IMG/VR virus record: IMGVR_UViG_3300032030_000015
Coordinates: 81,002-145,001 of that record
Direction: 5' to 3' (one strand)
Origin: a virus
Lineage: Duplodnaviria > Caudoviricetes
DNA: 64,000 nt
Within the stretch, counting starts at the first letter, position 1. The number at the start of each line of letters is the position of its first letter. The position numbers and the translations under genes were made by a program. Shown piece by piece: positions 1 through 64,000 of this stretch. The notes under the pieces were generated by a model. That model did no database searches and was not told the origin of the DNA. It worked only from the letters and a program-made list of their open reading frames with translations.

Positions 1-363
1 CAGCCCAAGCTGCTCCTTGGCGCGTTCCAAGTAGCCCACAATCTCCACCGTCACCTCGTCCACGGGCTGGGCCAGCCCGTCGCATACGGCCCGTTTCGCC
101 TCTTGACTCTGCTTCGTCCACCACTCGACGGTCTCCGGGTCGAAGTCGTAGCCCTCGACCACGCAGGAGCGCAGGTCCACATACAGCTCCAGCGACTCCG
201 GCCACTTGCTGGTCTGCTCCTCGGTCAGTGTGCCGTCCTCGTCCATCACGAAAGGGTCTTCCTTGGCGTCTCTATTCCATGGCACGATGGCCACCATCAT
301 CGGCGCGGCGTTCGCCGTCAGCCCGACGGTCTCAAAGTCAATCGTAAAATCCAAGTGTTTCAT
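1..363 (-). CDS. 3'-5' exonuclease/exoribonuclease, DEDD family (Rv2179c/exonuclease VIII-like); runs off the left window edge
   Basis: Own translation MKHLDFTIDFETVGLTANAAP...DPETVEWWTKQS. It contains the DxET motif I and the TxxWW motif typical of this family. Not in the supplied ORF track. Confidence 0.75.
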   Translation of the reverse strand, partial: MKHLDFTIDFETVGLTANAAPMMVAIVPWNRDAKEDPFVMDEDGTLTEEQTSKWPESLELYVDLRSCVVEGYDFDPETVEWWTKQSQEAKRAVCDGLAQPVDEVTVEIVGYLERAKEQLGL

Positions 364-376
364 TGTCGCTGTCCCT

Positions 377-532
377 TTAGTCCATGATAATGTTCTTTCT
401 TCTCAGGATTTCTCGCACCGTCTGGGCATCTACCCCTGCGATGCTTGCGATGTTGGCCACTTGCCAGCCGTTCTTCTGCAGGTCGAGCACGTACTGCTCC
501 GTGGTCCTGCCTCCGTGTAGTCTCTTTGTCAT
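377..532 (-). CDS. Small HTH-like protein (51 aa)
   Basis: Own translation MTKRLHGGRTTEQYVLDLQKNGWQVANIASIAGVDAQTVREILRRKNIIMD, with an HTH-like IAxxxGVxxxTV pattern. Better codon usage than the overlapping 360..566 ORF. Confidence 0.6.
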   Translation of the reverse strand: MTKRLHGGRTTEQYVLDLQKNGWQVANIASIAGVDAQTVREILRRKNIIMD

Positions 533-562
533 AATACCTTAATCGTTTGTTTAATTCTATAA

Positions 563-865
563 TCATTGCTGCTTAACTTGAAATCGTCTTGTGATGCGGC
601 CCTTGGTGAGGTCGTAGACGGAGAGTTCCATCTCCACGCGGTCGCCCACCATGACGCGGATGTGGTTCTGTCGCATCTTGCCGCTGATGGTGGCCAGGAT
701 GGTGACGCCGTTGTCCAGCTCCACGTGGTAGTTGTCGTAGCCCAGCGCCTCGGTTATCTCGCCCTGTGCGGTCAGTATGTCGGTGCGCTGGCGTCGGCTG
801 TAGCCGCCGTTCATCTTCACGGCGGGCTTCATCTCTGCGTATCTTCTCTGCTTATGTCTTGCCAT
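563..865 (-). CDS. infA: Translation initiation factor IF-1 homologue with a basic N-terminal extension
   Basis: GEITEALG..YHVELDNG..ILATISGKMRQNHIRVMVGDRVEMELSVYDLTKGRITRR is the IF-1 S1-domain signature. Confidence 0.9.
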   Translation of the reverse strand: MARHKQRRYAEMKPAVKMNGGYSRRQRTDILTAQGEITEALGYDNYHVELDNGVTILATISGKMRQNHIRVMVGDRVEMELSVYDLTKGRITRRFQVKQQ

Positions 866-880
866 TACCTTTATATATAT

Positions 881-1072
881 TTAGAGTGAGAATTTCTTGT
901 GCTTGGTGACCACGACGGGCTCGTGCAGTTCCCAGCCCTTCTGGAAGAGGAAGGCGGCGATGTCGCGCTCCGACAGGTGGCCACGGTCGATGAGCTGCTG
1001 GAGGATGTCCTGCGGCTTGCGGCCAGAGAGGGGGATGCCAGTGGTTTCAGGTTTCAGGTTGGCAGGTTTCAT
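881..1072 (-). CDS. Hypothetical protein
   Basis: Fits the minus-strand operon and overlaps the stop of the upstream gene. Confidence 0.55.
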   Translation of the reverse strand: MKPANLKPETTGIPLSGRKPQDILQQLIDRGHLSERDIAAFLFQKGWELHEPVVVTKHKKFSL

Positions 1073-2641
1073 GTTGCCAGCCTTGGCCTTCTGCTTTGGT
1101 TCAGGCGTGGGGGCACAGAACTGGCGCCACTCTCACCTGTGGTCGGGGTCTGCCCGTCGCCTGTATGGTTATCGTCGATGTCTGCAAACTCTATCAGCGG
1201 CATGTCGTTGGTGTCGGTGGATGGGGTAGGGGCCTCTTCCATAAGATCGTCGGTCTCCTCGATGTCGGGCGCGCTGCCGCTCTTCACGGCTGCCTCGCGC
1301 TGTGCCACGATGACGGCATACTCCTCGCGGGTCCGCACCTGCTTCACCTCGACGTTCACGATGTCCGCCGTGTGCGCCAGGTTCTTCGTGACATGCAGGT
1401 AGTAGTTGTCGCCGATGCGAAGCTCGAATCGCTCGGCAATCTGTCGGCAGATGCTGGACGAGCACACCTGCAGCAGGTCGCTCGTGCGGCTCGTGGCACG
1501 GGTGACGTTCGAGCCCTCGGCATTGTTGAACACCAGGAACTGACAGCCCTTGCGGTCGGCGTAGATGTAGCACTTCGTCAGCCCTGCCCGTCGCACGATG
1601 TCAGACAGCACGGCATTGAGCGTGATGCGCTTCTCCGTCGTCTTGTAGTGCAGCGTTGCGTCGTGCTCGCCTAACCTCGGGGCCGTCGGGATTTCGGTCG
1701 TGTTTTCGGTCGTGTCGACGGTCGTAGGCTCGGCGGTTGCAGATGCTGCCTTGCGCTGCTCGTCGGCCTGACGCTCTGCTTCCTTCTTGCGTCGTACTTT
1801 CTTCATCGAGAGCCTTCTTCTCCTGTTCCAGCCGCTGCACCTCGGCCTCGCGCTCGGCTATTTCAATCTCCAGCCGACGCTGTTCCTCCTCTTTCCGCTG
1901 TGCCTCCTCGGCAGCGGCCAGCAGCTCCGTCTGACAGGTCTTGCAATACTCCTGCAGACCGTCATCGGATGTGTCGCTGGCATAAAACTCCGAGCGGAGT
2001 TTGCGCTTGCCGCAGTGGCCGCACACCTTTGTGGTCTTATTCAGGTTTGCCTGTCCCTCGGCTATCTGCTGGCGGGCGGTCTCGTAGCGGGCGTTCGTAA
2101 TTTCCTTGCCCGTCGGCTCTGCTATAGGCTCCTGTGCCGACAGCCGCTCCAGCTTCGCCTGCTTCTCGGCAATCTCCTTCTCCAACTGCTTGATGGCTTT
2201 GGCCTGCTTCTCGGCCTCCTTCTCAGCCTTCTCGCGCTCCTTCTTCTCCTTGTCCCACTTGCCGCCCTCGCACTCACGGCAGTGCTTGTGCAGCGCGCCA
2301 TTCGACTTCGTGGCAAAGGCCGTCCTGGGCAGCACCCGCTGGCAGTGGGGACAGTACACCTGCGCCTCGTCGGCAGTCAGTATGCCCGTGTTGCGGAACT
2401 CGGTCAGCTTCGCCTGCCACTTCTGGTCGATATCCTTCCAGTACTTGAAGCCGAAGATGGTATTGCCCGCACCCGTGAAGTCGAAGGCCGACAGTATCAC
2501 GTCCTCTGCCGCCACCTCGTCGAGGTAGGTGTCGAGGTCGCGCTTGTCGAACCGGTGCGAGCGGTACAGGTACTCGAAGTTGTTCATCACACCCTTTCCC
2601 TGCATGAACTTCGTAAACAGCGTCGTCTCGTCGTAGGTCAT
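1069..2641 (-). CDS. Zn-finger (CxxC pairs) and coiled-coil protein, split by a 1-bp frameshift near 1798-1800
   Basis: ORFs 1601..2641 and 1069..1806 join into one reading (..ALDEE/VRRKKEAERQ..) if one A is removed from GAAGAAAGTA. Motifs CPHC..CREC and CGHC..CKTC. Confidence 0.6.
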
Positions 2642-2646
2642 ATTTC

Positions 2647-3371
2647 TTAGTCTTTATGGTCTTTCTTCTCCTGCCGTGCCTCGATGCGATCCACCTTGCG
2701 GCGGTAGGTAGCGCAGCGCTCCTTCATGTATTCCCACAGGCGGTCTGATTCGTCCATCCACATCTGGGCGTGCCAGTCCTTTGAGTGGCTCAGGTTGTCG
2801 CCCGTCAGCTTCTGAGCCAGTTCGCGGGCGGCCTCTATCTCCTTGAACTTCTCCAGTTTGATGCCGATGTTGTTGCGCTGCAGCAGTTCGTTGATGTCGG
2901 CCACGGTGAAGTCTATCATGTCCATTACGAACGACAGCCCCGCCAGCAGTTCCTGCCAGTGGTCGTACTCGCGGCGGTCCTTCTGCCTGAGCAGGTTGCT
3001 GATGCCACGGATGCTCTTGCGCTTCTCCATCTCCAGCATCCACAGGCGGTCAACTTCCTGGTTCTCCATGTGGCGCATCTTCGTCTGTACAAGGTTGATT
3101 TTCACGAAGTCATGCCGACGGTCCAGCCGCAGAAACTCGTCCTGCAGCTTCTTGTATTCCCTGTTGCCGTTCATCAGGTTCATCTTCGCCTGACGCTGTA
3201 TGGCTTCCGCGTCGATGCCGTACTCAATCGGCTCCACCTCTTGTCCTGTCTCTTTGTTGATCATACTCACGTTCTCCTTGTTGTTTACGAATACCACACG
3301 TCCGTCGGGGTGGTGGTCACTGTCTCGTTGTTCTGTTCGTTGGCTTGCGCCTTAATTTCTTGTTCGTTCAT
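2647..3371 (-). CDS. Hypothetical protein, apparent frameshift near 3297
   Basis: ATG at 3371 (MNEQEIKAQ...PTD) has an AT-rich leader and shifts frame into ORF 2647..3297 at GACGTGTGGTA. Confidence 0.55.
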
Positions 3372-3390
3372 AATTTATCGCCTTTATACT

Positions 3391-3903
3391 CTATTTATCA
3401 TAACAGTGATTATCGTAAATTTCTTCAGTCGTGGATTCCTTGCCGTCGTCGGCAGCTTTCTGCTCGCGCTCACGCATCTTGCGGCGGATGTCCTTGTCCT
3501 GTTGGCGCCGTCGGCGTTCCTCGACGATGTGGTTGTAGAACTCCATGTCGGGTGGCGGTTCCTGCTTGGCCATCCTGACCAGTTCGCGGGCGGCCTTGCG
3601 CTGCTCGTCGGTCAGCTCGCCTCCGAACATGTTGCCTGCCGAGCCTTTGCCCGACGCTTTGTTGCCGGACGTTCCATTGCCGGATGAACTGCTGCTGTCA
3701 GACGAGCCGAGCATCAACGTCAGGCGGCGCTTGCGCTCGGCCATGCGCTCCGCCCACTGCTTCACCTTCTCCAGTTCCTTCTTGCAGGCCTTCCAGTAGG
3801 CATGCCGGCCTGCATTGCGGCTCGCTCCCCGGTATATCCACACCACCTTGCCAGTCAGGCACGACCGCTTGATGATGGTCACCAGTTTCCTGTGCTTGGT
3901 CAT
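3391..3903 (-). CDS. Hypothetical basic protein
   Basis: Its start overlaps the primase stop (ATGA); codon usage fits. Confidence 0.6.
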   Translation of the reverse strand: MTKHRKLVTIIKRSCLTGKVVWIYRGASRNAGRHAYWKACKKELEKVKQWAERMAERKRRLTLMLGSSDSSSSSGNGTSGNKASGKGSAGNMFGGELTDEQRKAARELVRMAKQEPPPDMEFYNHIVEERRRRQQDKDIRRKMREREQKAADDGKESTTEEIYDNHCYDK

Positions 3904-6900
3904 TGCTCACCTCCTTCCTCCGGATCTTTCTCCGGTGCTGCCTGCACATACCCCTCCTCATACTCCTTGCCGGCGGTATAGGGCTTGGTGGGCACGCCGC
4001 CGGGACGGTTGCGGTAGAAGTAATGCACGAAGGTGTGCTGGGCAGAGAGTTCGCGGGGCACGCGCTCGCCGGTCGATACCTCGTGGCGGTACTTGTTCTT
4101 CTCCATGCGCTCCACGGGCTTGCCCTGCTGGTCGAGCACGGTGAGCCAGGCACGGGTCTGGCGCCCGCCGCGACGACGGTACGACGCCGTGTTCAGCACC
4201 ACGTCGGGATCCATCACGATGCCCATGCGGTTCAGGCAGGGTTTGAGATACTTCGCTATGCGCTTCTTCGCCTTCTCGATGGTGTCCCAGGTGACGCCCT
4301 CGCCCTCTGCGTCCAATAATGATATCGCCATCTCCTGCGGCGGTATCGGCTGTCCGATGTGAGGGTTGTCGGGCGTGTCCTCGAAGTACTGCACCAGCCA
4401 GTCGGTCAGCCCCGAGTCCTTAGTCATGGCGTAGAGTTCGCGGCGCAGGCTACGGCTCTCCGTCGGCGGCAGGATAGTCTCGTTGGGGTGCTGCAGGTAG
4501 AACTGCGCCATCGCCAGCAGCATGTTCTGCAGCTCGTTCAGCAGGTGTGCCGGCAGGTTACGCGCCACCTCTGCCACGCCGTACTTCTCCAGGAAGTCGT
4601 CCTTCGGGGCATGGTCGAGCCATCGCCCGTCGTCGGTGGCGGCGTGGTAGTAGTCCGAGGTGAAGCAGGGATAGATGCGCCCCTTGGTGGAGCCTGCCGA
4701 GCGGTCGAAGGGCTTGTTCGAGGTGATGAACACCTTGGGCACCTCGTCGCCGGTCAGCGTGACGGGCTGGTGATACAGCGTCTTGCACACCAGTTTCGTG
4801 CCGATGTTGTACAGGTCCTCGACGTTGAAGTTGTCGGGCATCTCGTCCATGCAGACCAGCGTGTGCAGGTGGGCTATGACGTAGCCGAACAGCACCTCCA
4901 TCGAGATGTTCTTCATCGACTTGCCCGCGATGTTGGCCGACGAGGGCCTGACGGTGGCCATCATGTCGATGTGTATGCTTTTTCCGTTGCGTCCGCTGGC
5001 CTTCTGCTCGTCGGTCACGCTGTAGTCGGTCATGTGGACGGTCAGCTGCCGTGCCAGGCTGCGGTGCCGGGTGATGCTGTAGCCGATGGCGTGGCAGTGG
5101 TTGATGAAGTGCATGTCCTGCATCTGCCGCTCGATGGCCGTCAGCTTCTCGCCGAACGACTCCTTCTCCCAGAAGATGCGGCACGTGTTGTACTCGAACT
5201 GGAAGTGCATCGGCATCTCCTCCAGGGGCTTGTCCATGACGAGCCGGAACTTCCACAGTTCCTCCCACTGCTTCCACCGCAGGTTCTCGGCGGCACGCAT
5301 GGCGGGCGTGGTGCATTGCTTCGATATCTCCTCGTGGCGCTTCCGCTCGGTCTCGTACTTCGGGTTGACGACGATGCGCCACGGCTGCTGCTGCACATGG
5401 AACTCGCCCGGCATGATGGCTTCCTCGTTGGTCACCCACGGCAGCCGGTCGTAGGGCACCTCGCGGATCTCGTCCTTCGTCACGCGGACGGCGGTGTTTT
5501 GGAAGAAGAAGTGGTCGAAGTCCTCGCCCCACGAGTGCTCGTTGATGGGTGCCGGCGGCATGGTGTTCATCGTCCGGGCATCGAGTCCCTTGCCGGTGAA
5601 GATGGTGTTCACCAAATTGGCCTTGAACTGCGACGGGTCGTCCCTGCGCTCGTCCTGGTCGGCATACTCTGCATCGTTGCCGAAGTGGGCGTCTATCCAG
5701 TCGAGCATCGACGTGCGGCAGACCGACTCCAGCTGGTTGCCCGTGCGGCTCGTGTCGAGATAGCGATAGGTATTATTGTGCGAGAGCTGATAGAACGCCC
5801 GCTGGCCGCGCTCGTCCTGATGGCAGCGGATGCCCTTCGCGTCGAGGAACTGCAGCAGGTTCGCCACGCTCAGCACGTAGCGCACGTTGTGCTCCTTCTC
5901 GTCCTTGTCGTTCTTCTTCGACGTGTGTTTGTCAATCCAGAACTGCATCGTCAGCGCGTTCTTCAGCATCCGCATCAGTGCCTCCGAGGGGTTCGCCTTC
6001 CGCAAGTCCGGCGCAAACAGTTTCTGTATCTGCGAGAAGTGCGTCACGAAGTCCGTCACGTCCTTGTAGGGCTTCGCCTTGGTTTCCACCTCCCCCATCT
6101 CCTTCGGCAACCGTACCCAATGCACCCTGGCATTCTCCAGAGCGATGCTGGCACTGCAGGCCTGACCCGTTGCGTCGATGTCGTAGCATACATATATATC
6201 TACCGCCACCTGAGCCATCCGCATCAGCAGCACACGCAGCCATTCCTCGACCACGCCGTCCTTGATGCCCGCCAACTCATTGTGCAGCCACAGCACATGA
6301 GCGTCCGTCGCCGCCCACATCTGCATCGCATCGCGAGGCCCTGAGCACAGCACCAGCCGCTTCATCTTCGCCTTCACGGGGTTCTTGTCGCTGTCGCGCT
6401 CTGTCACCACGAGCGGGTGCCGCCTGTCCTTCAGCGCGTCGGCAAACCACGGAGCGGCTGCCGCTTCTCCGGCTGCGGTCCTGTGCTCGGCGGTTCTGCC
6501 GCCGATGGCTTCCATCGCCGCCATCGCCACATGGTCGCCGTACAGCCGTGTGGCCACGTCGCCCTTCTTATACCACGCCCATTTCGTCGTCTTGCTTCTC
6601 GGCTCGTATTTCTTCGTGCCCCATTCATACGGCATCGCGAATATCGGGTACGTCAGCCTGTCGTGAATCTCCAGCGAGCACTTGCCGCCCTGCTTGGCTT
6701 TTACAGGCGAGGTGATGAACACATCGACTGGGTACGTCTGGAACTCCCGCTCGATCGTCTCGCCCCACTCCTGGGCAGTCTTGGCCTCTCCCCTGCCCCG
6801 CCAGAACTCGCGGTCGATTGAGCAGCGGTACAGCGGCACCGGCTTCCCGTCGCCCTCACTGTGCTCGGCGGTTTTGCCGCCGAGGTCGGGCTCTTTATAC

Positions 6901-7397
6901 ATCACCACCTGCTCGCCGTCCTCACCTGCCTTGGTCGCGTTCTTCACCGTGAAGCCCAGCGCTCTCAGATGATATATCGTCCACTTCGTCACGGTGAACT
7001 CACACTCCTGCGGGTCTATCGCCTTCGTCCGTTCCTCCGGACTCGTCGGCGCCACGTCCTTCACCTCCACGTCGTGCTCGTCCACCAGCCGCTGGCACAC
7101 CTTCTGCATCTGCTCCGTCGTCAGGTTGCTCCAGTCGTAGCCCATCAGCGCCGCCTGCAGCGCCACGGCCCCGTAGCCCTTCTTGTCGCACCCGAAGCAT
7201 CCCCAGCCCGGCGCATCGTGTCCGTCGCCCGCCTTCTGCTCCACGCTGAACGACGGCTTGTGGTCGGGATGTCCTCCCAACGGACAACGATACACCGCCC
7301 GGCCGCTCCTCGGCAGGTTCTCCGGCTCATATCCATTCGCCCGCATCACTTCCACGAGCGAAATGTTCCTCAGTATCTGTAGGCTCTCTTCAGTCAC
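3900..7397 (-). CDS. DNA primase-helicase (CHC2-type Zn finger, TOPRIM-like domain, C-terminal P-loop NTPase)
   Basis: CPLGGHPDHKPSF..GCFGC Zn finger; LVLCSGPRDA and CYDIDATG TOPRIM-like motifs; ASGRNGKS Walker A; LVCMDE Walker B. Confidence 0.85.
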   Translation of the reverse strand: MTEESLQILRNISLVEVMRANGYEPENLPRSGRAVYRCPLGGHPDHKPSFSVEQKAGDGHDAPGWGCFGCDKKGYGAVALQAALMGYDWSNLTTEQMQKVCQRLVDEHDVEVKDVAPTSPEERTKAIDPQECEFTVTKWTIYHLRALGFTVKNATKAGEDGEQVVMYKEPDLGGKTAEHSEGDGKPVPLYRCSIDREFWRGRGEAKTAQEWGETIEREFQTYPVDVFITSPVKAKQGGKCSLEIHDRLTYPIFAMPYEWGTKKYEPRSKTTKWAWYKKGDVATRLYGDHVAMAAMEAIGGRTAEHRTAAGEAAAAPWFADALKDRRHPLVVTERDSDKNPVKAKMKRLVLCSGPRDAMQMWAATDAHVLWLHNELAGIKDGVVEEWLRVLLMRMAQVAVDIYVCYDIDATGQACSASIALENARVHWVRLPKEMGEVETKAKPYKDVTDFVTHFSQIQKLFAPDLRKANPSEALMRMLKNALTMQFWIDKHTSKKNDKDEKEHNVRYVLSVANLLQFLDAKGIRCHQDERGQRAFYQLSHNNTYRYLDTSRTGNQLESVCRTSMLDWIDAHFGNDAEYADQDERRDDPSQFKANLVNTIFTGKGLDARTMNTMPPAPINEHSWGEDFDHFFFQNTAVRVTKDEIREVPYDRLPWVTNEEAIMPGEFHVQQQPWRIVVNPKYETERKRHEEISKQCTTPAMRAAENLRWKQWEELWKFRLVMDKPLEEMPMHFQFEYNTCRIFWEKESFGEKLTAIERQMQDMHFINHCHAIGYSITRHRSLARQLTVHMTDYSVTDEQKASGRNGKSIHIDMMATVRPSSANIAGKSMKNISMEVLFGYVIAHLHTLVCMDEMPDNFNVEDLYNIGTKLVCKTLYHQPVTLTGDEVPKVFITSNKPFDRSAGSTKGRIYPCFTSDYYHAATDDGRWLDHAPKDDFLEKYGVAEVARNLPAHLLNELQNMLLAMAQFYLQHPNETILPPTESRSLRRELYAMTKDSGLTDWLVQYFEDTPDNPHIGQPIPPQEMAISLLDAEGEGVTWDTIEKAKKRIAKYLKPCLNRMGIVMDPDVVLNTASYRRRGGRQTRAWLTVLDQQGKPVERMEKNKYRHEVSTGERVPRELSAQHTFVHYFYRNRPGGVPTKPYTAGKEYEEGYVQAAPEKDPEEGGEQ

Positions 7398-7421
7398 GAA
7401 TTTTGTTCTTAGTAGTAGGGA

Positions 7422-8543
7422 CTATTTCGCCCCGATTGTAAATACGACGCGGCGGCTGAGTTCGCCCTCGAAGCCACGGCGGTCCAGTTCCTCCATCAGT
7501 TCCTCGTCGGTGAATGTGCTGAACGGTTCGGGTGTGAACGTCTCACTGACGGGCTGCTGCTCGGTGACCGTCGATGGTGTTGGGTCGTCGGTGACGGCGA
7601 CCTGCACTGCTGCCGACGGCTTGACTACCGTCTTCTTTGCTCTCGGCTTCGGCTGCTGCTGAGCGTCCTGCTTCTGCTTCAGACGGTCGGCGAAGGTGCT
7701 GACGTCATCGGGATATTGCCAGTAGAAGCCGCCAGCCTTCTGCAGCCGCTTGATGGCACGGTCGAGATTCTTCACTCCTACTGTACGGCATCCTTCTGTG
7801 CAGCTGTCGTAAGTCTTCACTACCTGCAGCGTCTCGGGGTCTATCTGGCAAATCTGCCGTGGCTGCTTGCCACTTGGCTTCTTCTCTTTCTCCATATTCG
7901 TTTCGTTGTTTTCGGGTTTGTCGTTCATGATGCGGGCCGACTGTTTCATCAGCGCGTCGGCCACCTGCTTCTTGTCGTCGTAGTCGATGCCCTTCAGCGG
8001 GTCGGCATCGTTGTCAGGGGTAGCCGTCGGCTCTCCGGTTGCCGTGGCTTTGTTGTCCTCGTCCGCCATCGCCCGTCGTGGCAGTGCGGTCACGGGGTCG
8101 ATATCGAGGTCGGTCTCTTCCTCGTCCGTCGGCTCTTCAGGCTCAGGCATCGGCATTCCCTGCTGTGAGGCCATGATGCGCTGGCGCTCCTTCTCCAGCT
8201 CGTCGGCTGGCAGGTGGATGAGCCGCGTCACGTCCTCAGTCTTGAAGTCGGGCTTGGGGTTGTACTTCGGCTCGGCGAAGTTGGCCCATGTCAGCACGTG
8301 TATCATCACCGAGGCTGACTTCACCTTGTCGCTCTCCACCACGCGGGTCTCGGCCAGCGCCAGTGCCAGCACGTCCTTCGTGTACCACGAGCACGGCTTG
8401 TTCGTGGGCAGCGTGAACCACGCCCTGCGGAATGCGTCGCGGGTCTTCACGTAGAGCTGCCGGTTCTGCTCCTGCTGGCTCCATCCGTCGTATGCTTGTC
8501 GTAAGTTCATATCTTCTCTTATATATAATTTTTTGATTGTCAT
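7422..8543 (-). CDS. NUMOD1-like DNA-binding domain protein
   Basis: RQICQIDPETLQVVKTYDSCTEGCR...KAGGFYWQY resembles a NUMOD1/IENR1 module. Confidence 0.6.
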   Translation of the reverse strand: MTIKKLYIREDMNLRQAYDGWSQQEQNRQLYVKTRDAFRRAWFTLPTNKPCSWYTKDVLALALAETRVVESDKVKSASVMIHVLTWANFAEPKYNPKPDFKTEDVTRLIHLPADELEKERQRIMASQQGMPMPEPEEPTDEEETDLDIDPVTALPRRAMADEDNKATATGEPTATPDNDADPLKGIDYDDKKQVADALMKQSARIMNDKPENNETNMEKEKKPSGKQPRQICQIDPETLQVVKTYDSCTEGCRTVGVKNLDRAIKRLQKAGGFYWQYPDDVSTFADRLKQKQDAQQQPKPRAKKTVVKPSAAVQVAVTDDPTPSTVTEQQPVSETFTPEPFSTFTDEELMEELDRRGFEGELSRRVVFTIGAK

Positions 8544-9052
8544 TCATCCAACTCCAGCGGATAGCCCTCCTCGAAGTCCTCGTCGTCAGGGTCGGCATCC
8601 CGATTGTAGTCATCGCCCTGCTGCCGTCTGTTCCTGCGCCTTGCGGCGTCGCGGTCGCGCTGCTTCCAGTCGAGCGTGCAGCCCACGTTCCAGAAGTGGC
8701 GATGCGTCTTCTTCGACGGCTCCCAGCGCACGAAGCCGCGTGTGCCGTGCAGCGTCATCTGCTCCTCGGTGTCGCTGATGCCCTGGTCGCGGATGGCAGG
8801 GCACATGAACCCCAGCACACCCATGTCCACCGAGAAGCCGTACTGCACGCGGTTCAGGATTTCGTCGGCAAACTGCTCGAAGACGACCGCCGCCATGCGC
8901 GGGTCAAGCAGCGTCCGCCGCCCTACGCGCTCGGCTATGTAGGCCAGGTCTACCGTGTCCAGCGTCTGCACGCGGAACGTCCAGCCCATCTTCCCCGTCT
9001 TCGGGTTGCGGATGCGCACCTTATGCACTGGTATGTCGTTCTTCCTTGACAT
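8540..9052 (-). CDS. Bacteroidetes HU-like DNA-binding protein
   Basis: VDLAYIAERVGRRT..FADEILNRVQYGFSVDMGVLGFMCPAI..VRWEPSK matches the HU-domain pattern, followed by an acidic tail. Confidence 0.7.
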   Translation of the reverse strand: MSRKNDIPVHKVRIRNPKTGKMGWTFRVQTLDTVDLAYIAERVGRRTLLDPRMAAVVFEQFADEILNRVQYGFSVDMGVLGFMCPAIRDQGISDTEEQMTLHGTRGFVRWEPSKKTHRHFWNVGCTLDWKQRDRDAARRRNRRQQGDDYNRDADPDDEDFEEGYPLELDE

Positions 9053-9302
9053 CGTTTGTCTGTTCCTTATATCGTTTACCTTCCGGTTCCTTATGTCGTT
9101 TGCCTGCCTGACCCCGTATCGTCCGTCAGTCGGCCTCTCGTATCGTTCGTTTATCGTCCCCCGGTGCTGTTTGCTTTCGCTCCCCGTGGCGTTTGCCTGC
9201 CGAACCCTCGCTTCGGTCGCCTAACACTTGCCCGTCATGGCTCACTTACTCGCCCGTCAGAGGTCAGCCGTTCGACCGTCGTGGGTCAGCCACTCGCCCG
9301 TC
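9053..9302. repeat. Intergenic array of degenerate direct repeats (possible replication origin or regulatory region)
   Basis: On the minus strand: GACGGGCRAGT three times, and ACGAYA units recurring about every 20-25 bp, with strong purine skew. Confidence 0.4.
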
Positions 9303-9335
9303 AAATTCCGGCTTTCAATAGTGCGGAGCATCTTC

Positions 9336-10559
9336 TCATTTCGGCAACTTGTGCCTGAGCGCCTTCCAGTCGGGCTTCTCGGGCGTCTTCGCCTTGAAGT
9401 TGTAGATGGGCTTGATGACGTCGATGACGTCCACCGTCGGGCCGATCTGCTCGACGATTTCCTGCATGGGCTTGTACACCATGGGGCTCTCGTCGATGGT
9501 CTCGGCGCAGACGCTGGTAGAGTAGATGCCGTCCATCGTGCGCTCGAAGTCCTCCAGGCTGATGCTCTGCTGGGCCTGCTTGCGCGACATGAGGCGGCCT
9601 GCGCCGTGGGGTGCGGAGTAGAGCCAGTCGATGTTTCCCTTGCCTCGGCAGAGCAGCGAGCCGTCGCGCATGTTCATCGGGATGATGAGCCGCTCGCCGT
9701 TGAGCGCCCTCACGGCCCCCTTGCGCAGGATGCGGTGCTTGATGTCGATGTAGTTGTGGATGGTCGTGAAGTTGTAGGGGCTCGGGAACATCCACCCCAT
9801 CGCGTCGCAGATAATCCTGGCCATCGTGTGGCGGTTGTCCTCGGCATAGAGCTGGCACAACTGCATGTCCTTGAGGTAGTGCTCGGCATCCATGCCCTCG
9901 ATGAAGGCCAGGTCTTTCGGCACCCGCTTAGCCTTCTGCTTCGCCTCGCGGATGGTGTCTGCTATCTCCTTCTGTCGGCCCTCAGCCTTCAGCCGGGCTA
10001 TAATCTCCTTCTCGTCGTAACCCAGCCCACGGCACAGATATTCCTCTGCCCGCCGCTGCCAGTATTCGCAGACGCGCTTGCCGAGATTACGGCTGCCTGA
10101 GTGGATGACCAGGTACTTCGTGCCGTCGCTGCCCTCGTCCACCTCGATGAAGTGGTTGCCGCCGCCCAGCGTTCCGATGCTGCGCTGCGCCAAGTCTTCG
10201 TCGATGGCCTCGCGGCAATAGAGGCGGTCCAGAAACGGCACGTCCGTCACCGGCTTCTCGTGGACGTTGAAGCCGCTGGGAATCTCGTTGTTCACCACGC
10301 GGTCGAGTTCTTCGAGGTTGATGTCCGTCTTCCCGAGGTTCACCACCAGCATGCCGCAGCCGATGTCCACGCCAACCGTGTTCGGCACGATGCGGTCTTT
10401 TAGCGCAATCACCGTCCCGATGGTGCAGCCCGCCCCGGCGTGGCAGTCGGGCATAATCCTCACGGTGCAATCCTTGTAGGCATCGCACTCGCTCATTTCC
10501 TTAATCTGCCTCTCCGCCGTCTCCTCCAGCGTGGCAGCGTAAATCTTCAGTTTCTCCAT
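9336..10559 (-). CDS. rtcB: RtcB family RNA 2',3'-cyclic phosphate/5'-OH ligase (true start MEKLKIY at 10559)
   Basis: MPDCHAG, VGVDIGCGM, GTLGGGNHFIE, IHSGSRNLG, HNY, RKGA, SAPHGAGR and DESPMVYK: all RtcB catalytic motifs are present. Confidence 0.95.
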   Translation of the reverse strand: MEKLKIYAATLEETAERQIKEMSECDAYKDCTVRIMPDCHAGAGCTIGTVIALKDRIVPNTVGVDIGCGMLVVNLGKTDINLEELDRVVNNEIPSGFNVHEKPVTDVPFLDRLYCREAIDEDLAQRSIGTLGGGNHFIEVDEGSDGTKYLVIHSGSRNLGKRVCEYWQRRAEEYLCRGLGYDEKEIIARLKAEGRQKEIADTIREAKQKAKRVPKDLAFIEGMDAEHYLKDMQLCQLYAEDNRHTMARIICDAMGWMFPSPYNFTTIHNYIDIKHRILRKGAVRALNGERLIIPMNMRDGSLLCRGKGNIDWLYSAPHGAGRLMSRKQAQQSISLEDFERTMDGIYSTSVCAETIDESPMVYKPMQEIVEQIGPTVDVIDVIKPIYNFKAKTPEKPDWKALRHKLPK

Positions 10560-10576
10560 ATTGTATGTTGTTAAAA

Positions 10577-11026
10577 GAGACACAGGCCCGGCGGCGTCGG
10601 ATGATGTCAGCGACAAGGACGATAGCCAGAGCAAGAACCGATGCCACACTCAGCAAGAGCAAGGTCATTTCCGGCGGGCGACGGCCCGCAGGCCCCGAGG
10701 GGAGAGTGTCGTGCGGCATCGTCAGCGTTTGTTGGTTTTGATTAAGTAAATCCGCGAAAGGGATTCGTGTCTACCAATTCCACCACTTGACCACTGGGGC
10801 CAAGACAGGACTCGAACCTGCACACTGTCATCAAACGTTCTAACCAGCTGAACTACTTGTGTAAGCACCACAAGGTGGGAGTCGAACCCACGACCTTCTG
10901 AATGTCGTTTGATACTTGCCAATAGCCCGTAAATGTTGGCACGTGCTACAGAACAAGACCACCTTCCGCTGCCGGTGCGCCGCAGTTTCGCAGTAGATAC
11001 CTTCAGTCTGCGGCTACCTGTGTCTC
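10577..11026 (-). ncRNA. ~450-nt structured RNA containing two circularly permuted tRNA-like (YrlA-like) domains
   Basis: A 10-bp terminal stem GAGACACAGG/CCTGTGTCTC closes the whole intergenic region. It contains two T-arms (GGTTCGA), two loop-closed acceptor stems, two D-arms and further stems. Confidence 0.8.
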
Positions 11027-11042
11027 AATATGTCATAGAACT

Positions 11043-12200
11043 CTATTTCCCCAGCCCGTTCACCCGCTCGTAAACGTCGCGCAGTTCGTTGGGGATGATG
11101 ATGCCCAGGGCGGCTATGCGCTTCGACTCGGCCAGCTTCCACGCTTCGAGGTCGGCGGTCAGCTGCTGGTGGCGCTCCTTCTCGGCGGCGGCCCAGGCGT
11201 TGTACTCGGCCTGCAGCTCGCTGTGCTTGCGGCGCTCCTCCAGGATGTAGTTGTTCAGCTTGTCGCGCAGCACCGACATCTCGCGGTTGAAGTCCTCCGT
11301 GGCCTTCTGCCATTCGGCAGCCTTCGCCTGCTTGTCGGCCTCGATGGTGCGGTCGCGCTCGGCCAGCATGCCGTTCAGCTCGGCCTGCAGGGCGCGGTGC
11401 TCGGCAGCCAGGCGGAAGAACATGCCATCGACGTACTCCTGCGACACCGAGGGCGTGAACTCAATCATCATCGTCTGCGTCCCCTCGCCTGTGGTGCCCA
11501 CGGGGTTGGCGATGACGTGGCGCAAGTTCCTGCGCTCAGTGGCCAGCTTGCCGTCGTCGTGGATGAACTTGCCGATGACGGCAGCCTTCGCCTCCAGGAG
11601 CAACATGCGGTTGCGGTCCTTCACCGACAGCGTGGCCATGTACTCGTCCTCGGTCATCGCCGCCTTCTGCTTCACCTCGGCAGGCATCTTCAGGCCAGCC
11701 TTCAAGCAGAACAGCTGTATCTGATTGTACCCGAAAGCCACCATCGGATTCAGCGACTTCTTCACGTCGGGGAACTTGCCGTCGATGTCGGGCACCTCAT
11801 AGCCGCGCTCCTTCATCCACGTGTCGATGTTCGTGTCTACCTTCGGCACCTCCGCGCCGCCCAGCACCTCCTTGCAGTACGTCGCCAGCGTCGTCTGCTT
11901 CACCTCCGCCAGCAGCCGCTCGCGGGCCTTGATGGCCTCGCGCAGCCATGCTATCAGCGCATGCGCCTCGCCGATGTACGCCAGGCTGTCATACGTCTTG
12001 TCCAGCTGCTCCGCCGTGTTGCCCACCTTGCTCTGCTTCGGCTCGCCGCCGCTCAGCAGGCACACCTTCGTGCCGTAGAAACTCACCCCCGACAGCTCGT
12101 CGGCCAGGTTCTTCACACTCTCCTTCGCCATGTTCGCCACATGGTTCGCGCTCGTCGAGGTCAGTCCAGCCTCGCCAAAATAAATGTAGTCTGATTTCAT
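11043..12200 (-). CDS. Phage coiled-coil protein of unknown function, immediately upstream of the ncRNA
   Basis: Long ORF with FGEAGLTSTSANHVANMAKE, LIAWLREAIKA and a C-terminal GIIIPNELRDVYE; extensive heptad helices. Confidence 0.85.
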   Translation of the reverse strand: MKSDYIYFGEAGLTSTSANHVANMAKESVKNLADELSGVSFYGTKVCLLSGGEPKQSKVGNTAEQLDKTYDSLAYIGEAHALIAWLREAIKARERLLAEVKQTTLATYCKEVLGGAEVPKVDTNIDTWMKERGYEVPDIDGKFPDVKKSLNPMVAFGYNQIQLFCLKAGLKMPAEVKQKAAMTEDEYMATLSVKDRNRMLLLEAKAAVIGKFIHDDGKLATERRNLRHVIANPVGTTGEGTQTMMIEFTPSVSQEYVDGMFFRLAAEHRALQAELNGMLAERDRTIEADKQAKAAEWQKATEDFNREMSVLRDKLNNYILEERRKHSELQAEYNAWAAAEKERHQQLTADLEAWKLAESKRIAALGIIIPNELRDVYERVNGLGK

Positions 12201-12234
12201 ATTCACCTATTTATTTCTAATTACACTATCTGTC

Positions 12235-12544
12235 TCATCCCAGCAGCAGCCGCAGGGCGAACTTCGCGTTTCCGGCGTCGCCTATGCGCAGCACCTCGTC
12301 GTACACCCGTTCCAGGCTTCGGGGATTCACGTTCTTGAACTTGTTCATCTCCGGCACGGTCAGCCTGTGCCCGGCCACCGTCGCAATCTTGAACAGCATC
12401 GCCGTGCGGCTCAGTCCGTTGCCCCGAAAAACGGGGCGAGCCTGCTTCTGCTCGGCATAGCCGGTGCCAGCACCGCTCTGCTCTCGCTTGCCCGCAGCCT
12501 TGCCGCTGAACCTCGTCGGGGGGGGGTAATTTCGTCGTTCTCAT
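12235..12544 (-). CDS. Small protein out of frame at a C9 tract and containing a palindromic repeat insertion
   Basis: With C8 instead of C9 (12518-12526) it reads MRTTKLPPPTRFSG...MLFKIATVAGHRLTVPEMNKFKNVNPRSLERVYDEVLRIG..LLLG*, with typical GC3 codon usage. Confidence 0.55.
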
Positions 12545-12572
12545 AATCGTGTAGCTTTTATTGTTTCACCGC

Positions 12573-13040
12573 TTAATCATTCAGACATTTCAGAATAGAA
12601 TTAAGCAAATCCATGAATGTTCTTTTATGCACTGTGGTAGCCATGTGCTGACGCTCGGCCTCAGACAGCATTCCCTCAATTTTTCTCTTGGCGTTTTCCT
12701 GCCGCTTCTGCAGCATCTCAATCTCCTGGGCATACGTCGCGATGCGCTTGTCGCAGTCCTGGCGCGTCTGCTCCATGCGCTCGCGGAACGCCCTGCCCTG
12801 CTCCTCCAGCTCCGCATCCTTGTCACGGATGCGCTCACGCAGGTTCTCCACCAGCTGCTGCTGGCTGGCTGCACTCTTCTTGGCAGTCTCCCACTTCTCC
12901 AGGGCACTGTAGTACATCTCGTTCAGCCCGCGCACATTCTCGCCGGCCTTCTCCAGCTTCTCCTTCAAGTCCGCCACCTCCTCGGCAAACGGATTGCGGC
13001 CACGGATGACCAACACCAGGTTCTTGAAATATTGCTTCAT
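12573..13040 (-). CDS. Coiled-coil hypothetical protein
   Basis: ORF in the early operon with heptad repeats. Confidence 0.7.
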   Translation of the reverse strand: MKQYFKNLVLVIRGRNPFAEEVADLKEKLEKAGENVRGLNEMYYSALEKWETAKKSAASQQQLVENLRERIRDKDAELEEQGRAFRERMEQTRQDCDKRIATYAQEIEMLQKRQENAKRKIEGMLSEAERQHMATTVHKRTFMDLLNSILKCLND

Positions 13041-13052
13041 AGTCCGCCGCGA

Positions 13053-13271
13053 TTATTTGTTACGGGTAATCCTGACCTTGACCGACGTGCTGCCGTCCAC
13101 CGTCCGCTCCGAGCGCGGCACCTTGTTCACCGTGAACTCCATGTCGTGGTCCTTCATCGACGTGGCCTGCACGCGCACCGACTTCAGCTTCCGCCTGTCG
13201 GCCAGCGTGAAGGTGCGGCTCTGCCCCACCCGCATCCTGTTGAAATCCTCAACTGTAACTGTCTCTCGCAT
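13053..13271 (-). CDS. Small DNA-binding protein in the Cro position
   Basis: First gene of the leftward early operon, divergent from the repressor; small and basic. Confidence 0.55.
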   Translation of the reverse strand: MRETVTVEDFNRMRVGQSRTFTLADRRKLKSVRVQATSMKDHDMEFTVNKVPRSERTVDGSTSVKVRITRNK

Positions 13272-13327
13272 TTCTTTAATATTCTTAATTCTTCGTTACG
13301 TTTCACCCAAAAGCGGGAGAAAAGCCT

Positions 13328-13335
13328 TACCTTTG
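13328..13335 (+). promoter_or_regulatory. Bacteroidetes -7 promoter element (TACCTTTG) facing the repressor gene
   Basis: Matches the TAnnTTTG consensus and is followed by CA. Confidence 0.55.
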
Positions 13336-13461
13336 CATCTGCTACAATGACAACAGGCGACGCAACGCTTTCCGCTGAAAGGCGCTCTTCAAGCGTCCGC
13401 AGGCTCTATCTGTCCGCTATGCCCGGCATTAACTAATTAATTAATTAACACGTCGGGAGTG

Positions 13462-13469
13462 CAAAGATA
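13462..13469 (-). promoter_or_regulatory. Bacteroidetes -7 promoter element (TATCTTTG) for the leftward early operon
   Basis: TAnnTTTGCA on the minus strand; TAATGTTG repeats just upstream are operator candidates. Confidence 0.6.
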
Positions 13470-13551
13470 AGAAATAATGTTGTAACGCCGTAATGTTGCG
13501 TAAATAATTTAAGAGATTTTTAGATTTTAGTTATAACAAAACATCAACATT

Positions 13552-14148
13552 ATGGAAGAAAAGAAGAAAGAACAGACCAGACTGGCACGTGTGTTACGCC
13601 ATCTCCGGATGCAGGGAAAAATCAGTAGTGACAAGGACTTTGCCGACAAGGTAGGCACGACTGCAACCACCGTTTCGCGCAATAAGAACAGCGGCAACCC
13701 GTTCGACGAGAAAATCATGCGCGGCGTCTACAAGGCGTTCGGCGACATCATCAACATCGACTACTTGCGTGGCGAGAGCGACATCATGCTGGTGAAGGAC
13801 TTGCCGTCCGGCAAGGATGCGAATGCCAATCCGCAGGAAACAACCCCGCTACATCCCGATTGCAACGGCTTGATAAGCGTCGCCCTCGCCGCCAAGGATG
13901 AAGTCATTGACACCCTGAAGCGCCAACTTGCCGGCACGATTGCCGCCAAGGACGAGACCATCGCCGTCCAGAAGTGCGAGCTGGCCGCCAAGGACGAGAT
14001 TATTGCCACAAAGGATGCCCTTATCAAGAACCTCCAGCAGACAGTCTCCTCTCTCCGAGCCGACCTGTCGATGGAAAAAGGGCTCTCGACTGGTACTTCC
14101 CTGTCGGCACCTGCTGACACAAATCCGCGTCCTCGTAAGAACGTGTAG
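13552..14148 (+). CDS. CI-like HTH repressor with a C-terminal coiled coil
   Basis: SDKDFADKVGTTATTVSRNKN HTH, INIDYLRGE motif, AAKDE(T/I)I heptad repeats, divergent position. Confidence 0.75.
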   Translation: MEEKKKEQTRLARVLRHLRMQGKISSDKDFADKVGTTATTVSRNKNSGNPFDEKIMRGVYKAFGDIINIDYLRGESDIMLVKDLPSGKDANANPQETTPLHPDCNGLISVALAAKDEVIDTLKRQLAGTIAAKDETIAVQKCELAAKDEIIATKDALIKNLQQTVSSLRADLSMEKGLSTGTSLSAPADTNPRPRKNV

Positions 14149-14235
14149 TCCACACCGTAAAGCGAAGTCAGCATCCAGTCACATCCGGCAGGATGCAGTC
14201 CTCGCGTGCGCGTACAATATATAGTGTGTAGGCGG

Positions 14236-15303
14236 CTACCCCTCTAATGCCAACGTCACGGTGAAGTCCACGTGCGGCATCTGCTGCTTCGTCTTGTCGT
14301 AGATGCTGATGCTTTTCTTCGCCGGCTCCACGATGACGGGTACGTAGGCGGCGGTCGTCTGCCCCGGTCCCTTGTACTTCATCCAGTGTCTTTTCCGCTT
14401 GCCGCCCAGGAACTCCATCGCCCACCATTCTGCCCACTCACGGGTGACATAGCCAGAGGACATCTGCCACGAGCGGCGGACGTCAGTGCCGATGGCCATC
14501 AGCGAGCGCGACGGGCGGAACGTCGGGCGCTCCACACGGCTGTACTGCTTCATGTCTACGTCTATCTGCATCGCCTCCTTTGTCATGCCGCTGCACGTCT
14601 CGATGGCTCCCCGACGGTTCAGGAAGAGGAAGTCCACGTACTCCTGACTGTCGCGCAGCACCATCGGCGCATGTGCCGACTGACTGTCCTCACCCGCCGT
14701 TGCCGTCGCAGGATAGAACACGCTCCGGGTACCGTCGTTGCTCACGTCCACCCACGACGTGATGCTGCTCTTCCCCACCCTCTCCGGCGACTCCGTTGGC
14801 TTGGTCGAAGCGTCGCCGTAGCGCAGGTTCTCATGCTCGCGGTACGACACGTCGGCATCGGCATTCGTTGGTATGATGCTCCGCTCCCACTCCGTGAAGC
14901 TGCCGAGGGCGCACTGGCCGCCTGTAAAGGTTCCGATGCTGGTCCGGGTGAACTCGCCGTCGGTGCTGTCGAGATACTCCGTGAATACCTCTATCGAGTA
15001 CGATCGGTAACGGCGGCTGACTGATGTCGTGCCGTTGGCCGCCGTCACCTCCGCCGAGAAGTCATAGTCGGCCCATATCGCCATGAGCGCCGACTTGATA
15101 TCAAACGTGACCGTGGTCTGTCCGCCCGTGTCCTCATGGAACTCACCCACCTTCCTGCCGTTATAGTACACATACACGCGGACAATGGTAAAAGGGCTGG
15201 TGACTGGCTCGCCCCACTCCAGTCCGCTGATAGTAATCACCACCGGCGAACCGGCAAAGTACGTATGTCCGCTACCGAACATCCCTGAAATCGTTACTGC
15301 CAT
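14236..15303 (-). CDS. Virion tail component
   Basis: Beta-rich; FLFLNRRGAIET and SSGY motifs typical of Bacteroidetes phage tail proteins; preceded by the late-promoter motif. Confidence 0.6.
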   Translation of the reverse strand: MAVTISGMFGSGHTYFAGSPVVITISGLEWGEPVTSPFTIVRVYVYYNGRKVGEFHEDTGGQTTVTFDIKSALMAIWADYDFSAEVTAANGTTSVSRRYRSYSIEVFTEYLDSTDGEFTRTSIGTFTGGQCALGSFTEWERSIIPTNADADVSYREHENLRYGDASTKPTESPERVGKSSITSWVDVSNDGTRSVFYPATATAGEDSQSAHAPMVLRDSQEYVDFLFLNRRGAIETCSGMTKEAMQIDVDMKQYSRVERPTFRPSRSLMAIGTDVRRSWQMSSGYVTREWAEWWAMEFLGGKRKRHWMKYKGPGQTTAAYVPVIVEPAKKSISIYDKTKQQMPHVDFTVTLALEG

Positions 15304-15317
15304 ATCGCTTTTTTGTC

Positions 15318-15355
15318 AGCAAGATACCGCGCTGAGGGCAGAAAATCAAGGGCAG
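15318..15355 (-). promoter_or_regulatory. Putative phage late promoter, copy 1
   Basis: CTGCCCTTGATTTT-N14-GTATCTTGC. Confidence 0.7.
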
Positions 15356-15428
15356 ACGAGTGCGAGAAAAGAGCGCAACACAATAAATCGCCACACAATT
15401 CCGTTATAACATAAAAGCTACAACAAAC

Positions 15429-16424
15429 ATGAAAACAAAAACATTCCTTTCCGCAAGCCGCCTGGCAGTGCTGATGCTTGTATGTGTGTTTACGTTCGGT
15501 TTTGCAGGCTGTGGTGGTGATGACGACGAACCAACAGGACAACCGAAAGAAAAGTCTATTGACGAGTTGCTGTCCAATGAGACAACCCCAATAGATTTTA
15601 AGTTTAGCGAATATTTATATGACTGGGATCAGTTTATTTTGTTTGATTATGCGGGAAACAACTATGTCGGTACAGACACTATTGTCAGAGGATCCCGATA
15701 TACGCTTGACCTACGACAAGGTAAGCATAGCTTGTTATGGATTTTTGGTTTAGATAATAACGATTATCTTAATCAGTATTGGAAAAACGCTGATGATATG
15801 TTTTATGCGGGTGTCCACTACAATCCGGAGAATAAATCATTTTCAGTATATGACAAATACGCAAGTCCTGGAAAGGTTAAATACTGCGAAAAGGAATTGG
15901 AGATAACGCCATATTTGATGGCAGCACAACAGATAGAGTTCACTAACTATGTTGCCGGAAGCGTACAAATTATAGTTACTGATATACCAAAAGGGACAGC
16001 AATGCCAGAATGGATTGAAGATGCTCACGGCTGGGATTGGGTGAAGATTGGTAAAGTGACAGGCATACCATCCATCAAAACAGTTTTCTTGAAGAACAAT
16101 GACTATAGGTTGCAGGAGAAAGTTTCTGTAGATATGTTTCTTCAAGTTGACACGGAACACAGATGGAGTAATCAGCGCGACGAGAGTGCCCGCGATGAAG
16201 GGTTGGAGATAAATTCGCTATATTCCACAACACTCTGCCCTCTCAGTGGTCTTGACAACATTCAATTAGGTGTTGATGTCTGGGACGTTAATGGGAATCT
16301 CCTTCCGACCAATTCATTGCCAACTTTTAATATGCGACGTGGCTACGTCACAACGTTGCGCGGCCCTCTTTTCTCCGGTTCGACATCCGACTGGACGGTT
16401 AAGATGGAACCGTATGACAATTAA
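15429..16424 (+). CDS. Surface lipoprotein, FimB/Mfa2-like (moron)
   Basis: SPII lipobox FAGC followed by acidic GGDDDE; C-terminal MRRGYVTTLRGPLF; low GC; opposite strand to its neighbours. Confidence 0.65.
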   Translation: MKTKTFLSASRLAVLMLVCVFTFGFAGCGGDDDEPTGQPKEKSIDELLSNETTPIDFKFSEYLYDWDQFILFDYAGNNYVGTDTIVRGSRYTLDLRQGKHSLLWIFGLDNNDYLNQYWKNADDMFYAGVHYNPENKSFSVYDKYASPGKVKYCEKELEITPYLMAAQQIEFTNYVAGSVQIIVTDIPKGTAMPEWIEDAHGWDWVKIGKVTGIPSIKTVFLKNNDYRLQEKVSVDMFLQVDTEHRWSNQRDESARDEGLEINSLYSTTLCPLSGLDNIQLGVDVWDVNGNLLPTNSLPTFNMRRGYVTTLRGPLFSGSTSDWTVKMEPYDN

Positions 16425-16426
16425 TG

Positions 16427-19400
16427 TCAGATGTACATCATCTGCATCGTCACGTTGCCCAGCCCCGTCTCGTTGCTGATGTCGTACTCCATCTCGTTGA
16501 TGAATCCCGTCACGTCGCCCACCGTCGCCCTCACCGTGTCGTCGATGCTGAGCAGCTGCGCCAGCTCCATGCGCACCGGCAGGTTGACGATGCGGGCATT
16601 GCGCACCCAGTAGCTATACTCCTTGTAGAACTGGTCGCACAAGCCACGACCCTGCAGGTTCTTGTTGGTGATTTCTAGATAGCGGCGGTTGCTGTTGCTC
16701 TCCGGTTGTTTTGGATTGAAGTACGGATTGGGCTTCTCCGCACGCAGTTTCAGCGAGAAGCGACCGTATCTGGAATCTTCACCATCGTTATTCAGATATA
16801 GAGCCTCCGTCGAGCCGCCGTAGGCAATACGGCAGAGGGACATAAGTGTGCTTGCACGCGACGCATTGCCGTCCAGTTCTATTATTAGATTCCGTAACCC
16901 GTTATATCCTTCAGCGTCTGCTGCCATAATGTCTGCAATGGATTTTCCCTGCAGGCTGTTTAAGTAGACATAGAAATCCCTCCACGACACTTGACCACTA
17001 TTGCTGTAGCTTGTAGCGAACAACGCATGATGATACTTGCCGTCATCGCTGCTGAATACAAGTTCTCCGTATGCGTAGGTGAGATAGCCTTTACTGTTGT
17101 CGTAGAATGGCGCATGGCTGTTTGGCCACAGTTCAACCAACTTTGCTATTGCCTGTGCTGGAGTAGATATGATTGTTGCTGATGATATGCCAGGCTGATT
17201 GCCGTTATAGTCCCACTCGTTCCCATAATTGTCGCAGGTGTCGGGATGTGCCGTCACGCTACTGCCAGCCATAATATCCCATGTATCATTCTTCTCTCCG
17301 TCGTCGGGGTCAGCCGTGTAGTTTACGTAGGCGTCGCTGCCGCTGCCGCGCATGATGCCGAGCGTCAGGCCCCAGTCCTTCGTTTCAATAGGAGATATGC
17401 CATCGTCGTTCGGCTCAAAGTTGTCCTGCAGGTACAGGCGGTAGCCCTCGTTGATATGGCCGGCAATGTGCAAGTCGGTAACCTGGCATTTGGCGACGTG
17501 ATAGGTCCAGTCCATAAAACCTTCGTAATCAATCTTGTAAGTAAACGACAACTCCGTACTTAATCCTGTCCTTTCTGCATACATATCAGAAGTGATGGCA
17601 AATGAACCTGGCTGCACGACACTGTCGTTTACCATTTTTTTGCCAGAACCACTGGGGCCATGTAGTTCATACAGTTTCTCAACGCTATATACCGCATCGG
17701 AATCATCATAATCTTTTCCGTCTTGCAAATCCGGCCTGCGCGGACGCATCGTTTCGTCCACGAACAGCGCGAACCGCTGATTCTTCGTTCTGTTCTCGCC
17801 ACGCTGATTCTCGTAGTTCACGTCGTTCATGATGGCTGGCGTAAATCCCACGTTGACGGTCTTGATGGTCTCGTCCTCGCCGGTGCAGTCTCCGTCTTCC
17901 GCGTCCATGAAGTCGGCACATCCGAATAGCGACGGATGCAGCTCGTCATAGCGCTTGGCATCCTTGTCCACCTTGATGACGTAGGCATCGCCAGTCCAGT
18001 TGTCCACATAGCAGGTTTTGTCGAAGGCCGATACCTTATCCAACAGGTCTTCATACTTCGCATCAAGGTTCCAGTGTGAGTAGTCATGCTTGTCGCTGTC
18101 GTCCACAAAGTACGGCTTCTTGTGTGGCAGTTTGTCGGCAAAACCCTTGTAGTAGAAGTGCGTGTCCTCGCTTTCGCCGTAGGTCATGCGGAAGCCGCGT
18201 ATCGAGTTCTCAGTCTTCGTCGGCTCGCCCACGATATCGCACTGAATAGTCTGCACCTCTGTACTACGGAAGATGTTCCTCAGCAGTACGATGCGCACCC
18301 GCTTGTAGTCTTCGCTGAACAGCAGGCGCACGCCGAAGCCACTCTCCAGTGCGCTAACCACCTCGCTGATGTCCACATTGGGAAAACACTCGCTGGTGGC
18401 GATGGCGTCGTGCAGGAAGATGTTCTTTGCAATACCTTTGTTCTGCCCGTTAATGCCGTCGTAATAAGCCCTGACGGCCTCGCTCATGCCAGCTATCTCT
18501 TTCACCTTAATATCTATACGCTCTATCTCCGGTATCTGGCTTGTCACATCGACGTCGTGCGTATAGTCAAAACCACTGATTGTAGTTGTCACCGTCTCAT
18601 ACCACCGTCCAGCCGTGAATCCCTTGCACTCCAGTCCGCAGTCCTCAATCTTGGTAATCTTCTTCAGACCGTCGTATCGCTTGGTTGGTTTGTCGTTACC
18701 GTACTTTTCGTCCTTCAAGTCGCCAAAATACTCCGCAACAAGGTTGCCGTCACTGCCAAACTGATACTTGCCCAGCGACCAGTCGTACTCTTGCGGATTG
18801 CGCAGCTTCTTCACTTCCTTGTATGCACAGTTGGTGTTCACGAAGAACAGCCGTCGCAGGTCCTCCACGTCCATCATCTGGTTCTCTTCCACGTAGATGC
18901 CCAGGTGCTTCATCAGCGCCCTCACCCAGTAGATGACAAAGAAGTTAGGTGCAGAGTTCACGCGGTTGGCGGGCATCACCTCGTAGCCGCGCTGTGCTGT
19001 CGGCTCACTGCTATAGTCATCGTAGGTCGTCTTGGTGCCGTTCTCTTCCCTCGTAACGGTGTACCCTGATTTCTGATAACACAGTGCCACGTTGCAGTAG
19101 GGGTGTGCGTCGTCATACGGATAGTCGGTGTTCAGACAGTCTATCTCCTCGTCATCTTCGCCCGTCTTCAGATTGTCAAACTTACCCTTTGGAAATACCA
19201 TGCGCGGATATTGCTGTACGGAGTTGCCTTCATCCTCACCGTCGTACATGAAAAAAGTCAGCTGCGGGTCTTCGTCGCCGACAATCGTCGGATGAACTTC
19301 GTGAGTTATGACGGTAGGATCAGATATGTCTCTGCCAGACATTGCCTTAGTCTTGAACTTGGCCGACGCCTCCAGTTTCACATTGACGCACGTCCACCTC

Positions 19401-19828
19401 TTTCTCCATAGCGCCACACCAAACCTGACATCCCCCATCATCGGCACCTGGTTGGCCTTGGCCCCCTCAATCATCTCCTCGAACGTTTTCTGCCCGCTCT
19501 CGAAGGTCACGTCCACGTTGCCGTCCCCGTCCACGTCCACCTCGTCGGCCAGCCGCAGGTAGCCCAGGTAGAGCGGCAGGCCCTCGGCCCAGATGCGGGC
19601 CTTGCGCTTGTTCATCTGCTCGTGCAGTCGCGAGCCGTGGATGTCACCCGCCGTGCCGAACAGGTGTGCGTTGGCAGGGATGTTCAGCGTGAACTCCTGC
19701 GAGAATACTGCGCCGCTGCCGAATATCTGCGACGTGCGGCGGATGTGGATGACGGTGTTCGGTGGCAGCGTGGCGAACTGCGAGCCGCTGCCTGTGAGGT
19801 CGAATACTTCTAATGCTAAGTGTTCCAT
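16427..19828 (-). CDS. Large tail/baseplate hub protein
   Basis: N-terminal FSQEFTLNIPANAHLFG typical of siphovirus tail hub proteins; late promoter upstream; low-GC variable segments. Confidence 0.65.
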   Translation of the reverse strand: MEHLALEVFDLTGSGSQFATLPPNTVIHIRRTSQIFGSGAVFSQEFTLNIPANAHLFGTAGDIHGSRLHEQMNKRKARIWAEGLPLYLGYLRLADEVDVDGDGNVDVTFESGQKTFEEMIEGAKANQVPMMGDVRFGVALWRKRWTCVNVKLEASAKFKTKAMSGRDISDPTVITHEVHPTIVGDEDPQLTFFMYDGEDEGNSVQQYPRMVFPKGKFDNLKTGEDDEEIDCLNTDYPYDDAHPYCNVALCYQKSGYTVTREENGTKTTYDDYSSEPTAQRGYEVMPANRVNSAPNFFVIYWVRALMKHLGIYVEENQMMDVEDLRRLFFVNTNCAYKEVKKLRNPQEYDWSLGKYQFGSDGNLVAEYFGDLKDEKYGNDKPTKRYDGLKKITKIEDCGLECKGFTAGRWYETVTTTISGFDYTHDVDVTSQIPEIERIDIKVKEIAGMSEAVRAYYDGINGQNKGIAKNIFLHDAIATSECFPNVDISEVVSALESGFGVRLLFSEDYKRVRIVLLRNIFRSTEVQTIQCDIVGEPTKTENSIRGFRMTYGESEDTHFYYKGFADKLPHKKPYFVDDSDKHDYSHWNLDAKYEDLLDKVSAFDKTCYVDNWTGDAYVIKVDKDAKRYDELHPSLFGCADFMDAEDGDCTGEDETIKTVNVGFTPAIMNDVNYENQRGENRTKNQRFALFVDETMRPRRPDLQDGKDYDDSDAVYSVEKLYELHGPSGSGKKMVNDSVVQPGSFAITSDMYAERTGLSTELSFTYKIDYEGFMDWTYHVAKCQVTDLHIAGHINEGYRLYLQDNFEPNDDGISPIETKDWGLTLGIMRGSGSDAYVNYTADPDDGEKNDTWDIMAGSSVTAHPDTCDNYGNEWDYNGNQPGISSATIISTPAQAIAKLVELWPNSHAPFYDNSKGYLTYAYGELVFSSDDGKYHHALFATSYSNSGQVSWRDFYVYLNSLQGKSIADIMAADAEGYNGLRNLIIELDGNASRASTLMSLCRIAYGGSTEALYLNNDGEDSRYGRFSLKLRAEKPNPYFNPKQPESNSNRRYLEITNKNLQGRGLCDQFYKEYSYWVRNARIVNLPVRMELAQLLSIDDTVRATVGDVTGFINEMEYDISNETGLGNVTMQMMYI

Positions 19829-19847
19829 AAGGGATAATTGTTTTTAC

Positions 19848-19929
19848 CCCATAATACGGTGCGGCGTAATGAAAATCAAGGGCAAAACACCCTGCCCTTG
19901 ATTTCTTTTTCTCCGATTTGTATATTGCG
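19848..19929. promoter_or_regulatory. Back-to-back pair of late promoters, copies 2 (19848-19885, -) and 3 (19892-19929, +)
   Basis: TTGCCCTTGATTTT-N14-GTATTATGG on the minus strand and CTGCCCTTGATTTC-N14-GTATATTGC on the plus strand, between divergent tail genes. Confidence 0.7.
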
Positions 19930-19940
19930 CAAAAAAAGAT

Positions 19941-22900
19941 ATGGCCCGTACATCACCCGTTCACTACATAGCCCCCAGTGCAATAAGCATCACGCCCAAC
20001 GCCAACGGCTCTCACCGAGACTTGGCAGTATACGTCGCCAAGGGTGCAAAGATAAAAGTCCTCTGCCCAAGGGCTGGCATTGGCTATGTGAAGAATGAAT
20101 ATCAGGAGTGGACGCTTAGCGGGCGCAACCGCAGGCTGGCCGATACTACAGGAACAGTACCATATACCATCTATGCACGACTGAAAAAGACGGGCGACAA
20201 GACTGGCTATCTTGTGTTTGTCCCAAAGTCTGAGAATGGGACGGACAAATACCAGTATCTCACGCTGGCCGACAATGCCATAAACGGAATCACTTCCATA
20301 GATGGCGCCACCACGAGTTATTTCGACTGGTACATACGTCTTGGCGACGTTTCGGCGGCAGAGAACGGCCAGCGCACCGTCACGCTCGACACCGGCATAC
20401 TGGGCACCGACCAGTACAACGAGAAGTGGGCGCTGAATCCCGACTTGCTGCCGCTGCGCATAGAGCTGGGCTGCACCATCGACGACGAAGACGCAGGCCC
20501 GACGCCATATGTCTACTGGGGGCAGCAGCTCGTGCTCACCGCTACCCTTACCGAAGGATGGACGGGTACCGACATCAAGCGCTTCGACCACTGGGAAATT
20601 ACGAGGGATTCCGGCGACAGCGATGCCGACAATGCGTGGAACCATCCAACAGGTGCAGGCAGCTATCGCGGACTGACCGACGGGCAAATCACCCTGACGC
20701 ATGCCCGTGGCGTGGGCGATGACTTCAACGGCGCCGTTGCAGCAACCTTTACCGTGGTGGCAATGGGACATCCGGAGGAGGGTTCCGAATCGCAGGACCT
20801 TGTTGCTCTGAAGACTGCCGTCATCAATATCCATGCCGAGACGGTGGAGCGGTACGAGCTGGCCATGACAGCCAACATCGTGGGCTACAACCCCATGACT
20901 CAGGCCTACGATCCTGACAGCATCACGCTCCGCATCCGCGCCACCGACCAGCGCGGCGACGTGTTCGAGATGACCAAGGGGCAGATTGACAATGCCGGGC
21001 TTGAAGTACAGTATGCAGCCGTCGGCTCTTCCGGATGGCGGACACTTGACTTCACGGGTGCAAGCGACGTCGTGGGCACGGCAACGCTCATTACCGCCAC
21101 CGCCTTTGCCGCCCAGCAGAGCATCAACGTGCGACTGGTACGTATCATAGATACCGACGGAGGCAGCTCCGAGACAGAGCTGACGCAGCAGACCATCGCC
21201 TTCGTCCGCGACGGCGAGGACTCGAAGGTGCGCGAGTGGATTTTCTACCGCAGTACCAAAGCTATCACCTTCGGCACCGTGCAGAACCCCTACCCTGCCG
21301 ACGTTACCGGTGGCGAGGTGAACCCATCCGCCATCGCAGACGGCAGCGACAGCGACAAAAATCAGGACGGCTGGGTGCCCGAGGGGTGGACTGACGAGCG
21401 CCTCGGTGCTGACGACACCTACCGCTATGAGTATAGTTCCTACCGCGACTACGTTCGTGGCGGCGACTCATCGTCCTCTGGCGACGTCGGCGGATGGGGA
21501 CCTTTCTCCGAGCCTCGCGTGCAGAGTCACTGGGGTGCCGACGGCAAGACCTCCGTCCGAATAGACCTCGACAACCCACACGAGGACTTCCTCTACTCCG
21601 ACGACTCTGACAACACACATGGCGGTAGGGTCTCTGATCCCGTGACAACACAGGCACGCCTCTATGACGGCGGCGAACTGGTGAACACAGGCGTGACATG
21701 GAGCATCGACCCCTCGCTCTCCTACGGCGTCGTCCTCAGCGACGGCCAGAGTCCCTACTTCGCATGGCTTGACAACAGCACGCCTGGCCTGCTGCATGTG
21801 GAGGGCATCTACGCACAGTCCTCCTTTGTCACCGTGAAGGCCGTCTACGGCGACAACACCTACTATGCGAAGTTCACCGCCAACATGTGCCGCCAAGACA
21901 AGTACTCGCTGGTGCTGACGCCCAACGCCGTAGCCTACAATTCGGCGACCTATGCCACGCAGGTCGTCGCCGTAGCCGTGACACGCCTCGATATCGGCGG
22001 CGCGAAGAGCGACGTCGTCTTCGCCTCCGGCGGCGATGATTTCTACAACCCTGTGAAAATCAGCTCCACGTCGGGATGCGGCCTTCTGCGTCTGTTTGTC
22101 ACCTACAGGAAGAAGTCCGGCGACAACGTGTCGCAGGTCACCGAGCAAATCCTCTCCGAGACATTCAGCATAACGGCAGGCGCCGACAACGTCGCCGACC
22201 TCAATGACGACATCTACTTCGAGCTGCGCAAGTATGCCAGCGCGGATGCCGCCAACAGCAGTACATACAAGATCATGGACTACGACACCGTGCCCATTAC
22301 GAAGGCCGAGAACGGCGACCCTGCTATCGTCTATACCCTTATTCCAAGTTTAAGCTCTGTCCATCGTGATAGCGACCATATCCCAAGCGTTGACTCCATC
22401 AGCTTCAAGGTATCGAAGACCGTCGGCGGCACGACTTCCGAGATTGGCAATTGGAATACGGAAGGTCTGACACTATACCACAATATCGGTGACAGTGATG
22501 TTAATGATGGTACTGTCAGCGGAGCGACTAAGACTTTAACGGGTATACAGAATGGCCTTTACTACGAGAATGACTCCGTAGAATGGATATTGAAAAAAGG
22601 CAGCTCTGTTGTTGACCGCAAGGTTGTCGGTACTGTCGATGACGGTAGTCCGGGAGATGCAGGTCTTGACGCATGGACGCTCGCCGTCTCGCCGCAGGCC
22701 GTCATCATCACCCAGTCGAAGGACGACCCCACCGACTTCGGACTCTCAGCCTCGAACCCCCGAGTCATCGCCGTCACGGCACGGTGCGGCAACCATCCAG
22801 CCACCGTCATCCTGTCCAGCGTCGGCGCCAGCATCCCCTCGGGAGTGACGCTGGTACGGCAGGACAACACCGCACGCATAACGGCCATCAGCACCTACGG

Positions 22901-24767
22901 CGACAGCTACCCGCAGCGTTTCGACATCCAGCTCCAGGGGTCGGCAATCTACGGCTCGCGGTCCTACAGCTTCACGCTGACCGTGCCCGTCGCCGTCAAC
23001 CTCATGGGAACCATCAAGACTACCATCCAGGGCGACGTCGAGACCACAGTGGCCAGCCGCGTGACGTCGGAGATTGACAGCCGCGGACTCCTTACCGCCA
23101 CGCAGGCCGAGGCTACCTACATACGCTCGGCTGACCTGAACGTCAGCGAGCTCCGCGAGGAGGTCGACGGCGCAGTCTCCGCAGTCAGCCGCGTAGAGCA
23201 GACGGCAACGCAGCTGCAGAGCCGCGTCACAGACAGCGAGGGCAACATAGGAAAGCTGCAGATACAGGCACGAAACATCTTCCTCGGACTGATGGACGGT
23301 AGCTACCAGATGCTGCCCAACCCCGGATTCCTCGCCACGGACATCGCCAAGTGGAGCTACAGTGCGACGTACTGGAGCTTCACAACCTCCGGATCCATAC
23401 GCTACGCCAGCTCAGTGCGTAAGTACACTGGCTATAACAACAACGTCGGAATACTCAAGCTCGCCACGCCCGTCATAATGACCGGAGGCAGGTGGTACAC
23501 GCTGGGCTTCGACCTCTCGCTGGCCAGCGCAGCATCATCCACACCGATATTCACGGGCACCGTCACCATTGCCGGACAGTCCGCCTCAAACCCCACACAA
23601 CTGCTGGCAATGCCGATGAAAGGCGGCGAAGAATACAACATTAACGTAAGAGGTTTTATACTTTCCGGAGGCGGCTACCTCACCGTGGGCATCTACAGCT
23701 CCGGCGGAAGCACACCTCTTGCGGCAACGACGTTCAATTCCACCGACGGTTCAATACGCACCATCACGCTGACGGCACCGGCGGACGGAACGTACTACGT
23801 CAAAGGCTACGGAGCGGGACAAGTGACCCTGGTCACGGCGGACAAGGGAACGCTGCGCCTGAACATAACCCACGCAAACGGTTTTACAGGCAACATCTAC
23901 GTCAACGGCAAGCCGGAGAAACGCACTGCGACCGATTCCTACGACTTCTACTTTGCCACCTCCGCCACCAGTTACCTGCGGCAGGTCATCACCTTCGAGT
24001 GCGACGACAACTTGGAGGAAACGGCCAACGTGTCGTTCTACAGCCCCATGAACGGACTGCCCATACGCATCATCCGACCGCGGCTGGAGGAGGGCATGGA
24101 GGCACGGGGCTTCGGCAGCGACATCGAAGGTCTCGCACGCACAGGCATCGACATCGAGCGGGGTAAGATTACCGCCGTAGCCGACCAGTTCGAGTGGCAG
24201 AACCGCGACGGCGACCAGATCATGGGGCTCGACGCGGCAGGCAACGCCGAGTTCGCAGGCATAGTACGCTCGAAAGGCATTTACCACAGCATCGGGTTCT
24301 TCAGTGTCTCTAACGGCACCACGGCCTACAACTGGACGTACCAGGACGGCTATGTACGCACCGAACGCAACTATCTGACACCAGAAGAATACTCCGACGA
24401 GTACGAGGAAGGACACGGCTACGTCTCCGCATGTATTTACGTCGGATGCGGACTGCTCGACATCATATACCTGCGATTCGCAATCGCCGACCACTGTCTC
24501 TACATACCCAATCCGCAGGGCAACGAGGGAAAGCAGATCGAGATTTACAAGGGCAACACCACCTATCAGTGGCATATCGGTACAGACCCTAACGTCGCCA
24601 ACCATACGTTCTACGACGCTATGTTTAACGGCGGCATAATACAGAGCAACTACATCGTCCTGACGGCTTCAACCATCTACGTCCGGCTGCTGAGCAACGG
24701 CGAACAGTGGTATGTCCTTGAACGGCGAGACAAGTACGGGACGGTAACGACCATCCAGAACATCTGA
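19941..24767 (+). CDS. Large tail tip/host-specificity protein
   Basis: 1608 aa, with beta-rich Ig/CBM-like modules, a coiled coil (SRVEQTATQLQSRV) and the TGIDIERGKITAVAD motif. Confidence 0.7.
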   Translation: MARTSPVHYIAPSAISITPNANGSHRDLAVYVAKGAKIKVLCPRAGIGYVKNEYQEWTLSGRNRRLADTTGTVPYTIYARLKKTGDKTGYLVFVPKSENGTDKYQYLTLADNAINGITSIDGATTSYFDWYIRLGDVSAAENGQRTVTLDTGILGTDQYNEKWALNPDLLPLRIELGCTIDDEDAGPTPYVYWGQQLVLTATLTEGWTGTDIKRFDHWEITRDSGDSDADNAWNHPTGAGSYRGLTDGQITLTHARGVGDDFNGAVAATFTVVAMGHPEEGSESQDLVALKTAVINIHAETVERYELAMTANIVGYNPMTQAYDPDSITLRIRATDQRGDVFEMTKGQIDNAGLEVQYAAVGSSGWRTLDFTGASDVVGTATLITATAFAAQQSINVRLVRIIDTDGGSSETELTQQTIAFVRDGEDSKVREWIFYRSTKAITFGTVQNPYPADVTGGEVNPSAIADGSDSDKNQDGWVPEGWTDERLGADDTYRYEYSSYRDYVRGGDSSSSGDVGGWGPFSEPRVQSHWGADGKTSVRIDLDNPHEDFLYSDDSDNTHGGRVSDPVTTQARLYDGGELVNTGVTWSIDPSLSYGVVLSDGQSPYFAWLDNSTPGLLHVEGIYAQSSFVTVKAVYGDNTYYAKFTANMCRQDKYSLVLTPNAVAYNSATYATQVVAVAVTRLDIGGAKSDVVFASGGDDFYNPVKISSTSGCGLLRLFVTYRKKSGDNVSQVTEQILSETFSITAGADNVADLNDDIYFELRKYASADAANSSTYKIMDYDTVPITKAENGDPAIVYTLIPSLSSVHRDSDHIPSVDSISFKVSKTVGGTTSEIGNWNTEGLTLYHNIGDSDVNDGTVSGATKTLTGIQNGLYYENDSVEWILKKGSSVVDRKVVGTVDDGSPGDAGLDAWTLAVSPQAVIITQSKDDPTDFGLSASNPRVIAVTARCGNHPATVILSSVGASIPSGVTLVRQDNTARITAISTYGDSYPQRFDIQLQGSAIYGSRSYSFTLTVPVAVNLMGTIKTTIQGDVETTVASRVTSEIDSRGLLTATQAEATYIRSADLNVSELREEVDGAVSAVSRVEQTATQLQSRVTDSEGNIGKLQIQARNIFLGLMDGSYQMLPNPGFLATDIAKWSYSATYWSFTTSGSIRYASSVRKYTGYNNNVGILKLATPVIMTGGRWYTLGFDLSLASAASSTPIFTGTVTIAGQSASNPTQLLAMPMKGGEEYNINVRGFILSGGGYLTVGIYSSGGSTPLAATTFNSTDGSIRTITLTAPADGTYYVKGYGAGQVTLVTADKGTLRLNITHANGFTGNIYVNGKPEKRTATDSYDFYFATSATSYLRQVITFECDDNLEETANVSFYSPMNGLPIRIIRPRLEEGMEARGFGSDIEGLARTGIDIERGKITAVADQFEWQNRDGDQIMGLDAAGNAEFAGIVRSKGIYHSIGFFSVSNGTTAYNWTYQDGYVRTERNYLTPEEYSDEYEEGHGYVSACIYVGCGLLDIIYLRFAIADHCLYIPNPQGNEGKQIEIYKGNTTYQWHIGTDPNVANHTFYDAMFNGGIIQSNYIVLTASTIYVRLLSNGEQWYVLERRDKYGTVTTIQNI

Positions 24768-24802
24768 CACACAATATTTAACAACCCAACAGACAACGAG
24801 AT

Positions 24803-25477
24803 ATGATATACCCAGGGACAGACATAAAATGGATGGTGACAGTCGAGATGGACGGCTTCTCGATAGACGAGGACGACATGGAACTGGTCATCAAGAACAG
24901 ATACGGGCAGGTGAAGTATTCGTACAAGGCCGAAGATTTCTACACCAACGGCAATGGTATGTGGTTCTTCAACATGCCCAACGCTCGCAGAGGCTCATAC
25001 TTTGCCTTACTGACGTGCTGGCGCGGTGACGAAGACTTCCACGACGGCTATCAGAAGGTGACAGACATCCAGCACTTCGTCGACGTCGGCGTCTGCGGCT
25101 GCGCCAATCACACCTGTCACTGCTGTCAGACCGACGGCATGAAGGTGACGTACACGCGAGTATGGACGGTAAACTTCCAGGACGGCATCTACTTGGCCGA
25201 CAAGGACGGAAATCCGATACGTGATTGCAACGGCGAGCTGATACGCTTTAGCGACCGTGTGCCGGAGCGTAAGGACGTACGCATCGACATGACGGCTGAG
25301 GAGTTCAAGCACTGGATGGACGACCGCGACAAGAACGGTATCATCGACACGCGGAAGGAACTGGAGGACGTTCTCGGCGGTGTTGACGACGACACCGAAT
25401 TGGGGCTGATGACACCGGACGACACCAGAGACATGATGAGCCGAATACTGAACAACAACGAAAATACAGGAGGATAA
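24803..25477 (+). CDS. Fibre base/baseplate adaptor (Ig-like N-terminus, Cys cluster, C-terminal dock motif)
   Basis: MIYPGTDIK.. beta-sandwich; CGCANHTCHCC; IDTRKEL; ends LMTPDDTRDMMSRIL. Confidence 0.55.
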   Translation: MIYPGTDIKWMVTVEMDGFSIDEDDMELVIKNRYGQVKYSYKAEDFYTNGNGMWFFNMPNARRGSYFALLTCWRGDEDFHDGYQKVTDIQHFVDVGVCGCANHTCHCCQTDGMKVTYTRVWTVNFQDGIYLADKDGNPIRDCNGELIRFSDRVPERKDVRIDMTAEEFKHWMDDRDKNGIIDTRKELEDVLGGVDDDTELGLMTPDDTRDMMSRILNNNENTGG

Positions 25478-25481
25478 AGCT

Positions 25482-25805
25482 ATGCCAAGACCAAGAGAAG
25501 ACAAGTCGGTGCGCCTGTCGATGTCGGGCGAGGAGTTCAAGACGCTCATTGAGCGTTTTACGGACAACGGGCGGATAGACACCGTTCCAGAGCTGATGGA
25601 GACCGCTGCGGATATGCCGTCGATTATTAACGAGAAGGTGCAAGACGCTATGGACAATATCAGCACGGCAACGGACGAGGATATTACCGACCTTTTCGGT
25701 GGCGAGCAGGATGAGCAGCAGCCCATCGTCAGCGACGGCGACGGTGACGGAATCGACGATTCGCTGATAGCCGACGATGAAGACATCGAAAGCCTTTACA
25801 GATGA
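25482..25805 (+). CDS. Fibre adaptor with two C-terminal dock motifs
   Basis: N-terminus paralogous to the end of the 24803 gene (VRLSMSGEEFK..NGRIDT vs VRIDMTAEEFK..NGIIDT); ATDEDITDLF and ADDEDIESLY. Confidence 0.6.
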   Translation: MPRPREDKSVRLSMSGEEFKTLIERFTDNGRIDTVPELMETAADMPSIINEKVQDAMDNISTATDEDITDLFGGEQDEQQPIVSDGDGDGIDDSLIADDEDIESLYR

Positions 25806-25874
25806 TGAAGAGGACGTTAGTCCGAATCAATATAGTTCACTTTATTCATTAACAACACAAACACAAAAGCTATT

Positions 25875-26756
25875 ATGGCACTATCAGACGCTCAGAAAGC
25901 AAAACTTATCAAGTTAGGGCAGTTGGCGAAGTTCAAGGAGCTTGCCGATGCCAAGTATCAGGCCGCTATCAGCGACCTCTCAACCATCCGTAGCGGTGCT
26001 GCCGCAGGTGCAACAGCCTATCAGAAGCCTCAGACAGGTATTCCGTCTACCGACCTTGCACAGGCCGTACAAGACGCTATCACCGCCGCAGGCTCGGCTC
26101 TCCAGCCATCGGACATCGCGGAACTGACCAGTAAGGTGTCCGCTCTCGAAGGACTCATCACTGCCGATGACCCCCGTGGTGCCATTGACAAGTTCAACGA
26201 GATTGTCGCCTTCCTTGACGGCATTGATGCTACCACCCTCGATGGCATCCTCACAACCATCAACAGCAATATCGCTGCTAAGTACACGAAGCCTGACACA
26301 GGTATTCCCGCAACAGACCTCGCCGACAGCGTACAGGCTTCGCTGGCACTCGCCGACACAGCCATTCAGCAGGCAGATATTGACGGCTTCGCCACGAAGG
26401 TTGACGGTGCTACGGCAGGAAACTTCGCCGGGCTTGACTCTAACGGCAACCTTGTAGACAGCGGTGCAAAGGCTTCGGACTTCCAGCCCGCAGGAAACTA
26501 CAAGACCACGCAGAGCGCCGTCGCTGACCCCACTGCCAACGGGACAGCCGTAGCCTTCATCGACTCTATCTCTCAGAATACCAACGGAGAGGTTAGCGTC
26601 ACGAAGAAGACTGTTGTCGGTGCCGTGGCATCATCGGCAGGTGTAGGCGGCAATGCTGGCCTTCTGTCTGCTACCGATAAGGAGAAGATTGACGCTATCG
26701 ACTACGCCACCGACGCTGAGGTAGCTGCACTCTTTGCCGAGGAGGAAGGCGAGTAA
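25875..26756 (+). CDS. Fibre segment protein
   Basis: Repeated YxKPxTGIPxTDL, IDKFNEIVAFL and GNLVDSG fibre motifs. Confidence 0.75.
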   Translation: MALSDAQKAKLIKLGQLAKFKELADAKYQAAISDLSTIRSGAAAGATAYQKPQTGIPSTDLAQAVQDAITAAGSALQPSDIAELTSKVSALEGLITADDPRGAIDKFNEIVAFLDGIDATTLDGILTTINSNIAAKYTKPDTGIPATDLADSVQASLALADTAIQQADIDGFATKVDGATAGNFAGLDSNGNLVDSGAKASDFQPAGNYKTTQSAVADPTANGTAVAFIDSISQNTNGEVSVTKKTVVGAVASSAGVGGNAGLLSATDKEKIDAIDYATDAEVAALFAEEEGE

Positions 26757-26811
26757 ACACGTTCACACGGGAGGGGGAGCAACGTCCCTCTCCCCTTAAA
26801 AGGAAACGGTC

Positions 26812-26955
26812 ATGGACAATTTCAATAATAAGACAGTCACTCTCGGCAACCTTGCCACCTACGACGGCCTTATCCGTCAGTGGGTAGACGGCAGAGTGAT
26901 GACTTCCGAGGACACAGACTCCATGATGCAACGTGTACTCGGAGCGAACGATTAG
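26812..26955 (+). CDS. 47-aa fibre adaptor (not in the ORF track)
   Basis: MDNFNNKTVTLGNLATYDGLIRQWVDGRVMTSEDTDSMMQRVLGAND*, consisting of an N-dock and a C-dock only. Confidence 0.7.
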   Translation: MDNFNNKTVTLGNLATYDGLIRQWVDGRVMTSEDTDSMMQRVLGAND

Positions 26956-26989
26956 TAAACAATTTTTTAACGTTAAGAAATTACGCATT

Positions 26990-27451
26990 ATGGCAAACAC
27001 ACTGAAAGACTTGGCTTCTACAGCCAAACTGGTTTCGCAGACCGCGCTTGAGCAGGCTCTGACCGACCTCAAGAATTACATCGACACGCAGGATGCCGCA
27101 GGCGGCTCGTCGGCACAGCAGGCCATCCAGCAGCTGCAGTCACAGCTCGACACGCTCATCGGTGCGCAGGGCGGTGATGTAGACAAGATTATCAACACCT
27201 TCAACGAGATTAAGGCGTTCCTTGCCGACTACGACGAGGACGACACGCTGAAATCAATTATTGACGCTGCCGAGGCTGCTGCTGCCGCTGCTGCCGCAAC
27301 CGCCGAGCAGAACGCCAAGACGTATGCCGACGGTCTGAACACGACAATGTCCGCTCGCGTGAAGACGCTTGAGGACATCAACGTCATGACGGCACAGGAG
27401 GCACACACCATCTACGAAGGAGTGTTCAACTCTGCAGCGGCAGGAGACTAA
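26990..27451 (+). CDS. Fibre segment protein (start MANTLK at 26990)
   Basis: INTFNEIKAFL motif, AEQNAKTYAD coiled coil, terminal dock motifs. Confidence 0.75.
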   Translation: MANTLKDLASTAKLVSQTALEQALTDLKNYIDTQDAAGGSSAQQAIQQLQSQLDTLIGAQGGDVDKIINTFNEIKAFLADYDEDDTLKSIIDAAEAAAAAAAATAEQNAKTYADGLNTTMSARVKTLEDINVMTAQEAHTIYEGVFNSAAAGD

Positions 27452-27463
27452 AGGAGGGAGACG

Positions 27464-27631
27464 ATGGGACAGTATGACAATCATCTTGTTAACGGTGAAG
27501 CACTGACGCAGGTGTTGGTGGACATTCACACCGACCAGCAGCGACAGGACGCGGCCACGAAGACCGTAGCTGACGCACTGCCGACGGCACTTGATGTCGT
27601 CGAAATCTCCAAGTTATGGAACAGAACTTAA
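27464..27631 (+). CDS. 55-aa fibre adaptor (not in the ORF track)
   Basis: MGQYDNHLVNGEALTQVLVDIHTDQQRQDAATKTVADALPTALDVVEISKLWNRT*. Confidence 0.7.
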   Translation: MGQYDNHLVNGEALTQVLVDIHTDQQRQDAATKTVADALPTALDVVEISKLWNRT

Positions 27632-27660
27632 TAACAACAATTAAAAAAAACATTACGATT

Positions 27661-28866
27661 ATGGGAAAATTTCTTGACCAGTCAGGTGTGGCTCACCTGA
27701 TTTCACTCATCAAGGCTGCCTTCGTGGCCAAAGAGAATGGCAAAGGTCTGTCTACAAACGACTATGATGCCGTCGCGAAGGGTAAGGTTGATGCCATCCC
27801 GGCAAACCCCAAGTACACGGACACTACCTACACGTCAAAGTCTGCCGCCGACGGTGGCACCGAGGTGTCGCTCGTCACCACGGGCGAGAAGTACTCATGG
27901 AACAACAAGGGCTCGTACTCGAAGCCGTCGGGAGGCATCCCTGCCTCCGACCTCTCTGCGGCTGTACAAACTTCTCTCGGCAAAGCTGATACGGCTCTCC
28001 AGCAGCATCAGGATGTCTCCGGAAAGGCTGACAAGTCGGCCACCGTCTCGAACGTGGCATGGGATGGCACGAACAAGAAGCTGACGAAGACCATCAACGG
28101 AACTTCGTCGGATGTCGTCAGCGCCGACACCATCAAGGCTGCCCTCTCGCTCGACAAGGGCGACGTAGGTCTCGGCAGCGTCACCAACGACGCGCAGGTA
28201 AAGCGCTCGGAGATGGGTGTCGCTAACGGTGTGGCCACGCTCGACGGCGAGGGCAAGGTGCCCAGCTCACAGCTGCCGGGCTACGTCGATGACGTCGAGG
28301 AGTACGCCACGCAGAGCGCGTTCCCAGCAACGGGCGAGACGGGGAAAATCTACGTCGACAAGGCCACGAACAAGACCTACCGCTGGGGCGGAACGACCTA
28401 CGTCGAAATATCGTCGTCCGACATCACGGGCATCAAGGTGGGTTCTTCCGGAACGACCATCACCCCGTCTGGCGGCGTCATCACCATCCCTGCATACGAG
28501 ACAGGCGCACAGGTGAACACCGTCATCAGCGTCGCAGGAAAGACGGGGGCCGTCACTCTCGACAAGTCTGACGTAGGTCTCGGCAACGTAGGCAACTTCA
28601 AGGCCGTCTCTACCGCCGCCTCGCAGGGACTGACTGCCACAGAGAAGAGCAACGCCCGAACGAACATCGGCGCAGGGACGTCGTCGTTCAGCGGGTCGTA
28701 CAACGATCTGTCGAACAAACCGACCATCCCCACGAAGGTCAGCGACCTGACCAACGACTCGGGATTCACCGCCGTCACCAAGGCTACTGTCACTGGATGG
28801 GGCTTCGTCGAGGCTACGGCACTGACAGACGCGGAAATCGACGAGCTGTGGAATGCCGTCGCATAG
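27661..28866 (+). CDS. Fibre segment protein (start MGKFLD at 27661)
   Basis: GKGLSTNDY, KxDVGLGxV, GVATLDGEGKVPSSQLPGYVDDV, SVAGKTGAV and SGSYNDLSNKPTIPTKVSDLTNDSGF are classic gut-phage fibre repeats. Confidence 0.85.
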   Translation: MGKFLDQSGVAHLISLIKAAFVAKENGKGLSTNDYDAVAKGKVDAIPANPKYTDTTYTSKSAADGGTEVSLVTTGEKYSWNNKGSYSKPSGGIPASDLSAAVQTSLGKADTALQQHQDVSGKADKSATVSNVAWDGTNKKLTKTINGTSSDVVSADTIKAALSLDKGDVGLGSVTNDAQVKRSEMGVANGVATLDGEGKVPSSQLPGYVDDVEEYATQSAFPATGETGKIYVDKATNKTYRWGGTTYVEISSSDITGIKVGSSGTTITPSGGVITIPAYETGAQVNTVISVAGKTGAVTLDKSDVGLGNVGNFKAVSTAASQGLTATEKSNARTNIGAGTSSFSGSYNDLSNKPTIPTKVSDLTNDSGFTAVTKATVTGWGFVEATALTDAEIDELWNAVA

Positions 28867-28943
28867 CGAACAGAAGTCTCCGGCGGATGTCACCGCAGCC
28901 ATCCGCCGGAGTTTACTGAAACCTTTAACGAATAACATCAGAC

Positions 28944-29327
28944 ATGGAGAAATTCTTAGACTCCGCTGGCCTGAGCCAGCTCATAGCAAACATAAAGCGC
29001 GGAACGCCCGTGGCCGTCGTCAGCGGCACCACACCCACGCAGCAGCTCGCACCGAACATGCACTACTCCTTCGGCGAGGTCACAGCACTCACCGTGACAC
29101 TCGGAAGCCCAGTGACGGCAACGCAGGACAACGTCACGAAGTACTACCCCTCGGAGTACACCTTCGAGTTTGACAGCGGCTCTACGGCAACAACGCTCTC
29201 GCTGCCTGCATCCATAGTGTGGCAGGACGGCACGGAACCCGTGATTGCCGCAGGTAAGCACTACGAGATAAGCATCAAGTACGATGCTGCCAACCAGACC
29301 TACTACGGACTGTGGGCGGAATGGTAA
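28944..29327 (+). CDS. Distal fibre cap/adaptor for the receptor-binding protein
   Basis: N-dock KFLDSAGL followed by a beta domain (EYTFEFDSGSTATTLSLP..W..YEISI); no C-dock. Confidence 0.65.
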   Translation: MEKFLDSAGLSQLIANIKRGTPVAVVSGTTPTQQLAPNMHYSFGEVTALTVTLGSPVTATQDNVTKYYPSEYTFEFDSGSTATTLSLPASIVWQDGTEPVIAAGKHYEISIKYDAANQTYYGLWAEW

Positions 29328-29346
29328 CAACTAATCACGCTGCGAT

Positions 29347-30525
29347 ATGAAAGAGAGAAGAAGAGTCATGATGGGCATTGGCGTGAAAGAGCCATACACA
29401 AGGCTGTTGTTCCTTGAGACGACGGGAACGCAGTATATAGACACTGGTTACAGGCCCAACAACAAGACCCGTATATATGCGAGGATGCAGACCACCGAGA
29501 GCACTCCCTACGGAAGGCTCTTCGGCTGTGTAAGCGGAAGCAACTACAACAGTTCTCCTGCCGTCGTACTGGACTGGGAAAACAATTACAACGGCACGCT
29601 CCATGTCATGTGGGGCAATGTGAGCGGATGGACGAACCTTCAGAGCATCACTGGAGACTACGGCATCCATACCTACGAAATCAACAGGGGTGTAGTGTCT
29701 TATGACGGCACGCAGGTGCATGACTTCGAGGACAGCGACACTTGGCAGACCACCGTGAACATGGCCATATTCGACTACTTCAAATCGACGGGTATCAGCG
29801 GTGGCGACGAGCGCATGATAGGCCGCGTATATGAGTTCAAGATATGGGAGGACGATGTGCCAGTGAGGGATTTCGTTCCCGTGCTGGTTGACGGCGTGGC
29901 ATATCTGTACGACAAGGTGACGAAGCAGCTCTACGGCAATGCTGGCACTGGTGTGTTCCGCTACGCAATCAGCGAAAGTAATCTCATCAGGACAGAATAT
30001 ATTGAGACCGACGGCGCGCAGGCGATAAACACCAGCATCGTTCCCAAGGACAACGGGGAGTACTCTATAGACTGTTTGTTAACCACCGTAGAAAACGACA
30101 CTCCCGAAGCTATGGTGACAACGTATAGCTATACCTATTATGTTAGGTTGCGATTCGAGTTTAGTTACAGGTGGAGCTGGGTTAGAGCAGGTTTCCTTGA
30201 CCAAGGCTCAGGTGAAGTTAGTATCAATACAAGAACAAGGCATCTGTATACCATTGACAAAAAAGGCTTATACATTGACGGAAACCAGTCGAAAGGGTGG
30301 TCTTCGTCACGTTCCTTCGAGACTGGCTACAACGAGAAAATCTCCATCATAAAAAACACTTTCATCGGACGGATATACGGAGCGCAGATAAAGGAAGGCG
30401 GTGTACTCGTCCTTGACCTCATCCCTGGCCGCATCGGTACTGTGGGCTGTATGTACGACCGTGTCAGCGGACGTGTCTACCCTAACGACGGCACGGGCGA
30501 CTTCAGGGTAGGGCCAGACGTATAA
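29347..30525 (+). CDS. Receptor-binding protein with two tandem lectin/LamG-like domains
   Basis: N-terminal RRRVMM; duplicated (F/Y)(L/I)ETxGxQxI(D/N)T ... D(F/L)(V/I)P ... YDxV(T/S) ... NxGTG module. Confidence 0.65.
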   Translation: MKERRRVMMGIGVKEPYTRLLFLETTGTQYIDTGYRPNNKTRIYARMQTTESTPYGRLFGCVSGSNYNSSPAVVLDWENNYNGTLHVMWGNVSGWTNLQSITGDYGIHTYEINRGVVSYDGTQVHDFEDSDTWQTTVNMAIFDYFKSTGISGGDERMIGRVYEFKIWEDDVPVRDFVPVLVDGVAYLYDKVTKQLYGNAGTGVFRYAISESNLIRTEYIETDGAQAINTSIVPKDNGEYSIDCLLTTVENDTPEAMVTTYSYTYYVRLRFEFSYRWSWVRAGFLDQGSGEVSINTRTRHLYTIDKKGLYIDGNQSKGWSSSRSFETGYNEKISIIKNTFIGRIYGAQIKEGGVLVLDLIPGRIGTVGCMYDRVSGRVYPNDGTGDFRVGPDV

Positions 30526-30555
30526 ACAAATAGGATAAAAAAAAGAACAACGGCA

Positions 30556-31077
30556 ATGACAAAGAAACAATGGATTGACGGCGACGGGAACTTGTGGAAC
30601 GGCAGTTCGGTCGTCATAGGAGAGACAAGAGTGATTAACCCCACGGACGAGCAGATGCTTGAGGCAGGCTACACGGAGTACACAGCACCAGAGCCGACAG
30701 ACGCTCAGCGGCTCGGACAGGCACGGCAGAAGAAACTCGCGGAACTGTCGGCCTACGACCAGAGCGACGCAGTGGACGGCTTCTCCATCGGCGGCGTGAC
30801 CATGTGGCTCACCGTCAGTGAACGGCAGCAGATAGCCACTCAGATAGCTGCCAGCGAGGCTGTAGGCCGCACAGAGATGACCCGCTGGTTTGGTGGTCAT
30901 GCCTTCACCTTCCCCCTCGCCACATGGCAGCAGATGCTCGTGGCACTCGAAGTCTATGCTGGCGACGCACTGAACGTCACCGAACAGCATCGGGCAGCCA
31001 TCAGCGCACTCGGCACGGCAGCAGAGGTCGAAGGCTACGACTTCACCATAGGCTATCCCGATAAGCTCGCCTTCTGA
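30556..31077 (+). CDS. Tail fibre assembly-like protein (DUF4376-like)
   Basis: KLAELSAYDQSDAVDGF..MWL..LEVYA..YDFTIGYPDKL. Confidence 0.65.
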   Translation: MTKKQWIDGDGNLWNGSSVVIGETRVINPTDEQMLEAGYTEYTAPEPTDAQRLGQARQKKLAELSAYDQSDAVDGFSIGGVTMWLTVSERQQIATQIAASEAVGRTEMTRWFGGHAFTFPLATWQQMLVALEVYAGDALNVTEQHRAAISALGTAAEVEGYDFTIGYPDKLAF

Positions 31078-31098
31078 TTAACCCAAAACAGAAAAAGC

Positions 31099-31614
31099 AT
31101 GATGACAACAACAATGACGATAATTTCAATGGTGCTGGCTGCACTTGGTGTGGGCTATGCCTCGTGGCGGCAGGGTGAGTTGCCGCGTTCGGTGTCGGCG
31201 ATGGTCTATATGTTGCCGATTGGTAAGAAATATGTGTGGTCGGTGTGGCTACTTGCAGTGACGGCATTGCTGACGCCGCGTCTGCTGGAGTCGTTGCCCG
31301 ACGCTTGGTCGTTCCTTGGTTTCCTGACGGTGGTGTCGATGGCTTTCTGTGCCTTGATGCCGCTAACGGACAATGACACGGAGCGATGGCATGACCTACT
31401 CGGAGTAGCGGCAGGTGTGTTGAGCCAGGTCTGCGTGCTATTCATTCAGCCATGGTGTCTGCTGGTATGGACACTGATGGCGGTACTGAGTCTGCTTGTA
31501 CTGACTTGTGACAAGCCGTGGTTCACTTGGCTGCTGACGAGACTGGAAGGCAGCGGCGTGCTGCTGCTTGAAATTTTGGCTGCTATTGCGCTGTATATAG
31601 CGATATTAATTTAG
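31099..31614 (+). CDS. Multi-pass membrane protein
   Basis: Five to six hydrophobic helices. Confidence 0.7.
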   Translation: MMTTTMTIISMVLAALGVGYASWRQGELPRSVSAMVYMLPIGKKYVWSVWLLAVTALLTPRLLESLPDAWSFLGFLTVVSMAFCALMPLTDNDTERWHDLLGVAAGVLSQVCVLFIQPWCLLVWTLMAVLSLLVLTCDKPWFTWLLTRLEGSGVLLLEILAAIALYIAILI

Positions 31615-31694
31615 AAAACCTCGTTCCTTAAAAAAGTCATGAGACAAAAAATAGGCCTCCTGGCTTAAAATACCTCTCACAGCATTTTTACACG

Positions 31695-31753
31695 GCATCC
31701 CTGCCACTCCACCAGGAGACCTAATGGTTTTTCCTTCGGAGTGGCAGGGATGC
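31695..31753. terminator. Long hairpin (16-bp perfect inverted repeat); terminator or cis-regulatory RNA
   Basis: GCATCCCTGCCACTCC ... GGAGTGGCAGGGATGC. Confidence 0.5.
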
Positions 31754-31814
31754 TTGCGTGTATATATGTCTGTGAGAGGCCACAAAGGTAATAACATTTT
31801 TAATTATATAAACA

Positions 31815-32042
31815 ATGAAACGGATAGAATTAGTGAAATTTAACGCGGGATTATTTCAAAACATGAAATCGGCGGGTGTGCGCATGGAGGACAGCGACTA
31901 CATCGCCATCTACGACGACTTTATGGCTATGTCTGCTGAGAACATGAAGAAAACGGCCATTATGGAAATCCTTGCCGAGCGTTATCATCTAACGTCTCGC
32001 CATATCCACAACATCCTGAAACGGCTCAACGAAGAAGTGTAA
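31815..32042 (+). CDS. Small HTH/Mor-like regulator
   Basis: C-terminal LAERYHLTSRHIHNILKRL HTH. Confidence 0.65.
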   Translation: MKRIELVKFNAGLFQNMKSAGVRMEDSDYIAIYDDFMAMSAENMKKTAIMEILAERYHLTSRHIHNILKRLNEEV

Positions 32043-32116
32043 CCGCATACAGCTCAACGTCTTGAAACGCCCACTTCACCACATGAACAGCCGCCTTCAC
32101 CCTCTTTGTCCCGTAA

Positions 32117-32150
32117 GTTGCGATATTATCGCAACAATACTCTATCTTTG
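32117..32150 (+). promoter_or_regulatory. Host-type promoter (TATCTTTG, 32143-32150) with an upstream palindromic operator
   Basis: Perfect palindrome GTTGCGATA-T-TATCGCAAC at 32117-32135, just upstream of TAnnTTTG. Confidence 0.65.
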
Positions 32151-32220
32151 CCCGTGGATTTCAGCAGTGATTTCCACATAGTTCACTTTATTTATTCACC
32201 AACACAAAAACCAAAACATT

Positions 32221-32772
32221 ATGGCACTCGAAATGAATGACCTGATGGCCCTGAAATCAATGGGCAACGGGGGTGGCATGACTCCCTACGAGCAGTACAT
32301 GGTTGGCTACAAGCAGTCGAAGCGCCCCAGCGGCGTGGCGATTGCAGGACTGACCGTCGGTTCAGTAGCTGCTGCAGCAGCTGTAACAGCATGGATCTTC
32401 GGCGGCACCTACGCCAACGCGAAGTCGAAGGAGGCCAAGGAGGCCGCACATTCAGCAAAGGAGGTGGCTATGGCCTACTATGCTGGAGTTGACAAGCGAC
32501 TCGACAACATCGGTGCGCTGCTGGAGAGCGAGGTGAACCGTCGCATCCAGGGTGACATCAACATCACCCAGTCGGTCAGCGACACCATCAGCGGACAGCA
32601 GAGCACGTCACAGTCCACCAGCGTCGAGAACTCGGCAATGGCTACGGCCTACAACCAGATCATCTCCGACCGTCTGACTGGCCGCTCCAGCCTCGATGCT
32701 CAGCCCGTCTGCATCTACTCGGCTCCCAAGCCCTGTGGCTGTCCAGGCTGCGGTTGTGGCTGCCAAGGCTAA
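32221..32772 (+). CDS. Cys-tailed protein with a hydrophobic helix and coiled coil
   Basis: GVAIAGLTVGSVAAAAAVTAWIFGG; ends PCGCPGCGCGCQG. Confidence 0.8.
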   Translation: MALEMNDLMALKSMGNGGGMTPYEQYMVGYKQSKRPSGVAIAGLTVGSVAAAAAVTAWIFGGTYANAKSKEAKEAAHSAKEVAMAYYAGVDKRLDNIGALLESEVNRRIQGDINITQSVSDTISGQQSTSQSTSVENSAMATAYNQIISDRLTGRSSLDAQPVCIYSAPKPCGCPGCGCGCQG

Positions 32773-32838
32773 CAACGGCTTTTGAGTGTTGGCGGCGGTT
32801 TTGCCGTCGCCTTCACTCTCTAACTTAATCACGGCAAT

Positions 32839-33231
32839 ATGATATGGAACAAACGAAAACGACAGGAAGAGATGCTGAACCAGATACGATTGATAAATCC
32901 GACGAGCAAGATGTCTATCTCGCAGCAGTGCCTGCTGATTGCGAAGGGCGACATTGACGAAGCAAAGAAGCTGCGCGACTACTTCGCCGACGTGATGACC
33001 GATTTGCCAACGGTGGATCAGCCAGACCAGACGTGGGTGGACAACACGAAGAACGCACTGAACGGCATCCTCTCCTGGGGAGGCGAGCACCAGCAGGGCT
33101 TGCTGCAGATATATGAAATCGTGCGAGGTATGACGGGCAACCGCCTGCCGCCATTGTCACTCACCGGCATGGCAGCCGAGACCACAGAGGCACCCGCCGC
33201 CGCGCTGCCGCCTATCAACGAAGATGTTTAG
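32839..33231 (+). CDS. Hypothetical protein (Cys-rich operon)
   Basis: Operon position; leader ATCACGGCAATATG shared with the next gene. Confidence 0.7.
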   Translation: MIWNKRKRQEEMLNQIRLINPTSKMSISQQCLLIAKGDIDEAKKLRDYFADVMTDLPTVDQPDQTWVDNTKNALNGILSWGGEHQQGLLQIYEIVRGMTGNRLPPLSLTGMAAETTEAPAAALPPINEDV

Positions 33232-33277
33232 TATGCTGCTATGTCATAGCAGCCCAAAGAATTAAAATCACGGCAAT

Positions 33278-33499
33278 ATGGAACAGACACAGAAACAACT
33301 CAGGCCATTCCGCATATCCTTCGAGCTTTACGCCCACGACGAGCAGGAGGCCGAGGAAGCACGCATGGCCATCGTGGCCTTCATCGGCCAGCACGCAAAG
33401 GCAGGTCGCGCAGTGACCGGGCGCAAGGTAGCCCAGGCTGTCAGCCGCTGGGATCAGAACCCAATCGTTAAGAACCAAGTTATCAATTACTTTAAATAG
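33278..33499 (+). CDS. Hypothetical protein (Cys-rich operon)
   Basis: Operon position and codon usage. Confidence 0.7.
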   Translation: MEQTQKQLRPFRISFELYAHDEQEAEEARMAIVAFIGQHAKAGRAVTGRKVAQAVSRWDQNPIVKNQVINYFK

Positions 33500-33507
33500 A
33501 AACAATC

Positions 33508-33816
33508 ATGGCAGAAAAGAATCAAACCACCGCAGGCGTTGCAGCCGAACCCGGAGCCACGCCACAACCGCAGACACAGCAGGCCCGTCCTTGTCCGAAG
33601 GACTGTCGCCGATGCTCGATGGCGCAGCAAATCTGCTGCTCGTCGATGATGTCATTCCAGATGTTCGAGGTAATGAACAATGTCATCACCCGTCTCGACC
33701 TCCAGTCGCAGCGCATCTATGAACTGGAGCAGCGCCTCACGGCCATCCAGAGCGCCGAGGCAGAACTGGCTGCACCGGCACCCATCCAGGGCGACCTGTT
33801 CGACAGTCAGGAATAA
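33508..33816 (+). CDS. Cys-cluster plus coiled-coil protein
   Basis: CPKDCRRCSMAQQICC followed by heptads. Confidence 0.7.
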   Translation: MAEKNQTTAGVAAEPGATPQPQTQQARPCPKDCRRCSMAQQICCSSMMSFQMFEVMNNVITRLDLQSQRIYELEQRLTAIQSAEAELAAPAPIQGDLFDSQE

Positions 33817-33893
33817 TAGGCAACCAATAGCGCAGAGTGGGGCTGGCGCAGAAAGTAGGGCCCCGAGACAATCAAACACAAAAACAAAACATT

Positions 33894-34367
33894 ATGGCTT
33901 GCAAATGTAACTGCATGATCAAGAACGGCTCCGACGTGAAGGACTTCCTCCTCTCGTCACAGGCCGCTGGGGTGTACGCACTGGGGCTGACCCACTACAC
34001 CTGTATGAATCAGAAGATGGCGCTGAGCGACCCCTCGCGGCCAGTCATCGCCAATCTTAGTATCGAACCCGTCGGCACACCTGTCGACCTGGGGAACGGC
34101 ATCTATTGTCAGGAGTTCCTGCTGAAGGGTACCGTGACCTACTGCCCCTGCGGCTCGTGCCGTCCGGAGACGGAGTATGTCACGCTTCAGGACTGCCTCA
34201 CCACGACGTCGGCCACCACGCCGCAACTCACGCTGGGCGAGGTCAACGCATCGCCGAAACCCATCACGTACTACCTGAACAACGGCTGTGGCTGCTGTCG
34301 TGCGACGAAGCCCTGCACCAACCAGATTGCCATCACGACATCCGTCGAGGTCACCGCCGGTGCGTGA
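33894..34367 (+). CDS. Cys-rich beta protein (start MACKCNC at 33894)
   Basis: CKCNC, CPCGSC and GCGCC motifs. Confidence 0.75.
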   Translation: MACKCNCMIKNGSDVKDFLLSSQAAGVYALGLTHYTCMNQKMALSDPSRPVIANLSIEPVGTPVDLGNGIYCQEFLLKGTVTYCPCGSCRPETEYVTLQDCLTTTSATTPQLTLGEVNASPKPITYYLNNGCGCCRATKPCTNQIAITTSVEVTAGA

Positions 34368-34406
34368 ACTTAGCCAGACGTGAGTGACCAAGAAAAGTGA
34401 CTAACT

Positions 34407-34766
34407 ATGGACTGGACGGATATCGCCTGCATCGTGTTCGCCTGTACGACGGCCAACCACTTGGGGCTCGTCGGCGCAGTCGTCGGTGTGTTCTTCAAGA
34501 AGCGCCGCTCGCTGCCCGTCGTCAGTTGCCCGAGGTGCCTGACGTGGTGGACGACGATGGCCTACGGAGCAATCCTGGCGGCCACCGACCGCTACGGGTG
34601 TGACCTGTCGGACGTGATACGCTGGCTGGCGATATCCTTCCTCGCAAGTTACCTTGCCCTCTGGCTTGAACTCGCCGAGGGCGGCATCGACAAACTTTAC
34701 GATTACATCTATGGCAAGATTTATCCAACAGCAGATACCGCCGACACCCACAAGGAGCGTTCCTGA
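34407..34766 (+). CDS. Membrane protein with a CxxC motif
   Basis: Hydrophobic helices and SCPRCLTWW. Confidence 0.7.
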   Translation: MDWTDIACIVFACTTANHLGLVGAVVGVFFKKRRSLPVVSCPRCLTWWTTMAYGAILAATDRYGCDLSDVIRWLAISFLASYLALWLELAEGGIDKLYDYIYGKIYPTADTADTHKERS

Positions 34767-34983
34767 AGCGCCCTGCCCGTCGTGCGGCAATCCCGTTCAG
34801 CCTGTCGCTGTGTCACAGCGACCACCCGAGACAGCGGACAAAAAGCCGTCAAAGACCGATATCCACAGGAATCCTACAAAGGATGCGAGTAAGCGAGAGC
34901 AGAGTGAAACCGGTTTCGACTCTGCCGAGCGTGAGCATGCTCAACCAAAGGTTAAATCAACAACTAAATCGAAGAAGAAATGA
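34711..34983 (+). CDS. Small CxxC protein carrying an in-frame palindromic repeat
   Basis: MARFIQQQ..PCPSCG; KDASKREQSETGFDSAEREHAQP is encoded by the repeat. Confidence 0.55.
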   Translation: MARFIQQQIPPTPTRSVPEAPCPSCGNPVQPVAVSQRPPETADKKPSKTDIHRNPTKDASKREQSETGFDSAEREHAQPKVKSTTKSKKK

Positions 34984-35465
34984 CAACACAAGAACTGAAA
35001 GAGAAATACTACGAGCTATACGACTACATGGCTCAAAGTAAGGATCCGAAGAACATGAAAGCCTTCGGTCATGTAATGAATGAGATGATGGAGTGGCTTG
35101 CCGCCAACAAGCCCGAGGCTGCCCAGGCATGGGTGGAGAAGCTGGAGGCCATCAAGTGGAAGAACTACCTCACGCCGTCCGAGGCCGACAAGATCGTTGC
35201 CGCCATGACACCACCTGCACCGTGGACTCGCGACCAGTGGAAGAACGCCATGGAGAAGAGCGGCTTCGAGCTGGAGGAATGGCCCTGCTACAACCGCTGT
35301 GCCCTCTACGTGACGATGAACATGATCATGTCCGACTCGTCCACAACGCTCACCAAGTATGCTGGCGACGGCAACATGATGTTCGAGTTCGTCCATGCCC
35401 TGGCGCTCGACAAACTGAAGGACGCCGACAAGCGCTTCGATATTCGCCACTACTTCAATCTGTAG
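34980..35465 (+). CDS. Helical gut-phage protein of unknown function
   Basis: NYLTPSEADKIVAAM..W..YNRCALYVTMNMIMSD..LALDKLKDAD..IRHYF. Confidence 0.8.
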   Translation: MTTQELKEKYYELYDYMAQSKDPKNMKAFGHVMNEMMEWLAANKPEAAQAWVEKLEAIKWKNYLTPSEADKIVAAMTPPAPWTRDQWKNAMEKSGFELEEWPCYNRCALYVTMNMIMSDSSTTLTKYAGDGNMMFEFVHALALDKLKDADKRFDIRHYFNL

Positions 35466-35468
35466 GCA

Positions 35469-35732
35469 TTGGACGTTGACGGCTACTTGCGCAGGCAGTT
35501 GTTGGAGCGCATCTACGACAAGATGTCCGACGACGAGAAGCGGATCTTCATCCAGCTTACCATGCAGAACAAGAGCCACACGGAAATCATGTCCGCCCTT
35601 CAGCAGCAGTCGGCGCAGATCCGGGACCTGCGCAAGCACCAGCAGACCTTCGGAGAAGACTTTGCGTCAAACGTACTTGGCAATGCCGCCTACGATGCGT
35701 TGCTATACATAGCCCGCCGTCTGTTCAAGTAA
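35469..35732 (+). CDS. Hypothetical protein, last gene of the Cys-rich operon
   Basis: Followed by a terminator. Confidence 0.65.
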   Translation: MDVDGYLRRQLLERIYDKMSDDEKRIFIQLTMQNKSHTEIMSALQQQSAQIRDLRKHQQTFGEDFASNVLGNAAYDALLYIARRLFK

Positions 35733-35803
35733 TCGCCCGTCGAGTATGCTGCCGTGTCACGGCAGCCCCTTATCAAAACAACCATCATTCGCCGTGATTG
35801 GTT

Positions 35804-35837
35804 GTGGGGTGCAGATACCAAAAGGTCTGCACCCCAC
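35804..35837. terminator. Terminator hairpin between convergent operons
   Basis: GTGGGGTGCAGA...TCTGCACCCCAC followed by a T-rich run. Confidence 0.7.
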
Positions 35838-35862
35838 TCTTGTTTTGTCCGTAGCGAAGCCG

Positions 35863-36369
35863 CTACGCCGTAATCAACTGAATCCCCATCAGGTTCTCGA
35901 TCTTGAATGAGACGCTGGTCTTGGCGCCGTCGCGGCTGACCTCACAGGTGTAGGTGTCCTCGGTGGCGGCGACGAAGGCCCGCTGTCCGCCCCTGAAGGT
36001 GAGCAGCAGGTGGCTCGGCGTGCGCTCCAGGCGGAGCAGATAGTCAAGCACTGTCTCGCCACGGCTGTCCGCCGTCAGGTCGCGGTCGTCGGCCTCGCAC
36101 GATACGCTGACCGTGTGCTTGCGCCCTGCCACCGAGTCGCCCTCGCTGTCCTTCGCCTTGCCGCTCAGGCGCTTGATGGGCACGAGCCGTCCGCCAGTGA
36201 CGGCGGGCTGCAGGCCGATGGCGACGGCGTTGGTGAGCGTCGGCGACAGTGAGGCGCTGGCGATGGACGGCTTCAGTTGCCAGGCAGCCGTGCCCGGCGA
36301 GAAGTCCGTGACGGGAATGGCGGTCACGGCCAGCAGGTCGTCCAATTCGTACTCCTTACAATTCAGCAT
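35863..36369 (-). CDS. Virion structural protein (tail-associated)
   Basis: Position after the tail tube; beta-rich. Confidence 0.55.
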   Translation of the reverse strand: MLNCKEYELDDLLAVTAIPVTDFSPGTAAWQLKPSIASASLSPTLTNAVAIGLQPAVTGGRLVPIKRLSGKAKDSEGDSVAGRKHTVSVSCEADDRDLTADSRGETVLDYLLRLERTPSHLLLTFRGGQRAFVAATEDTYTCEVSRDGAKTSVSFKIENLMGIQLITA

Positions 36370-36372
36370 AGC

Positions 36373-36984
36373 CTATTCCTCCTGACTCTTTTCCTCAGCC
36401 TCGGGCGATGCCGGAGCCGATAGGGGGTCACTAACAGCCTTCTTTGCCGTCGCCCTGCTCTTCGCAACGGGGCGCGTCAACTTACTATACTGCTTCCACA
36501 GCGCATCGACCTCCTCCTGCACGGTGGACACGTCGCAGGTGAAGTTCTGTCCGTAGCGCAGGTTCAGCGGGCCTGTGATGGCGATGTCGGGCAGCAGCAG
36601 GGCGGTGTCGTCCTGCGCCTTGTCGACAAGCGTCAAGCGGTCGCCGAAGGGATTCTCCTTCAGCCACTCCGACACCATGGGCGACTGTTCCGGCGACAGG
36701 TCGGCGATGATGGTCAGGCGGGAGATGGTGTCCAGTTTGTCCTTGCCGTTCTTATGCGGCCACTGCTGGCGCATCCAGCGGCTGATGATTTCTGCGGCCT
36801 GGTCGGGCAGTGCCGGGGCTGCAATCAGCATCTCCGTCTCTGTATAGCGTGTCAGCAGGGCGGGCAGCAGTTCGGTCAGCGACAGGTCGCCGAAGCCCTG
36901 GAACTGTGTTTTGCCGCCGTCTTTGATGGAATCGCGCAGTTCGAGCAGTTGCCGAGGTGCGCAGCATGGTTGTATTATTCTCAT
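36373..36984 (-). CDS. Hypothetical morphogenesis protein
   Basis: Position in the structural operon. Confidence 0.6.
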   Translation of the reverse strand: MRIIQPCCAPRQLLELRDSIKDGGKTQFQGFGDLSLTELLPALLTRYTETEMLIAAPALPDQAAEIISRWMRQQWPHKNGKDKLDTISRLTIIADLSPEQSPMVSEWLKENPFGDRLTLVDKAQDDTALLLPDIAITGPLNLRYGQNFTCDVSTVQEEVDALWKQYSKLTRPVAKSRATAKKAVSDPLSAPASPEAEEKSQEE

Positions 36985-37079
36985 TTCTCTATGTGTTTAA
37001 GTGTCTAACTGAAACGAGGCCCAGGCCCGGTGATGTGGGTCTGAGCCTCGCTGATATGAAAAGTTTACCTTTGGGAAGG

Positions 37080-37646
37080 TTAGCTCTCTACCTCCTCGGC
37101 GATGTCGCCGTAGTACTTAACCACGTCGTAAACCTGGAAGTTGCAGACGAAGTTGAAGGTTGTGCCGTGATCGTCATTACGATTTTGGCCGCTGGTGTTG
37201 GCGCGGTTGAACGTTACGTCGCCCGTTGGGTTGCCAACGACCTTCCACTCCTTCAGGGAAGCGTTGTCCACTTTCTTGGTCTTGCCAGTTGGGAAGAACA
37301 CGAGGTAGCCACCGCCCATGTTCGAGAGACGGCGACCCAGTACGGCCATGTCGTCCTCGTTCTTGTCAACGAGACCAGTGCCGGTTACGGCGTTGGCAGC
37401 ACCCTCGCCGTTATCCTCACTCGATACCTGACCCGTCTGGTTCTTGAAGGCAATCTTCCAGCCCTTCAGCGTGGCGTTCTCACCTCCGGCAGGAGTAATG
37501 TTGTACTGATTCTTCTCATCGTTGATCTCGATGGAAGTGATGTGGTCAGAGTCGAGGGGAACAATCATGCAATAGTTGCTGGTTCCGCCAGGGTTCTCCG
37601 TGCAGTCATTAGTCTGCTTAACGTGCTTGAAATTGCAAAGTCCCAT
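37080..37646 (-). CDS. Major tail tube protein (putative)
   Basis: CTENPGG N-terminus, beta-rich, WKVVGNP..TSGQNRND motif, highly biased codons, downstream of the capsid gene. Confidence 0.7.
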   Translation of the reverse strand: MGLCNFKHVKQTNDCTENPGGTSNYCMIVPLDSDHITSIEINDEKNQYNITPAGGENATLKGWKIAFKNQTGQVSSEDNGEGAANAVTGTGLVDKNEDDMAVLGRRLSNMGGGYLVFFPTGKTKKVDNASLKEWKVVGNPTGDVTFNRANTSGQNRNDDHGTTFNFVCNFQVYDVVKYYGDIAEEVES

Positions 37647-37821
37647 AATCTAATCTTGTGTTTGTGTTGTTATTACTGTGTTGCTTTTGTATTGGTTTGA
37701 GCCCTTTGGCTTATGCCGCATTCCCGTTTGACGGGAAAGCTCAAATGTGTTGGTTGAGAGGAAATCAGAGGGCGGCGGCATGACGGCGATGGATCACGCC
37801 GCCGCTCACCTCCGATAGCGT

Positions 37822-39240
37822 TTAGCCCTTCGTGTAGTAGGTCTTGCCAGACTCTACCTCGGTGTCCTCAGTCAGAGAATACACGTCGCCGTTCTTCTCG
37901 TACCAGCCCTGCTGAGCGGGGTTGCCCGTCGGGTTGGCTACGGCTGTGTAGGTGGGAGTCTCCTCCTCCTCAGCTGCCTCGGCCTTGAACACGCCTGCCA
38001 CGTTCACTACGCCACCGGGGAAGGTGAAGTTGAACGGGTTGGCCTGGCTGATGATGTGTCCGCCCTTGCTCCAGCCTGCGAAGACGAAGCCGCTCTTAGG
38101 AGTAGCCGTCAGGGTGATGATGTCACCGTCGGCATAGAGGTCCTTCTGGCCGCTGGTGATGGCGACGGTACCCTTGCTGGTGTCGGCGCTCGTAGCGGTG
38201 AAGATCTCGGCGATGTACTGGCCGGGAGTCCAGTCGTAGCTGTTCACGGCGTCGTTACATGCGAACACCTCGGGGCTGTACTCGCGGATGCGGGTAGTGG
38301 CGGCGGCGTTGATCTGGTAGCCGATGATGGTCAGGTCCTCGTTGGTCTGGCCGATGCGTACCTGTGCCGTTCCCTCGCGGGTGTCACAAATAAATTCGAG
38401 GTTTCCTTCGATCGAGGCTATCAGCTGGCCTCCTACGCCCATACCGGCGCTGGTCTTCAGCACGATGTTAGGCATCTCGGCAAACTTCCAGCCTGCCTGC
38501 AGCACGGTGGGAGCAATCTGAGGATAGGTCAGCATGTAACCCTTCACGGCCTTGCGGCAGAACTCGTCGCTGGCGTAGATGTAGGTGGTCTGCTCGGGCT
38601 TCTTCATGGCGGGGTGCAGCTTCGTGTAGAAGTTCACCAGCAGGTCGTACACCTGGTCGGCCTCCAGACCGGTGATGTCGCCAGTCATAATCAGGTTGCG
38701 GTTGGCAACCGAGATGGTGCCGTCGGTGCGGGCCTTGGCAATGAGGGTGTAGATACCGTCGAACAGCGAGAGGCCCAGTTTCACCTGGTTCTCGGGAGTG
38801 TCCTCCAGGTCGCGGTTGTCCTTGTTGCCGAACCACACGTTGAAGCGGACGTCCTCTGCGGCGCGACCGGCAACCTCCTTCATGTTGTTCTGCGACATCT
38901 CGCTCTCGCCGGAGCCGTCAACCACGTTGTACGGACCCTTCTCGCGGTAGCGCTCGATAGAGTCTTCCGACTTGATGTAGTAGGGTTCCACCTTGGCAGG
39001 GTTCTCCAGGATCTTGGCGAGCTGCGAAGGTTTCACATTGCCCACACGGTAGGGGCGTGCTACGAGGCCCTTGCGGTTGAAGATACGGCACACGTCGATA
39101 TTCTCGACATTGGTCGTCACCTTGAAACCGAGGTCTCCGAACATAGAATCGTCAAGCAGATAAGCCTTGGCGACCAGCTCCTCGTGAATCTGTTCCTTCA
39201 CGTGCTGGATTTCGTTGATGCTAAGTGCATAAGGTCCCAT
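37822..39240 (-). CDS. Major capsid protein with C-terminal InlB-B-repeat/Ig-like extensions
   Basis: Follows the S49 protease; LFDGIYT motif; strong codon bias; C-terminal ITLTATPKSGFVFAGW domain. Confidence 0.75.
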   Translation of the reverse strand: MGPYALSINEIQHVKEQIHEELVAKAYLLDDSMFGDLGFKVTTNVENIDVCRIFNRKGLVARPYRVGNVKPSQLAKILENPAKVEPYYIKSEDSIERYREKGPYNVVDGSGESEMSQNNMKEVAGRAAEDVRFNVWFGNKDNRDLEDTPENQVKLGLSLFDGIYTLIAKARTDGTISVANRNLIMTGDITGLEADQVYDLLVNFYTKLHPAMKKPEQTTYIYASDEFCRKAVKGYMLTYPQIAPTVLQAGWKFAEMPNIVLKTSAGMGVGGQLIASIEGNLEFICDTREGTAQVRIGQTNEDLTIIGYQINAAATTRIREYSPEVFACNDAVNSYDWTPGQYIAEIFTATSADTSKGTVAITSGQKDLYADGDIITLTATPKSGFVFAGWSKGGHIISQANPFNFTFPGGVVNVAGVFKAEAAEEEETPTYTAVANPTGNPAQQGWYEKNGDVYSLTEDTEVESGKTYYTKG

Positions 39241-39287
39241 AATCTTGTTGCTTTTGTGTTGGTTTATAAAATGTTTGTGTTGTTGTC

Positions 39288-39325
39288 TGCAATTTACGCA
39301 GTGGCGTTCAGGAAATCAAGGGCAG
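39288..39325 (-). promoter_or_regulatory. Putative late promoter, copy 4 (capsid)
   Basis: CTGCCCTTGATTTC-N14-GTAAATTGC. Confidence 0.75.
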
Positions 39326-39406
39326 CCTGAGCCGAGCGAAGAATCACGAGCTTGCTCGATGGTTGTTCCGAGGCGATGGCTGCACTCGGCGAAGCCAAGG
39401 GCAGTG
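39318..39406 (+). repeat. Palindromic REP-like element copy
   Basis: GCCGAGCGAAGAA..CGAGCTTGCTCG..TTCCGAGGCG, flanked by AAGGGCAG on both sides. Confidence 0.6.
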
Positions 39407-41362
39407 TTACTTACCCTCCGTTGCCACCTCGCGGCAGTGCTCGTAGGTCATGTTCTCGCGGGTGATGCGCTTCTGCTTCTGCTTCGGAGCCTCGCCCGTG
39501 CCATTGTCCTGGGGGATGCCGGCGGCGGCGTCGGTCATCGGGGCTGGCTTGCCGGCGAGTTCCTTCACCTCGGCCTTCAGGTCGCTGACCTGCTTCTTCA
39601 GCTGGTCGATGAGTGCGTCCTTCTCCTCGATGCTCTTGTCGCGGGCAGCGATGGCGGCGTCGCGCTCGGCAATCGTGCCGTTGGCGGTCTCGATGTCCTT
39701 ACGTGCCTGGTCGATGTCGGCCTGCAACTGCTCGGCAGTATTCTTCTGACCGTCCAGCGACTCCTTCAGGTCGGCAATCTCCTTGTCCTTGTCGGCAATC
39801 ATCTGCTCGGCGTTATGCAACGTCTCCTGAATCTTGTCGATGTCGGCCTCGGCGTTCTCGATGGTCTCCTGAGAGGCAGGCTCCTGGGCTGGCTCGGCAG
39901 CAGGCTCCTGAGCGCTTTCGTCCGAAGGCTCGGCGTTCTCGATGGTCTCCTGAGAGGCAGGCTGCTCTTCCTCGGTAGCGGGTGCTTCCTCGGCAGGCTT
40001 CTCTTCCTCTTCGGCGGGCTTCTCTTCCTCCTGTGCAGGCGCTTCCTCGGCGGGAGCCTCGGTGCCCTCCTGTGCAGGGGCTTCTTCACTGGCAGCTGGA
40101 GCTTCGGTTGCTGGTGCTTCCTCGGCGGCTGCTTCTGCGGCAGGCTGTTCTACCTGCTCGGCGGCTTGCTGCTCCTCGGCAGCTTCAGCGGCCTTCTTCT
40201 CTTCTTCTGTCATATTTTCCTTATTTTGGGGGTTTGCTACTTCTACTGTTTCAGGGCCGAAGAATCCCGGCACCTCCTTGGTAACATGTCCGTCATCGAC
40301 CATTCTCAGGTCGCCACGGCTTGTGGCGATGGCAGCCTTCTGCTGCTCAGTCAGCTTGGCCATCTCCTCGGGCTCCTCGCCCTCTGGCTTCTCCTCCGGT
40401 TCCTCCTTCGGCTCGGCGGTCACCAGTCGTGCTGCTGTCAGCGTCTCGTTAGCGAGTTCAAACACGCACTCGATGGCGCGGTTCATGTCGCCTATCTCAT
40501 CGACCAGAGCAGGGATAACCTCCTGCGCCTCGAACACCTTGCCCGTCAGCATGTCGGCGGTAACGAGCGGACGGTTCTCGCGCACCTCGTTATGGAACTC
40601 CTCGGTGTCCTTGTCGAGCTCAGCCTGCAGTTTCTCGTATTCTCCTGCGGCGGCCTCACGGTACCAGTCGTTCTTCTCGGGGCAGTCCTTGCCGACAAGT
40701 TCCACATAGCGGTAGCCGTCCTGGTCCACAGTGTCGTGGGCGACAGCCCAGAAAGCAGCCATCGTGCCGATACAGCCGAACTCATCCTTGGGATTCATCA
40801 CGATTACACGGTCGCAACGGCAGGCAAGGTTCACGCCGCTGGAGCAACACATGCCGTCCACGAAAGCCACGGTGGGCTTGCCCTTCTCGCGGCAGTCGGC
40901 AATCATCATCTCGTAGTCGTTACGACAGGAAGCCTGACCGCCAGGGGTGTTGATAAGGAACAGGTGTCCCACCACCTGCGGGATGGTATTGGCATACATC
41001 ACCTGGTCGCGGAAGTCCTTCGTGCCATACGAGCAGCCGTCGCCGTCGCGGGTCACGGGGCCGTCAACCACGACCACGTTGATGATCTCGTCGTCCTCCT
41101 GCAGTTCCTCGTCGTTCCAATACAGATGGCGCTCAATGCGGTGGATGTCGCCTACGTACAGCTTATCCTCGAAGTTGGCGCCAACGGTCTTGCCGTCCTT
41201 CTGGTAGCCCTTCTTCGACAGGAAGTAGCCGTGCTGCTTCTCGATGTCGTTGGGCAGATGCAGTTCGATGGCGTTCTTCAGCGCGTCGGCATACGTCTGT
41301 GCCAGGTCTGGGCGGAAGTCCCACACCTTATTGTGCATGATGTTTAATAATCCGATGTTCAT
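39407..41362 (-). CDS. S49 (SppA/ClpP-like) prohead protease fused to an acidic/coiled-coil scaffold (start MNIGLL at 41362)
   Basis: LINTPGG, KPTVAFVDGMCCSSG, FGCIGT and LVDEIG motifs; EEAPA repeats and a duplicated PASQETIENAE. Confidence 0.85.
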   Translation of the reverse strand: MNIGLLNIMHNKVWDFRPDLAQTYADALKNAIELHLPNDIEKQHGYFLSKKGYQKDGKTVGANFEDKLYVGDIHRIERHLYWNDEELQEDDEIINVVVVDGPVTRDGDGCSYGTKDFRDQVMYANTIPQVVGHLFLINTPGGQASCRNDYEMMIADCREKGKPTVAFVDGMCCSSGVNLACRCDRVIVMNPKDEFGCIGTMAAFWAVAHDTVDQDGYRYVELVGKDCPEKNDWYREAAAGEYEKLQAELDKDTEEFHNEVRENRPLVTADMLTGKVFEAQEVIPALVDEIGDMNRAIECVFELANETLTAARLVTAEPKEEPEEKPEGEEPEEMAKLTEQQKAAIATSRGDLRMVDDGHVTKEVPGFFGPETVEVANPQNKENMTEEEKKAAEAAEEQQAAEQVEQPAAEAAAEEAPATEAPAASEEAPAQEGTEAPAEEAPAQEEEKPAEEEEKPAEEAPATEEEQPASQETIENAEPSDESAQEPAAEPAQEPASQETIENAEADIDKIQETLHNAEQMIADKDKEIADLKESLDGQKNTAEQLQADIDQARKDIETANGTIAERDAAIAARDKSIEEKDALIDQLKKQVSDLKAEVKELAGKPAPMTDAAAGIPQDNGTGEAPKQKQKRITRENMTYEHCREVATEGK

Positions 41363-41389
41363 ATCTCTTCGTTTTTGTGTCTGTCTGTC

Positions 41390-41427
41390 CGCAATATACG
41401 TAGCGGTGTTTCGGAAATCAAGGGCAG
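41390..41427 (-). promoter_or_regulatory. Putative late promoter, copy 5 (protease)
   Basis: CTGCCCTTGATTTC-N14-GTATATTGC. Confidence 0.75.
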
Positions 41428-41482
41428 AGTGTGCAAGCACCTGATGGCGGCAGCAAATTCTTCACTCTTCACTCTTCACTTT

Positions 41483-42787
41483 TCACTTTCGTTCTGGCGT
41501 CCTGTGCGTAGCCGGGAATCCCGTAAACAGTTTGCGGCTGTTCTGTTCGCACTGCTGTCGGCAGCGGCGGCGCTGTGCCGCCTCGGCATTGGCTGCGTCC
41601 TGCTCGGCCTGCTGCTCGGCGGCCTTCACCTTTTTATATATGGGGCTGTCCACGGCTGCGTCGCCCAGCGCCTCCAGGTTCTCCTCGATGTACTCGCACG
41701 CCATCGCCATCGCCTGCTGTGCGTCGGTCATCGAGTCGCGCCTTGCCAGTTTCTCCTCCTTCTGGAAGATGGCGGACGAACTGCGCGAACTGCTGCCCGC
41801 CAGCGACGTCGTGTGCGTGATGGTCGTCCGTCGGCTCTCCACGTAGAAGGCCAGCGCCGTCCTCAGCATCGAGAGCAGTTCAACCCCCTCCGTCTCCCCG
41901 ATGGGAGAGGTTGTGGTTTGTTGAGAGTCCGTGGTGTCGGTGCCCTCCCCCTCGGGGGAGTCAGGAGAGGGGTTTCCCTCGTTGGCGTAGTCGATCACCG
42001 CCTTCAGCAGTTTCGCCCCTACCCTCGGCTTCAGATACGTATTCTGACAATAGCGTATGTCGTGAACCAAATCCACGAAAGTCATCCGGTCAATCTTGGT
42101 CCCGAGAAATTCCTTCAGCACCCTCGCCGTCTGGAAGAGCAGATCCTTGTGCAGGTAGAAGGCGTCCGCCTCCTGCCACTTCTCCGTGAACAGCCTGTCG
42201 CCCTTCGCGTCCGCTTCCAGGAATAGCAGCAGGTCGTCGATGGCGCGGCCCGCACTCATGTAGGCATCCTTCGTCGCCCGCTCCTTGTCCTTCTCGTCGG
42301 CAGGCTCGTATCCGTCGGCTGATATCTTGTTCATGCCGCCGCCTTCGTTGAACGAAACGGTCAGCAGCCCCGCCTTGTGCGAGAGCATCTTATAAAACTC
42401 TATCCTCTGGCAGATGCGCAGCAGCCGGATGGTCTTCAGGTCCTCCTTCGGCACGTCCACTTCCTCCTCGGGCATCGGCACACAGCCGCACGCCGCCGGC
42501 AGCACGCCCTGCTGTATCGCGTCCATCCTCTCGGTCACGTCGGCGTAGGGCAGTCCGGGGTCCTCCTTCGCCTTGCCTGTCGGCTTGATGGTCGTGGCGG
42601 TGATGTCTATGTAGGTCTCCCTCAGCCGCTCGTACTCCTGGCAGAGGTGCTCGTACAGCGCCGTGCCTAATAGCGGCTCCAGCGCCCCCCGTTCCTCCTC
42701 CTCCAGATAAGGTAGCAGTTCCGTCGGCTTGCTCCACCGCGAGGTAGGCATCACACTCACAATCTCGTTTTCTGTCCTTATAAACAT
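41483..42787 (-). CDS. Head-tail connector-type protein (DUF6712-like)
   Basis: Duplicated LxPxLGxxL(Y/L) motif; structural context. Confidence 0.6.
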   Translation of the reverse strand: MFIRTENEIVSVMPTSRWSKPTELLPYLEEEERGALEPLLGTALYEHLCQEYERLRETYIDITATTIKPTGKAKEDPGLPYADVTERMDAIQQGVLPAACGCVPMPEEEVDVPKEDLKTIRLLRICQRIEFYKMLSHKAGLLTVSFNEGGGMNKISADGYEPADEKDKERATKDAYMSAGRAIDDLLLFLEADAKGDRLFTEKWQEADAFYLHKDLLFQTARVLKEFLGTKIDRMTFVDLVHDIRYCQNTYLKPRVGAKLLKAVIDYANEGNPSPDSPEGEGTDTTDSQQTTTSPIGETEGVELLSMLRTALAFYVESRRTTITHTTSLAGSSSRSSSAIFQKEEKLARRDSMTDAQQAMAMACEYIEENLEALGDAAVDSPIYKKVKAAEQQAEQDAANAEAAQRRRCRQQCEQNSRKLFTGFPATHRTPERK

Positions 42788-42807
42788 ATTCGTCGTTGTT
42801 TCTTGTC

Positions 42808-42845
42808 TGCAATTTACATTTCCGCTTTCGCGGAATCAAGGGCAG
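42808..42845 (-). promoter_or_regulatory. Putative late promoter, copy 6
   Basis: CTGCCCTTGATTCC-N14-GTAAATTGC. Confidence 0.75.
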
Positions 42846-42899
42846 TGCGAGGCGATGGCCAATGTCAGTCCTGTAATCCTTGCGGTTTTGCCGCAAGGA

Positions 42900-45800
42900 T
42901 TACAGGTACTTCACCCCATGTCTTTTCGCCTCCTTCTGATACTTGTTCACCATGTTGGGTATGCCCTCCGGCCCCGTCCATATATTCTGTGCCACGATGG
43001 GCTTGTTGAGCCTTTCGAGCAGGGCCTCCTGCACGGCGGTGTTCCTGTCGAGCGAATCCTGCATGGCGGTGAGGTCGTCGAAGCCATCGGCTCCCTCCAT
43101 GCCGCTGCCGCTGATATCCTCGAAGTCATTGATATTACCCTCGGCGAAGGCACGCACTCCCCTACCCCTGCGGGTGGAGAATCCGCTGACGCGACCGCCG
43201 TTGTAGAGTGTCTGGATGGCCTGCCAGATGCCGGTGTCGTCAGTCTGCATCAGGCGGGTAGTGTGGGCGTCGATGATGGCCTCGCGGCCCTTCTCGCCTA
43301 CGAGGTGGAACTCGGGACCGTTGGTGATGTGCGTCTTGGCGTCCTTACCCATGTAGCGGGCGCGGTAGGTCTTGCCGTCGGCCCCGTCCACGTTGTACTG
43401 TCGCCCCGGCGTCAGCGAAGCCGGATCCGTAAACTCGTTCACGTTACCCTCGGCGTATGTCAGCATACCCGTAGCCAGTCGGCCGGCACCGACGCTGGCG
43501 CCGGTTACCTGTGCAATCTGGCTCTTGCTCTTGGCAATCTTCGACACGGCCAAGCCCATCAGACCGCCCAGCAAGCCTGTGAACAGCGCATACACGGGAA
43601 TGGCATACCAGCCCAACTGCGACCACAGTTTGCCCAGTACCGATGCAGAGTTGACGGCAGCCTCGCCGGTCATCGTCGAGAAGTCCACCGTCAGCATCGA
43701 GATAGCCGACTGTCCTGCCGCCTGCACAGCCATCATCTCGAACTTCTGCGTGGTCGAGAGGTTGTCGTTGCTCATCGTCTGATAGGCGATGCCGTACATG
43801 TTGGCGGCGGCGGTCATCTTGGCGAAGGTGGCCTGCGTGCTTGCCTGCATCTTCTTGTTGGCATCGTCCTGGCCTTTCTTTAGCGCAGCCATATTGTCGA
43901 GCATCTTCTGCGTGGCGATGTCGCTCTGCTCCTGCCAGAACAGCATCGGATTGTCGCCCATACCCTCGATAAACTCCTGTGCCTGGTCGGGGGTAAGTCC
44001 TGACTCGATGCCAGCCGTTGCGCCTGCACCCGAAGCGCTGCCGTCGGTCGTGCCGCCGAGGTCGATATTGTCGAGCGCGTTTCCTGCCTTGGCTCCGGCT
44101 ATCGCACCGCTCAGTCCCATCAGTGCCTCGGTGTTCTGCAGTGTGGCATCCGTGTTGGCATCCAGCGAAGCGTTTTGGAACATGGCATTCAGCCAGTCTG
44201 TTATCTGGTCGCTCATCTTCTGATTGATGTCATCCATCAACTTGCGCCATGCCTCGGCCTGGGCGTTCTGCTGCTCTATCTCATGCTCGCGCTCCAGTGC
44301 CTGGCGCTCGTCCAGGTATTCGTAGTGGGCGGTGGCGTCGCTGGTGCCGGCATTGTCGATGACGACGTAGGTCCCTGCGCCGGGGCCGCCCTTGCCGGTC
44401 AAGTCGAGTTTCGCCCGTTCGTTATAGTACTCCGCATCGCCGGCGTGGCTTGCCTCGAAGACGCCCTGGATGGAACTTGTCAGCAGGTCGGCCCACTCGC
44501 GCAACTCCTTATAGAGCCGTGCCTCAGACTCTTCCGTCTTGGCGATGATATCTTCCTGCAGTTTCAGTTCGTCGGTCTGCTCCTTGCGGGTGGCAAGGTT
44601 CAGCGCCATTTCGGCGTTCTGTGCCTGCATCCTCAGCTGACGGGCTTTCTCCGCGTCCGACTCCATCTCCGCCTCGCGTCGCAGCATATCTATCTTCTCC
44701 TTACCTATCTTATGCACCAGACTGTACTGATACTGCTGCATGGCCAGTTGCACCTTCAGCTGCTGGATGGCGAGCTTATCGGCGACGCGCTCGCTGGCTA
44801 CTCCTGCGCCGATGAGCGAGTTGGCTCTGCTCACGCGCCCCTCCTGAATGCCCAGCGCACCGATGGCCTGCTCGAAGGCGTCCTTGATGGTGGTCTTGCC
44901 GTCGCCGCCGGGCAGCAGTATGTTGCTCCACATGATGTCGGCCTGCTTCTTCAGTTCCGACGCCTCCTTCTTGATGGCATCCTGCACCTTCTCGAACACG
45001 CGGTACACCTGGTGCATCAGCCTCTGCTGCGTCTGCGCGTCGCCGTCGATGGCGTCGGCCCACGCCTGCCAGCCGCGCTTTGCCATCTCACCCATCAGCT
45101 GCTCCCACGTCAGGCTGTAGCCCTTGGTCGACTGCTCCAGGATGAACATCGTGCGCTCTATCTCCTTCTCCATGGTGCGCTCCTCCTCCTTCTCGATGTC
45201 GGTCAGCAGCGCGTCCATCGTACCCAGGTTCTTGCGCAGTTCCTCGGTGATGCCCGCGTAGGGGTTCTCCTTGTTCACGATGGCCGTGATGTCCTTCATG
45301 TGCTGCCCGATGGCGTTGCGCTGGCGCAGGAAACTCCTTTCGGCACCCAGTTCTATGTCGCCGTAGATGCGGTCCATGGCGGCCTTGTTCTTCTTGCCTG
45401 TCTCCTCGATGAGATGGTTTGTCTGTGCGATGTCGGCCTTGATGTAGGCGGTGGTCTCGCCCGTGCGCTCCGATATGATGCGGAAGATTTCGTCCTGTTC
45501 CTGCTGTACCACCTCGCCGCGACGCTTCGAGTACAGCAGTTGCAGTTCGGCGCGACGCTGCTGCCACTCGGCATCGTTGGCCAGCGTGCGGTTGCGTGCC
45601 TCTGCCTCGCTTATCTCCTGGTCGTTCTGTGCCTCCTGAATCTTCGCCTTCCGCTCGGTGTAGTAGGCGTCCAGTTCGTCCAGATAGTATTTCATCTCGT
45701 CATTTACCACGCGGCCCACACGCTTCCTCACCTTCTCCGGGTCCATCCAGTCGCCGGTGTTTGTCAGGTGCTTGGCGTGCAGCGCATCCTGTATCTTCAG

Positions 45801-48800
45801 GCGCTCCGTGTTATACCACTCTATGGCCTGCTCGGTGGTCTTGATGTTCTTGCGCACGGCATCCTTGATGAACCTTGCGTCCTCCGAGAGCACCGCCTGC
45901 ACGTCGGCACCGTTGGCCAGTGCCTTCACGCGCTCCAGCATCTCCTTGCGGCGGGCCACCAGGTCGTTGCCGTTCCACTCCTTGTAGGGCGAGGTCACTT
46001 TGTTGTAGTCGCCGTAGGGATTCTTCCCTCCGCCGCCACCGCCGCCGCCGTTGCCTGACGAATAGTAAGAGCCCGCCTCCTTTACCAAAGCATCGCGCTG
46101 ATCCTTGATGCCGTCGATGCGAGCCTGAGCGTCCTTTACGAAATTCTCGTAGGCTTCCTTCTCCTTGTCATTACTCAGGTCGTAGTAGTTTGGTGCGGCT
46201 GCAATCATGCCCTCCAGCGTGTCGGCCTGCTTCAACAGAGTGGCAGCCGCTTTCTTGCGGGCCTCTCCGGTCGCTGCCGCATACTTACCCTCCAGATCCA
46301 CATAGGTCTTCTCCGATTCCCGATATTGCTCTTTCAGTTCCTTCTGCGTATGCTTGCGGTCAACGGATGCTTCTACGTCAAACTGCATCTCAGTATCCTT
46401 TACCTTCTTCTGAACATCCAGGTATTCCTTCCTGTAGTCCATCACAAGGTTGCGAAGATAGGCACCATAGGCCGTGACCTTCTTCTTGCCGTTGCTCGTT
46501 GTCTCGTAGATGCTAAGACCCGCATCTGAAAGAACCTGCTCCACCTGCTGGGCGGTCAGTTTCTCGCCCTGTGCCATCGTGGTAATCTCGCGCAACAGTT
46601 CCGTACTGGCCTCCGTGTCGGTAGTCCACACCTCCTTGTTGCCGACCTTCACCTTCTTGCGCTTGGAAATGCCCAGCGCCTGGCTCAGTTCGCCGTACTT
46701 CTTGTCGCGCCCTTCGCCGTAGTTCTCTTCGATACGCCCCAGCGCAGCCTCCTTGCGCTTCAGCGTGATGGTCTCGCGCAGTTTGGCGTTAATCAGTTCG
46801 CGGGCGTTGGCCAGTTCGTTGGCCGACGATATCTCCGAAAGCATGAAGCCGAGATACTTACCATATATCTTATTGATGTTTTCAATGCTTGACTTGTGGG
46901 CATCGCTGGCTTTGCGCACGTCGTCCTCGGCCTTCTTCAAGTCCTCTTCGGCCTTTGCCAGCCGGTCGGCGCTTTCCTTCGATCCGTCCATCTGCTTCTT
47001 GGCGGCTTCCAGTGCGGCCTTGGCCTCGCGCACCTTCTTGTTGGCCTCGTTGATAGAATCGTTAGCCTTGTCGACAGCCTTGAAGTTGTCGTTCACGGCC
47101 TGCTCCGACTTCACAAGTTCCTGTGCCCACTTGCCTATCTCCTTTTGCGTCTCCGACAGTCTTTCCCTATATGAACCAAATGCGTGTACTGCATAGAGCA
47201 CGGCACCCGCTAATGCCGTGAAGATGTTGCCCCATTGCAGTTTCTTTGTCTCGTTGTTGACAAACCCGATGGCGATGCCGATCTTTTGCAGACCTCCTTC
47301 AATGCCTTTCATGCTGGCGAAGACTCCCCAGAGGTTGGCCTTTGTCAGCATAAGGAACGTAATGACGGTGCGCAGTGCTACGCTTACGCCGCCACTACCA
47401 ACCAGCAGGTCGATAGTCTTGCGCAGTCCGTCAATCATCCATCCGAGTCCTTTCTGCATCGTGTCGCTCACGAATGCTTCTTCCATCTGATTCTTCAGCC
47501 TCTCCCACTTCGCCGCTGCCGTGTCGTTCATCTTGTTGTACTCGTCCATCAGGGCGGTGTTCTGCTTGTACGCCTCGCCCGCTATGCCGAGCTGCTTCTC
47601 CAGCGTGTCCACGTTCTGCGAGAGCAAGCCGAACACGATGCCGGCACGGGCGCCCTGCTGGTTCAACTGCTTCATCACGTCCTGCATCGACACCGAGCGG
47701 CCCAGCATGCCCTCCACGGCGTCGGCGGCGGCGTTCATGCCCTCCTCGGTGGTCATGTCGAAGTTCTTCACCGAGTCGTGCAGCGCCTTGAACACGGCCA
47801 CCATCTGGTCGATGCCCGACATGCTCTTCAACTGCTTCTCGGTCATGCCGATGGCCTGCGCCACCTCGAACGTGTTGTTCCTGATGGCCGGAATCATTCG
47901 TGACAGCGCCGTTGCCGACATCTCCACGCGACCGCCCAGGGCATCGACCGTGGCACCCAGCGCGGCTATCTGGTCGATGGAGATACCCGCCTGCGCTCCC
48001 ACGGCACCCACACGGCTCACGAAGTCGGTGATGGGTCCGGCGGCGGCTGCCGAGTTGGCACGCAGGGCGATGACCGTCGAGCCCACGCGCTCCAGCGTCT
48101 CGCGGACGTTGTTGCCGTTCTTCTCCAGGTCGCCCGTCGCGTCGGCTATCTTCATCAGCGTGCGGCTCGCCTCGCTACCCAGTTCGGGCAGCGACACCGA
48201 CAGCATGTTCGCAGCCTCGGTGAAGCCCTGCACGTCCTCCTGCGTCTTCAAACCGATACTACCGGCAAGAGAGCTAAATTCCATCAGACCGGTCAGGCTG
48301 GTGCGCGTATCAAGTTTCGTCAGCGCGTCCGACAGTCGGCCCACCTGGTCGGCGGTCATCTGCGTCGTCTTGCGCACTTCACCCATGCGGTCACTCAGGT
48401 CCAGCAGGTCACTGGCAGTACCCGTCACTTTCTGCCACAGGATGTTGAATCCCATATACAGGCCGACGTAGGTCTTCAGTCGCGACACGGCTTTCTCCCA
48501 TGCCGAGGCGCTGGCCTTGGCGGCGCCCTCCATGTCCTTCAGCGTGTTCTTCGCCGCCTTCACCTGCTCGGCGAACGCATTGTACTCCTTCGAGTTCTTG
48601 CCCAGCGAGCCCTCCATGCGGCGCAGTTCGCCGTCGGCCCGCTTGATGGCCGCCCGCAGTTCATCGAGGCTCACGGCCTGTGCGGGCTGCTCCATCAGCC
48701 GGCGCATCTTCTCCTGACTCATGTTCACGTTGTCCTGCTCGAACTTCAGGTCGCGCAGCTTCTTCGTCAGGTCGGCGAGCTCCTCTTCCTCTGCTTCGGT

Positions 48801-51038
48801 GGAAAGTCCGAGCCTCTTGTTCTCCTGTATGAGCTTGATGACGGCATCGCGGCGTTCGTTGATGGCCTTGGTTGCAGCCTGTATCTGCTGTGGCGAAGCG
48901 ACGAAGCCTTCCTTGTTGTTCTGGAGGTAATAGTTCTCGCCCGCCTTGGCGGCAAGTTCCAGAGCATCATCGAGCGACATCACGTCCTCGGCGGCTTTCT
49001 TAGCCGACTGACCTGTCTTCTGCAACCACTGGTCTATCTGCTGTATCCTGGCAGCGGCTGTTTCCTGTGGCAATGAATCGCGGTAGGCTTTCAGGTCGGC
49101 GGCCATCTCCTTTACCTTATTGGTACTGGCATCCTTGTAACTGCCGTTCTGGAACCACTGGAAGGCGGTCTCTCCGTTGATCTTGACCATCGCCTCCTGC
49201 ATCTTATCCACTTCCTTCAACTGGTCGCGGTATTCCTGCAGAGACTCTTTTGCAGTCTTAGGGTCTTCGATAAGTTTGCGCCAGTAGTTCTGCTGTGCCT
49301 TGATAGCCGATGCCGTCGGCATGATGCCACGGTTCAGTTCGTCAATCATCGTCTGGAACTGGCGCCGCATCGTCTCGTTGCTCTGAGCGACGCGGGCTGC
49401 CTCTCCACCATATCGCTTGACGTGTTCCTCGGCTTTGGCGATAGACTCAGCAAGCCGCTGCGCATCTGGGCTGGCCGATGCCATGTGTGAGTGCAGTTCC
49501 TTGGCGGCGGCTATACTCTCGCGTATCTCCGCCAATGAATACATATTGAACGATTCGCTACGGACTATCCCTGCCTTCTGTTCGTTGGCTATGCGGTTGC
49601 GCTCCTGTTCCTCGTCCTTTACGGCTTTCAGCCGTGCCTCGTATTCAGCCAGTTCGGCTTTGCCTTTCTCGGTGCCGGCCACCTGAGCCTCCCAGAACTT
49701 CTTGGTCTCTTGCAGGGCTGCGTCTGACAGGTTGCTCAGGCTGGCCATGCGGTCAACCATCTGCTGCAACTGCTGTACTTGCTTCTGCGTGCTGGTCTCG
49801 CCTGCCAGTCCGAACTTCTCCACATGCTCCTCGGCGCGGATGATGTCGGCTACCAACTGCTTATACGACGCATCGGCAGGGTCCATCGCCTGTGCCAGTT
49901 GCTTGGCGGCGCGTATCGAGCCCTGCAGTTCCTGCTCGCTCAAAGTGGAGAGGTCGGCGGTCTTTATCAGTCTGGCGTCCTTTTGCAACTGGCCCTTGTC
50001 ACGCTTCTGCTCCTCGGCGTTGATATCCTTCAGGCGCTTCTCTATCTCTGCGAGTTTCGGGTCATTCTGGTCGGCACCGTCGTACATGGCCTGCCAGAAG
50101 CGCTTGGTCTCTGCGAGGGCGTCCTTCGAGAGGTTGCCGAGGTTGCCCATGCGCTCATTCATCAGTTTGAGCGCACCGTTGTTCTTTATCTCATTAAGGG
50201 TCTCTGAAAGACTCCTTATCTGTTTCTCAGTAGCGTCCATTATTCGGGCACCCTTGCCGTTGGGGTCGTCGATGACGGTCTGGTACTCGCGCAGTTTGGC
50301 GATGACCTCGTTCAGCGTCTTGGTGTCGGCGGTAGCGAAGTCGCCACGGAAGGCGCGGCCCAGCATCTTCTGGCCCGACACACGCGCACTCTCCGTCTCC
50401 ATCTCTTTCATCTTCTCGGCCAGGAACTCGAACTGCTGGGCGTACTCGCGGTTCTCCTTCGAGCCCTCCTTGGTGGTCTGCATCAGGTCGCGCACGCCGT
50501 CGCGGGTCTTCTTCAGCGTCGACTCGGCCACGGTGCCGCCCTGCTCCAGTATCTGTATGGTCTCCCTGGCGTCGGTCTTGAAGGTGTCAACCACGCGCTG
50601 CGATTCGCGTATCACCTCGGTGATGATGCGGTAGGCCTTCAGTTCCTCCTCGTTGGCGGTCTCGGGCTTGATGTTCTCTATACGCTTCTTCAGTCCGTTC
50701 TGCCCGGCCTTGATGGCCTTCATGCTCAGGCTCTCGATGTTGCCCGCATCGTAGGCTTTCAGCAACTCGTCGGCAGCCTTCACGCCACGGGTGTAGTCCT
50801 TCATCGTGCGGTTCACGTCGTCGAGGTCGCTCTTCAGATTTTTTAGTTCTTTTCGGAAGCCGATAAGCCGCTGGTCGTCTGGTTCCACCTTGCCGAGGGC
50901 TTCAATCTGTTTATTGACGTCCTCCATGCGATCTTTCAGCTTCTTGGCTTCTTCCTGCAGAGCCTCCATCGAGGCACTGGCGGGTCGGGCGTTAATCTCG
51001 AAGCGAACGGATGATACTTCTGTTCTTCTTACACTCAT
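42900..51038 (-). CDS. Tail tape measure protein (2712 aa)
   Basis: Very long and helical; PhageMin_Tail-like core (VRKTT..LDTRTS..AGSIG); C-terminal LVGEKGREAII. Confidence 0.9.
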   Translation of the reverse strand: MSVRRTEVSSVRFEINARPASASMEALQEEAKKLKDRMEDVNKQIEALGKVEPDDQRLIGFRKELKNLKSDLDDVNRTMKDYTRGVKAADELLKAYDAGNIESLSMKAIKAGQNGLKKRIENIKPETANEEELKAYRIITEVIRESQRVVDTFKTDARETIQILEQGGTVAESTLKKTRDGVRDLMQTTKEGSKENREYAQQFEFLAEKMKEMETESARVSGQKMLGRAFRGDFATADTKTLNEVIAKLREYQTVIDDPNGKGARIMDATEKQIRSLSETLNEIKNNGALKLMNERMGNLGNLSKDALAETKRFWQAMYDGADQNDPKLAEIEKRLKDINAEEQKRDKGQLQKDARLIKTADLSTLSEQELQGSIRAAKQLAQAMDPADASYKQLVADIIRAEEHVEKFGLAGETSTQKQVQQLQQMVDRMASLSNLSDAALQETKKFWEAQVAGTEKGKAELAEYEARLKAVKDEEQERNRIANEQKAGIVRSESFNMYSLAEIRESIAAAKELHSHMASASPDAQRLAESIAKAEEHVKRYGGEAARVAQSNETMRRQFQTMIDELNRGIMPTASAIKAQQNYWRKLIEDPKTAKESLQEYRDQLKEVDKMQEAMVKINGETAFQWFQNGSYKDASTNKVKEMAADLKAYRDSLPQETAAARIQQIDQWLQKTGQSAKKAAEDVMSLDDALELAAKAGENYYLQNNKEGFVASPQQIQAATKAINERRDAVIKLIQENKRLGLSTEAEEEELADLTKKLRDLKFEQDNVNMSQEKMRRLMEQPAQAVSLDELRAAIKRADGELRRMEGSLGKNSKEYNAFAEQVKAAKNTLKDMEGAAKASASAWEKAVSRLKTYVGLYMGFNILWQKVTGTASDLLDLSDRMGEVRKTTQMTADQVGRLSDALTKLDTRTSLTGLMEFSSLAGSIGLKTQEDVQGFTEAANMLSVSLPELGSEASRTLMKIADATGDLEKNGNNVRETLERVGSTVIALRANSAAAAGPITDFVSRVGAVGAQAGISIDQIAALGATVDALGGRVEMSATALSRMIPAIRNNTFEVAQAIGMTEKQLKSMSGIDQMVAVFKALHDSVKNFDMTTEEGMNAAADAVEGMLGRSVSMQDVMKQLNQQGARAGIVFGLLSQNVDTLEKQLGIAGEAYKQNTALMDEYNKMNDTAAAKWERLKNQMEEAFVSDTMQKGLGWMIDGLRKTIDLLVGSGGVSVALRTVITFLMLTKANLWGVFASMKGIEGGLQKIGIAIGFVNNETKKLQWGNIFTALAGAVLYAVHAFGSYRERLSETQKEIGKWAQELVKSEQAVNDNFKAVDKANDSINEANKKVREAKAALEAAKKQMDGSKESADRLAKAEEDLKKAEDDVRKASDAHKSSIENINKIYGKYLGFMLSEISSANELANARELINAKLRETITLKRKEAALGRIEENYGEGRDKKYGELSQALGISKRKKVKVGNKEVWTTDTEASTELLREITTMAQGEKLTAQQVEQVLSDAGLSIYETTSNGKKKVTAYGAYLRNLVMDYRKEYLDVQKKVKDTEMQFDVEASVDRKHTQKELKEQYRESEKTYVDLEGKYAAATGEARKKAAATLLKQADTLEGMIAAAPNYYDLSNDKEKEAYENFVKDAQARIDGIKDQRDALVKEAGSYYSSGNGGGGGGGGKNPYGDYNKVTSPYKEWNGNDLVARRKEMLERVKALANGADVQAVLSEDARFIKDAVRKNIKTTEQAIEWYNTERLKIQDALHAKHLTNTGDWMDPEKVRKRVGRVVNDEMKYYLDELDAYYTERKAKIQEAQNDQEISEAEARNRTLANDAEWQQRRAELQLLYSKRRGEVVQQEQDEIFRIISERTGETTAYIKADIAQTNHLIEETGKKNKAAMDRIYGDIELGAERSFLRQRNAIGQHMKDITAIVNKENPYAGITEELRKNLGTMDALLTDIEKEEERTMEKEIERTMFILEQSTKGYSLTWEQLMGEMAKRGWQAWADAIDGDAQTQQRLMHQVYRVFEKVQDAIKKEASELKKQADIMWSNILLPGGDGKTTIKDAFEQAIGALGIQEGRVSRANSLIGAGVASERVADKLAIQQLKVQLAMQQYQYSLVHKIGKEKIDMLRREAEMESDAEKARQLRMQAQNAEMALNLATRKEQTDELKLQEDIIAKTEESEARLYKELREWADLLTSSIQGVFEASHAGDAEYYNERAKLDLTGKGGPGAGTYVVIDNAGTSDATAHYEYLDERQALEREHEIEQQNAQAEAWRKLMDDINQKMSDQITDWLNAMFQNASLDANTDATLQNTEALMGLSGAIAGAKAGNALDNIDLGGTTDGSASGAGATAGIESGLTPDQAQEFIEGMGDNPMLFWQEQSDIATQKMLDNMAALKKGQDDANKKMQASTQATFAKMTAAANMYGIAYQTMSNDNLSTTQKFEMMAVQAAGQSAISMLTVDFSTMTGEAAVNSASVLGKLWSQLGWYAIPVYALFTGLLGGLMGLAVSKIAKSKSQIAQVTGASVGAGRLATGMLTYAEGNVNEFTDPASLTPGRQYNVDGADGKTYRARYMGKDAKTHITNGPEFHLVGEKGREAIIDAHTTRLMQTDDTGIWQAIQTLYNGGRVSGFSTRRGRGVRAFAEGNINDFEDISGSGMEGADGFDDLTAMQDSLDRNTAVQEALLERLNKPIVAQNIWTGPEGIPNMVNKYQKEAKRHGVKYL

Positions 51039-51071
51039 AGTGGTATGTCGTGTTTGTGTTGATACTTTGTG

Positions 51072-51629
51072 TTACGTGTGGCGCACGGTCTGCGAGAGGC
51101 GTCCCTGTGTCAGCAGTTGTTCGATGAGCCGCTTGTTGTGGATGCTGGGGCCGAGGGCGTAAATCATGATGGCCATGCCGTGGTAGGAGAAGCGGTCTTC
51201 GAGCATAGTCACGAACTTGCGCGACTGCTTGCGCATCTCGGTGGGGATGGAGGGCTTCGCCTTTCGGGGGCGGTCGGGCATCTCGATGGGCTGCCACCTG
51301 CGCTGGGGGATGGCTGGCGGCAGGGCGACGAACGGCATCTTGCGGCCCAGCGCCAGCTCCACGAACTTGGCGTAGTAGTTGTAGCGGGCTGTAAACACCT
51401 GGCGGTCGCCGCCCGAGTCGGCCCATGTGCGCCACTTGATGCTTCGGAGCAGTGCCCCCGACTGCCGTGCCTTCTGACGCTTGATGTTGCCCTCGGAGTC
51501 CATCTGTCCGAACTCCACGAACTTGTCAATCCACTGCAGCACGCGGGCGTCGCGCCAGTCGAACTTCACGGCCTCTATCATCTCACCGTAAGCGTCGCGC
51601 TGCAGTGCCAATGGTCTACCGTCTGCCAT
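51072..51629 (-). CDS. Neck/tail-completion protein (start MADGRP at 51629)
   Basis: SGALLRSI and YNYYAKFVELALGR motifs of the HK97-gp10-like type; promoter directly upstream. Confidence 0.6.
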   Translation of the reverse strand: MADGRPLALQRDAYGEMIEAVKFDWRDARVLQWIDKFVEFGQMDSEGNIKRQKARQSGALLRSIKWRTWADSGGDRQVFTARYNYYAKFVELALGRKMPFVALPPAIPQRRWQPIEMPDRPRKAKPSIPTEMRKQSRKFVTMLEDRFSYHGMAIMIYALGPSIHNKRLIEQLLTQGRLSQTVRHT

Positions 51630-51656
51630 ATCGTCTCGTCTCCTTAGTTTTTTAGG

Positions 51657-51694
51657 TGCAAGATACGTCCTGACTTTAACGAAATCAAGGGCAG
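51657..51694 (-). promoter_or_regulatory. Putative late promoter, copy 7
   Basis: CTGCCCTTGATTTC-N14-GTATCTTGC. Confidence 0.75.
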
Positions 51695-51913
51695 TGCGAG
51701 CCGAGAGCAGAATCCACGAGCCGCGCTCGATGGTTATGCCGAGGCGATGCCTGCGCTCAACAAAGTTAAGGGCAGTGCGAGGTGAGAGCAGAATCCACGA
51801 GCCGCGCTCGATGGTTATTTTCAAAAAAGCAGTAGTTTTGGAAAATATTAGAGTAGTTTTGAAAAATATTAGAGTAGTTTCCACCATGCACCGTGAACCG
51901 TGAACCGTGAACC
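51687..51913. repeat. Repeat cluster: 1.5 tandem palindromic elements, a 21-bp tandem repeat and a CCGTGAA heptamer
   Basis: GAGAGCAGAATCCACGAGCCGCGCTCGATGGTTAT twice; AGTAGTTTTGRAAAATATTAG about 2.4 times; (CCGTGAA) three times. Confidence 0.8.
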
Positions 51914-51920
51914 ATACGCA

Positions 51921-51958
51921 CTGCCCTTGATTTCGTCGCCGCTACTTTGTATATTGCA
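51921..51958 (+). promoter_or_regulatory. Putative late promoter, copy 8 (holin-like genes)
   Basis: CTGCCCTTGATTTC-N14-GTATATTGC. Confidence 0.75.
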
Positions 51959-51981
51959 GGCAAAAAGAATCTGAAAGCGAT

Positions 51982-52359
51982 ATGAATCAAGTAATGACAG
52001 ACATTTGGCCCTACCTGTTTGGTTCCATGCTCGGCGTCATCGGGTGGCTGTTCAAGTATGTGTTCAACCTGAAGAGCGACCTCGACACGACGAAGAAGGA
52101 ACTGGCCGAGATGAAGGCGACGATGCACAACAGCATCGAGAACATAGAGAAAACCATTGAGAATATCCAGAAACGCATGGACTCGCACTCGAAGAAACAG
52201 GACGAGTTCCTCGAAAAGATGTCGTCGATGGAGAAGGAGGTGCTAAAGTCGATGGGGTCGGTGAGGGCTGAGATTTCATCCCTGTCATCCGACCTGAAGG
52301 GGCTGAGCAACCTGATACTGGTCAGCGACCCTGGCATCAAGATCAACAGACAAAAATAA
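51982..52359 (+). CDS. Holin-like or lysis-associated membrane protein (one TM plus coiled coil)
   Basis: IWPYLFGSMLGVIGWLF transmembrane helix followed by heptads. Confidence 0.55.
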   Translation: MNQVMTDIWPYLFGSMLGVIGWLFKYVFNLKSDLDTTKKELAEMKATMHNSIENIEKTIENIQKRMDSHSKKQDEFLEKMSSMEKEVLKSMGSVRAEISSLSSDLKGLSNLILVSDPGIKINRQK

Positions 52360-52367
52360 CACGCACT

Positions 52368-52742
52368 ATGGGACGGAGATTTAGACGAACCGGCAAAGAG
52401 ATGGCGAATCGGTGGCATGAGAAGATGCCGCACTTCTTCTACTGGCTCACCGTCGTGGCCTGCGGCATCGGTGGCGGAGTGGCTGCCATCAACCAACTGG
52501 TGCCGCTGACGGGCGGCGTGCTGCACGAGTGGTGGGTGGATCTGTACCCATACATCTTCGGTACCTGCGTCGGCATTGTCTTCGCCTGCAGGTTCACAGT
52601 GGCTGGCGGCTATAAGGACATCAACCCCGACAAACTGACTCGTGGAAACATGGTACTCAACAAGGACATCGACCACATGAACGCGGAGCAGCCGGGCGAA
52701 CCGAATGAGATTGAAGGCTGCGATGAAGCGAGAGAAGAATGA
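52368..52742 (+). CDS. Holin-like protein (two TM)
   Basis: RWHEKMPHFF followed by two hydrophobic helices. Confidence 0.6.
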   Translation: MGRRFRRTGKEMANRWHEKMPHFFYWLTVVACGIGGGVAAINQLVPLTGGVLHEWWVDLYPYIFGTCVGIVFACRFTVAGGYKDINPDKLTRGNMVLNKDIDHMNAEQPGEPNEIEGCDEAREE

Positions 52743-52845
52743 TGCTTGCATCAGTTCTTCCGAGCGTGAGCAGGCTCGACCGTAGGTCACCTTTATGACG
52801 ACGGGCCCGGCGCATAGACATAAGACCAACACAACACAAGATACG

Positions 52846-52972
52846 GAGCCGTGAGGCTCGCATGAGTTTTCATACGATTAACAACGTGTTTTCATAGGTT
52901 AATAGTTTTAGGTTTATTAGTTATTGGTAAAAAGATGGAAAGACCGCCGTCCGTGAGGATAGCGGTCTTTCC
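52846..52972 (+). ncRNA. Candidate trans-acting sRNA with two anti-start-codon tracts between CCGTGAGG hairpins
   Basis: GAGCCGTGAGGCTC hairpin; GTTTTCATA twice; U-rich tract; terminal hairpin GGAAAGACCGCCGTCC-GTGA-GGATAGCGGTCTTTCC. Confidence 0.5.
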
Positions 52973-52973
52973 T

Positions 52974-53002
52974 AATGTTCAATGTTCAATGTTCAATGTT
53001 CA
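52974..53002. repeat. Heptamer tandem repeat (AATGTTC)x4
   Basis: Seen directly; a similar (TTCACTY)x4 array lies at 41461-41488. Confidence 0.8.
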
Positions 53003-53485
53003 GAATCCCATCGCCTCGTCGATTTCCTGCTCTATCAGTTCCTCTTCGGTCGGCTCGTGGGGTATGAGCCAAGGCGGCGTGGGGATAGGCTCCAGCAGAT
53101 ACAGCGGCAGCCATGCCTCGTCGGGCAGCCCGCCCGGCGTGTCGTGGAACCGCAGGTGCAGGGCGCGGTGGCGCTGGTCGATGGCCTCGCACTCCTTGCC
53201 GTGCCATGCTCGCTCCTCGAAGCACTCCGCCTCGCGCCCGCCACAGCGACTGATGAGTTCGCGCACGGCGTCGCAGAACTCCTGTCGGGTCTCGTAGCCG
53301 TGGTCCATGTAGTCACGGAGCGGCACGCGGTCCATGTTCTTCATCACCCGATAAAAGGGCCCCGTGACGATGATATTCTCGTTGTTCGGGTCGCGGTTCG
53401 TCGGCCGCGTCAGCGGTGCCTCCGCCTCGCCGTCGGGCTTGATGGCAGGGTGAGAGAAACGGGCATTGTGATTGTAGTCGGTCAT
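53000..53485 (-). CDS. Hypothetical protein
   Basis: Last gene of the leftward early block; overlaps the upstream stop. Confidence 0.6.
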   Translation of the reverse strand: MTDYNHNARFSHPAIKPDGEAEAPLTRPTNRDPNNENIIVTGPFYRVMKNMDRVPLRDYMDHGYETRQEFCDAVRELISRCGGREAECFEERAWHGKECEAIDQRHRALHLRFHDTPGGLPDEAWLPLYLLEPIPTPPWLIPHEPTEEELIEQEIDEAMGF

Positions 53486-54087
53486 AGGCAGTCCTCCTTT
53501 CCTTGTTGTTTATACCACTCCCTTTCGGGCACTCCGTTGATAGTCTTGGGCTGGATGGTCGATGGCTGGCCGCGATAGTTGAATATCTTTTGCGGGAAAC
53601 CCTCGCGGCGCAGTATCGAGTAGAGTATCTTCATGTCGGCATGACCCGTCGCCATGTGCGACTTTGGCGCCACTTGCGGAACAATCTGCTTGCCGTCCCA
53701 GTAGAGCAGCCCCCAGCCGTCGGGCAGTTCGTCGGGCTTGATGATGCCGTCGGGACAGAGATACCAGCGCAGGTTGCCGGCCCGCATATCCTCTGGAGCA
53801 TCCCTACGCCACCATTTCTTCTGGTCGGCCATGAAGTCGTCGTGGCTCACCTTGACCTCGATAACGGCGGTACAATAACCGTCGTAGCCCCATACGTCGC
53901 AGTTCTCCGTGCCGTAGGTGCATAGTTCCACGGCGACGTACTTGAACGCCAGCCGACAGCCACGGCACACGTCGAGGTTGAAGCACGGCTTCCCCTTCTT
54001 CCGACACCGGTTGAAGTCCTGCCGACGGCGCAGCCACTTGGCTCCCTCCAGACAGAGGTCGTAGTGCAGCGAATTGGTCTTGCTCAT
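53482..54087 (-). CDS. PD-(D/E)XK nuclease-fold protein, MmcB-like (start MSKTNS at 54087)
   Basis: ENCDVWG..VIEVKVSHDDFMADQKK..GNLRWYLCP..GWGLL. Confidence 0.7.
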   Translation of the reverse strand: MSKTNSLHYDLCLEGAKWLRRRQDFNRCRKKGKPCFNLDVCRGCRLAFKYVAVELCTYGTENCDVWGYDGYCTAVIEVKVSHDDFMADQKKWWRRDAPEDMRAGNLRWYLCPDGIIKPDELPDGWGLLYWDGKQIVPQVAPKSHMATGHADMKILYSILRREGFPQKIFNYRGQPSTIQPKTINGVPEREWYKQQGKEDCL

Positions 54088-54587
54088 ACTCTCTCCTCCT
54101 GATACGTGATTACCTCGATGTGGTCGTGCGGCATCCAGAGGCGCCACCAGAGGCGGCTGGTCTCGATGAGCAGGGTGAAGAGCGGGTCGTGGGGCTCGTC
54201 GTGCTTCACGACGTTCAGGGCGAAGGGTTGGCGCAGGTAGTCCGTCAGTGGCCCGACAGGAATCTTTGGCAGGGGCTGCGTGGGGTCGTAGGCCGCCCTG
54301 GGGTCGAAGGTCGAGAGGCCCTCGGCGTGGGCTGCGAGCCAGGCGGCGTAGGTGCGCAGGTGGCGCACCAGTGCGGTGCAGCGGCGCATCGTCCGCATTC
54401 CGTCGCGCATGATGTCGCCCTGCCTTACCTCCGTATCGTCCACGCCAGCCAGCACCAGCAGTGCCGGCAGCGTCACGTAGGCCTCGTGCTCCTGCGCCTT
54501 CACGTGCAGGAATCCCTGCTCCTCGTGCCGCCGCAGCATGGCGAAGTAGTCCAGCCACGGCTGCAGGTTCTTATGCTTCTTCTTCAT
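54084..54587 (-). CDS. Hypothetical protein
   Basis: Operon coupling. Confidence 0.6.
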   Translation of the reverse strand: MKKKHKNLQPWLDYFAMLRRHEEQGFLHVKAQEHEAYVTLPALLVLAGVDDTEVRQGDIMRDGMRTMRRCTALVRHLRTYAAWLAAHAEGLSTFDPRAAYDPTQPLPKIPVGPLTDYLRQPFALNVVKHDEPHDPLFTLLIETSRLWWRLWMPHDHIEVITYQEERV

Positions 54588-54651
54588 AATCTCTTTCGTT
54601 TAGTGGATTTGCTATATAATATATATAATGTGTGCGCGGAGTGCGAGGGCA

Positions 54652-55200
54652 TCAGGGCTCGTCGCCAAACTTCACCCTCCTCATGCCCGTCACGTCGAAG
54701 ATAACCTTCTCCATGTCCTCGGTCGATACGAGGCCGCGACGCTGCAACTCGCGCATCACCTCCCACTGTTCTTCTATCATGCGATGGCGGCTTCCGATGG
54801 CGGTCATGGCGTCGTCGCTTATCCGCCTGGCCTTGCCCCGCAGCTTGTAAACCTTGCGCTCTGCCGACTTGCGGCGGCGGTTGGCCTTGCGTAGCAGGAA
54901 GAAGAGTTCGGCCTTCGTATAACGCTGGCTGCGCTTGATGTCGGAGAGTTCGCGGTTGAAGCGGCAGTAATGCGATACGCACATCCCTGTGAGTTCAATA
55001 AACTCTTGACGCTCTTCATCCCACACAAGCTGGTACGACATTGTGCTTACCCTCCTTCTGACGACCTGTGCCGTCACGTCAACGACGCTGATGCCCTCGG
55101 TCATAGAGGCTGACAGATGCCAGTCGGTAATCGTCACCCTCTCTGTCTTCTCGGCCTTCTTGATGACCTCCAGTGCTTTCTGTTGTAAGTCCATAGTCAT
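54652..55200 (-). CDS. Hypothetical protein
   Basis: Operon coupling. Confidence 0.6.
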   Translation of the reverse strand: MTMDLQQKALEVIKKAEKTERVTITDWHLSASMTEGISVVDVTAQVVRRRVSTMSYQLVWDEERQEFIELTGMCVSHYCRFNRELSDIKRSQRYTKAELFFLLRKANRRRKSAERKVYKLRGKARRISDDAMTAIGSRHRMIEEQWEVMRELQRRGLVSTEDMEKVIFDVTGMRRVKFGDEP

Positions 55201-55640
55201 TTCTCCTTATTCTTGTTATTACCCTTTCTCGCCACTGGCTTGGATTGTTTCAGTGGCAGCACCTTCTCTTCGTACCATCGCTCGGCCTCCGTTTTGCCTA
55301 ACAGACCGAGGCGACGGGCGATGCGTTCCCACCAGTATAGGCGCGGCGGCTCCATGGTCAGCAGTTCCAACACCGTGAGGCAGGCATCACGGAATGCTCC
55401 GTCCGGCGTGCCGTCCTCTCCATGTATAGAATGTTCCTTTTTGCCATCCTTTGTGAGGTACTGGATATACACAACGTAGCAGTTCGTCTCCCTCGATGGC
55501 GGTGTAAGCATAATGCCTTTCTCGTGCCACAGCCATTTCCTGATGTTGCCAAACGAAGTGCGGTAGTAACCCGCTTCTATCAGTGCTCTTGCAACGAACT
55601 TGTCACAAGGCTGTTTCCATATTCTTTCATACGGTGTCAT
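55197..55640 (-). CDS. Hypothetical protein
   Basis: IRKWLWHEKGI motif; operon coupling. Confidence 0.6.
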   Translation of the reverse strand: MTPYERIWKQPCDKFVARALIEAGYYRTSFGNIRKWLWHEKGIMLTPPSRETNCYVVYIQYLTKDGKKEHSIHGEDGTPDGAFRDACLTVLELLTMEPPRLYWWERIARRLGLLGKTEAERWYEEKVLPLKQSKPVARKGNNKNKEK

Positions 55641-55677
55641 AATTCGTTTAATTAGTGAAATTCGTGTTCGTTAAATA

Positions 55678-56043
55678 TTACCATGTCTCCATGTCGGCCA
55701 GCGAGGGGGCGGCTTGCGGTTCCGGCTCTGCGAACAGGTCGGGCTGGTCTGTGCCGCTTTCCAGGTGGGCACAGGGGGGGTGGGGGCCTACCCCCTGGGG
55801 GGGCGGAACGTCCGCGTCTTCTTCCATGTAGTCGCGCCAGCGCTTCTGGTTGAGCCATCCCTGGGGGTACATGAACGCGACGTTGTTGCGCTGGTAGTCG
55901 TCGATGTAGGCGGGCAGGGCGGCGAAGGCCAGCTGCTTTGCCTCTGGCCTCATGCCCTTCCATACCTTCTCGGCCTTGTCCTTGCCCCGCTTCCGTGGGT
56001 AGGCCGCCCAGAACTCCTTGAAGGTCGGTGTCCTACTCGCCAT
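55678..56043 (-). CDS. Replication-initiator C-terminal-like domain protein
   Basis: FKEFWAAYPRKRGKDKAEKVW..YPQGWLNQKRW. Confidence 0.65.
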   Translation of the reverse strand: MASRTPTFKEFWAAYPRKRGKDKAEKVWKGMRPEAKQLAFAALPAYIDDYQRNNVAFMYPQGWLNQKRWRDYMEEDADVPPPQGVGPHPPCAHLESGTDQPDLFAEPEPQAAPSLADMETW

Positions 56044-56509
56044 CGCCAGCCTCCTTCTTGTCCGCCTTCTGGTACTCGAACACATCGAGGATTTTCGTCT
56101 CGCTGACGGTTGACTTCTCGTAGTCAATCATCGTGCCGCCCATCACCTCGTTGATGTTCTTCACGGCGCCGTCGAGCGTGGCGGCCTGCACGAGATAGTA
56201 CACGTTCGAGCGCTTCTCCTTCTCCGTCTTCTCGTCGATGGTGATGAACTGCACCTTCGCCTTGAAGTAGCGGTCCTCCGTCTCGCAATCGCTGAAGAAC
56301 ACCTCCTTGTACGTGGCCTTCTTCACGTCAGTCACCTCGAACTCGCCGCTGATGTAGCTCGACATCTCCTCGATGATGCGCTTCTCCGCCTCGCTGAACG
56401 ACAAGGCATCCACGACATACTGTTCCGTCACTTTCTTCTGCAAGCCGTTCTCCATTACTTTCTCGTAACGGACCTTGCACTCAAACCAAATTGCTGTTCT
56501 TGATCTCAT
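56033..56509 (-). CDS. DUF4494 family protein
   Basis: WFECKVRYEKVMENG..TEQYVVDALSFSEAE. Confidence 0.85.
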   Translation of the reverse strand: MRSRTAIWFECKVRYEKVMENGLQKKVTEQYVVDALSFSEAEKRIIEEMSSYISGEFEVTDVKKATYKEVFFSDCETEDRYFKAKVQFITIDEKTEKEKRSNVYYLVQAATLDGAVKNINEVMGGTMIDYEKSTVSETKILDVFEYQKADKKEAGDGE

Positions 56510-56552
56510 AATCGTAAATGTTTAAATTGTTAATATTGGGGTTAAAAATAAC

Positions 56553-56765
56553 TTAGTCAAATAGTTCCAACTGCACCGCCTGGGTGAACCTGACGGGCGG
56601 CTGGTTGTCGGCCCGCTGCTGCCATGTGCCGCACGACTCGTCGGGGCGCACGGAGCAGTCAGCATCCTGCTGCCCCTCATATAGCCACTCCTTGTTCCAG
56701 CACTGCGGCTGCTGACGGTACGGCGAGTTGTAGGCGTTCAGGCAGTTGCGGCAGGTCTGTGTCAT
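56553..56765 (-). CDS. Small Cys-rich protein
   Basis: CRNC..C..C..C; ends QLELFD (beta-clamp-binding-like). Confidence 0.5.
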   Translation of the reverse strand: MTQTCRNCLNAYNSPYRQQPQCWNKEWLYEGQQDADCSVRPDESCGTWQQRADNQPPVRFTQAVQLELFD

Positions 56766-57034
56766 AGGGCAGCCTCTCTTTCCGTATCTTCAGACCACAC
56801 CACCGTCGGCGTGTGCTCCCTTGCGTAATCCTTGCAGACGGCAATAGCGTCTTCGGGATGATAATAGTACGTTGGACGTGATGTGTCCGCACCTTTAAGG
56901 TAGCACTTACACCACCCGTTCTGCTCGTTATAATACTGCGGCACATAGTGCGTGATGTCCATACGAGGTGGCGGCGAGGAGTAACAGCCTTCCTTGGGCA
57001 CGCTCTCCTTTACTTCGATAACTCTCAGTTTCAT
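56762..57034 (-). CDS. Hypothetical protein
   Basis: Operon coupling. Confidence 0.55.
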   Translation of the reverse strand: MKLRVIEVKESVPKEGCYSSPPPRMDITHYVPQYYNEQNGWCKCYLKGADTSRPTYYYHPEDAIAVCKDYAREHTPTVVWSEDTEREAAL

Positions 57035-57038
57035 AATG

Positions 57039-57668
57039 TTAATGTTTAAGTTGTTGCTTGTCTCGGTTTATAATCCTGTCCGTCGCATCGTCGCGCATCT
57101 TGGCGAAGATGCCGTAGCGACGAAACGTGTTGTAGGCGTCGAGTTCATCCTTTGATGCCTTGCGGACGCGCTGGTCGAGCAGCACCTTGGCGGCGTTTAT
57201 TTCGTTGGCGAGAATCGACTTGTAGAGCCAGCCCACCATCATGCGATAGACGGCTTCGGTCTTCACTATCTCGGTCACTATCTGCGTCACCGTCAGACTG
57301 TCGGCATGGTTCAGCGTGTCCATGTGGTCGAAGCGGAACCTGCCTGCCGCCTCTTCGTCGGCCTCGCGGTTCAGTTGCTCCATCAGTCGGCGTTGCGCAT
57401 CCTCAGTGGCCTGCTTCTCGCGCAGGTCAAGCATCCCCTGGTAGGCCTTGTCGCCAGCCTCGATGTTGAAATACTCCGTACCCTCCTTCTGCGATGAGTA
57501 GTCCATGCCGTTGCAGACGTGCAGCACCGTCGAGCGTATCGCTCTTACGTCGTCGAGTGTCAGTGCCTCGATGAACGTCCCGCCGCCGTGCAGCATCATG
57601 TAGATCATCGACAACTCAAACCGCTCCTTGCGGTCGTCAATCGCCATCAGTTCCTGTTTGGTAATCAT
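57039..57668 (-). CDS. Hypothetical protein (likely start MITKQE)
   Basis: This start lies just after the upstream stop; the longer ORF-track version overlaps the upstream gene. Confidence 0.6.
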   Translation of the reverse strand: MITKQELMAIDDRKERFELSMIYMMLHGGGTFIEALTLDDVRAIRSTVLHVCNGMDYSSQKEGTEYFNIEAGDKAYQGMLDLREKQATEDAQRRLMEQLNREADEEAAGRFRFDHMDTLNHADSLTVTQIVTEIVKTEAVYRMMVGWLYKSILANEINAAKVLLDQRVRKASKDELDAYNTFRRYGIFAKMRDDATDRIINRDKQQLKH

Positions 57669-57670
57669 AG

Positions 57671-58252
57671 TCACTCCTCCTTCTTCTCTGCTTTCACACA
57701 CTTCCTTACTATCTCCTCGGTCAGCACGCTGCCGTTGGCGCGGGTCAGTTCGTCGAGCATCTGCATGTCGAACTCGTCCTGATGGAACTTGTACTGAATC
57801 CACTCTGGCTCGTACTCACGGTAGTCAAGCCGAGACTTGTGCTCGTAAGTGCCAAGCACCCTGTCGACCATCATGTTGATGCGCTCGCCGGCCTGCTTGC
57901 TCCTGACGAAGCCTGCGATGTCGGGCGTGCCGGCACCACGCGACTGCCAGTACTCGCCCTCTCCGTCGGGTCTGACATCCGGCACGATGGGCATGCACTT
58001 GTCGCTCTTGTAGTACTCCACGGCCACCCTTGCACCCTTGCGGCCAAAGCCCAGGCTGATGCCATACCAGGGGACGGCATAGCAGAGCCTGTCCGTGCTG
58101 ACGACGAACGGCACGTCCTTGGGGTCGATGTGGTTGGTCTCGCAGTCGCGCCTGAAGTGCTCCACTGCGTTAATCAATGTCTGGAACGACATCGTCTTGT
58201 GGTCGAGATAGTCAACCATCAAGTCCTTCTCGGGGTCTCCATTGTAAGCCAT
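57671..58252 (-). CDS. Hypothetical protein
   Basis: Operon coupling and codon usage. Confidence 0.65.
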   Translation of the reverse strand: MAYNGDPEKDLMVDYLDHKTMSFQTLINAVEHFRRDCETNHIDPKDVPFVVSTDRLCYAVPWYGISLGFGRKGARVAVEYYKSDKCMPIVPDVRPDGEGEYWQSRGAGTPDIAGFVRSKQAGERINMMVDRVLGTYEHKSRLDYREYEPEWIQYKFHQDEFDMQMLDELTRANGSVLTEEIVRKCVKAEKKEE

Positions 58253-58255
58253 ACG

Positions 58256-58471
58256 TCAGTCCTCCTTGATGATTTTGTCCAGCGTTCTCTTCACTTCATC
58301 AATAGTCTTTTCTTTGTCATGGTCTATGATGAAATAGGCTCCAATAAGAAATGCCAGCAAAAAGGCGCATACAGCAGCAGCCGTCGGGCGACCTTGTGAA
58401 AGGCAGTTGTGGATGCAATAGCCTATCCATGCGCAGACCAAGTACCTCAGTAAGATTATGAACTTCTTCAT
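58256..58471 (-). CDS. Small two-TM membrane protein
   Basis: Two hydrophobic helices. Confidence 0.5.
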   Translation of the reverse strand: MKKFIILLRYLVCAWIGYCIHNCLSQGRPTAAAVCAFLLAFLIGAYFIIDHDKEKTIDEVKRTLDKIIKED

Positions 58472-58698
58472 GCCTCACCCTCCTTCTCTTTCGTCCGTCG
58501 CTCCATTTCCTCGTGTGCCCCGAACTCAATGTCGGTCAGGTCGCTGAGCCTGATGTCCTTCAGCCCCACGTCGCCGGCCTTCTTCAGCAGCGCACAGAAG
58601 CGCAACACATACTCGTCGGGCAACACAATCCCGATACCGCGCAGGGCCACGTCCCACAGACGCTCCTCGCCCTGCAAAATTCCATTCTTCTCTTTCAT
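58468..58698 (-). CDS. Hypothetical protein
   Basis: Operon coupling. Confidence 0.55.
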   Translation of the reverse strand: MKEKNGILQGEERLWDVALRGIGIVLPDEYVLRFCALLKKAGDVGLKDIRLSDLTDIEFGAHEEMERRTKEKEGEA

Positions 58699-58706
58699 AG
58701 TTCCTG

Positions 58707-59366
58707 TTACTTATGTATATCCATATTCTTACGGTCAATGGCGGCAGCGGCAAGCGCACCACCACGAATGATGTCGCTCTTCAGGTCTTTTGGTTTGAAG
58801 GACTGCTCGTCCCACGGCCAGTACTTGCGTGCATCTCCCTCTTCGCCGATGCTGCTCAGCAGGTAGGCGACGGATGCCAGCACAAACTCGCGGGTGGCAT
58901 GCTCCCGATCGTGGCTTGCGTCGTAGCCTTCGCGTACTATCTGGCGGCTGCGCTCATTAGAGATTTCCTCGGCTCCTGACAGCATCATCGGCGGCATCGT
59001 CAGTTTGTACTTCTCGCAGACAGCCGCAAACATACGGCGTGCAAAAGGATGCTCGTTTACCAGCTTTACCATCTGCAGCTCTGACAAATGCAGACCGTCA
59101 ACATAGAGCACCGTCTTGCTTCCTCCCCTCTCGTCGTGTGGCGACAGGTTCACGCCAAACCATGTGCCACGATCAAAGTTGATGGTGGCAAACGTTCTGC
59201 GACTGGGCCAGAACTGCTGCAAATCATTTCTGTTGCTCAACCCGTCAATCCATCTTTCGATGTCTGACATCTCTTGTGGGCTGTCAAAACTCCCTTTCAG
59301 GAGCGTAGCCCCATGGCCACTACCTTTACATGTAGTGCCGAAATAAAGAATAGTTCCTTTCTCCAT
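58707..59366 (-). CDS. Two-domain protein with a C-terminal phage ERxRQ..WPW..KP helical (MazG-like) domain
   Basis: EISNERSRQIVREGYDASHD..YWPWDEQSFKP..IRGGALAAAAIDR. Confidence 0.55.
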   Translation of the reverse strand: MEKGTILYFGTTCKGSGHGATLLKGSFDSPQEMSDIERWIDGLSNRNDLQQFWPSRRTFATINFDRGTWFGVNLSPHDERGGSKTVLYVDGLHLSELQMVKLVNEHPFARRMFAAVCEKYKLTMPPMMLSGAEEISNERSRQIVREGYDASHDREHATREFVLASVAYLLSSIGEEGDARKYWPWDEQSFKPKDLKSDIIRGGALAAAAIDRKNMDIHK

Positions 59367-59381
59367 AATTCCTTTACTTGT

Positions 59382-59792
59382 TTATTCGTTAATACTTCCT
59401 TCCCAGTCCCAAAGCCCAAGTCGGCCCTTCACGTTGCGGATGGGCTGGGCGAACACTTTGGCGTTTCGGCATATCCAGTGCCACTGCCCACGCGCTGCCC
59501 ACTCCGAGGTGCTGTCCTGAACGCAGTCCACAATCTCCACACTGCCGACGATGCAGCCGAAGAGGTCGTTTTCATCCACCTCGTTCATCTGTGTCATCAT
59601 GGCTATTTCCTCGACCGTAAACTCATGTCGCGTTTTAAGGAAACTCACCACGTCATGCACTTTCTCCCCGGCATGTATCAGCACCGTTCCCCGGTAGTTC
59701 GTCCTGCGGCTCCGGTTCTCCACGTCCTTGATGCCGCTCACAAGCAGACTTGCATACGGCTGCCGCACGGTCAATACTTTGTACTTCGCCAT
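59382..59792 (-). CDS. ASCH domain protein
   Basis: LTVRQPYASLLVSGIKDVENRS..YRGTVLIHAG..VKGRLGLW. Confidence 0.9.
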   Translation of the reverse strand: MAKYKVLTVRQPYASLLVSGIKDVENRSRRTNYRGTVLIHAGEKVHDVVSFLKTRHEFTVEEIAMMTQMNEVDENDLFGCIVGSVEIVDCVQDSTSEWAARGQWHWICRNAKVFAQPIRNVKGRLGLWDWEGSINE

Positions 59793-59795
59793 CAG

Positions 59796-60050
59796 TCAGT
59801 CCTCCTTGTCGGTCAGATAATCCCATTTCTTATTCAGCCGCAAGCCGCAGAAGATGTCGTACATCCACTGTTCATTCTCTTCCTGCAAGTCCTTGAAGAA
59901 CTCGTAGTCGTGAAACTCAGCCGTACATACACAATGGTTGTAAGAGTAGTGCAGGACGCACACCCAGTCCTTTCCCGTGGCGACGACGTTATAGAGCGCA
60001 TCGTCCTTGCAAGAATAGCATTTGCCGATTTCAATTTCTTCTTTGGTCAT
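59796..60050 (-). CDS. Hypothetical protein
   Basis: Operon coupling. Confidence 0.5.
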   Translation of the reverse strand: MTKEEIEIGKCYSCKDDALYNVVATGKDWVCVLHYSYNHCVCTAEFHDYEFFKDLQEENEQWMYDIFCGLRLNKKWDYLTDKED

Positions 60051-60053
60051 ACG

Positions 60054-60530
60054 TCAACCCTCCTTCAACATTTCCTCGATGCCGCCCTCGCCTGGCAGGG
60101 CGACGATGTTATGATCCACGCGGCAGTCGGTGCGGCACTCGGCATAGATTGGAACGCCCAGCACCTCGGCCAGCGACAGTTCCATCTGCACACCACGCGA
60201 CTCGTAGCACGCCACGTTGTCGCCGATGACGTACACGCCATGCAGCGCACCGGCCTCGTGAGCCATTTGCATCCGCTGCAGACAGGCCATGATGTAGTCG
60301 GCACGGCTCGGCTTCTGCGGTTCGCCGTCTGACGAGCACACGCCCCAGAAGTGACGATACCGCCACTTCAGCGCATTCTCCACCTCCCGCGCAATGTCCA
60401 CGGGGTTAATCACATAGAATCCCATCCGGCGCAGCCTTGCCTCTGCGTCGAGAAAATCCTTCTGCCAGCCCTCTCGTGGCTGACCTGTAGCATTGTTTGT
60501 AATGCTGCCAGAAATGTAAATTGTCTTCAT
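60054..60530 (-). CDS. DUF4406 / nucleoside deoxyribosyltransferase-like protein
   Basis: IYISGSIT..F..AEARL...G..VINP..YIMACL..ESRGVQMELSLA. Confidence 0.75.
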   Translation of the reverse strand: MKTIYISGSITNNATGQPREGWQKDFLDAEARLRRMGFYVINPVDIAREVENALKWRYRHFWGVCSSDGEPQKPSRADYIMACLQRMQMAHEAGALHGVYVIGDNVACYESRGVQMELSLAEVLGVPIYAECRTDCRVDHNIVALPGEGGIEEMLKEG

Positions 60531-60542
60531 TGGTCGTTCTGT

Positions 60543-60767
60543 TTAATCCGTCTTTTGTACTGTTACCATTGTGTTGCTACCGATGCTTGTCTGCATCTGT
60601 TGTAGTTGCAGGGGAACAAGCCATGAGTCCTCGCCCTCCCAGTCGTAGATATCCATATTGATTTGCTGGCCGATATAGTCCTCAAGCCGCTCGTGGATAT
60701 AGTCGGTTTCCAAATCGTCGTCCACGTCTGCCACATAGGTCAGCGTTACAATTACTCTCTTTGCCAT
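60543..60767 (-). CDS. Small acidic protein
   Basis: Operon coupling. Confidence 0.5.
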   Translation of the reverse strand: MAKRVIVTLTYVADVDDDLETDYIHERLEDYIGQQINMDIYDWEGEDSWLVPLQLQQMQTSIGSNTMVTVQKTD

Positions 60768-60769
60768 AA

Positions 60770-60964
60770 TTAAAACTGATAAGTGTAATACTTGTCAATC
60801 GTCAGCGGCTGAAGATACGGATGCCGCTGTCTTATCTGCTCTCTGATTTCTCCAGCCAGTTCGAGTGTGGCAATGTTACTGGTCAGTTCCAAACGCTGTC
60901 CGTCGTGCAATCCAATCACTCGATAACTCTTGAATATTCTCCATTCCTCAAATTCTTGTGTCAT
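60770..60964 (-). CDS. Hypothetical protein
   Basis: Operon coupling. Confidence 0.5.
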   Translation of the reverse strand: MTQEFEEWRIFKSYRVIGLHDGQRLELTSNIATLELAGEIREQIRQRHPYLQPLTIDKYYTYQF

Positions 60965-60991
60965 AATCTTAATTCGTTTAATTCGTAGTCA

Positions 60992-61372
60992 TTAAAATGG
61001 TAAGTCGTCCGTGCCCTGCTGGTCGGGCTGGGGCGGTGGGAAGGGGGCTGGCGACGTGGGCTGCGGGGCGGCGGCTTGCGGGGCGGGCTGGCCCGTGTAT
61101 GGCCTGATGACGTTGTAGCAGCGGACTTCATTGAACCAGCGGCCGTTGTACTCATGCGCGTCGATGTCAAACTGCACGGTCACGTTCTGCTCGCCCTGGT
61201 GGAGGTTGAACTGCCTGATGCGGTCTTCGCCGAAGATTCGGAAGACCATCTTCTTCGGATACTGCCCCGGCACCTCCAGCACATACTCCTGTGACATCCA
61301 CTGGTTGCCGGTCCGTTGACTTACGCCAGACTGTGCGGGCATCACGGCGATAATTGTTCCTGTTAGATCCAT
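60992..61372 (-). CDS. DUF3127 family OB-fold ssDNA-binding protein
   Basis: GVSQRTGNQW..QYPKKMVF..FGEDRI..WFNEVRC; ends DDLPF (SSB tail). Confidence 0.9.
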   Translation of the reverse strand: MDLTGTIIAVMPAQSGVSQRTGNQWMSQEYVLEVPGQYPKKMVFRIFGEDRIRQFNLHQGEQNVTVQFDIDAHEYNGRWFNEVRCYNVIRPYTGQPAPQAAAPQPTSPAPFPPPQPDQQGTDDLPF

Positions 61373-61430
61373 ACTTTTGCTGTTTTGTTTTAAGCCTGCT
61401 TGCGCAGGGAAATTGATTATTAAAAATTAT

Positions 61431-62015
61431 TCAGTCGAGAATGATGACCTCTTCCTCGCCGCGACGGGTGACGTAGGCGAAGATGTCATTGCGATATACC
61501 ATGCGCGACTTGATGACGCGGCCTTTCTTCTGGGCATACTCGCGGCACCACTGCAGGTCGAGCGTCCACGATATGCCGGGGTCGGTGTTGTCGGGGTAGC
61601 GCTCGGCATCGTAGGCACGATGCACCAGCACAGGGAACTGCATCTTGTCGAGCGCGTCGCTGTCCTCGGGCGTCATAAACCACTTGCGGCAGGGTCTTGC
61701 CGACTTCATCATCGTGCGGAACAGCTGTGCCGTCTCGGTGCTTCCGGCAGCCACCCACACCGTGCGCATCAGTTCCCAGTATCGTGGGTTGCTCAGCAGT
61801 TTGGCCTTGCGGAAGAACAGGTCGAGCATCCTTTCGGCTGCACGGTCGCCGCCTTCCTGGTCGATGCGTATCAGTTGCATGGCAATCTTCGAGTCGCGTG
61901 CCATCTGCTTCTCGCTCAGTCCCGTCGGTATGCGGCGGGTGAAGTCCGTGCGGCGGTTATTCTCCAGCGCGTTCGGGTCGTAGGTGCCGACGCTGTACTT
62001 TGGTATTTCTATCAT
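61431..62015 (-). CDS. Putative ADP-ribosyltransferase-fold protein
   Basis: LVHRA / GISWTLD / RGEEEVII matches the R-S-ExE arrangement. Confidence 0.5.
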   Translation of the reverse strand: MIEIPKYSVGTYDPNALENNRRTDFTRRIPTGLSEKQMARDSKIAMQLIRIDQEGGDRAAERMLDLFFRKAKLLSNPRYWELMRTVWVAAGSTETAQLFRTMMKSARPCRKWFMTPEDSDALDKMQFPVLVHRAYDAERYPDNTDPGISWTLDLQWCREYAQKKGRVIKSRMVYRNDIFAYVTRRGEEEVIILD

Positions 62016-62083
62016 ACGTTTTGTTTTGTATCGGCTGTCGCCGAGAAATTGATTAAAAATTATATTAAAAATTATTCAGTCGG

Positions 62084-62827
62084 TTAGAAGAGCGACAACT
62101 GCTCCACCTTGCGCCCGTCCTTGAGCGTGGTGATGCCGTGACATTCCTTGTCGAAGCGCTCGCAGCCTTTGTCGAAGTATTCCTTGTCAATCTCGCAGCC
62201 GACGTAATCGAAGCCCATCTTATAGGCGGCGATACGGCTCGACTGGCTGCCCATCATGGGGTCGAAGATGATGGCACCCTCGGCGGCATACCTCTTCAGC
62301 AGCCACGCATAGAGGGCAACGGGCTTCTGCGTGGGGTGGATATGTTGCTCATTCAACTGCTTGTTTCCCTGTTGACGATTAGCGATGTTGACGTCTATGG
62401 AACATTTCTCGCCCTGCATCATACCATGCCACATGTAATGCACGATGTCCGTCCGCAGGTCGAACGACTGCCACGCTATCTCGCAGCCGAACTGGTCGCT
62501 GTTGCCGTTCATCTTGTCCCACACCAGCATGCCGCCTTTCAGTCCGAAGTAGTTGGCGCCCCAGATTATCTGATGTTCGCTGACCCGCCGCAGTTCATCG
62601 AAGAAAGCCTGCTCTGGAATGGCAGCATCCCAGTCCTTCTTGCCGTAGTCGTTCAGCGTGGCCGGCAGGTATGAGCCGTTCTTCTGCCGGATCATGCCTG
62701 GCTTCTTCGCGGGCTTGTCGGCGCCGATGCCATACGGCGGGTCGGCCACGGCCAGCGTGAACGCCTTGTCGGGCAGCGTCCTCATGTATTCGAGGCAGTC
62801 GATGTTATGTACTTCGCTCTTCGGCAT
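62084..62827 (-). CDS. DNA N6-adenine/N4-cytosine methyltransferase (beta class)
   Basis: DPPY, HPTQKP, FDPMMGS and GCEID motifs. Confidence 0.92.
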   Translation of the reverse strand: MPKSEVHNIDCLEYMRTLPDKAFTLAVADPPYGIGADKPAKKPGMIRQKNGSYLPATLNDYGKKDWDAAIPEQAFFDELRRVSEHQIIWGANYFGLKGGMLVWDKMNGNSDQFGCEIAWQSFDLRTDIVHYMWHGMMQGEKCSIDVNIANRQQGNKQLNEQHIHPTQKPVALYAWLLKRYAAEGAIIFDPMMGSQSSRIAAYKMGFDYVGCEIDKEYFDKGCERFDKECHGITTLKDGRKVEQLSLF

Positions 62828-62840
62828 TACTCTTTCTCCT

Positions 62841-64000
62841 TTACGCTACCGTTCTCAGTTTCTCGCTCAGGGCCTCGCAGAGCACGCGGCTCATGTTCAC
62901 CTCGACGGCGTTGCCGATGAACTTCTTCTGCTCGGCCTGGGTGCCTATAAGGGTGTAGTCGGTGGGGAAGCCCATGATGCGCTTCAGTTCGCCGATGTTG
63001 AGCATTCGCATACAGATGTCCACGATGCCGTAGGCGGCCATGAACTCCTTGACCCGTCGCGTCCAGGGACTGTCGTAGTCGTAGATGGCGATGCCTACCA
63101 CGCCCTCCTTGGTGGTAATCAGATACGGCGGCATCTTATCCATGCGGGCAATGAGCGTGAAGCAGGGCTTGTCGATGCTGCCGCCGTCGCTCTTGAACGA
63201 ATAGGGGTTCATCAGATACTGCGCCGACACGATTTTCTGCTTGGGCGTAGTCAGCACGGCAGGGCACGGACGGTTGATGTCCGACAACTGACCGCCACCG
63301 CTGTACTCGTTGGCCATGAACTTCGTCGTCACCAGCGACAGCCGGTCCTTGGTGACCACGGTGGGAGCCGGGTCGTCGATGCTCGTGTTGAAGCCGTTGC
63401 CGTAGTAGGCGGTGACGAAGGCGTGATGATCCTTGCAGGTGACGGTGCCGGCGGGCTGGTCGATGTCGATGTTCTTGCCCGACGGGTCGCCGCTGAACTG
63501 CTTCGAGAGGAACTGGCACTTCACCTTGGCAAAGCGGTTCTCGGTCGTCACCACGCCGCACGGCTCGTCAATCGACTTCACCGTGTCCTGCGCCCTCACC
63601 GTGTTGTATCGCATCATAAACTGCTCGTGCTGCTTCTTTCCGCCCGCCACGAACTTCACCAGTCCGGCATAGATGCGCTCCAGCGTCTTCTCGCAGAGCG
63701 GCTTCTTGCGAGTGAAGATGCTCTCGCCGTCGTCGTCGAGGTCGAGCACTTCGCGCACGGGCTTCCACTTCTTGTACATCTTGAACATGCCGCCCTCGTC
63801 GCCGTTCTTGGCGTGGGTCTGCTGTGGGAAGGCAATCGGCAGTCCCTTCCTGGCGAACTGCCCGAAGTACCGTTTGCGCGAGGTGTAGGCCCCGAAGTCG
63901 GCAGCGTTCAGGATGCGCCACCCGAAGTCGTAGCCGTAGTCGCAGACGTGCATCACCCAGCGCATGTAGTCAATCCCCTTGCGCTTGCTGATGGGCTTGC
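62841..64000 (-). CDS. DNA cytosine-C5 methyltransferase (5' end outside the window)
   Basis: LNAADFGAYTSRKRYF (motif VIII), RMLNIGELKRIMGFP (IX), IGNAV (X); repeated TRD units. Confidence 0.9.
   Translation of the reverse strand, partial: KPISKRKGIDYMRWVMHVCDYGYDFGWRILNAADFGAYTSRKRYFGQFARKGLPIAFPQQTHAKNGDEGGMFKMYKKWKPVREVLDLDDDGESIFTRKKPLCEKTLERIYAGLVKFVAGGKKQHEQFMMRYNTVRAQDTVKSIDEPCGVVTTENRFAKVKCQFLSKQFSGDPSGKNIDIDQPAGTVTCKDHHAFVTAYYGNGFNTSIDDPAPTVVTKDRLSLVTTKFMANEYSGGGQLSDINRPCPAVLTTPKQKIVSAQYLMNPYSFKSDGGSIDKPCFTLIARMDKMPPYLITTKEGVVGIAIYDYDSPWTRRVKEFMAAYGIVDICMRMLNIGELKRIMGFPTDYTLIGTQAEQKKFIGNAVEVNMSRVLCEALSEKLRTVA

What the first reader, a model, noticed from the sequence alone, without database searches (positions are those of the whole stretch)
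10749..10913. Two tandem circularly permuted tRNA domains, the second ending in a UUC anticodon-like arm
Seen, minus strand 5'->3'. Domain 1: ATCAAAC, T-arm GTGGG-TTCGACT-CCCAC, loop-closed acceptor CTTGTG-GTGCTTA-CACAAG, UA, D-arm GTTC-AGCTGGTTA-GAAC, then GTTTGAT, which pairs with ATCAAAC in place of the anticodon stem. Domain 2: T-arm GCAGG-TTCGAGT-CCTGT, closed acceptor CTTGGCC-CCAGT-GGTCAAG, UG, Leu-type D-arm GTG-GAATTGGTAGA-CAC, G, then AATCC-CTTTCGC-GGATT. That last element is a 5-bp stem with a 7-nt C-U-UUC-G-C loop, the canonical anticodon-arm geometry for Glu(UUC). The order T-acceptor-D and the closed acceptors mean neither domain can be charged unless processed. Inference: elbow mimics carrying a bait anticodon loop, or a permuted tRNA precursor matured by cleavage plus RtcB ligation.
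Basis: partly seen in the sequence, partly recalled or inferred. Interest (0 to 1): 0.8.

Follow-up and report, generated by a model that had tools for sequence, protein, structure and literature searches.

The report
Double tRNA mimic in phage RNA
The two back-to-front tRNA look-alikes are real and conserved, but they belong to a folded RNA of about 455 bases that travels with an unknown phage protein, not with the RtcB ligase gene next door, and they resemble bacterial YrlA RNAs without the Ro60 partner.

Summary
Observation confirmed. On the minus strand, 10749-10901 holds two modules in the order T-arm, loop-closed acceptor, U8-R9, D-arm. The second continues into a 5-bp/7-nt anticodon-arm look-alike. 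Eight other phage or MAG loci carry the same pair. In the five loci aligned, all 7 closed-acceptor pairs covary, and the tRNA 15:48 tertiary pair switches G:C to A:U between module types. The anticodon-like arm covaries at all 5 pairs, with U33 invariant and a purine at 37.

- The UUC triplet is not conserved (UUC, UUG, GCG, GCU, GCA).
- RtcB is not the partner: none of 80 related RtcB loci has a module, and four relatives carrying the RNA lack RtcB and Ro60.

The modules sit in a roughly 455-nt covarying RNA (10572-11026). It always follows a 387-aa protein with no Pfam, PHROG or PDB match, in phages found mostly in Bacteroidales MAGs.

Closest known kind: YrlA tRNA mimics, but without the Ro60 handle. 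This scan has met a similar design before, beside DUF7873, on other DNA. Function is inferred: tRNA-shaped handles or decoys of an RNA-protein particle.

The parts
10572..11026 (-). Whole conserved structured RNA (about 455 nt), from the 5' strand of the terminal helix to the U-run after its 3' strand
   Evidence: RNAalifold on 7 homologues gives 89 pairs, 37 of them with compensatory changes. The stretch lies directly 3' of the 387-aa gene in 9 of 9 loci. The ends are inferred, not mapped.
11017..11026 (-). Terminal helix P1, 5' strand
   Evidence: It pairs with 10577-10586. Several pairs change on both sides in L326, L329 and L373-L375.
10577..10586 (-). Terminal helix P1, 3' strand, followed by a U-run
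   Evidence: The U-run after the helix is kept in distant relatives.
10979..11014 (-). 5' hairpin with a conserved internal loop (ACUGA opposite GAAA)
   Evidence: Invariant in the 7 close homologues. In distant relatives the stem covaries while the loop motif is kept.
10958..10977 (-). Long-range helix P2, 5' strand (pairs with 10588-10605)
   Evidence: RNAalifold, with compensatory changes.
10897..10901 (-). Module 1: 3' strand of the loop-less 'anticodon stem' analogue
   Evidence: It pairs with 10831-10835 in exact tRNA register (5-nt variable loop, one base after the D-stem). The register gives 5 of 5 pairs in 6 of 8 homologues, across four different sequences.
10892..10896 (-). Module 1 variable-loop analogue (AGGUC)
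   Evidence: C48 goes with G15 in all five modules of this type.
10875..10891 (-). Module 1 T-arm
10856..10874 (-). Module 1 loop-closed acceptor stem (6 bp)
   Evidence: The sequence is entirely different, yet still paired, in L329 and L326.
10837..10855 (-). Module 1 U8-A9 and D-arm
10831..10836 (-). Module 1 base 26 analogue plus 5' strand of the 'anticodon stem' analogue
10822..10829 (-). Linker that ends in the variable-loop analogue of module 2 (U48)
   Evidence: U48 goes with A15 in all five Leu-type modules.
10805..10821 (-). Module 2 T-arm
10786..10804 (-). Module 2 loop-closed acceptor stem (7 bp)
   Evidence: The stem is replaced by unrelated complementary sequences in L325 and L326.
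10766..10785 (-). Module 2 U8-G9, Leu-type D-arm and base 26 analogue
10749..10765 (-). Anticodon-arm look-alike (5 bp, 7-nt loop C-U-UUC-G-C)
   Evidence: All 5 pairs change on both sides. The arm is kept in 8 of 9 homologues. U at loop position 2 is invariant and position 6 is a purine.
10639..10721 (-). Helix P3 (10711-10721 with 10639-10649), enclosing a G+C-rich hairpin and the first pyrimidine-rich repeat
   Evidence: RNAalifold, with three or more compensatory pairs.
10606..10638 (-). Conserved, mostly unpaired pyrimidine-rich stretch with UUG recurring about every six bases
   Evidence: Highly conserved columns, almost all left unpaired (one 3-bp hairpin). Similar repeats occur in distant relatives.
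11043..12206 (-). 387-aa protein gene, the conserved neighbour and presumed partner of the RNA
   Evidence: 573 homologues. All 9 loci of the 387-aa type carry the two modules. None of the roughly 100 loci of the 290-aa type has two T-loops downstream. No Pfam, PHROG or PDB fold match was found.
9336..10559 (-). RtcB ligase gene. It is adjacent to the RNA but is not a conserved part of the unit.
   Evidence: Pfam RtcB at 1e-61. No module lies near 80 related RtcB genes. RtcB is absent from four relatives that carry the RNA.

Best explanation
The stretch encodes two YrlA-type tRNA mimics. Each folds as the elbow-and-acceptor body of a tRNA, with the acceptor end sealed by a loop.

Module 1 opens at a 5-bp, loop-less anticodon-stem analogue. 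Module 2 carries a complete anticodon-arm look-alike and is open between positions 43 and 44.

The modules are not free-standing genes and not tRNA precursors. They are two branches of a structured RNA of about 455 nt. That RNA is closed by a long helix between its two ends and is inherited together with the upstream 387-aa protein of unknown fold.

Most likely the RNA and this protein form a particle that does not depend on Ro60. In it, the tRNA-shaped branches would act as handles or decoys for proteins that recognise tRNA shape: modification or processing enzymes, or tRNA-targeting nucleases of the host.

Shown: the sequence, the fold signatures, the covariation and the gene linkage. Inferred: transcription, protein binding and the decoy or handle role.
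For: Fold:
- Module 1 gives a partial YrlA match.
- Model R1 finds two modules in each of 9 loci.
- On 10 modules, 95.6% of cells pair, against 39-50% when the partners are slid. All 7 closed-acceptor pairs change on both sides.
- The 15:48 pair is G:C in 5 of 5 modules of one type and A:U in 5 of 5 of the other.
- The closing helix of module 1 in exact tRNA register pairs 5 of 5 in 6 of 8 homologues, with four different sequences.
- The anticodon-like arm covaries at 5 of 5 pairs.

Larger RNA:
- RNAalifold, run without any input structure, recovers all these helices plus the terminal and internal helices. It gives 89 pairs, 37 of them compensatory.

Linkage:
- The modules occur only downstream of the 387-aa protein type, in 9 of 9 loci. 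The 290-aa type has no two-T-loop RNA.
- The 387-aa type differs from the 290-aa type by two insertions.

Not RtcB and not Ro60.

Precedent: YrlA is modified by TruB and DusA, and M. smegmatis YrlA is cut by RNase P and receives CCA (PMC4201824). A competitive-inhibitor role for the tRNA-like domain has been proposed in print (PMC7790460).
Against: - No transcript, end-mapping, modification or binding data exist.
- No promoter-like or terminator-like site was found by the simple scans.
- The protein has no recognisable RNA-binding fold.
- L326 has lost the anticodon-like arm and the closing helix of module 1, so these parts are dispensable in at least one lineage.
- Acceptor stems vary from 5 to 8 bp, which argues against one strict protein ruler.
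- Gene adjacency alone does not prove a complex.
Confidence: 0.68

Rival explanations
1. The modules are processing signals. RNase P, then 3' trimming and CCA addition, would cut in the acceptor loops and divide the long RNA into defined pieces, as with M. smegmatis YrlA or the tRNA-like ends of some long RNAs. On this view the tRNA shape serves maturation, not decoy or handle functions.
For: - Module 2 has a 7-bp acceptor stacked on a 5-bp T-stem.
- M. smegmatis YrlA, with a 7-bp stem, is cleaved by RNase P and receives CCA in vivo (PMC4201824).
- True tRNA genes directly follow the RNA in L329, L373-L375 and several distant relatives, so tRNA-processing enzymes probably act on the same transcripts.
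Against: - Acceptor length is not held at 7 bp: it ranges from 5 to 8 bp among homologues.
- The long-range helices that tie the RNA's two ends together covary, which suggests the RNA works as one piece or stays assembled.
- Processing does not explain the conserved anticodon-like arm.
Confidence: 0.14
2. It is an ordinary Y RNA that works with the host's Ro60 (Rsr), supplied in trans by the Bacteroidales host.
For: - The module design is that of YrlA.
- A long helix joins the 5' and 3' ends, as in Y RNAs.
- Bacteroides thetaiotaomicron encodes a TROVE protein (control rows).
- Relatives of the 387-aa gene lie mostly in Bacteroidales MAGs.
Against: - The Ro60-binding motif GNCGAA(N)G is absent from all five RNAs tested.
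- Rfam model positions 1-22 and 90-114 are unmatched.
- No TROVE gene occurs in this phage or in four relatives.
- The conserved neighbour is a different protein.
Confidence: 0.08
3. Module 2 is a circularly permuted tRNA gene. Its transcript would be cut, joined between positions 43 and 44 (by RtcB) and opened at the acceptor to give a decoding tRNA.
For: - The 3' half precedes the 5' half, and every arm of a tRNA is present.
- U33 and a purine at 37 are kept.
- RtcB lies next door in this phage.
Against: - The triplet differs among close relatives (UUC, UUG, GCG, GCU, GCA), and so do the acceptor sequences, so there is no stable identity.
- RtcB is absent from four relatives that carry the RNA.
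- No tRNA-splicing endonuclease is encoded.
- The only leader-trailer complement is not kept in L325.
- The D-arm is Leu-type while the triplets are not.
- Module 1 has no anticodon loop at all.
- ARAGORN calls nothing here.
Confidence: 0.04
4. The stretch is a set of decayed remnants of a tandem tRNA gene cluster (D-arm 1 plus T-arm 2 being one dead tRNA) with no function of its own.
For: - Rfam tRNA scores 30.8 bits on 10801-10859.
- A related RtcB locus (L002) has two true tRNA-Gln genes at the same position.
- tRNA genes are frequent neighbours of this RNA family.
Against: - The linear reading has no anticodon arm and only 4 acceptor pairs here. By eye I found none in L325 or L329.
- The closed acceptors covary at 7 of 7 pairs.
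- The modules are kept across protein divergence down to 58% identity.
Confidence: 0.03
5. It is a permuted (two-piece) tmRNA-like RNA, and the small hydrophobic reading frame in its 3' third is a tag.
For: - The order T-arm, acceptor 3' strand, loop, acceptor 5' strand is that of permuted ssrA genes.
- A short open frame follows (10501-10668), and its peptide is similar in L326 and L333.
Against: - ARAGORN, which detects permuted tmRNA, finds none.
- There is no G3-U70 pair.
- Full D-arms are present.
- The frame is shifted in L329 and reduced to 7-13 codons in distant relatives.
- The same bases form covarying helices.
Confidence: 0.02

Closest known systems
YrlA (Y RNA-like A; Rfam RF02553; Chen et al. 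2014, PMC4201824; structure preprint 10.1101/312249)
   Same: - Order T-arm, loop-closed acceptor-like stem, D-arm.
- A variable-loop analogue with a covarying 15:48 pair.
- A helix in place of the anticodon stem, through which the RNA chain enters and leaves.
- Found in phages as well as bacteria.
- In bacteria it often lies in one operon with rtcB.
   Different: - No Ro60-binding motif, and no Ro60 gene in the phage or its relatives.
- Two modules in one RNA.
- One module has a complete anticodon-arm look-alike.
- The RNA is about four times longer.
- The conserved neighbour is an unrelated 387-aa protein.
- The Rfam score is half the gathering score.
'Double tRNA-mimic RNA beside DUF7873'
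   Same: - A protein gene followed by a folded RNA of 370-490 nt.
- Two permuted tRNA look-alikes, one Leu-type and one standard D-arm.
- Six-base repeats.
- No Ro60.
- I saw one example myself: L151 has a DUF7873 gene and two modules.
   Different: - The protein here is not DUF7873: no Pfam hit, and the profile comparison gave probability 0.05%.
- The repeats differ in sequence and position.
- Module 2 here has an anticodon-like arm.
- Homology between the two RNAs is not shown.
Circularly permuted tRNA genes of red and green algae and Thermofilum (Soma 2014, PMC3978253)
   Same: The 3' half lies upstream of the 5' half, and the acceptor strands are joined by a short intervening sequence.
   Different: Those genes yield decoding tRNAs through a bulge-helix-bulge site, a splicing endonuclease and a circular intermediate. 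Here there is no such enzyme, no conserved leader-trailer helix and no stable anticodon.
tmRNA, including permuted two-piece forms
   Same: A tRNA-like domain embedded in a larger RNA. In the permuted forms, the acceptor 3' strand is encoded before the 5' strand.
   Different: There are no alanine identity elements, full D-arms are present, the tag frame is not conserved, and ARAGORN does not detect it.

Membership tests
YrlA / bacterial Y RNA (RF02553) | tRNA-like domain: T-arm, loop-closed acceptor-like stem and D-arm in that order, with tRNA tertiary signatures | tested here: met
YrlA / bacterial Y RNA (RF02553) | Score at or above Rfam's gathering threshold (69 bits) | tested here: not met
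   36.3 bits, model positions 23-89 only. Six viral-contig loci with the YrlA design (four shown to hold an Rsr-like gene) also gave no YrlA hit at the gathering threshold, so the model is narrow.
YrlA / bacterial Y RNA (RF02553) | Ro60-binding module with the conserved GNCGAA(N)G motif in the terminal helix | tested here: not met
   The motif is absent from all five RNAs tested. The definition of the motif comes from PMC4201824.
YrlA / bacterial Y RNA (RF02553) | Encoded within a few kb of a Ro60/TROVE gene | tested here: not met
   No TROVE match in the complete 145-kb phage, nor in four related records, two of them at least 95% complete.
YrlA / bacterial Y RNA (RF02553) | Bound by Ro60 in cells | not testable with these tools
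   This needs a pull-down. The likely hosts (Bacteroidales) can encode TROVE proteins (control rows).
Circularly permuted tRNA gene | 3' half encoded upstream of the 5' half, with all arms present | tested here: met
   Met by module 2 only. Module 1 lacks an anticodon loop.
Circularly permuted tRNA gene | Leader and trailer form a bulge-helix-bulge site, and a splicing endonuclease is available | tested here: not met
   No PF01974 match in the phage. The only leader-trailer complement (10830-10836 with about 10737-10744) is broken in L325.
Circularly permuted tRNA gene | Stable anticodon and identity elements among orthologues | tested here: not met
   Five different triplets, and unrelated acceptor sequences, among 9 close homologues.
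Canonical tRNA (RF00005) | Cloverleaf with a 7-bp acceptor formed by the two ends, plus an anticodon arm | tested here: not met
   ARAGORN finds none. The 30.8-bit Rfam hit spans D-arm 1 to T-arm 2, with 7 bases where the anticodon arm should be.
DUF7873-associated double tRNA-mimic RNA (seen earlier in this scan) | Two permuted tRNA look-alikes inside one folded RNA of 370-490 nt, directly after a conserved protein gene | tested here: met
DUF7873-associated double tRNA-mimic RNA (seen earlier in this scan) | The neighbouring protein belongs to DUF7873 (PF25283) | tested here: not met
   Searches gave no hit. hhalign against the DUF7873 protein of L151 gave probability 0.05%, but with a single sequence on one side, so remote homology is not excluded.
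Permuted tmRNA | Detected by ARAGORN; G3-U70 alanine identity; conserved tag frame | tested here: not met
   Position 3:70 of module 2 is U-G.

The most novel reading that the evidence does not exclude
The roughly 455-nt RNA and the 387-aa protein form a previously undescribed, Ro60-independent phage RNA-protein particle. Its two tRNA-shaped branches and its variable anticodon-loop mimic engage the host's tRNA-recognising machinery, for example as a decoy for tRNA-cutting defence nucleases. The protein's extra segment (about residues 106-181) would be the part that handles the tRNA-like branches.
Probability: 0.25. Interest if true: 0.85.

Novelty: new variant of a known kind. Interest (0 to 1): 0.68.

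Why it matters
tRNA-shaped domains in non-coding RNAs are known mainly from YrlA, whose tRNA-like part still has no known partner.

Here the same design appears twice in one RNA, once with a full anticodon-arm mimic. It lacks the Ro60 handle and is tied to a different, unknown protein in a large family of gut and rumen phages found mostly in Bacteroidales MAGs.

This separates the tRNA-mimic function from Ro60. It also offers a compact gene-plus-RNA pair in which that function could be tested.

The neighbours are often tRNA genes, an RNA ligase or an anti-defence gene. A role in the conflict over tRNAs between phage and host is therefore plausible, but it has not been tested.

Tried and rejected
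- RtcB as the partner was rejected. 80 related RtcB loci hold no module (the single L002 hit is a junction between two true tRNA-Gln genes). Four relatives that carry the RNA have no RtcB.
- A search for the exact 20-mer found nothing.
- Pattern scans for module 1 joined to module 2 found only ordinary tandem tRNAs in viral contigs. In metagenomes they found five loci that are not homologues of this RNA.
- blastn of the RNA against GenBank phages gave no match.
- A downstream second copy of the 7-mer (about 10737-10744) as an alternative partner of 10830-10836 is not conserved.
- Promoter and terminator scans found nothing.
- For the 387-aa protein: no Pfam or PHROG hit; Foldseek against PDB gave nothing at E <= 0.001; VIA-align gave only generic helical matches, Z up to 6.6; the ESM Atlas returned only its own viral relatives.
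- Complex prediction was not used, because it does not take RNA.
- The mini-ORF as a conserved gene remains undecided: the peptide is similar in 4 of 5 close homologues but frame-shifted in L329.

Full report
**1. Setting.**
The window is the right-hand 64 kb of a complete 145-kb virus record with terminal repeats. All genes around the finding run on the minus strand.

Directly downstream lies an RtcB ligase gene (9336-10559; Pfam 1e-61). Directly upstream lies a 387-aa gene (11043-12206) with no Pfam or PHROG match.

ARAGORN finds no tRNA or tmRNA in the window. It finds a single tRNA-Gln elsewhere in the genome.

**2. The observation.**
Reading the minus strand confirms each element at the stated coordinates.

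| Element | Module 1 | Module 2 |
|---|---|---|
| T-arm | 10875-10891 | 10805-10821 |
| Closed acceptor | 10856-10874 | 10786-10804 |
| U8-R9 | UA | UG |
| D-arm | 10837-10853 | 10767-10783 (Leu-type) |
| After the D-arm | helix strand, see section 4 | one G, then a 5-bp/7-nt hairpin 10749-10765 |

Rfam at gathering level reports only a 30.8-bit tRNA hit that runs from D-arm 1 to T-arm 2, with seven bases where an anticodon arm should be. In a local search the YrlA model matches module 1 (36.3 bits, E 4.5e-6, model positions 23-89 of 114).

**3. Is the closed acceptor real?**
Scanning viral contigs for a T-loop followed within 18-28 bases by either D-arm type gave 253 matches. The seven bases after the T-stem paired fully with the seven before U8 in 19 of them, and at six of seven positions in 15. 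At a chance of 0.375 per pair I would expect about 0.3 and 3 (my arithmetic). Sealed-acceptor modules are therefore a real, recurrent class.

Several of these sit next to Ro60-like genes, as YrlA does. Others form chains inside phage tRNA clusters.

From 20 such modules I built model R1. It finds exactly the two modules in the 64-kb window.

**4. Homologues.**
Relatives of RtcB do not carry the element. R1 gave nothing beside 80 related RtcB genes. The closest relative (79% identity) has protein genes there, and another has two true tRNA-Gln genes.

Relatives of the 387-aa protein do carry it. All nine loci of this protein type have two modules directly after the gene. They are the window, L325, L326, L329/L332 and L333 from viral contigs, and L373-L376 from Bacteroidaceae and Prevotella MAGs. 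Identity to the window's protein ranges from 58% to 72%. None of these loci was used to build R1.

Counts on the ten modules of the five viral loci:
- 95.6% of cells pair, against 39-50% when the partners are slid.
- All seven closed-acceptor pairs show changes on both sides.
- All four D-stem pairs show changes on both sides.

The base before each T-stem and the second D-loop base form C with G in all five standard modules, and U with A in all five Leu-type modules. This is the behaviour of the tRNA 15:48 tertiary pair that Chen et al. used to argue for tRNA mimicry in YrlA (PMC4201824).

The linear reading (acceptor strand of module 1 with that of module 2) gives four pairs here. By eye I found none in L325 or L329. 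The 'decayed tRNA' reading therefore fails.

**5. Two corrections.**
The conserved helix, however, is five pairs, 10897-10901 with 10831-10835. It leaves a 5-base variable loop and one base after the D-stem, which is exactly tRNA geometry. This register gives 5 of 5 pairs in six of eight homologues, with four different sequences, 4 of 5 in L375 and none in L326.
- *Anticodon-like arm.* The hairpin after module 2 is a genuine anticodon-arm look-alike. All five pairs change on both sides, and the loop is seven bases in eight of nine homologues. Loop position 2 is always U and position 6 is a purine. The middle triplet reads UUC here, UUG in L325, L333 and L376, GCG in L329, GCU in L373 and L374, and GCA in L375. 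L326 has lost the arm. In L333 and L376 the order of the two modules is swapped, and the arm stays with the Leu-type module.

**6. The larger RNA.**
An earlier first-stage note pointed to a 10-bp inverted repeat bracketing the whole gap. I tested it.

RNAalifold on seven co-linear homologues predicts 89 pairs, 37 with compensatory changes (four sequences). It was given no structure and recovers:
- the terminal helix (11017-11026 with 10577-10586);
- its long-range extension (10958-10977 with 10588-10605);
- an invariant 5' hairpin with a conserved internal loop (10979-11014);
- all six module helices and the anticodon-like arm;
- a further helix (10711-10721 with 10639-10649).

A conserved pyrimidine-rich stretch (10606-10638) stays almost entirely unpaired. 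A U-run follows the terminal helix in close and distant relatives. I therefore place the RNA at about 11026 to 10572.

None of the five RNAs tested holds the Ro60-binding motif. Neither this phage nor four relatives encode a TROVE protein or, apart from this phage, RtcB. The gene after the RNA varies: RtcB, a radical-SAM protein, an unknown gene, tRNA-Arg, or an unidentified gap followed by a YopX protein.

**7. The protein family.**
The 387-aa protein has 573 or more homologues, mostly of about 290 aa. In genome collections they lie overwhelmingly in Bacteroidales MAGs and a few isolates, which points to the host range.

I analysed 110 loci with enough downstream sequence:
- A long stretch without any sizeable reading frame follows the gene in nearly all.
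- Many show the same 5' hairpin motif with covarying stems, pyrimidine repeats and a closing helix with a U-run.
- Two T-loops occur only in the seven complete 387-aa-type loci among them.

The 387-aa form differs from the 290-aa form by an insertion at about residues 106-181 and a longer C-terminal coiled coil.

The AlphaFold model (pLDDT 77.5) is mostly long helices with two small sheets. It has no significant match in the PDB. A profile comparison with a DUF7873 protein found nothing.

**8. Interpretation.**
Shown:
- two sealed-acceptor tRNA mimics, one with an anticodon-arm mimic;
- their place in a covarying RNA of about 455 nt;
- strict linkage to one protein subfamily;
- independence from RtcB and Ro60.

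Inferred:
- that the RNA and the protein form a particle;
- that the tRNA-shaped branches are handles or decoys for tRNA-recognising proteins.

A decoding tRNA is unlikely. The triplet and the acceptor sequences change among close relatives, no joining or splicing enzyme is conserved, and module 1 has no loop.

A processing role through RNase P and CCA addition remains a live rival. It has a precedent in M. smegmatis YrlA, and true tRNA genes often follow this RNA.

A competitive-inhibitor role for a tRNA-like domain against an anticodon nuclease has been proposed for YrlA (PMC7790460). Here the variable triplet, together with the kept U33 and purine 37, fits a generic anticodon-loop mimic better than a bait for one tRNA species.

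**9. Novelty.**
I found nothing in Rfam 15 and no match in GenBank phages. The papers I searched did not describe this RNA.

The kind, YrlA-type tRNA mimicry, is known. The variant is not: it is doubled, carries an anticodon arm, lacks Ro60 and has a new protein neighbour.

This scan has already reported a similar design beside DUF7873 on other genomes. I saw one such locus myself (L151). The protein here is not recognisably DUF7873.

Noticed in passing
window 10501-10668 (-); L326 about 3990-4097; L333 about 3975-4080: A small hydrophobic reading frame overlaps the RNA's 3' third and the rtcB start. Its peptide is similar in 4 of 5 close homologues, with some synonymous changes. It is frame-shifted in L329 and shrinks to 7-13 codons in distant relatives. 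The same bases form covarying helices.
   Followed up: partly
L334-L366 and L377-L452, the 400-500 nt after the 290-aa homologues: Distant relatives of the 387-aa protein are followed by an RNA-like gap. It shows the same 5' hairpin motif, a closing helix with a U-run, and repeats of GGAGG followed by pyrimidine hexamers, but no tRNA-like modules downstream (L366 has one). This looks like a large RNA family absent from Rfam and found mostly in Bacteroidales phages or MAG contigs.
   Followed up: partly
L152 5688-6215; L097 7565-8280; also L135, L180, L198: Chains of four to six sealed-acceptor T-acceptor-D modules lie head to tail, about 75-85 nt apart, inside phage tRNA gene clusters. A gene with a crAss001_48-related domain follows them.
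   Followed up: partly
L136 5331-5395 (-) and L324 4450-4513 (+): Another small family: a Leu-type sealed-acceptor module followed by a hairpin. The acceptor stems covary between the two loci.
   Followed up: no
L321 about 450-650 (-) and 2024-2725 (-): A series of T-arms and one sealed Leu-type module lies near an RlaP (RNA repair pathway nucleotidyltransferase) gene, on a 107-kb metagenome contig.
   Followed up: no
L333 1768-2499 (+): In one relative the gene just before the 387-aa homologue carries a Tad2-like (Thoeris anti-defence 2) domain. This suggests that the unit sits in a counter-defence neighbourhood.
   Followed up: no
window 10907-10913 and about 10737-10744 (-): A 7-mer that can pair with 10830-10836 occurs on both sides of the two modules. 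Neither copy is conserved as a partner, and the upstream copy lies in an insertion shared only with L325.
   Followed up: yes
L329 about 4685-4760 (-); L373-L375 about 4125-4200 (+); L326 1967-2039 (+): True tRNA genes flank the RNA in relatives: tRNA-Arg(ACG) directly after it (called by ARAGORN in L329's record; read by eye in L373-L375) and tRNA-Lys(UUU) before the protein gene. In the distant relative L345, by eye, a tRNA-Gln(UUG) gene whose anticodon loop has the same seven bases as the arm in L325 and L333 follows the RNA.
   Followed up: partly
L002 1974-2129 (+): A phage with a 73%-identical RtcB has two genuine tRNA-Gln genes (UUG and CUG) at the position where this window has the structured RNA.
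   Followed up: yes

Follow-up and report, generated by a model that had tools for sequence, protein, structure and literature searches.

Class-matched terminal motifs in a fibre locus of a large uncultured gut-type phage point to head-to-tail joining of separate proteins

Introduction

Phage fibres determine which bacteria can be infected, and the way in which they are built is essentially unknown for the abundant uncultured phages of the gut. In the long tail fibre of T4, the products of adjacent genes are linked end to end, starting at the proximal end and finishing at the one that binds the receptor, with the small proteins gp35 and gp36 at a joint (PMC5537660). In the receptor-binding proteins (RBPs) of Klebsiella phages and coliphages (KP32, K11, KP34; CBA120- and G7C-type), a conserved N-terminal peptide docks onto another RBP in a plug-and-play manner (PMC6872550, PMC13352976). 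Helical joints have also been described. In Pa193, three C-terminal helices of the tape measure protein pack with three N-terminal helices of the tail tip (PMC11456595), and in phiKZ a six-helix bundle forms the fibre root (PMC13250141). Finally, podophages A1002, GP4 and VP1 carry a chain-like fibre in which many small subunits are lined up (PMC13730344).

In this study, we analysed a window of 64,000 nucleotides (positions 81,002 to 145,001 of IMG/VR record IMGVR_UViG_3300032030_000015) from a large uncultured gut-type phage with a genome of 145 kb. The window contains a fibre locus of eight adjoining genes, g1 to g8. By analogy, the locus resembles T4 gp34-gp37 in that several side-by-side gene products would be joined serially. 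Our computational results indicate that this serial-docking layout, previously undescribed, is common to many uncultured phages, the theme of multi-protein fibres being itself known.

Results

The eight genes lie on the + strand with spacers of 4-77 nt (Table 1). A preliminary description, made from the letters of the window alone, had noted that they share short end motifs, and the open reading frames (ORFs) and all the quoted motifs were confirmed at the termini concerned. At the C-terminus, these include the class B motifs ATDEDITDLF and ADDEDIESLY of g2 and ATDAEVAALF of g3. At the N-terminus, they form the pairs KLIKLGQL/KTVTLGNL (g3, g4), KLVSQTAL/HLVNGEAL (g5, g6) and KFLDQSGV/KFLDSAGL (g7, g8). 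The ORF check also bore out that g2 carries two C-terminal motifs (C-docks) and g8 none. Across the whole genome, 8 of 1185 six-frame ORFs match a loose C-dock pattern lying at most 15 aa from the C-terminus, six of the eight being in the cluster. The same pattern was found in 14 of 4735 ORFs from a background of 80 unrelated fibre loci, which are IMG/VR matches to g7 through the common mid-fibre repeat only and lack docks. Genome-wide, matches to the class-specific dock patterns were almost confined to g1-g8.

Table 1. Genes, docks and related features of the fibre locus (window coordinates; roles are those proposed here)
Feature	Position (nt)	Strand	Residues (aa)	Proposed role or remark
g1	24803..25477	+	224	chain base
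g1 helical module	25277-25324		159-174	paralogous to g2 N-terminus
g1 C-dock	25406-25450		202-216	class A1
g2	25482..25805	+	107	adaptor A to B
g2 N-dock	25509-25559		10-26	g2-type
g2 first C-dock	25668-25697		63-72	class B
g2 second C-dock	25770-25799		97-106	class B
g3	25875..26756	+	293	shaft segment
g3 N-dock	25902-25934		10-20	N1
g3 C-dock	26706-26735		278-287	class B
g4	26812..26955	+	47	adaptor B to A
g4 N-dock	26830-26862			N1
g4 C-dock	26896-26940			class A1
g5	26990..27451	+	153	coiled-coil shaft segment
g5 N-dock	27026-27061			N2a
g5 C-dock	27383-27427		132-146	class A2
g6	27464..27631	+	55	adaptor A to C
g6 N-dock	27482-27517		7-18	N2b
g6 C-dock	27587-27622			class C
g7	27661..28866	+	401	shaft with tail-fibre repeats
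g7 N-dock	27667-27714			N3
g7 C-dock	28819-28854			class C
g8	28944..29327	+	127	chain end
g8 N-dock	28950-28997			N3

The N-terminal motifs (N-docks) are conserved, span about 11-17 aa and fall within the first 26 residues of g2-g8. In the g5, g1, g4 and g6 families, the docks are the most conserved parts. The first gene, g1, has no N-dock; its residues 1-132 form an Ig-like beta-sandwich in the AF2 model, for which Foldseek returned generic Ig-like matches only, and the residues invariant among eight orthologues fall within its C-dock. Both class B docks of g2 are kept in four related loci (L083, L155, L156 and L157). The g3 family comprises 292 metagenomic homologues, and only L17, F20 and F287, all of them inside docks, are invariant across 33 diverse members. 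The AF2 model of g3 shows a strand at residue 11 followed by a helix at 14-40, and a bridge at 277 followed by a helix at 280-288. Among the 80 homologues of g5, conservation is highest at the termini, M133 and F146 being the invariant dock residues.

The two smallest ORFs are likewise kept in relatives. In g4, a variable linker separates the two docks, and the gene is present in the same four loci as the g2 docks, though uncalled in some sources (dN/dS 0.10-0.21). For g6, with a dN/dS of 0.08-0.22, we found six more relatives of 51-63 aa and one of 87 aa among 1.8 billion representatives. Synonymous sites are saturated (dN/dS 0.08-0.22 for the two genes together) while the motifs persist, which argues for selection on the protein. 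Judging by these ratios, the 47-aa and 55-aa ORFs are genuine genes.

Further downstream, the middle of g7 gave PHROG tail-protein matches. Comparison with the orthologue starts in L155, L157 and L158 suggests that g7 probably begins at 27661 rather than at the upstream ATG at 27616. The N-dock of g8 is followed by a small beta tip domain, whose ESM Atlas model (pTM 0.81) resembles clusters with PF26209, the phage tail fibre C-terminal domain (structure TM 0.64, feature score 0.95). No Pfam family was matched by hmmscan. In relatives, the position of g8 is taken by Peptidase_S74, Lcl_C or other tips. Several tips in relatives adjoin a reverse-transcriptase gene.

The order of the docks follows the order of the genes. 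In a survey of related loci, which upheld the adjacency rule put forward earlier, a C-dock tends to be followed by an N-dock: about 700 non-redundant pairs of adjacent genes gave counts of 15/24/10/578 (odds ratio 36, p = 1e-13), figures drawn from loci that are not phylogenetically independent and from dock classes defined after the data had been seen. The discordant pairs are mostly pattern misses. Class C docks were followed by N3 in nine of nine non-redundant junctions, exactly as first described. Class A docks had been said to precede N2 everywhere except at the base gene. They are followed by N2 in 14 non-redundant junctions, by a g2-type N-terminus in six and by nothing else (20/20). 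The base gene is thus no exception, since g2-type N-termini follow a class A dock in 6/6 non-redundant junctions (sequence variants). Class B docks precede N1 in 19 junctions, although a dock-less gene of 80-118 aa stands between some B-dock genes and the N1 gene (L087, L088, L093 and L160). The chains are also polar: first genes carry a C-dock only, and last genes carry an N-dock only together with diverse tips.

Class A resolves further into subtypes, A1 preceding N2a in nine cases and A2 preceding N2b in eight, with no crosses; what comes after A1 is invariably N2a or a g2-type N-terminus, and after A2 it is N2b or a g2-type N-terminus. The three docking classes originally distinguished do pair specifically in gene order, but they are variants of one grammar, an N-capped amphipathic C-terminal helix and an N-terminal strand-turn-helix, and they include the finer subtypes A1/A2 and N2a/N2b. 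Because of these subtypes (A1/N2a, A2/N2b), the earlier suggestion that the long segments could self-polymerise does not follow, and they argue for an ordered assembly instead.

The exchange of modules, so far only suggested, is seen as natural swaps among relatives that leave the rule unbroken. The N-module of g6 heads tip proteins of 501 aa (L156), 182 aa (L159) and 428 aa (L162), which stand in for g6 with the docking rule kept. In L159, L160 and L162, g5 comes directly after an A1-bearing base, and in L158 a new dock pair replaces B/N1, a 56-aa adaptor leading back to A1. A cis fusion occurs in P0201 and P0202, where a lectin-like tip follows the g5 module right after the A2 helix, without an N-dock. 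These fusions indicate that the A2 helix also has a role within its own chain.

One of the seven junctions was modelled as a complex. Three copies of g5 with three of g6 gave an ipSAE of 0.77 in 3/3 runs, against 0.00 for the best of three controls, so that the expected docking was recovered at the predicted motifs. Of 80 solved complexes, 58 attain this ipSAE mark, as do 2 of 110 mismatched pairs, counts that are only rough for a job of homotrimers with their own alignments, which lies outside the calibration of the tool. The partner had a pLDDT of 81, g5 itself one of only 61, and contacts agreed to at least 91%. The interface joins residues 130-149 of g5 with residues 4 and 6-25 of g6, that is, the predicted docks, and the non-cognate ends lie outside the confident interface. 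In the contact list, every dock helix of g5 (133-146) has contacts with two copies of g6, in parallel register. Both docks are helical in AF2 monomers, and coiled-coil-prone chains may bundle in models. PDB sequence searches with g5, g6, g7 and the g3 family found no solved homologue. Since g5 and g6 have no solved sequence homologue, it is unlikely that the model recalls a solved complex of this kind.

Pfam gave no match for g1-g9. IMG/VR was scanned with g1, which gave no match, and with the g5 profile, which brought up no relative. Among GenBank phages there was no close relative, only repeat-level matches in Bacillus, Faecalibacterium and Curtobacterium phages.

Discussion

Taken together, adjacency, conservation, swaps and the g5-g6 model support in silico the head-to-tail fibre first read from the motifs: separate polypeptides very probably attach to one another, with the C-terminal motif of each meeting the N-terminal motif of its successor. 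It is likely, with somewhat less assurance, that g1-g8 make up one non-covalent, probably trimeric, fibre of the virion, joined serially through C-docks and N-docks in gene order. The motifs, their conservation, the adjacency and the swaps are observed and one junction is modelled; from these we infer the trimer stoichiometry, the bundle geometry, the order at the other six junctions and the placement in the virion. The end of each protein would be a short N-capped amphipathic helix and the beginning of the next a short strand-turn-helix, and three C-dock helices would wrap in parallel around the coiled coil at the N-terminus of the following trimer to give a 3+3 helix bundle. The proposed order runs from the Ig-like base g1 (A1) through the adaptor g2 (to B), the shaft g3 and the adaptor g4 (back to A1) to the coiled-coil shaft g5 (A2), the adaptor g6 (to C), the shaft g7 and finally g8, which would be the receptor-binding tip at the end of the chain. 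Shafts would enter and leave with the same broad class, and adaptors of 47-107 aa would switch it. There are three such adaptors rather than the two originally counted, since g2 (107 aa) is one as well. As tips carry an N-dock only, shafts and tips could be inserted, deleted or swapped without redesign of the rest. The broad classes repeat within the genome (A1 on g1 and g4, N1 on g3 and g4, N3 on g7 and g8), and hence docks alone may not fix a unique order. Branching at g2 and a variable fibre length are speculation.

Other readings of the end motifs have to be weighed. The N-docks might plug independent fibres into sockets of the tail or baseplate, like the N-terminus of crAss001 gp22, the C-docks serving chaperone or capsid binding or some other function. 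N-terminal anchoring peptides are the usual means of fibre attachment (PMC10172136; PMC6872550), and several proteins per genome share an N-dock class. We nevertheless hold this to be improbable, as it leaves unexplained why the class of an N-dock matches that of the C-dock encoded by the gene upstream, why g4 and g6 consist of an N-dock and a C-dock only, and why first and last genes are polar; moreover, the g5-g6 model sets an N-dock on a C-dock. The motifs could instead serve the folding of each segment by starting trimerisation and capping helices, and their clustering would then simply reflect that of fibre genes. The stand-alone proteins of 47-55 aa, under purifying selection with nothing to cap, make this an unlikely account, and neither the class-specific adjacency nor the modelled heteromeric interface would be expected from it, even though the A2 helix is retained in the cis fusions without an N-dock, an A-like helix is also internal to g1 and g2, and a generic capping-box pattern is common to all classes.

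A third reading takes the motifs as by-products of conserved gene-border DNA that drives cassette exchange. Modules are clearly swapped between phages at gene borders, but certain residues are invariant despite saturation at synonymous sites, motif variants differ in their DNA (dN/dS 0.1-0.2) and intergenic spacers are unconserved, all of which makes it very improbable. That one long fibre gene was split by mutation or is read through by recoding, the 'genes' being pieces of one polypeptide, is scarcely credible: g5 and g6 do share a frame with 12 nt between them, but most neighbours are in different frames with their own ATG and spacer, and the split layout is kept in at least nine distinct loci of several phage lineages.

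Serial docking in gene order would have consequences beyond this locus. A readable docking rule would let sequence predict the composition and order of a fibre, account for many unannotated mini-ORFs in fibre loci and show how tips swap between phages; docks would also offer small natural connectors for the engineering of host range or protein assembly. It is possible, though we would not count on it, that several lineages of gut and rumen phages have a general connector grammar in common, in which at least seven mutually specific pairs of docks of about 12 aa each, a C-helix with an N-terminal strand-helix, dictate ordered, gene-order assembly from interchangeable shafts, tips and class-converting adaptors of 47-107 aa. 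If so, a genome sequence would reveal how its fibre is laid out, and the docks could find further use as orthogonal protein connectors.

With respect to known systems, searches of Pfam, PHROGs and the PDB turned up no homology to T4 gp34, gp35, gp36 or gp37. The joints of T4 use beta-structured ends and a monomeric knee-cap, whereas short helix motifs are reiterated here, and T4 has neither a family of class-switching mini-adaptors nor one dock grammar at every joint. A short conserved N-terminal docking peptide is present here as in the anchor-branch RBPs, by analogy and not homology. In those RBPs, a folded T4gp10-like domain in RBP1 provides the socket and the assembly is branched, usually of two proteins, whereas in g1-g8 the socket would be a C-terminal helix of about 10-15 residues and the assembly serial, with up to eight proteins; no T4gp10-like branching domain was found in g0-g9 with Pfam and PHROGs. 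The crAss001 phage, a Bacteroidota phage of the gut, likewise has fibres made of several proteins, gp22 and its partners, the joints between which are unresolved in its structure. Profile and single-sequence searches against all PDB chains, including those of crAss001, gave no match to gp22 or the THA/THB hub. In addition, our phage encodes a tape measure protein of 2712 aa, which indicates a long-tailed phage and not a crassvirus-like podovirus. The bundles of Pa193 and phiKZ have the geometry suggested for the g5-g6 joint by its contact list alone, but each is a single joint linking tail parts that are unrelated, and not a reiterated, class-coded connector along a fibre. Lastly, in A1002, GP4 and VP1, a separate 'rope' protein carries the dimers, which attach to it by beta-sheet augmentation, whereas direct end-to-end joining is proposed here.

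Results

The eight plus-strand fibre genes g1-g8 were preliminarily described as coding for separate proteins joined head to tail, the C-terminal end motif (C-dock) of one entering the N-terminal motif (N-dock) of the next. In the analysis, which was computational throughout, all open reading frames and quoted end motifs were found at the positions claimed. A loose C-terminal pattern matched 8 of the 1185 six-frame open reading frames in the whole genome, six of them in the g1-g8 cluster, to which matches of the class-specific dock patterns are nearly restricted; its background rate was 14/4735 open reading frames from 80 unrelated fibre loci. These checks and counts show that the motif observation is real and more than a chance effect.

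The C-docks share one pattern (hydrophobic, S/T/D, x, x, acidic, hydrophobic, x, x, hydrophobic, aromatic), which is that of an N-capped amphipathic helix, and all N-docks run from a short strand through a turn into a helix. Given the common pattern across C-docks, and across N-docks, the three docking classes proposed (A, B and C) are flavours of one grammar.

Sequence comparison indicates that the docks are the conserved core of large protein families. Among 33 diverse aligned members of the g3 family (292 metagenomic homologues), just three residues are invariant: L17 and F20 in the N-dock and F287 in the C-dock. Both ends are the most conserved parts of g5 (80 homologues), and the dock residues M203, T204, M211, M212, R214 and L216 are invariant in g1 orthologues. 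The small proteins g4 (47 aa) and g6 (55 aa) recur in relatives, not being called as genes in some sources, and show dN/dS of 0.08-0.22 with saturated dS; their docks are kept and their linkers vary. A g6 profile search of 1.8 billion representative proteins yielded six more relatives of 51-63 aa, plus one of 87 aa. Hence, the two tiny adaptors first recognised, each joining an N-dock of one class to a C-dock of another, are conserved genes, but they are not the only ones: g2 is also an adaptor (A to B), with an N-terminal module that has a paralogue inside g1. g2 bears two B docks, at which the fibre might conceivably branch; variation in fibre length is likewise speculative.

Class-specific pairing of neighbouring docks, noticed first in the window, recurs across a sample of about 80 loci that are kin to one another. 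A C-dock was associated with an N-dock on the next gene (15/24/10/578, odds ratio 36, p = 1e-13) in 627 non-redundant same-strand neighbour pairs from these interrelated loci, and the discordant pairs were, on inspection, mostly pattern or start-codon misses. With classes defined post hoc, with the data in view, and in related loci, the gene after a class A dock always began with N2 (14) or a g2-type N-terminus (6), class C preceded N3 in 9/9 cases, and class B preceded N1 (19), N3 (2) or nothing recognised (20). The last group consists mostly of misses, plus, in some phages, an inserted dock-less gene of 80-118 aa that violates strict adjacency. This gene is conserved, with a B-dock gene before it and the next N1 gene after it (see table), and its product could act as a chaperone or be a connector not yet recognised.

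Chains start with proteins bearing only a C-dock (g1, and proteins of 1119 aa in locus L092 and 226 aa in L085) and end with N-dock-only proteins with diverse tips (Peptidase_S74, Lcl_C, a PF26209-like domain and others). L085 combines the same layout with a head module of another kind (P22-type portal, SU10-type capsid); therefore, the layout is not one lineage's peculiarity.

Class A splits into A1, on bases and adaptors, and A2, on g5 only, and N2 into N2a (g5) and N2b (g6 and tips). The subtype counts, which are confounded with g5 family membership, were 9 for A1 to N2a, 8 for A2 to N2b, 5 for A1 to g2-type and 1 for A2 to g2-type, with 0 crosses. Because of this split, the earlier argument that a segment with matching ends could self-polymerise does not follow for g5, whose ends are N2a and A2; an ordered chain is at least as likely.

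The source record is a complete virus genome of 145,001 bp with direct terminal repeats. Its 2712-aa tape measure protein, head maturation protease and RtcB, together with A-rich gene start regions without Shine-Dalgarno sequences, fit a large, long-tailed phage, probably of Bacteroidota. The co-oriented run extends from g0 (1608 aa) through g1-g8 to g9 and g10; the g9 repeat domain had no family match. Orthologues and dock position indicate 27661 as the probable true start of g7. The 15-nt repeat, with only two copies in the window, may belong to a shared promoter or leader, from which transcription of g3 and the genes after it would start separately. The spacers 3' of the shaft genes g3 and g7 contain stable, GC-rich hairpins that lack a U-tract and may be attenuators or stability elements setting shaft-to-adaptor ratios.

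Coordinates of features in the window, its genome (G000) and related loci
Feature	Sequence	Position	Strand	Remarks
g9	window	29347-30525	+	392 aa; two internal domain repeats; no docks; directly after tip gene
g10	window	30556-31077	+	DUF4376 (26.8 bits; cut-off 25); after tip gene and g9
g7 upstream frame	window	27616-27660	+	open up to ATG overlapping g6 end; likewise in L083
15-nt exact repeat	window	25832-25846	+	just upstream of g3 start; within ~50-nt similar stretch
15-nt exact repeat	window	32178-32192	+	just upstream of ORF at 32221; within ~50-nt similar stretch
g3-g4 spacer hairpin	window	26769-26794	+	retained in L083, sequence different
g7-g8 spacer hairpin	window	28871-28918	+	z = -4.7
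Dock-less gene	L087	8704-8946
Dock-less gene	L088	8704-8946
Dock-less gene	L093
Dock-less gene	L160	8077-8433
70-aa protein	L085	5259-5471		right after major capsid gene
RVT_1 match	G000:C1	52568-53218		sole match in genome; far from chain

The predicted contact between docks was modelled at one junction of the chain, with three copies each of g5 (42-row alignment) and g6 (7 rows). The ipSAE was 0.77 in 3/3 runs and 0.00 in the best of three controls, with pLDDT of 81 for the partner and 61 for the other chains and at least 91% contact agreement between runs; the tool's mark is reached by 58/80 solved complexes and 2/110 mismatched pairs, counts only roughly valid for jobs of this type. The confident interface (g5 130-143, 145-146 and 149 with g6 4, 6-22 and 24-25) corresponds to the predicted docks, class A at the C-terminus of g5 and N2 at the N-terminus of g6, and the remaining two ends lie outside it. 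Every g5 helix in the model contacts two g6 copies in parallel register, which would make the joint a 3+3 helix bundle. As sequence searches gave no solved homologue of g5 or g6, the model is unlikely to reproduce a complex already known. The same elements appear in the AF2 monomers: that of g3 has a strand at residue 11, a helix at 14-40, a bridge at 277 and a helix at 280-288, and that of g1 a helix at 205-219 spanning the dock.

Discussion

In favour of purely intrinsic folding caps, the best point is that an A2 helix is kept directly before a lectin-like tip, with no N-dock, in two natural fusions. Nevertheless, this reading fails at least two of the following points: the class-specific adjacency, the purifying selection on mini-proteins that stand alone, chain-end polarity, saturation at synonymous sites, the differing reading frames and the interface in the model. 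The same holds for several independent fibres anchored in parallel, for DNA recombination boxes at gene borders and for a single gene, broken or recoded.

Natural module swaps bear on the proposed head-to-tail connector system. In L156, L159 and L162, g6 is missing and g5 is directly followed by a tip protein (501, 182 and 428 aa, respectively) that starts with g6's N-module. An A1-bearing base directly precedes g5 in L159, L160 and L162. The g2-g4 block is absent from L159 and L162, and L160 carries a g2-like gene and B-dock genes downstream of g5, not upstream, in the order base, g5, g2-like, B-dock genes and a 47-aa adaptor with another dock combination. L158 has a different dock pair in place of B/N1, and a 56-aa adaptor leads back to A1 ahead of g5. 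Dock order is coherent in every case, the outcome that a connector system predicts.

The 70-aa protein encoded after the capsid gene of L085, a podovirus-like relative, also has a terminal B-type C-dock, suggesting that the same connector may serve head fibres too. An N3-like N-terminus (K-K-Y-L-D-x-x-G/A-L type) occurs in other lineages (proteins P0208 and P0212; loci L097, L100, L130 and L132), partnered by an I-T/S-x-E-E-I/V-x-x-L/I-F-type C-terminus that lies either on the gene before it or on the same long coiled-coil fibre protein. Therefore, the connector theme reaches past this phage group. In many relatives (L087, L088, L089, L156, L159 and L162), the chain is followed within a few genes by one for a reverse transcriptase (RVT_1), suggesting a diversity-generating retroelement. 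Lcl_C or DUF8237 lectin-like domains are found on nearby or chain-end proteins in L111 and L159 and in the fusions P0201 and P0202.

These protein ends have no model in Pfam, PHROGs or the PDB, and we found no published account of short terminal motifs that are paired by class, reused from joint to joint and served by mini-adaptors of their own. Multi-protein fibres have been published for T4 (PMC5537660) and, with joints unresolved, for crassviruses (PMC10172136), as have docking peptides on branching domains (PMC6872550, PMC13352976) and six-helix joints (PMC11456595, PMC13250141). The multi-protein fibre is itself a known theme, whereas the class-coded, reiterated pairs of terminal motifs and their mini-adaptors appear to be new.
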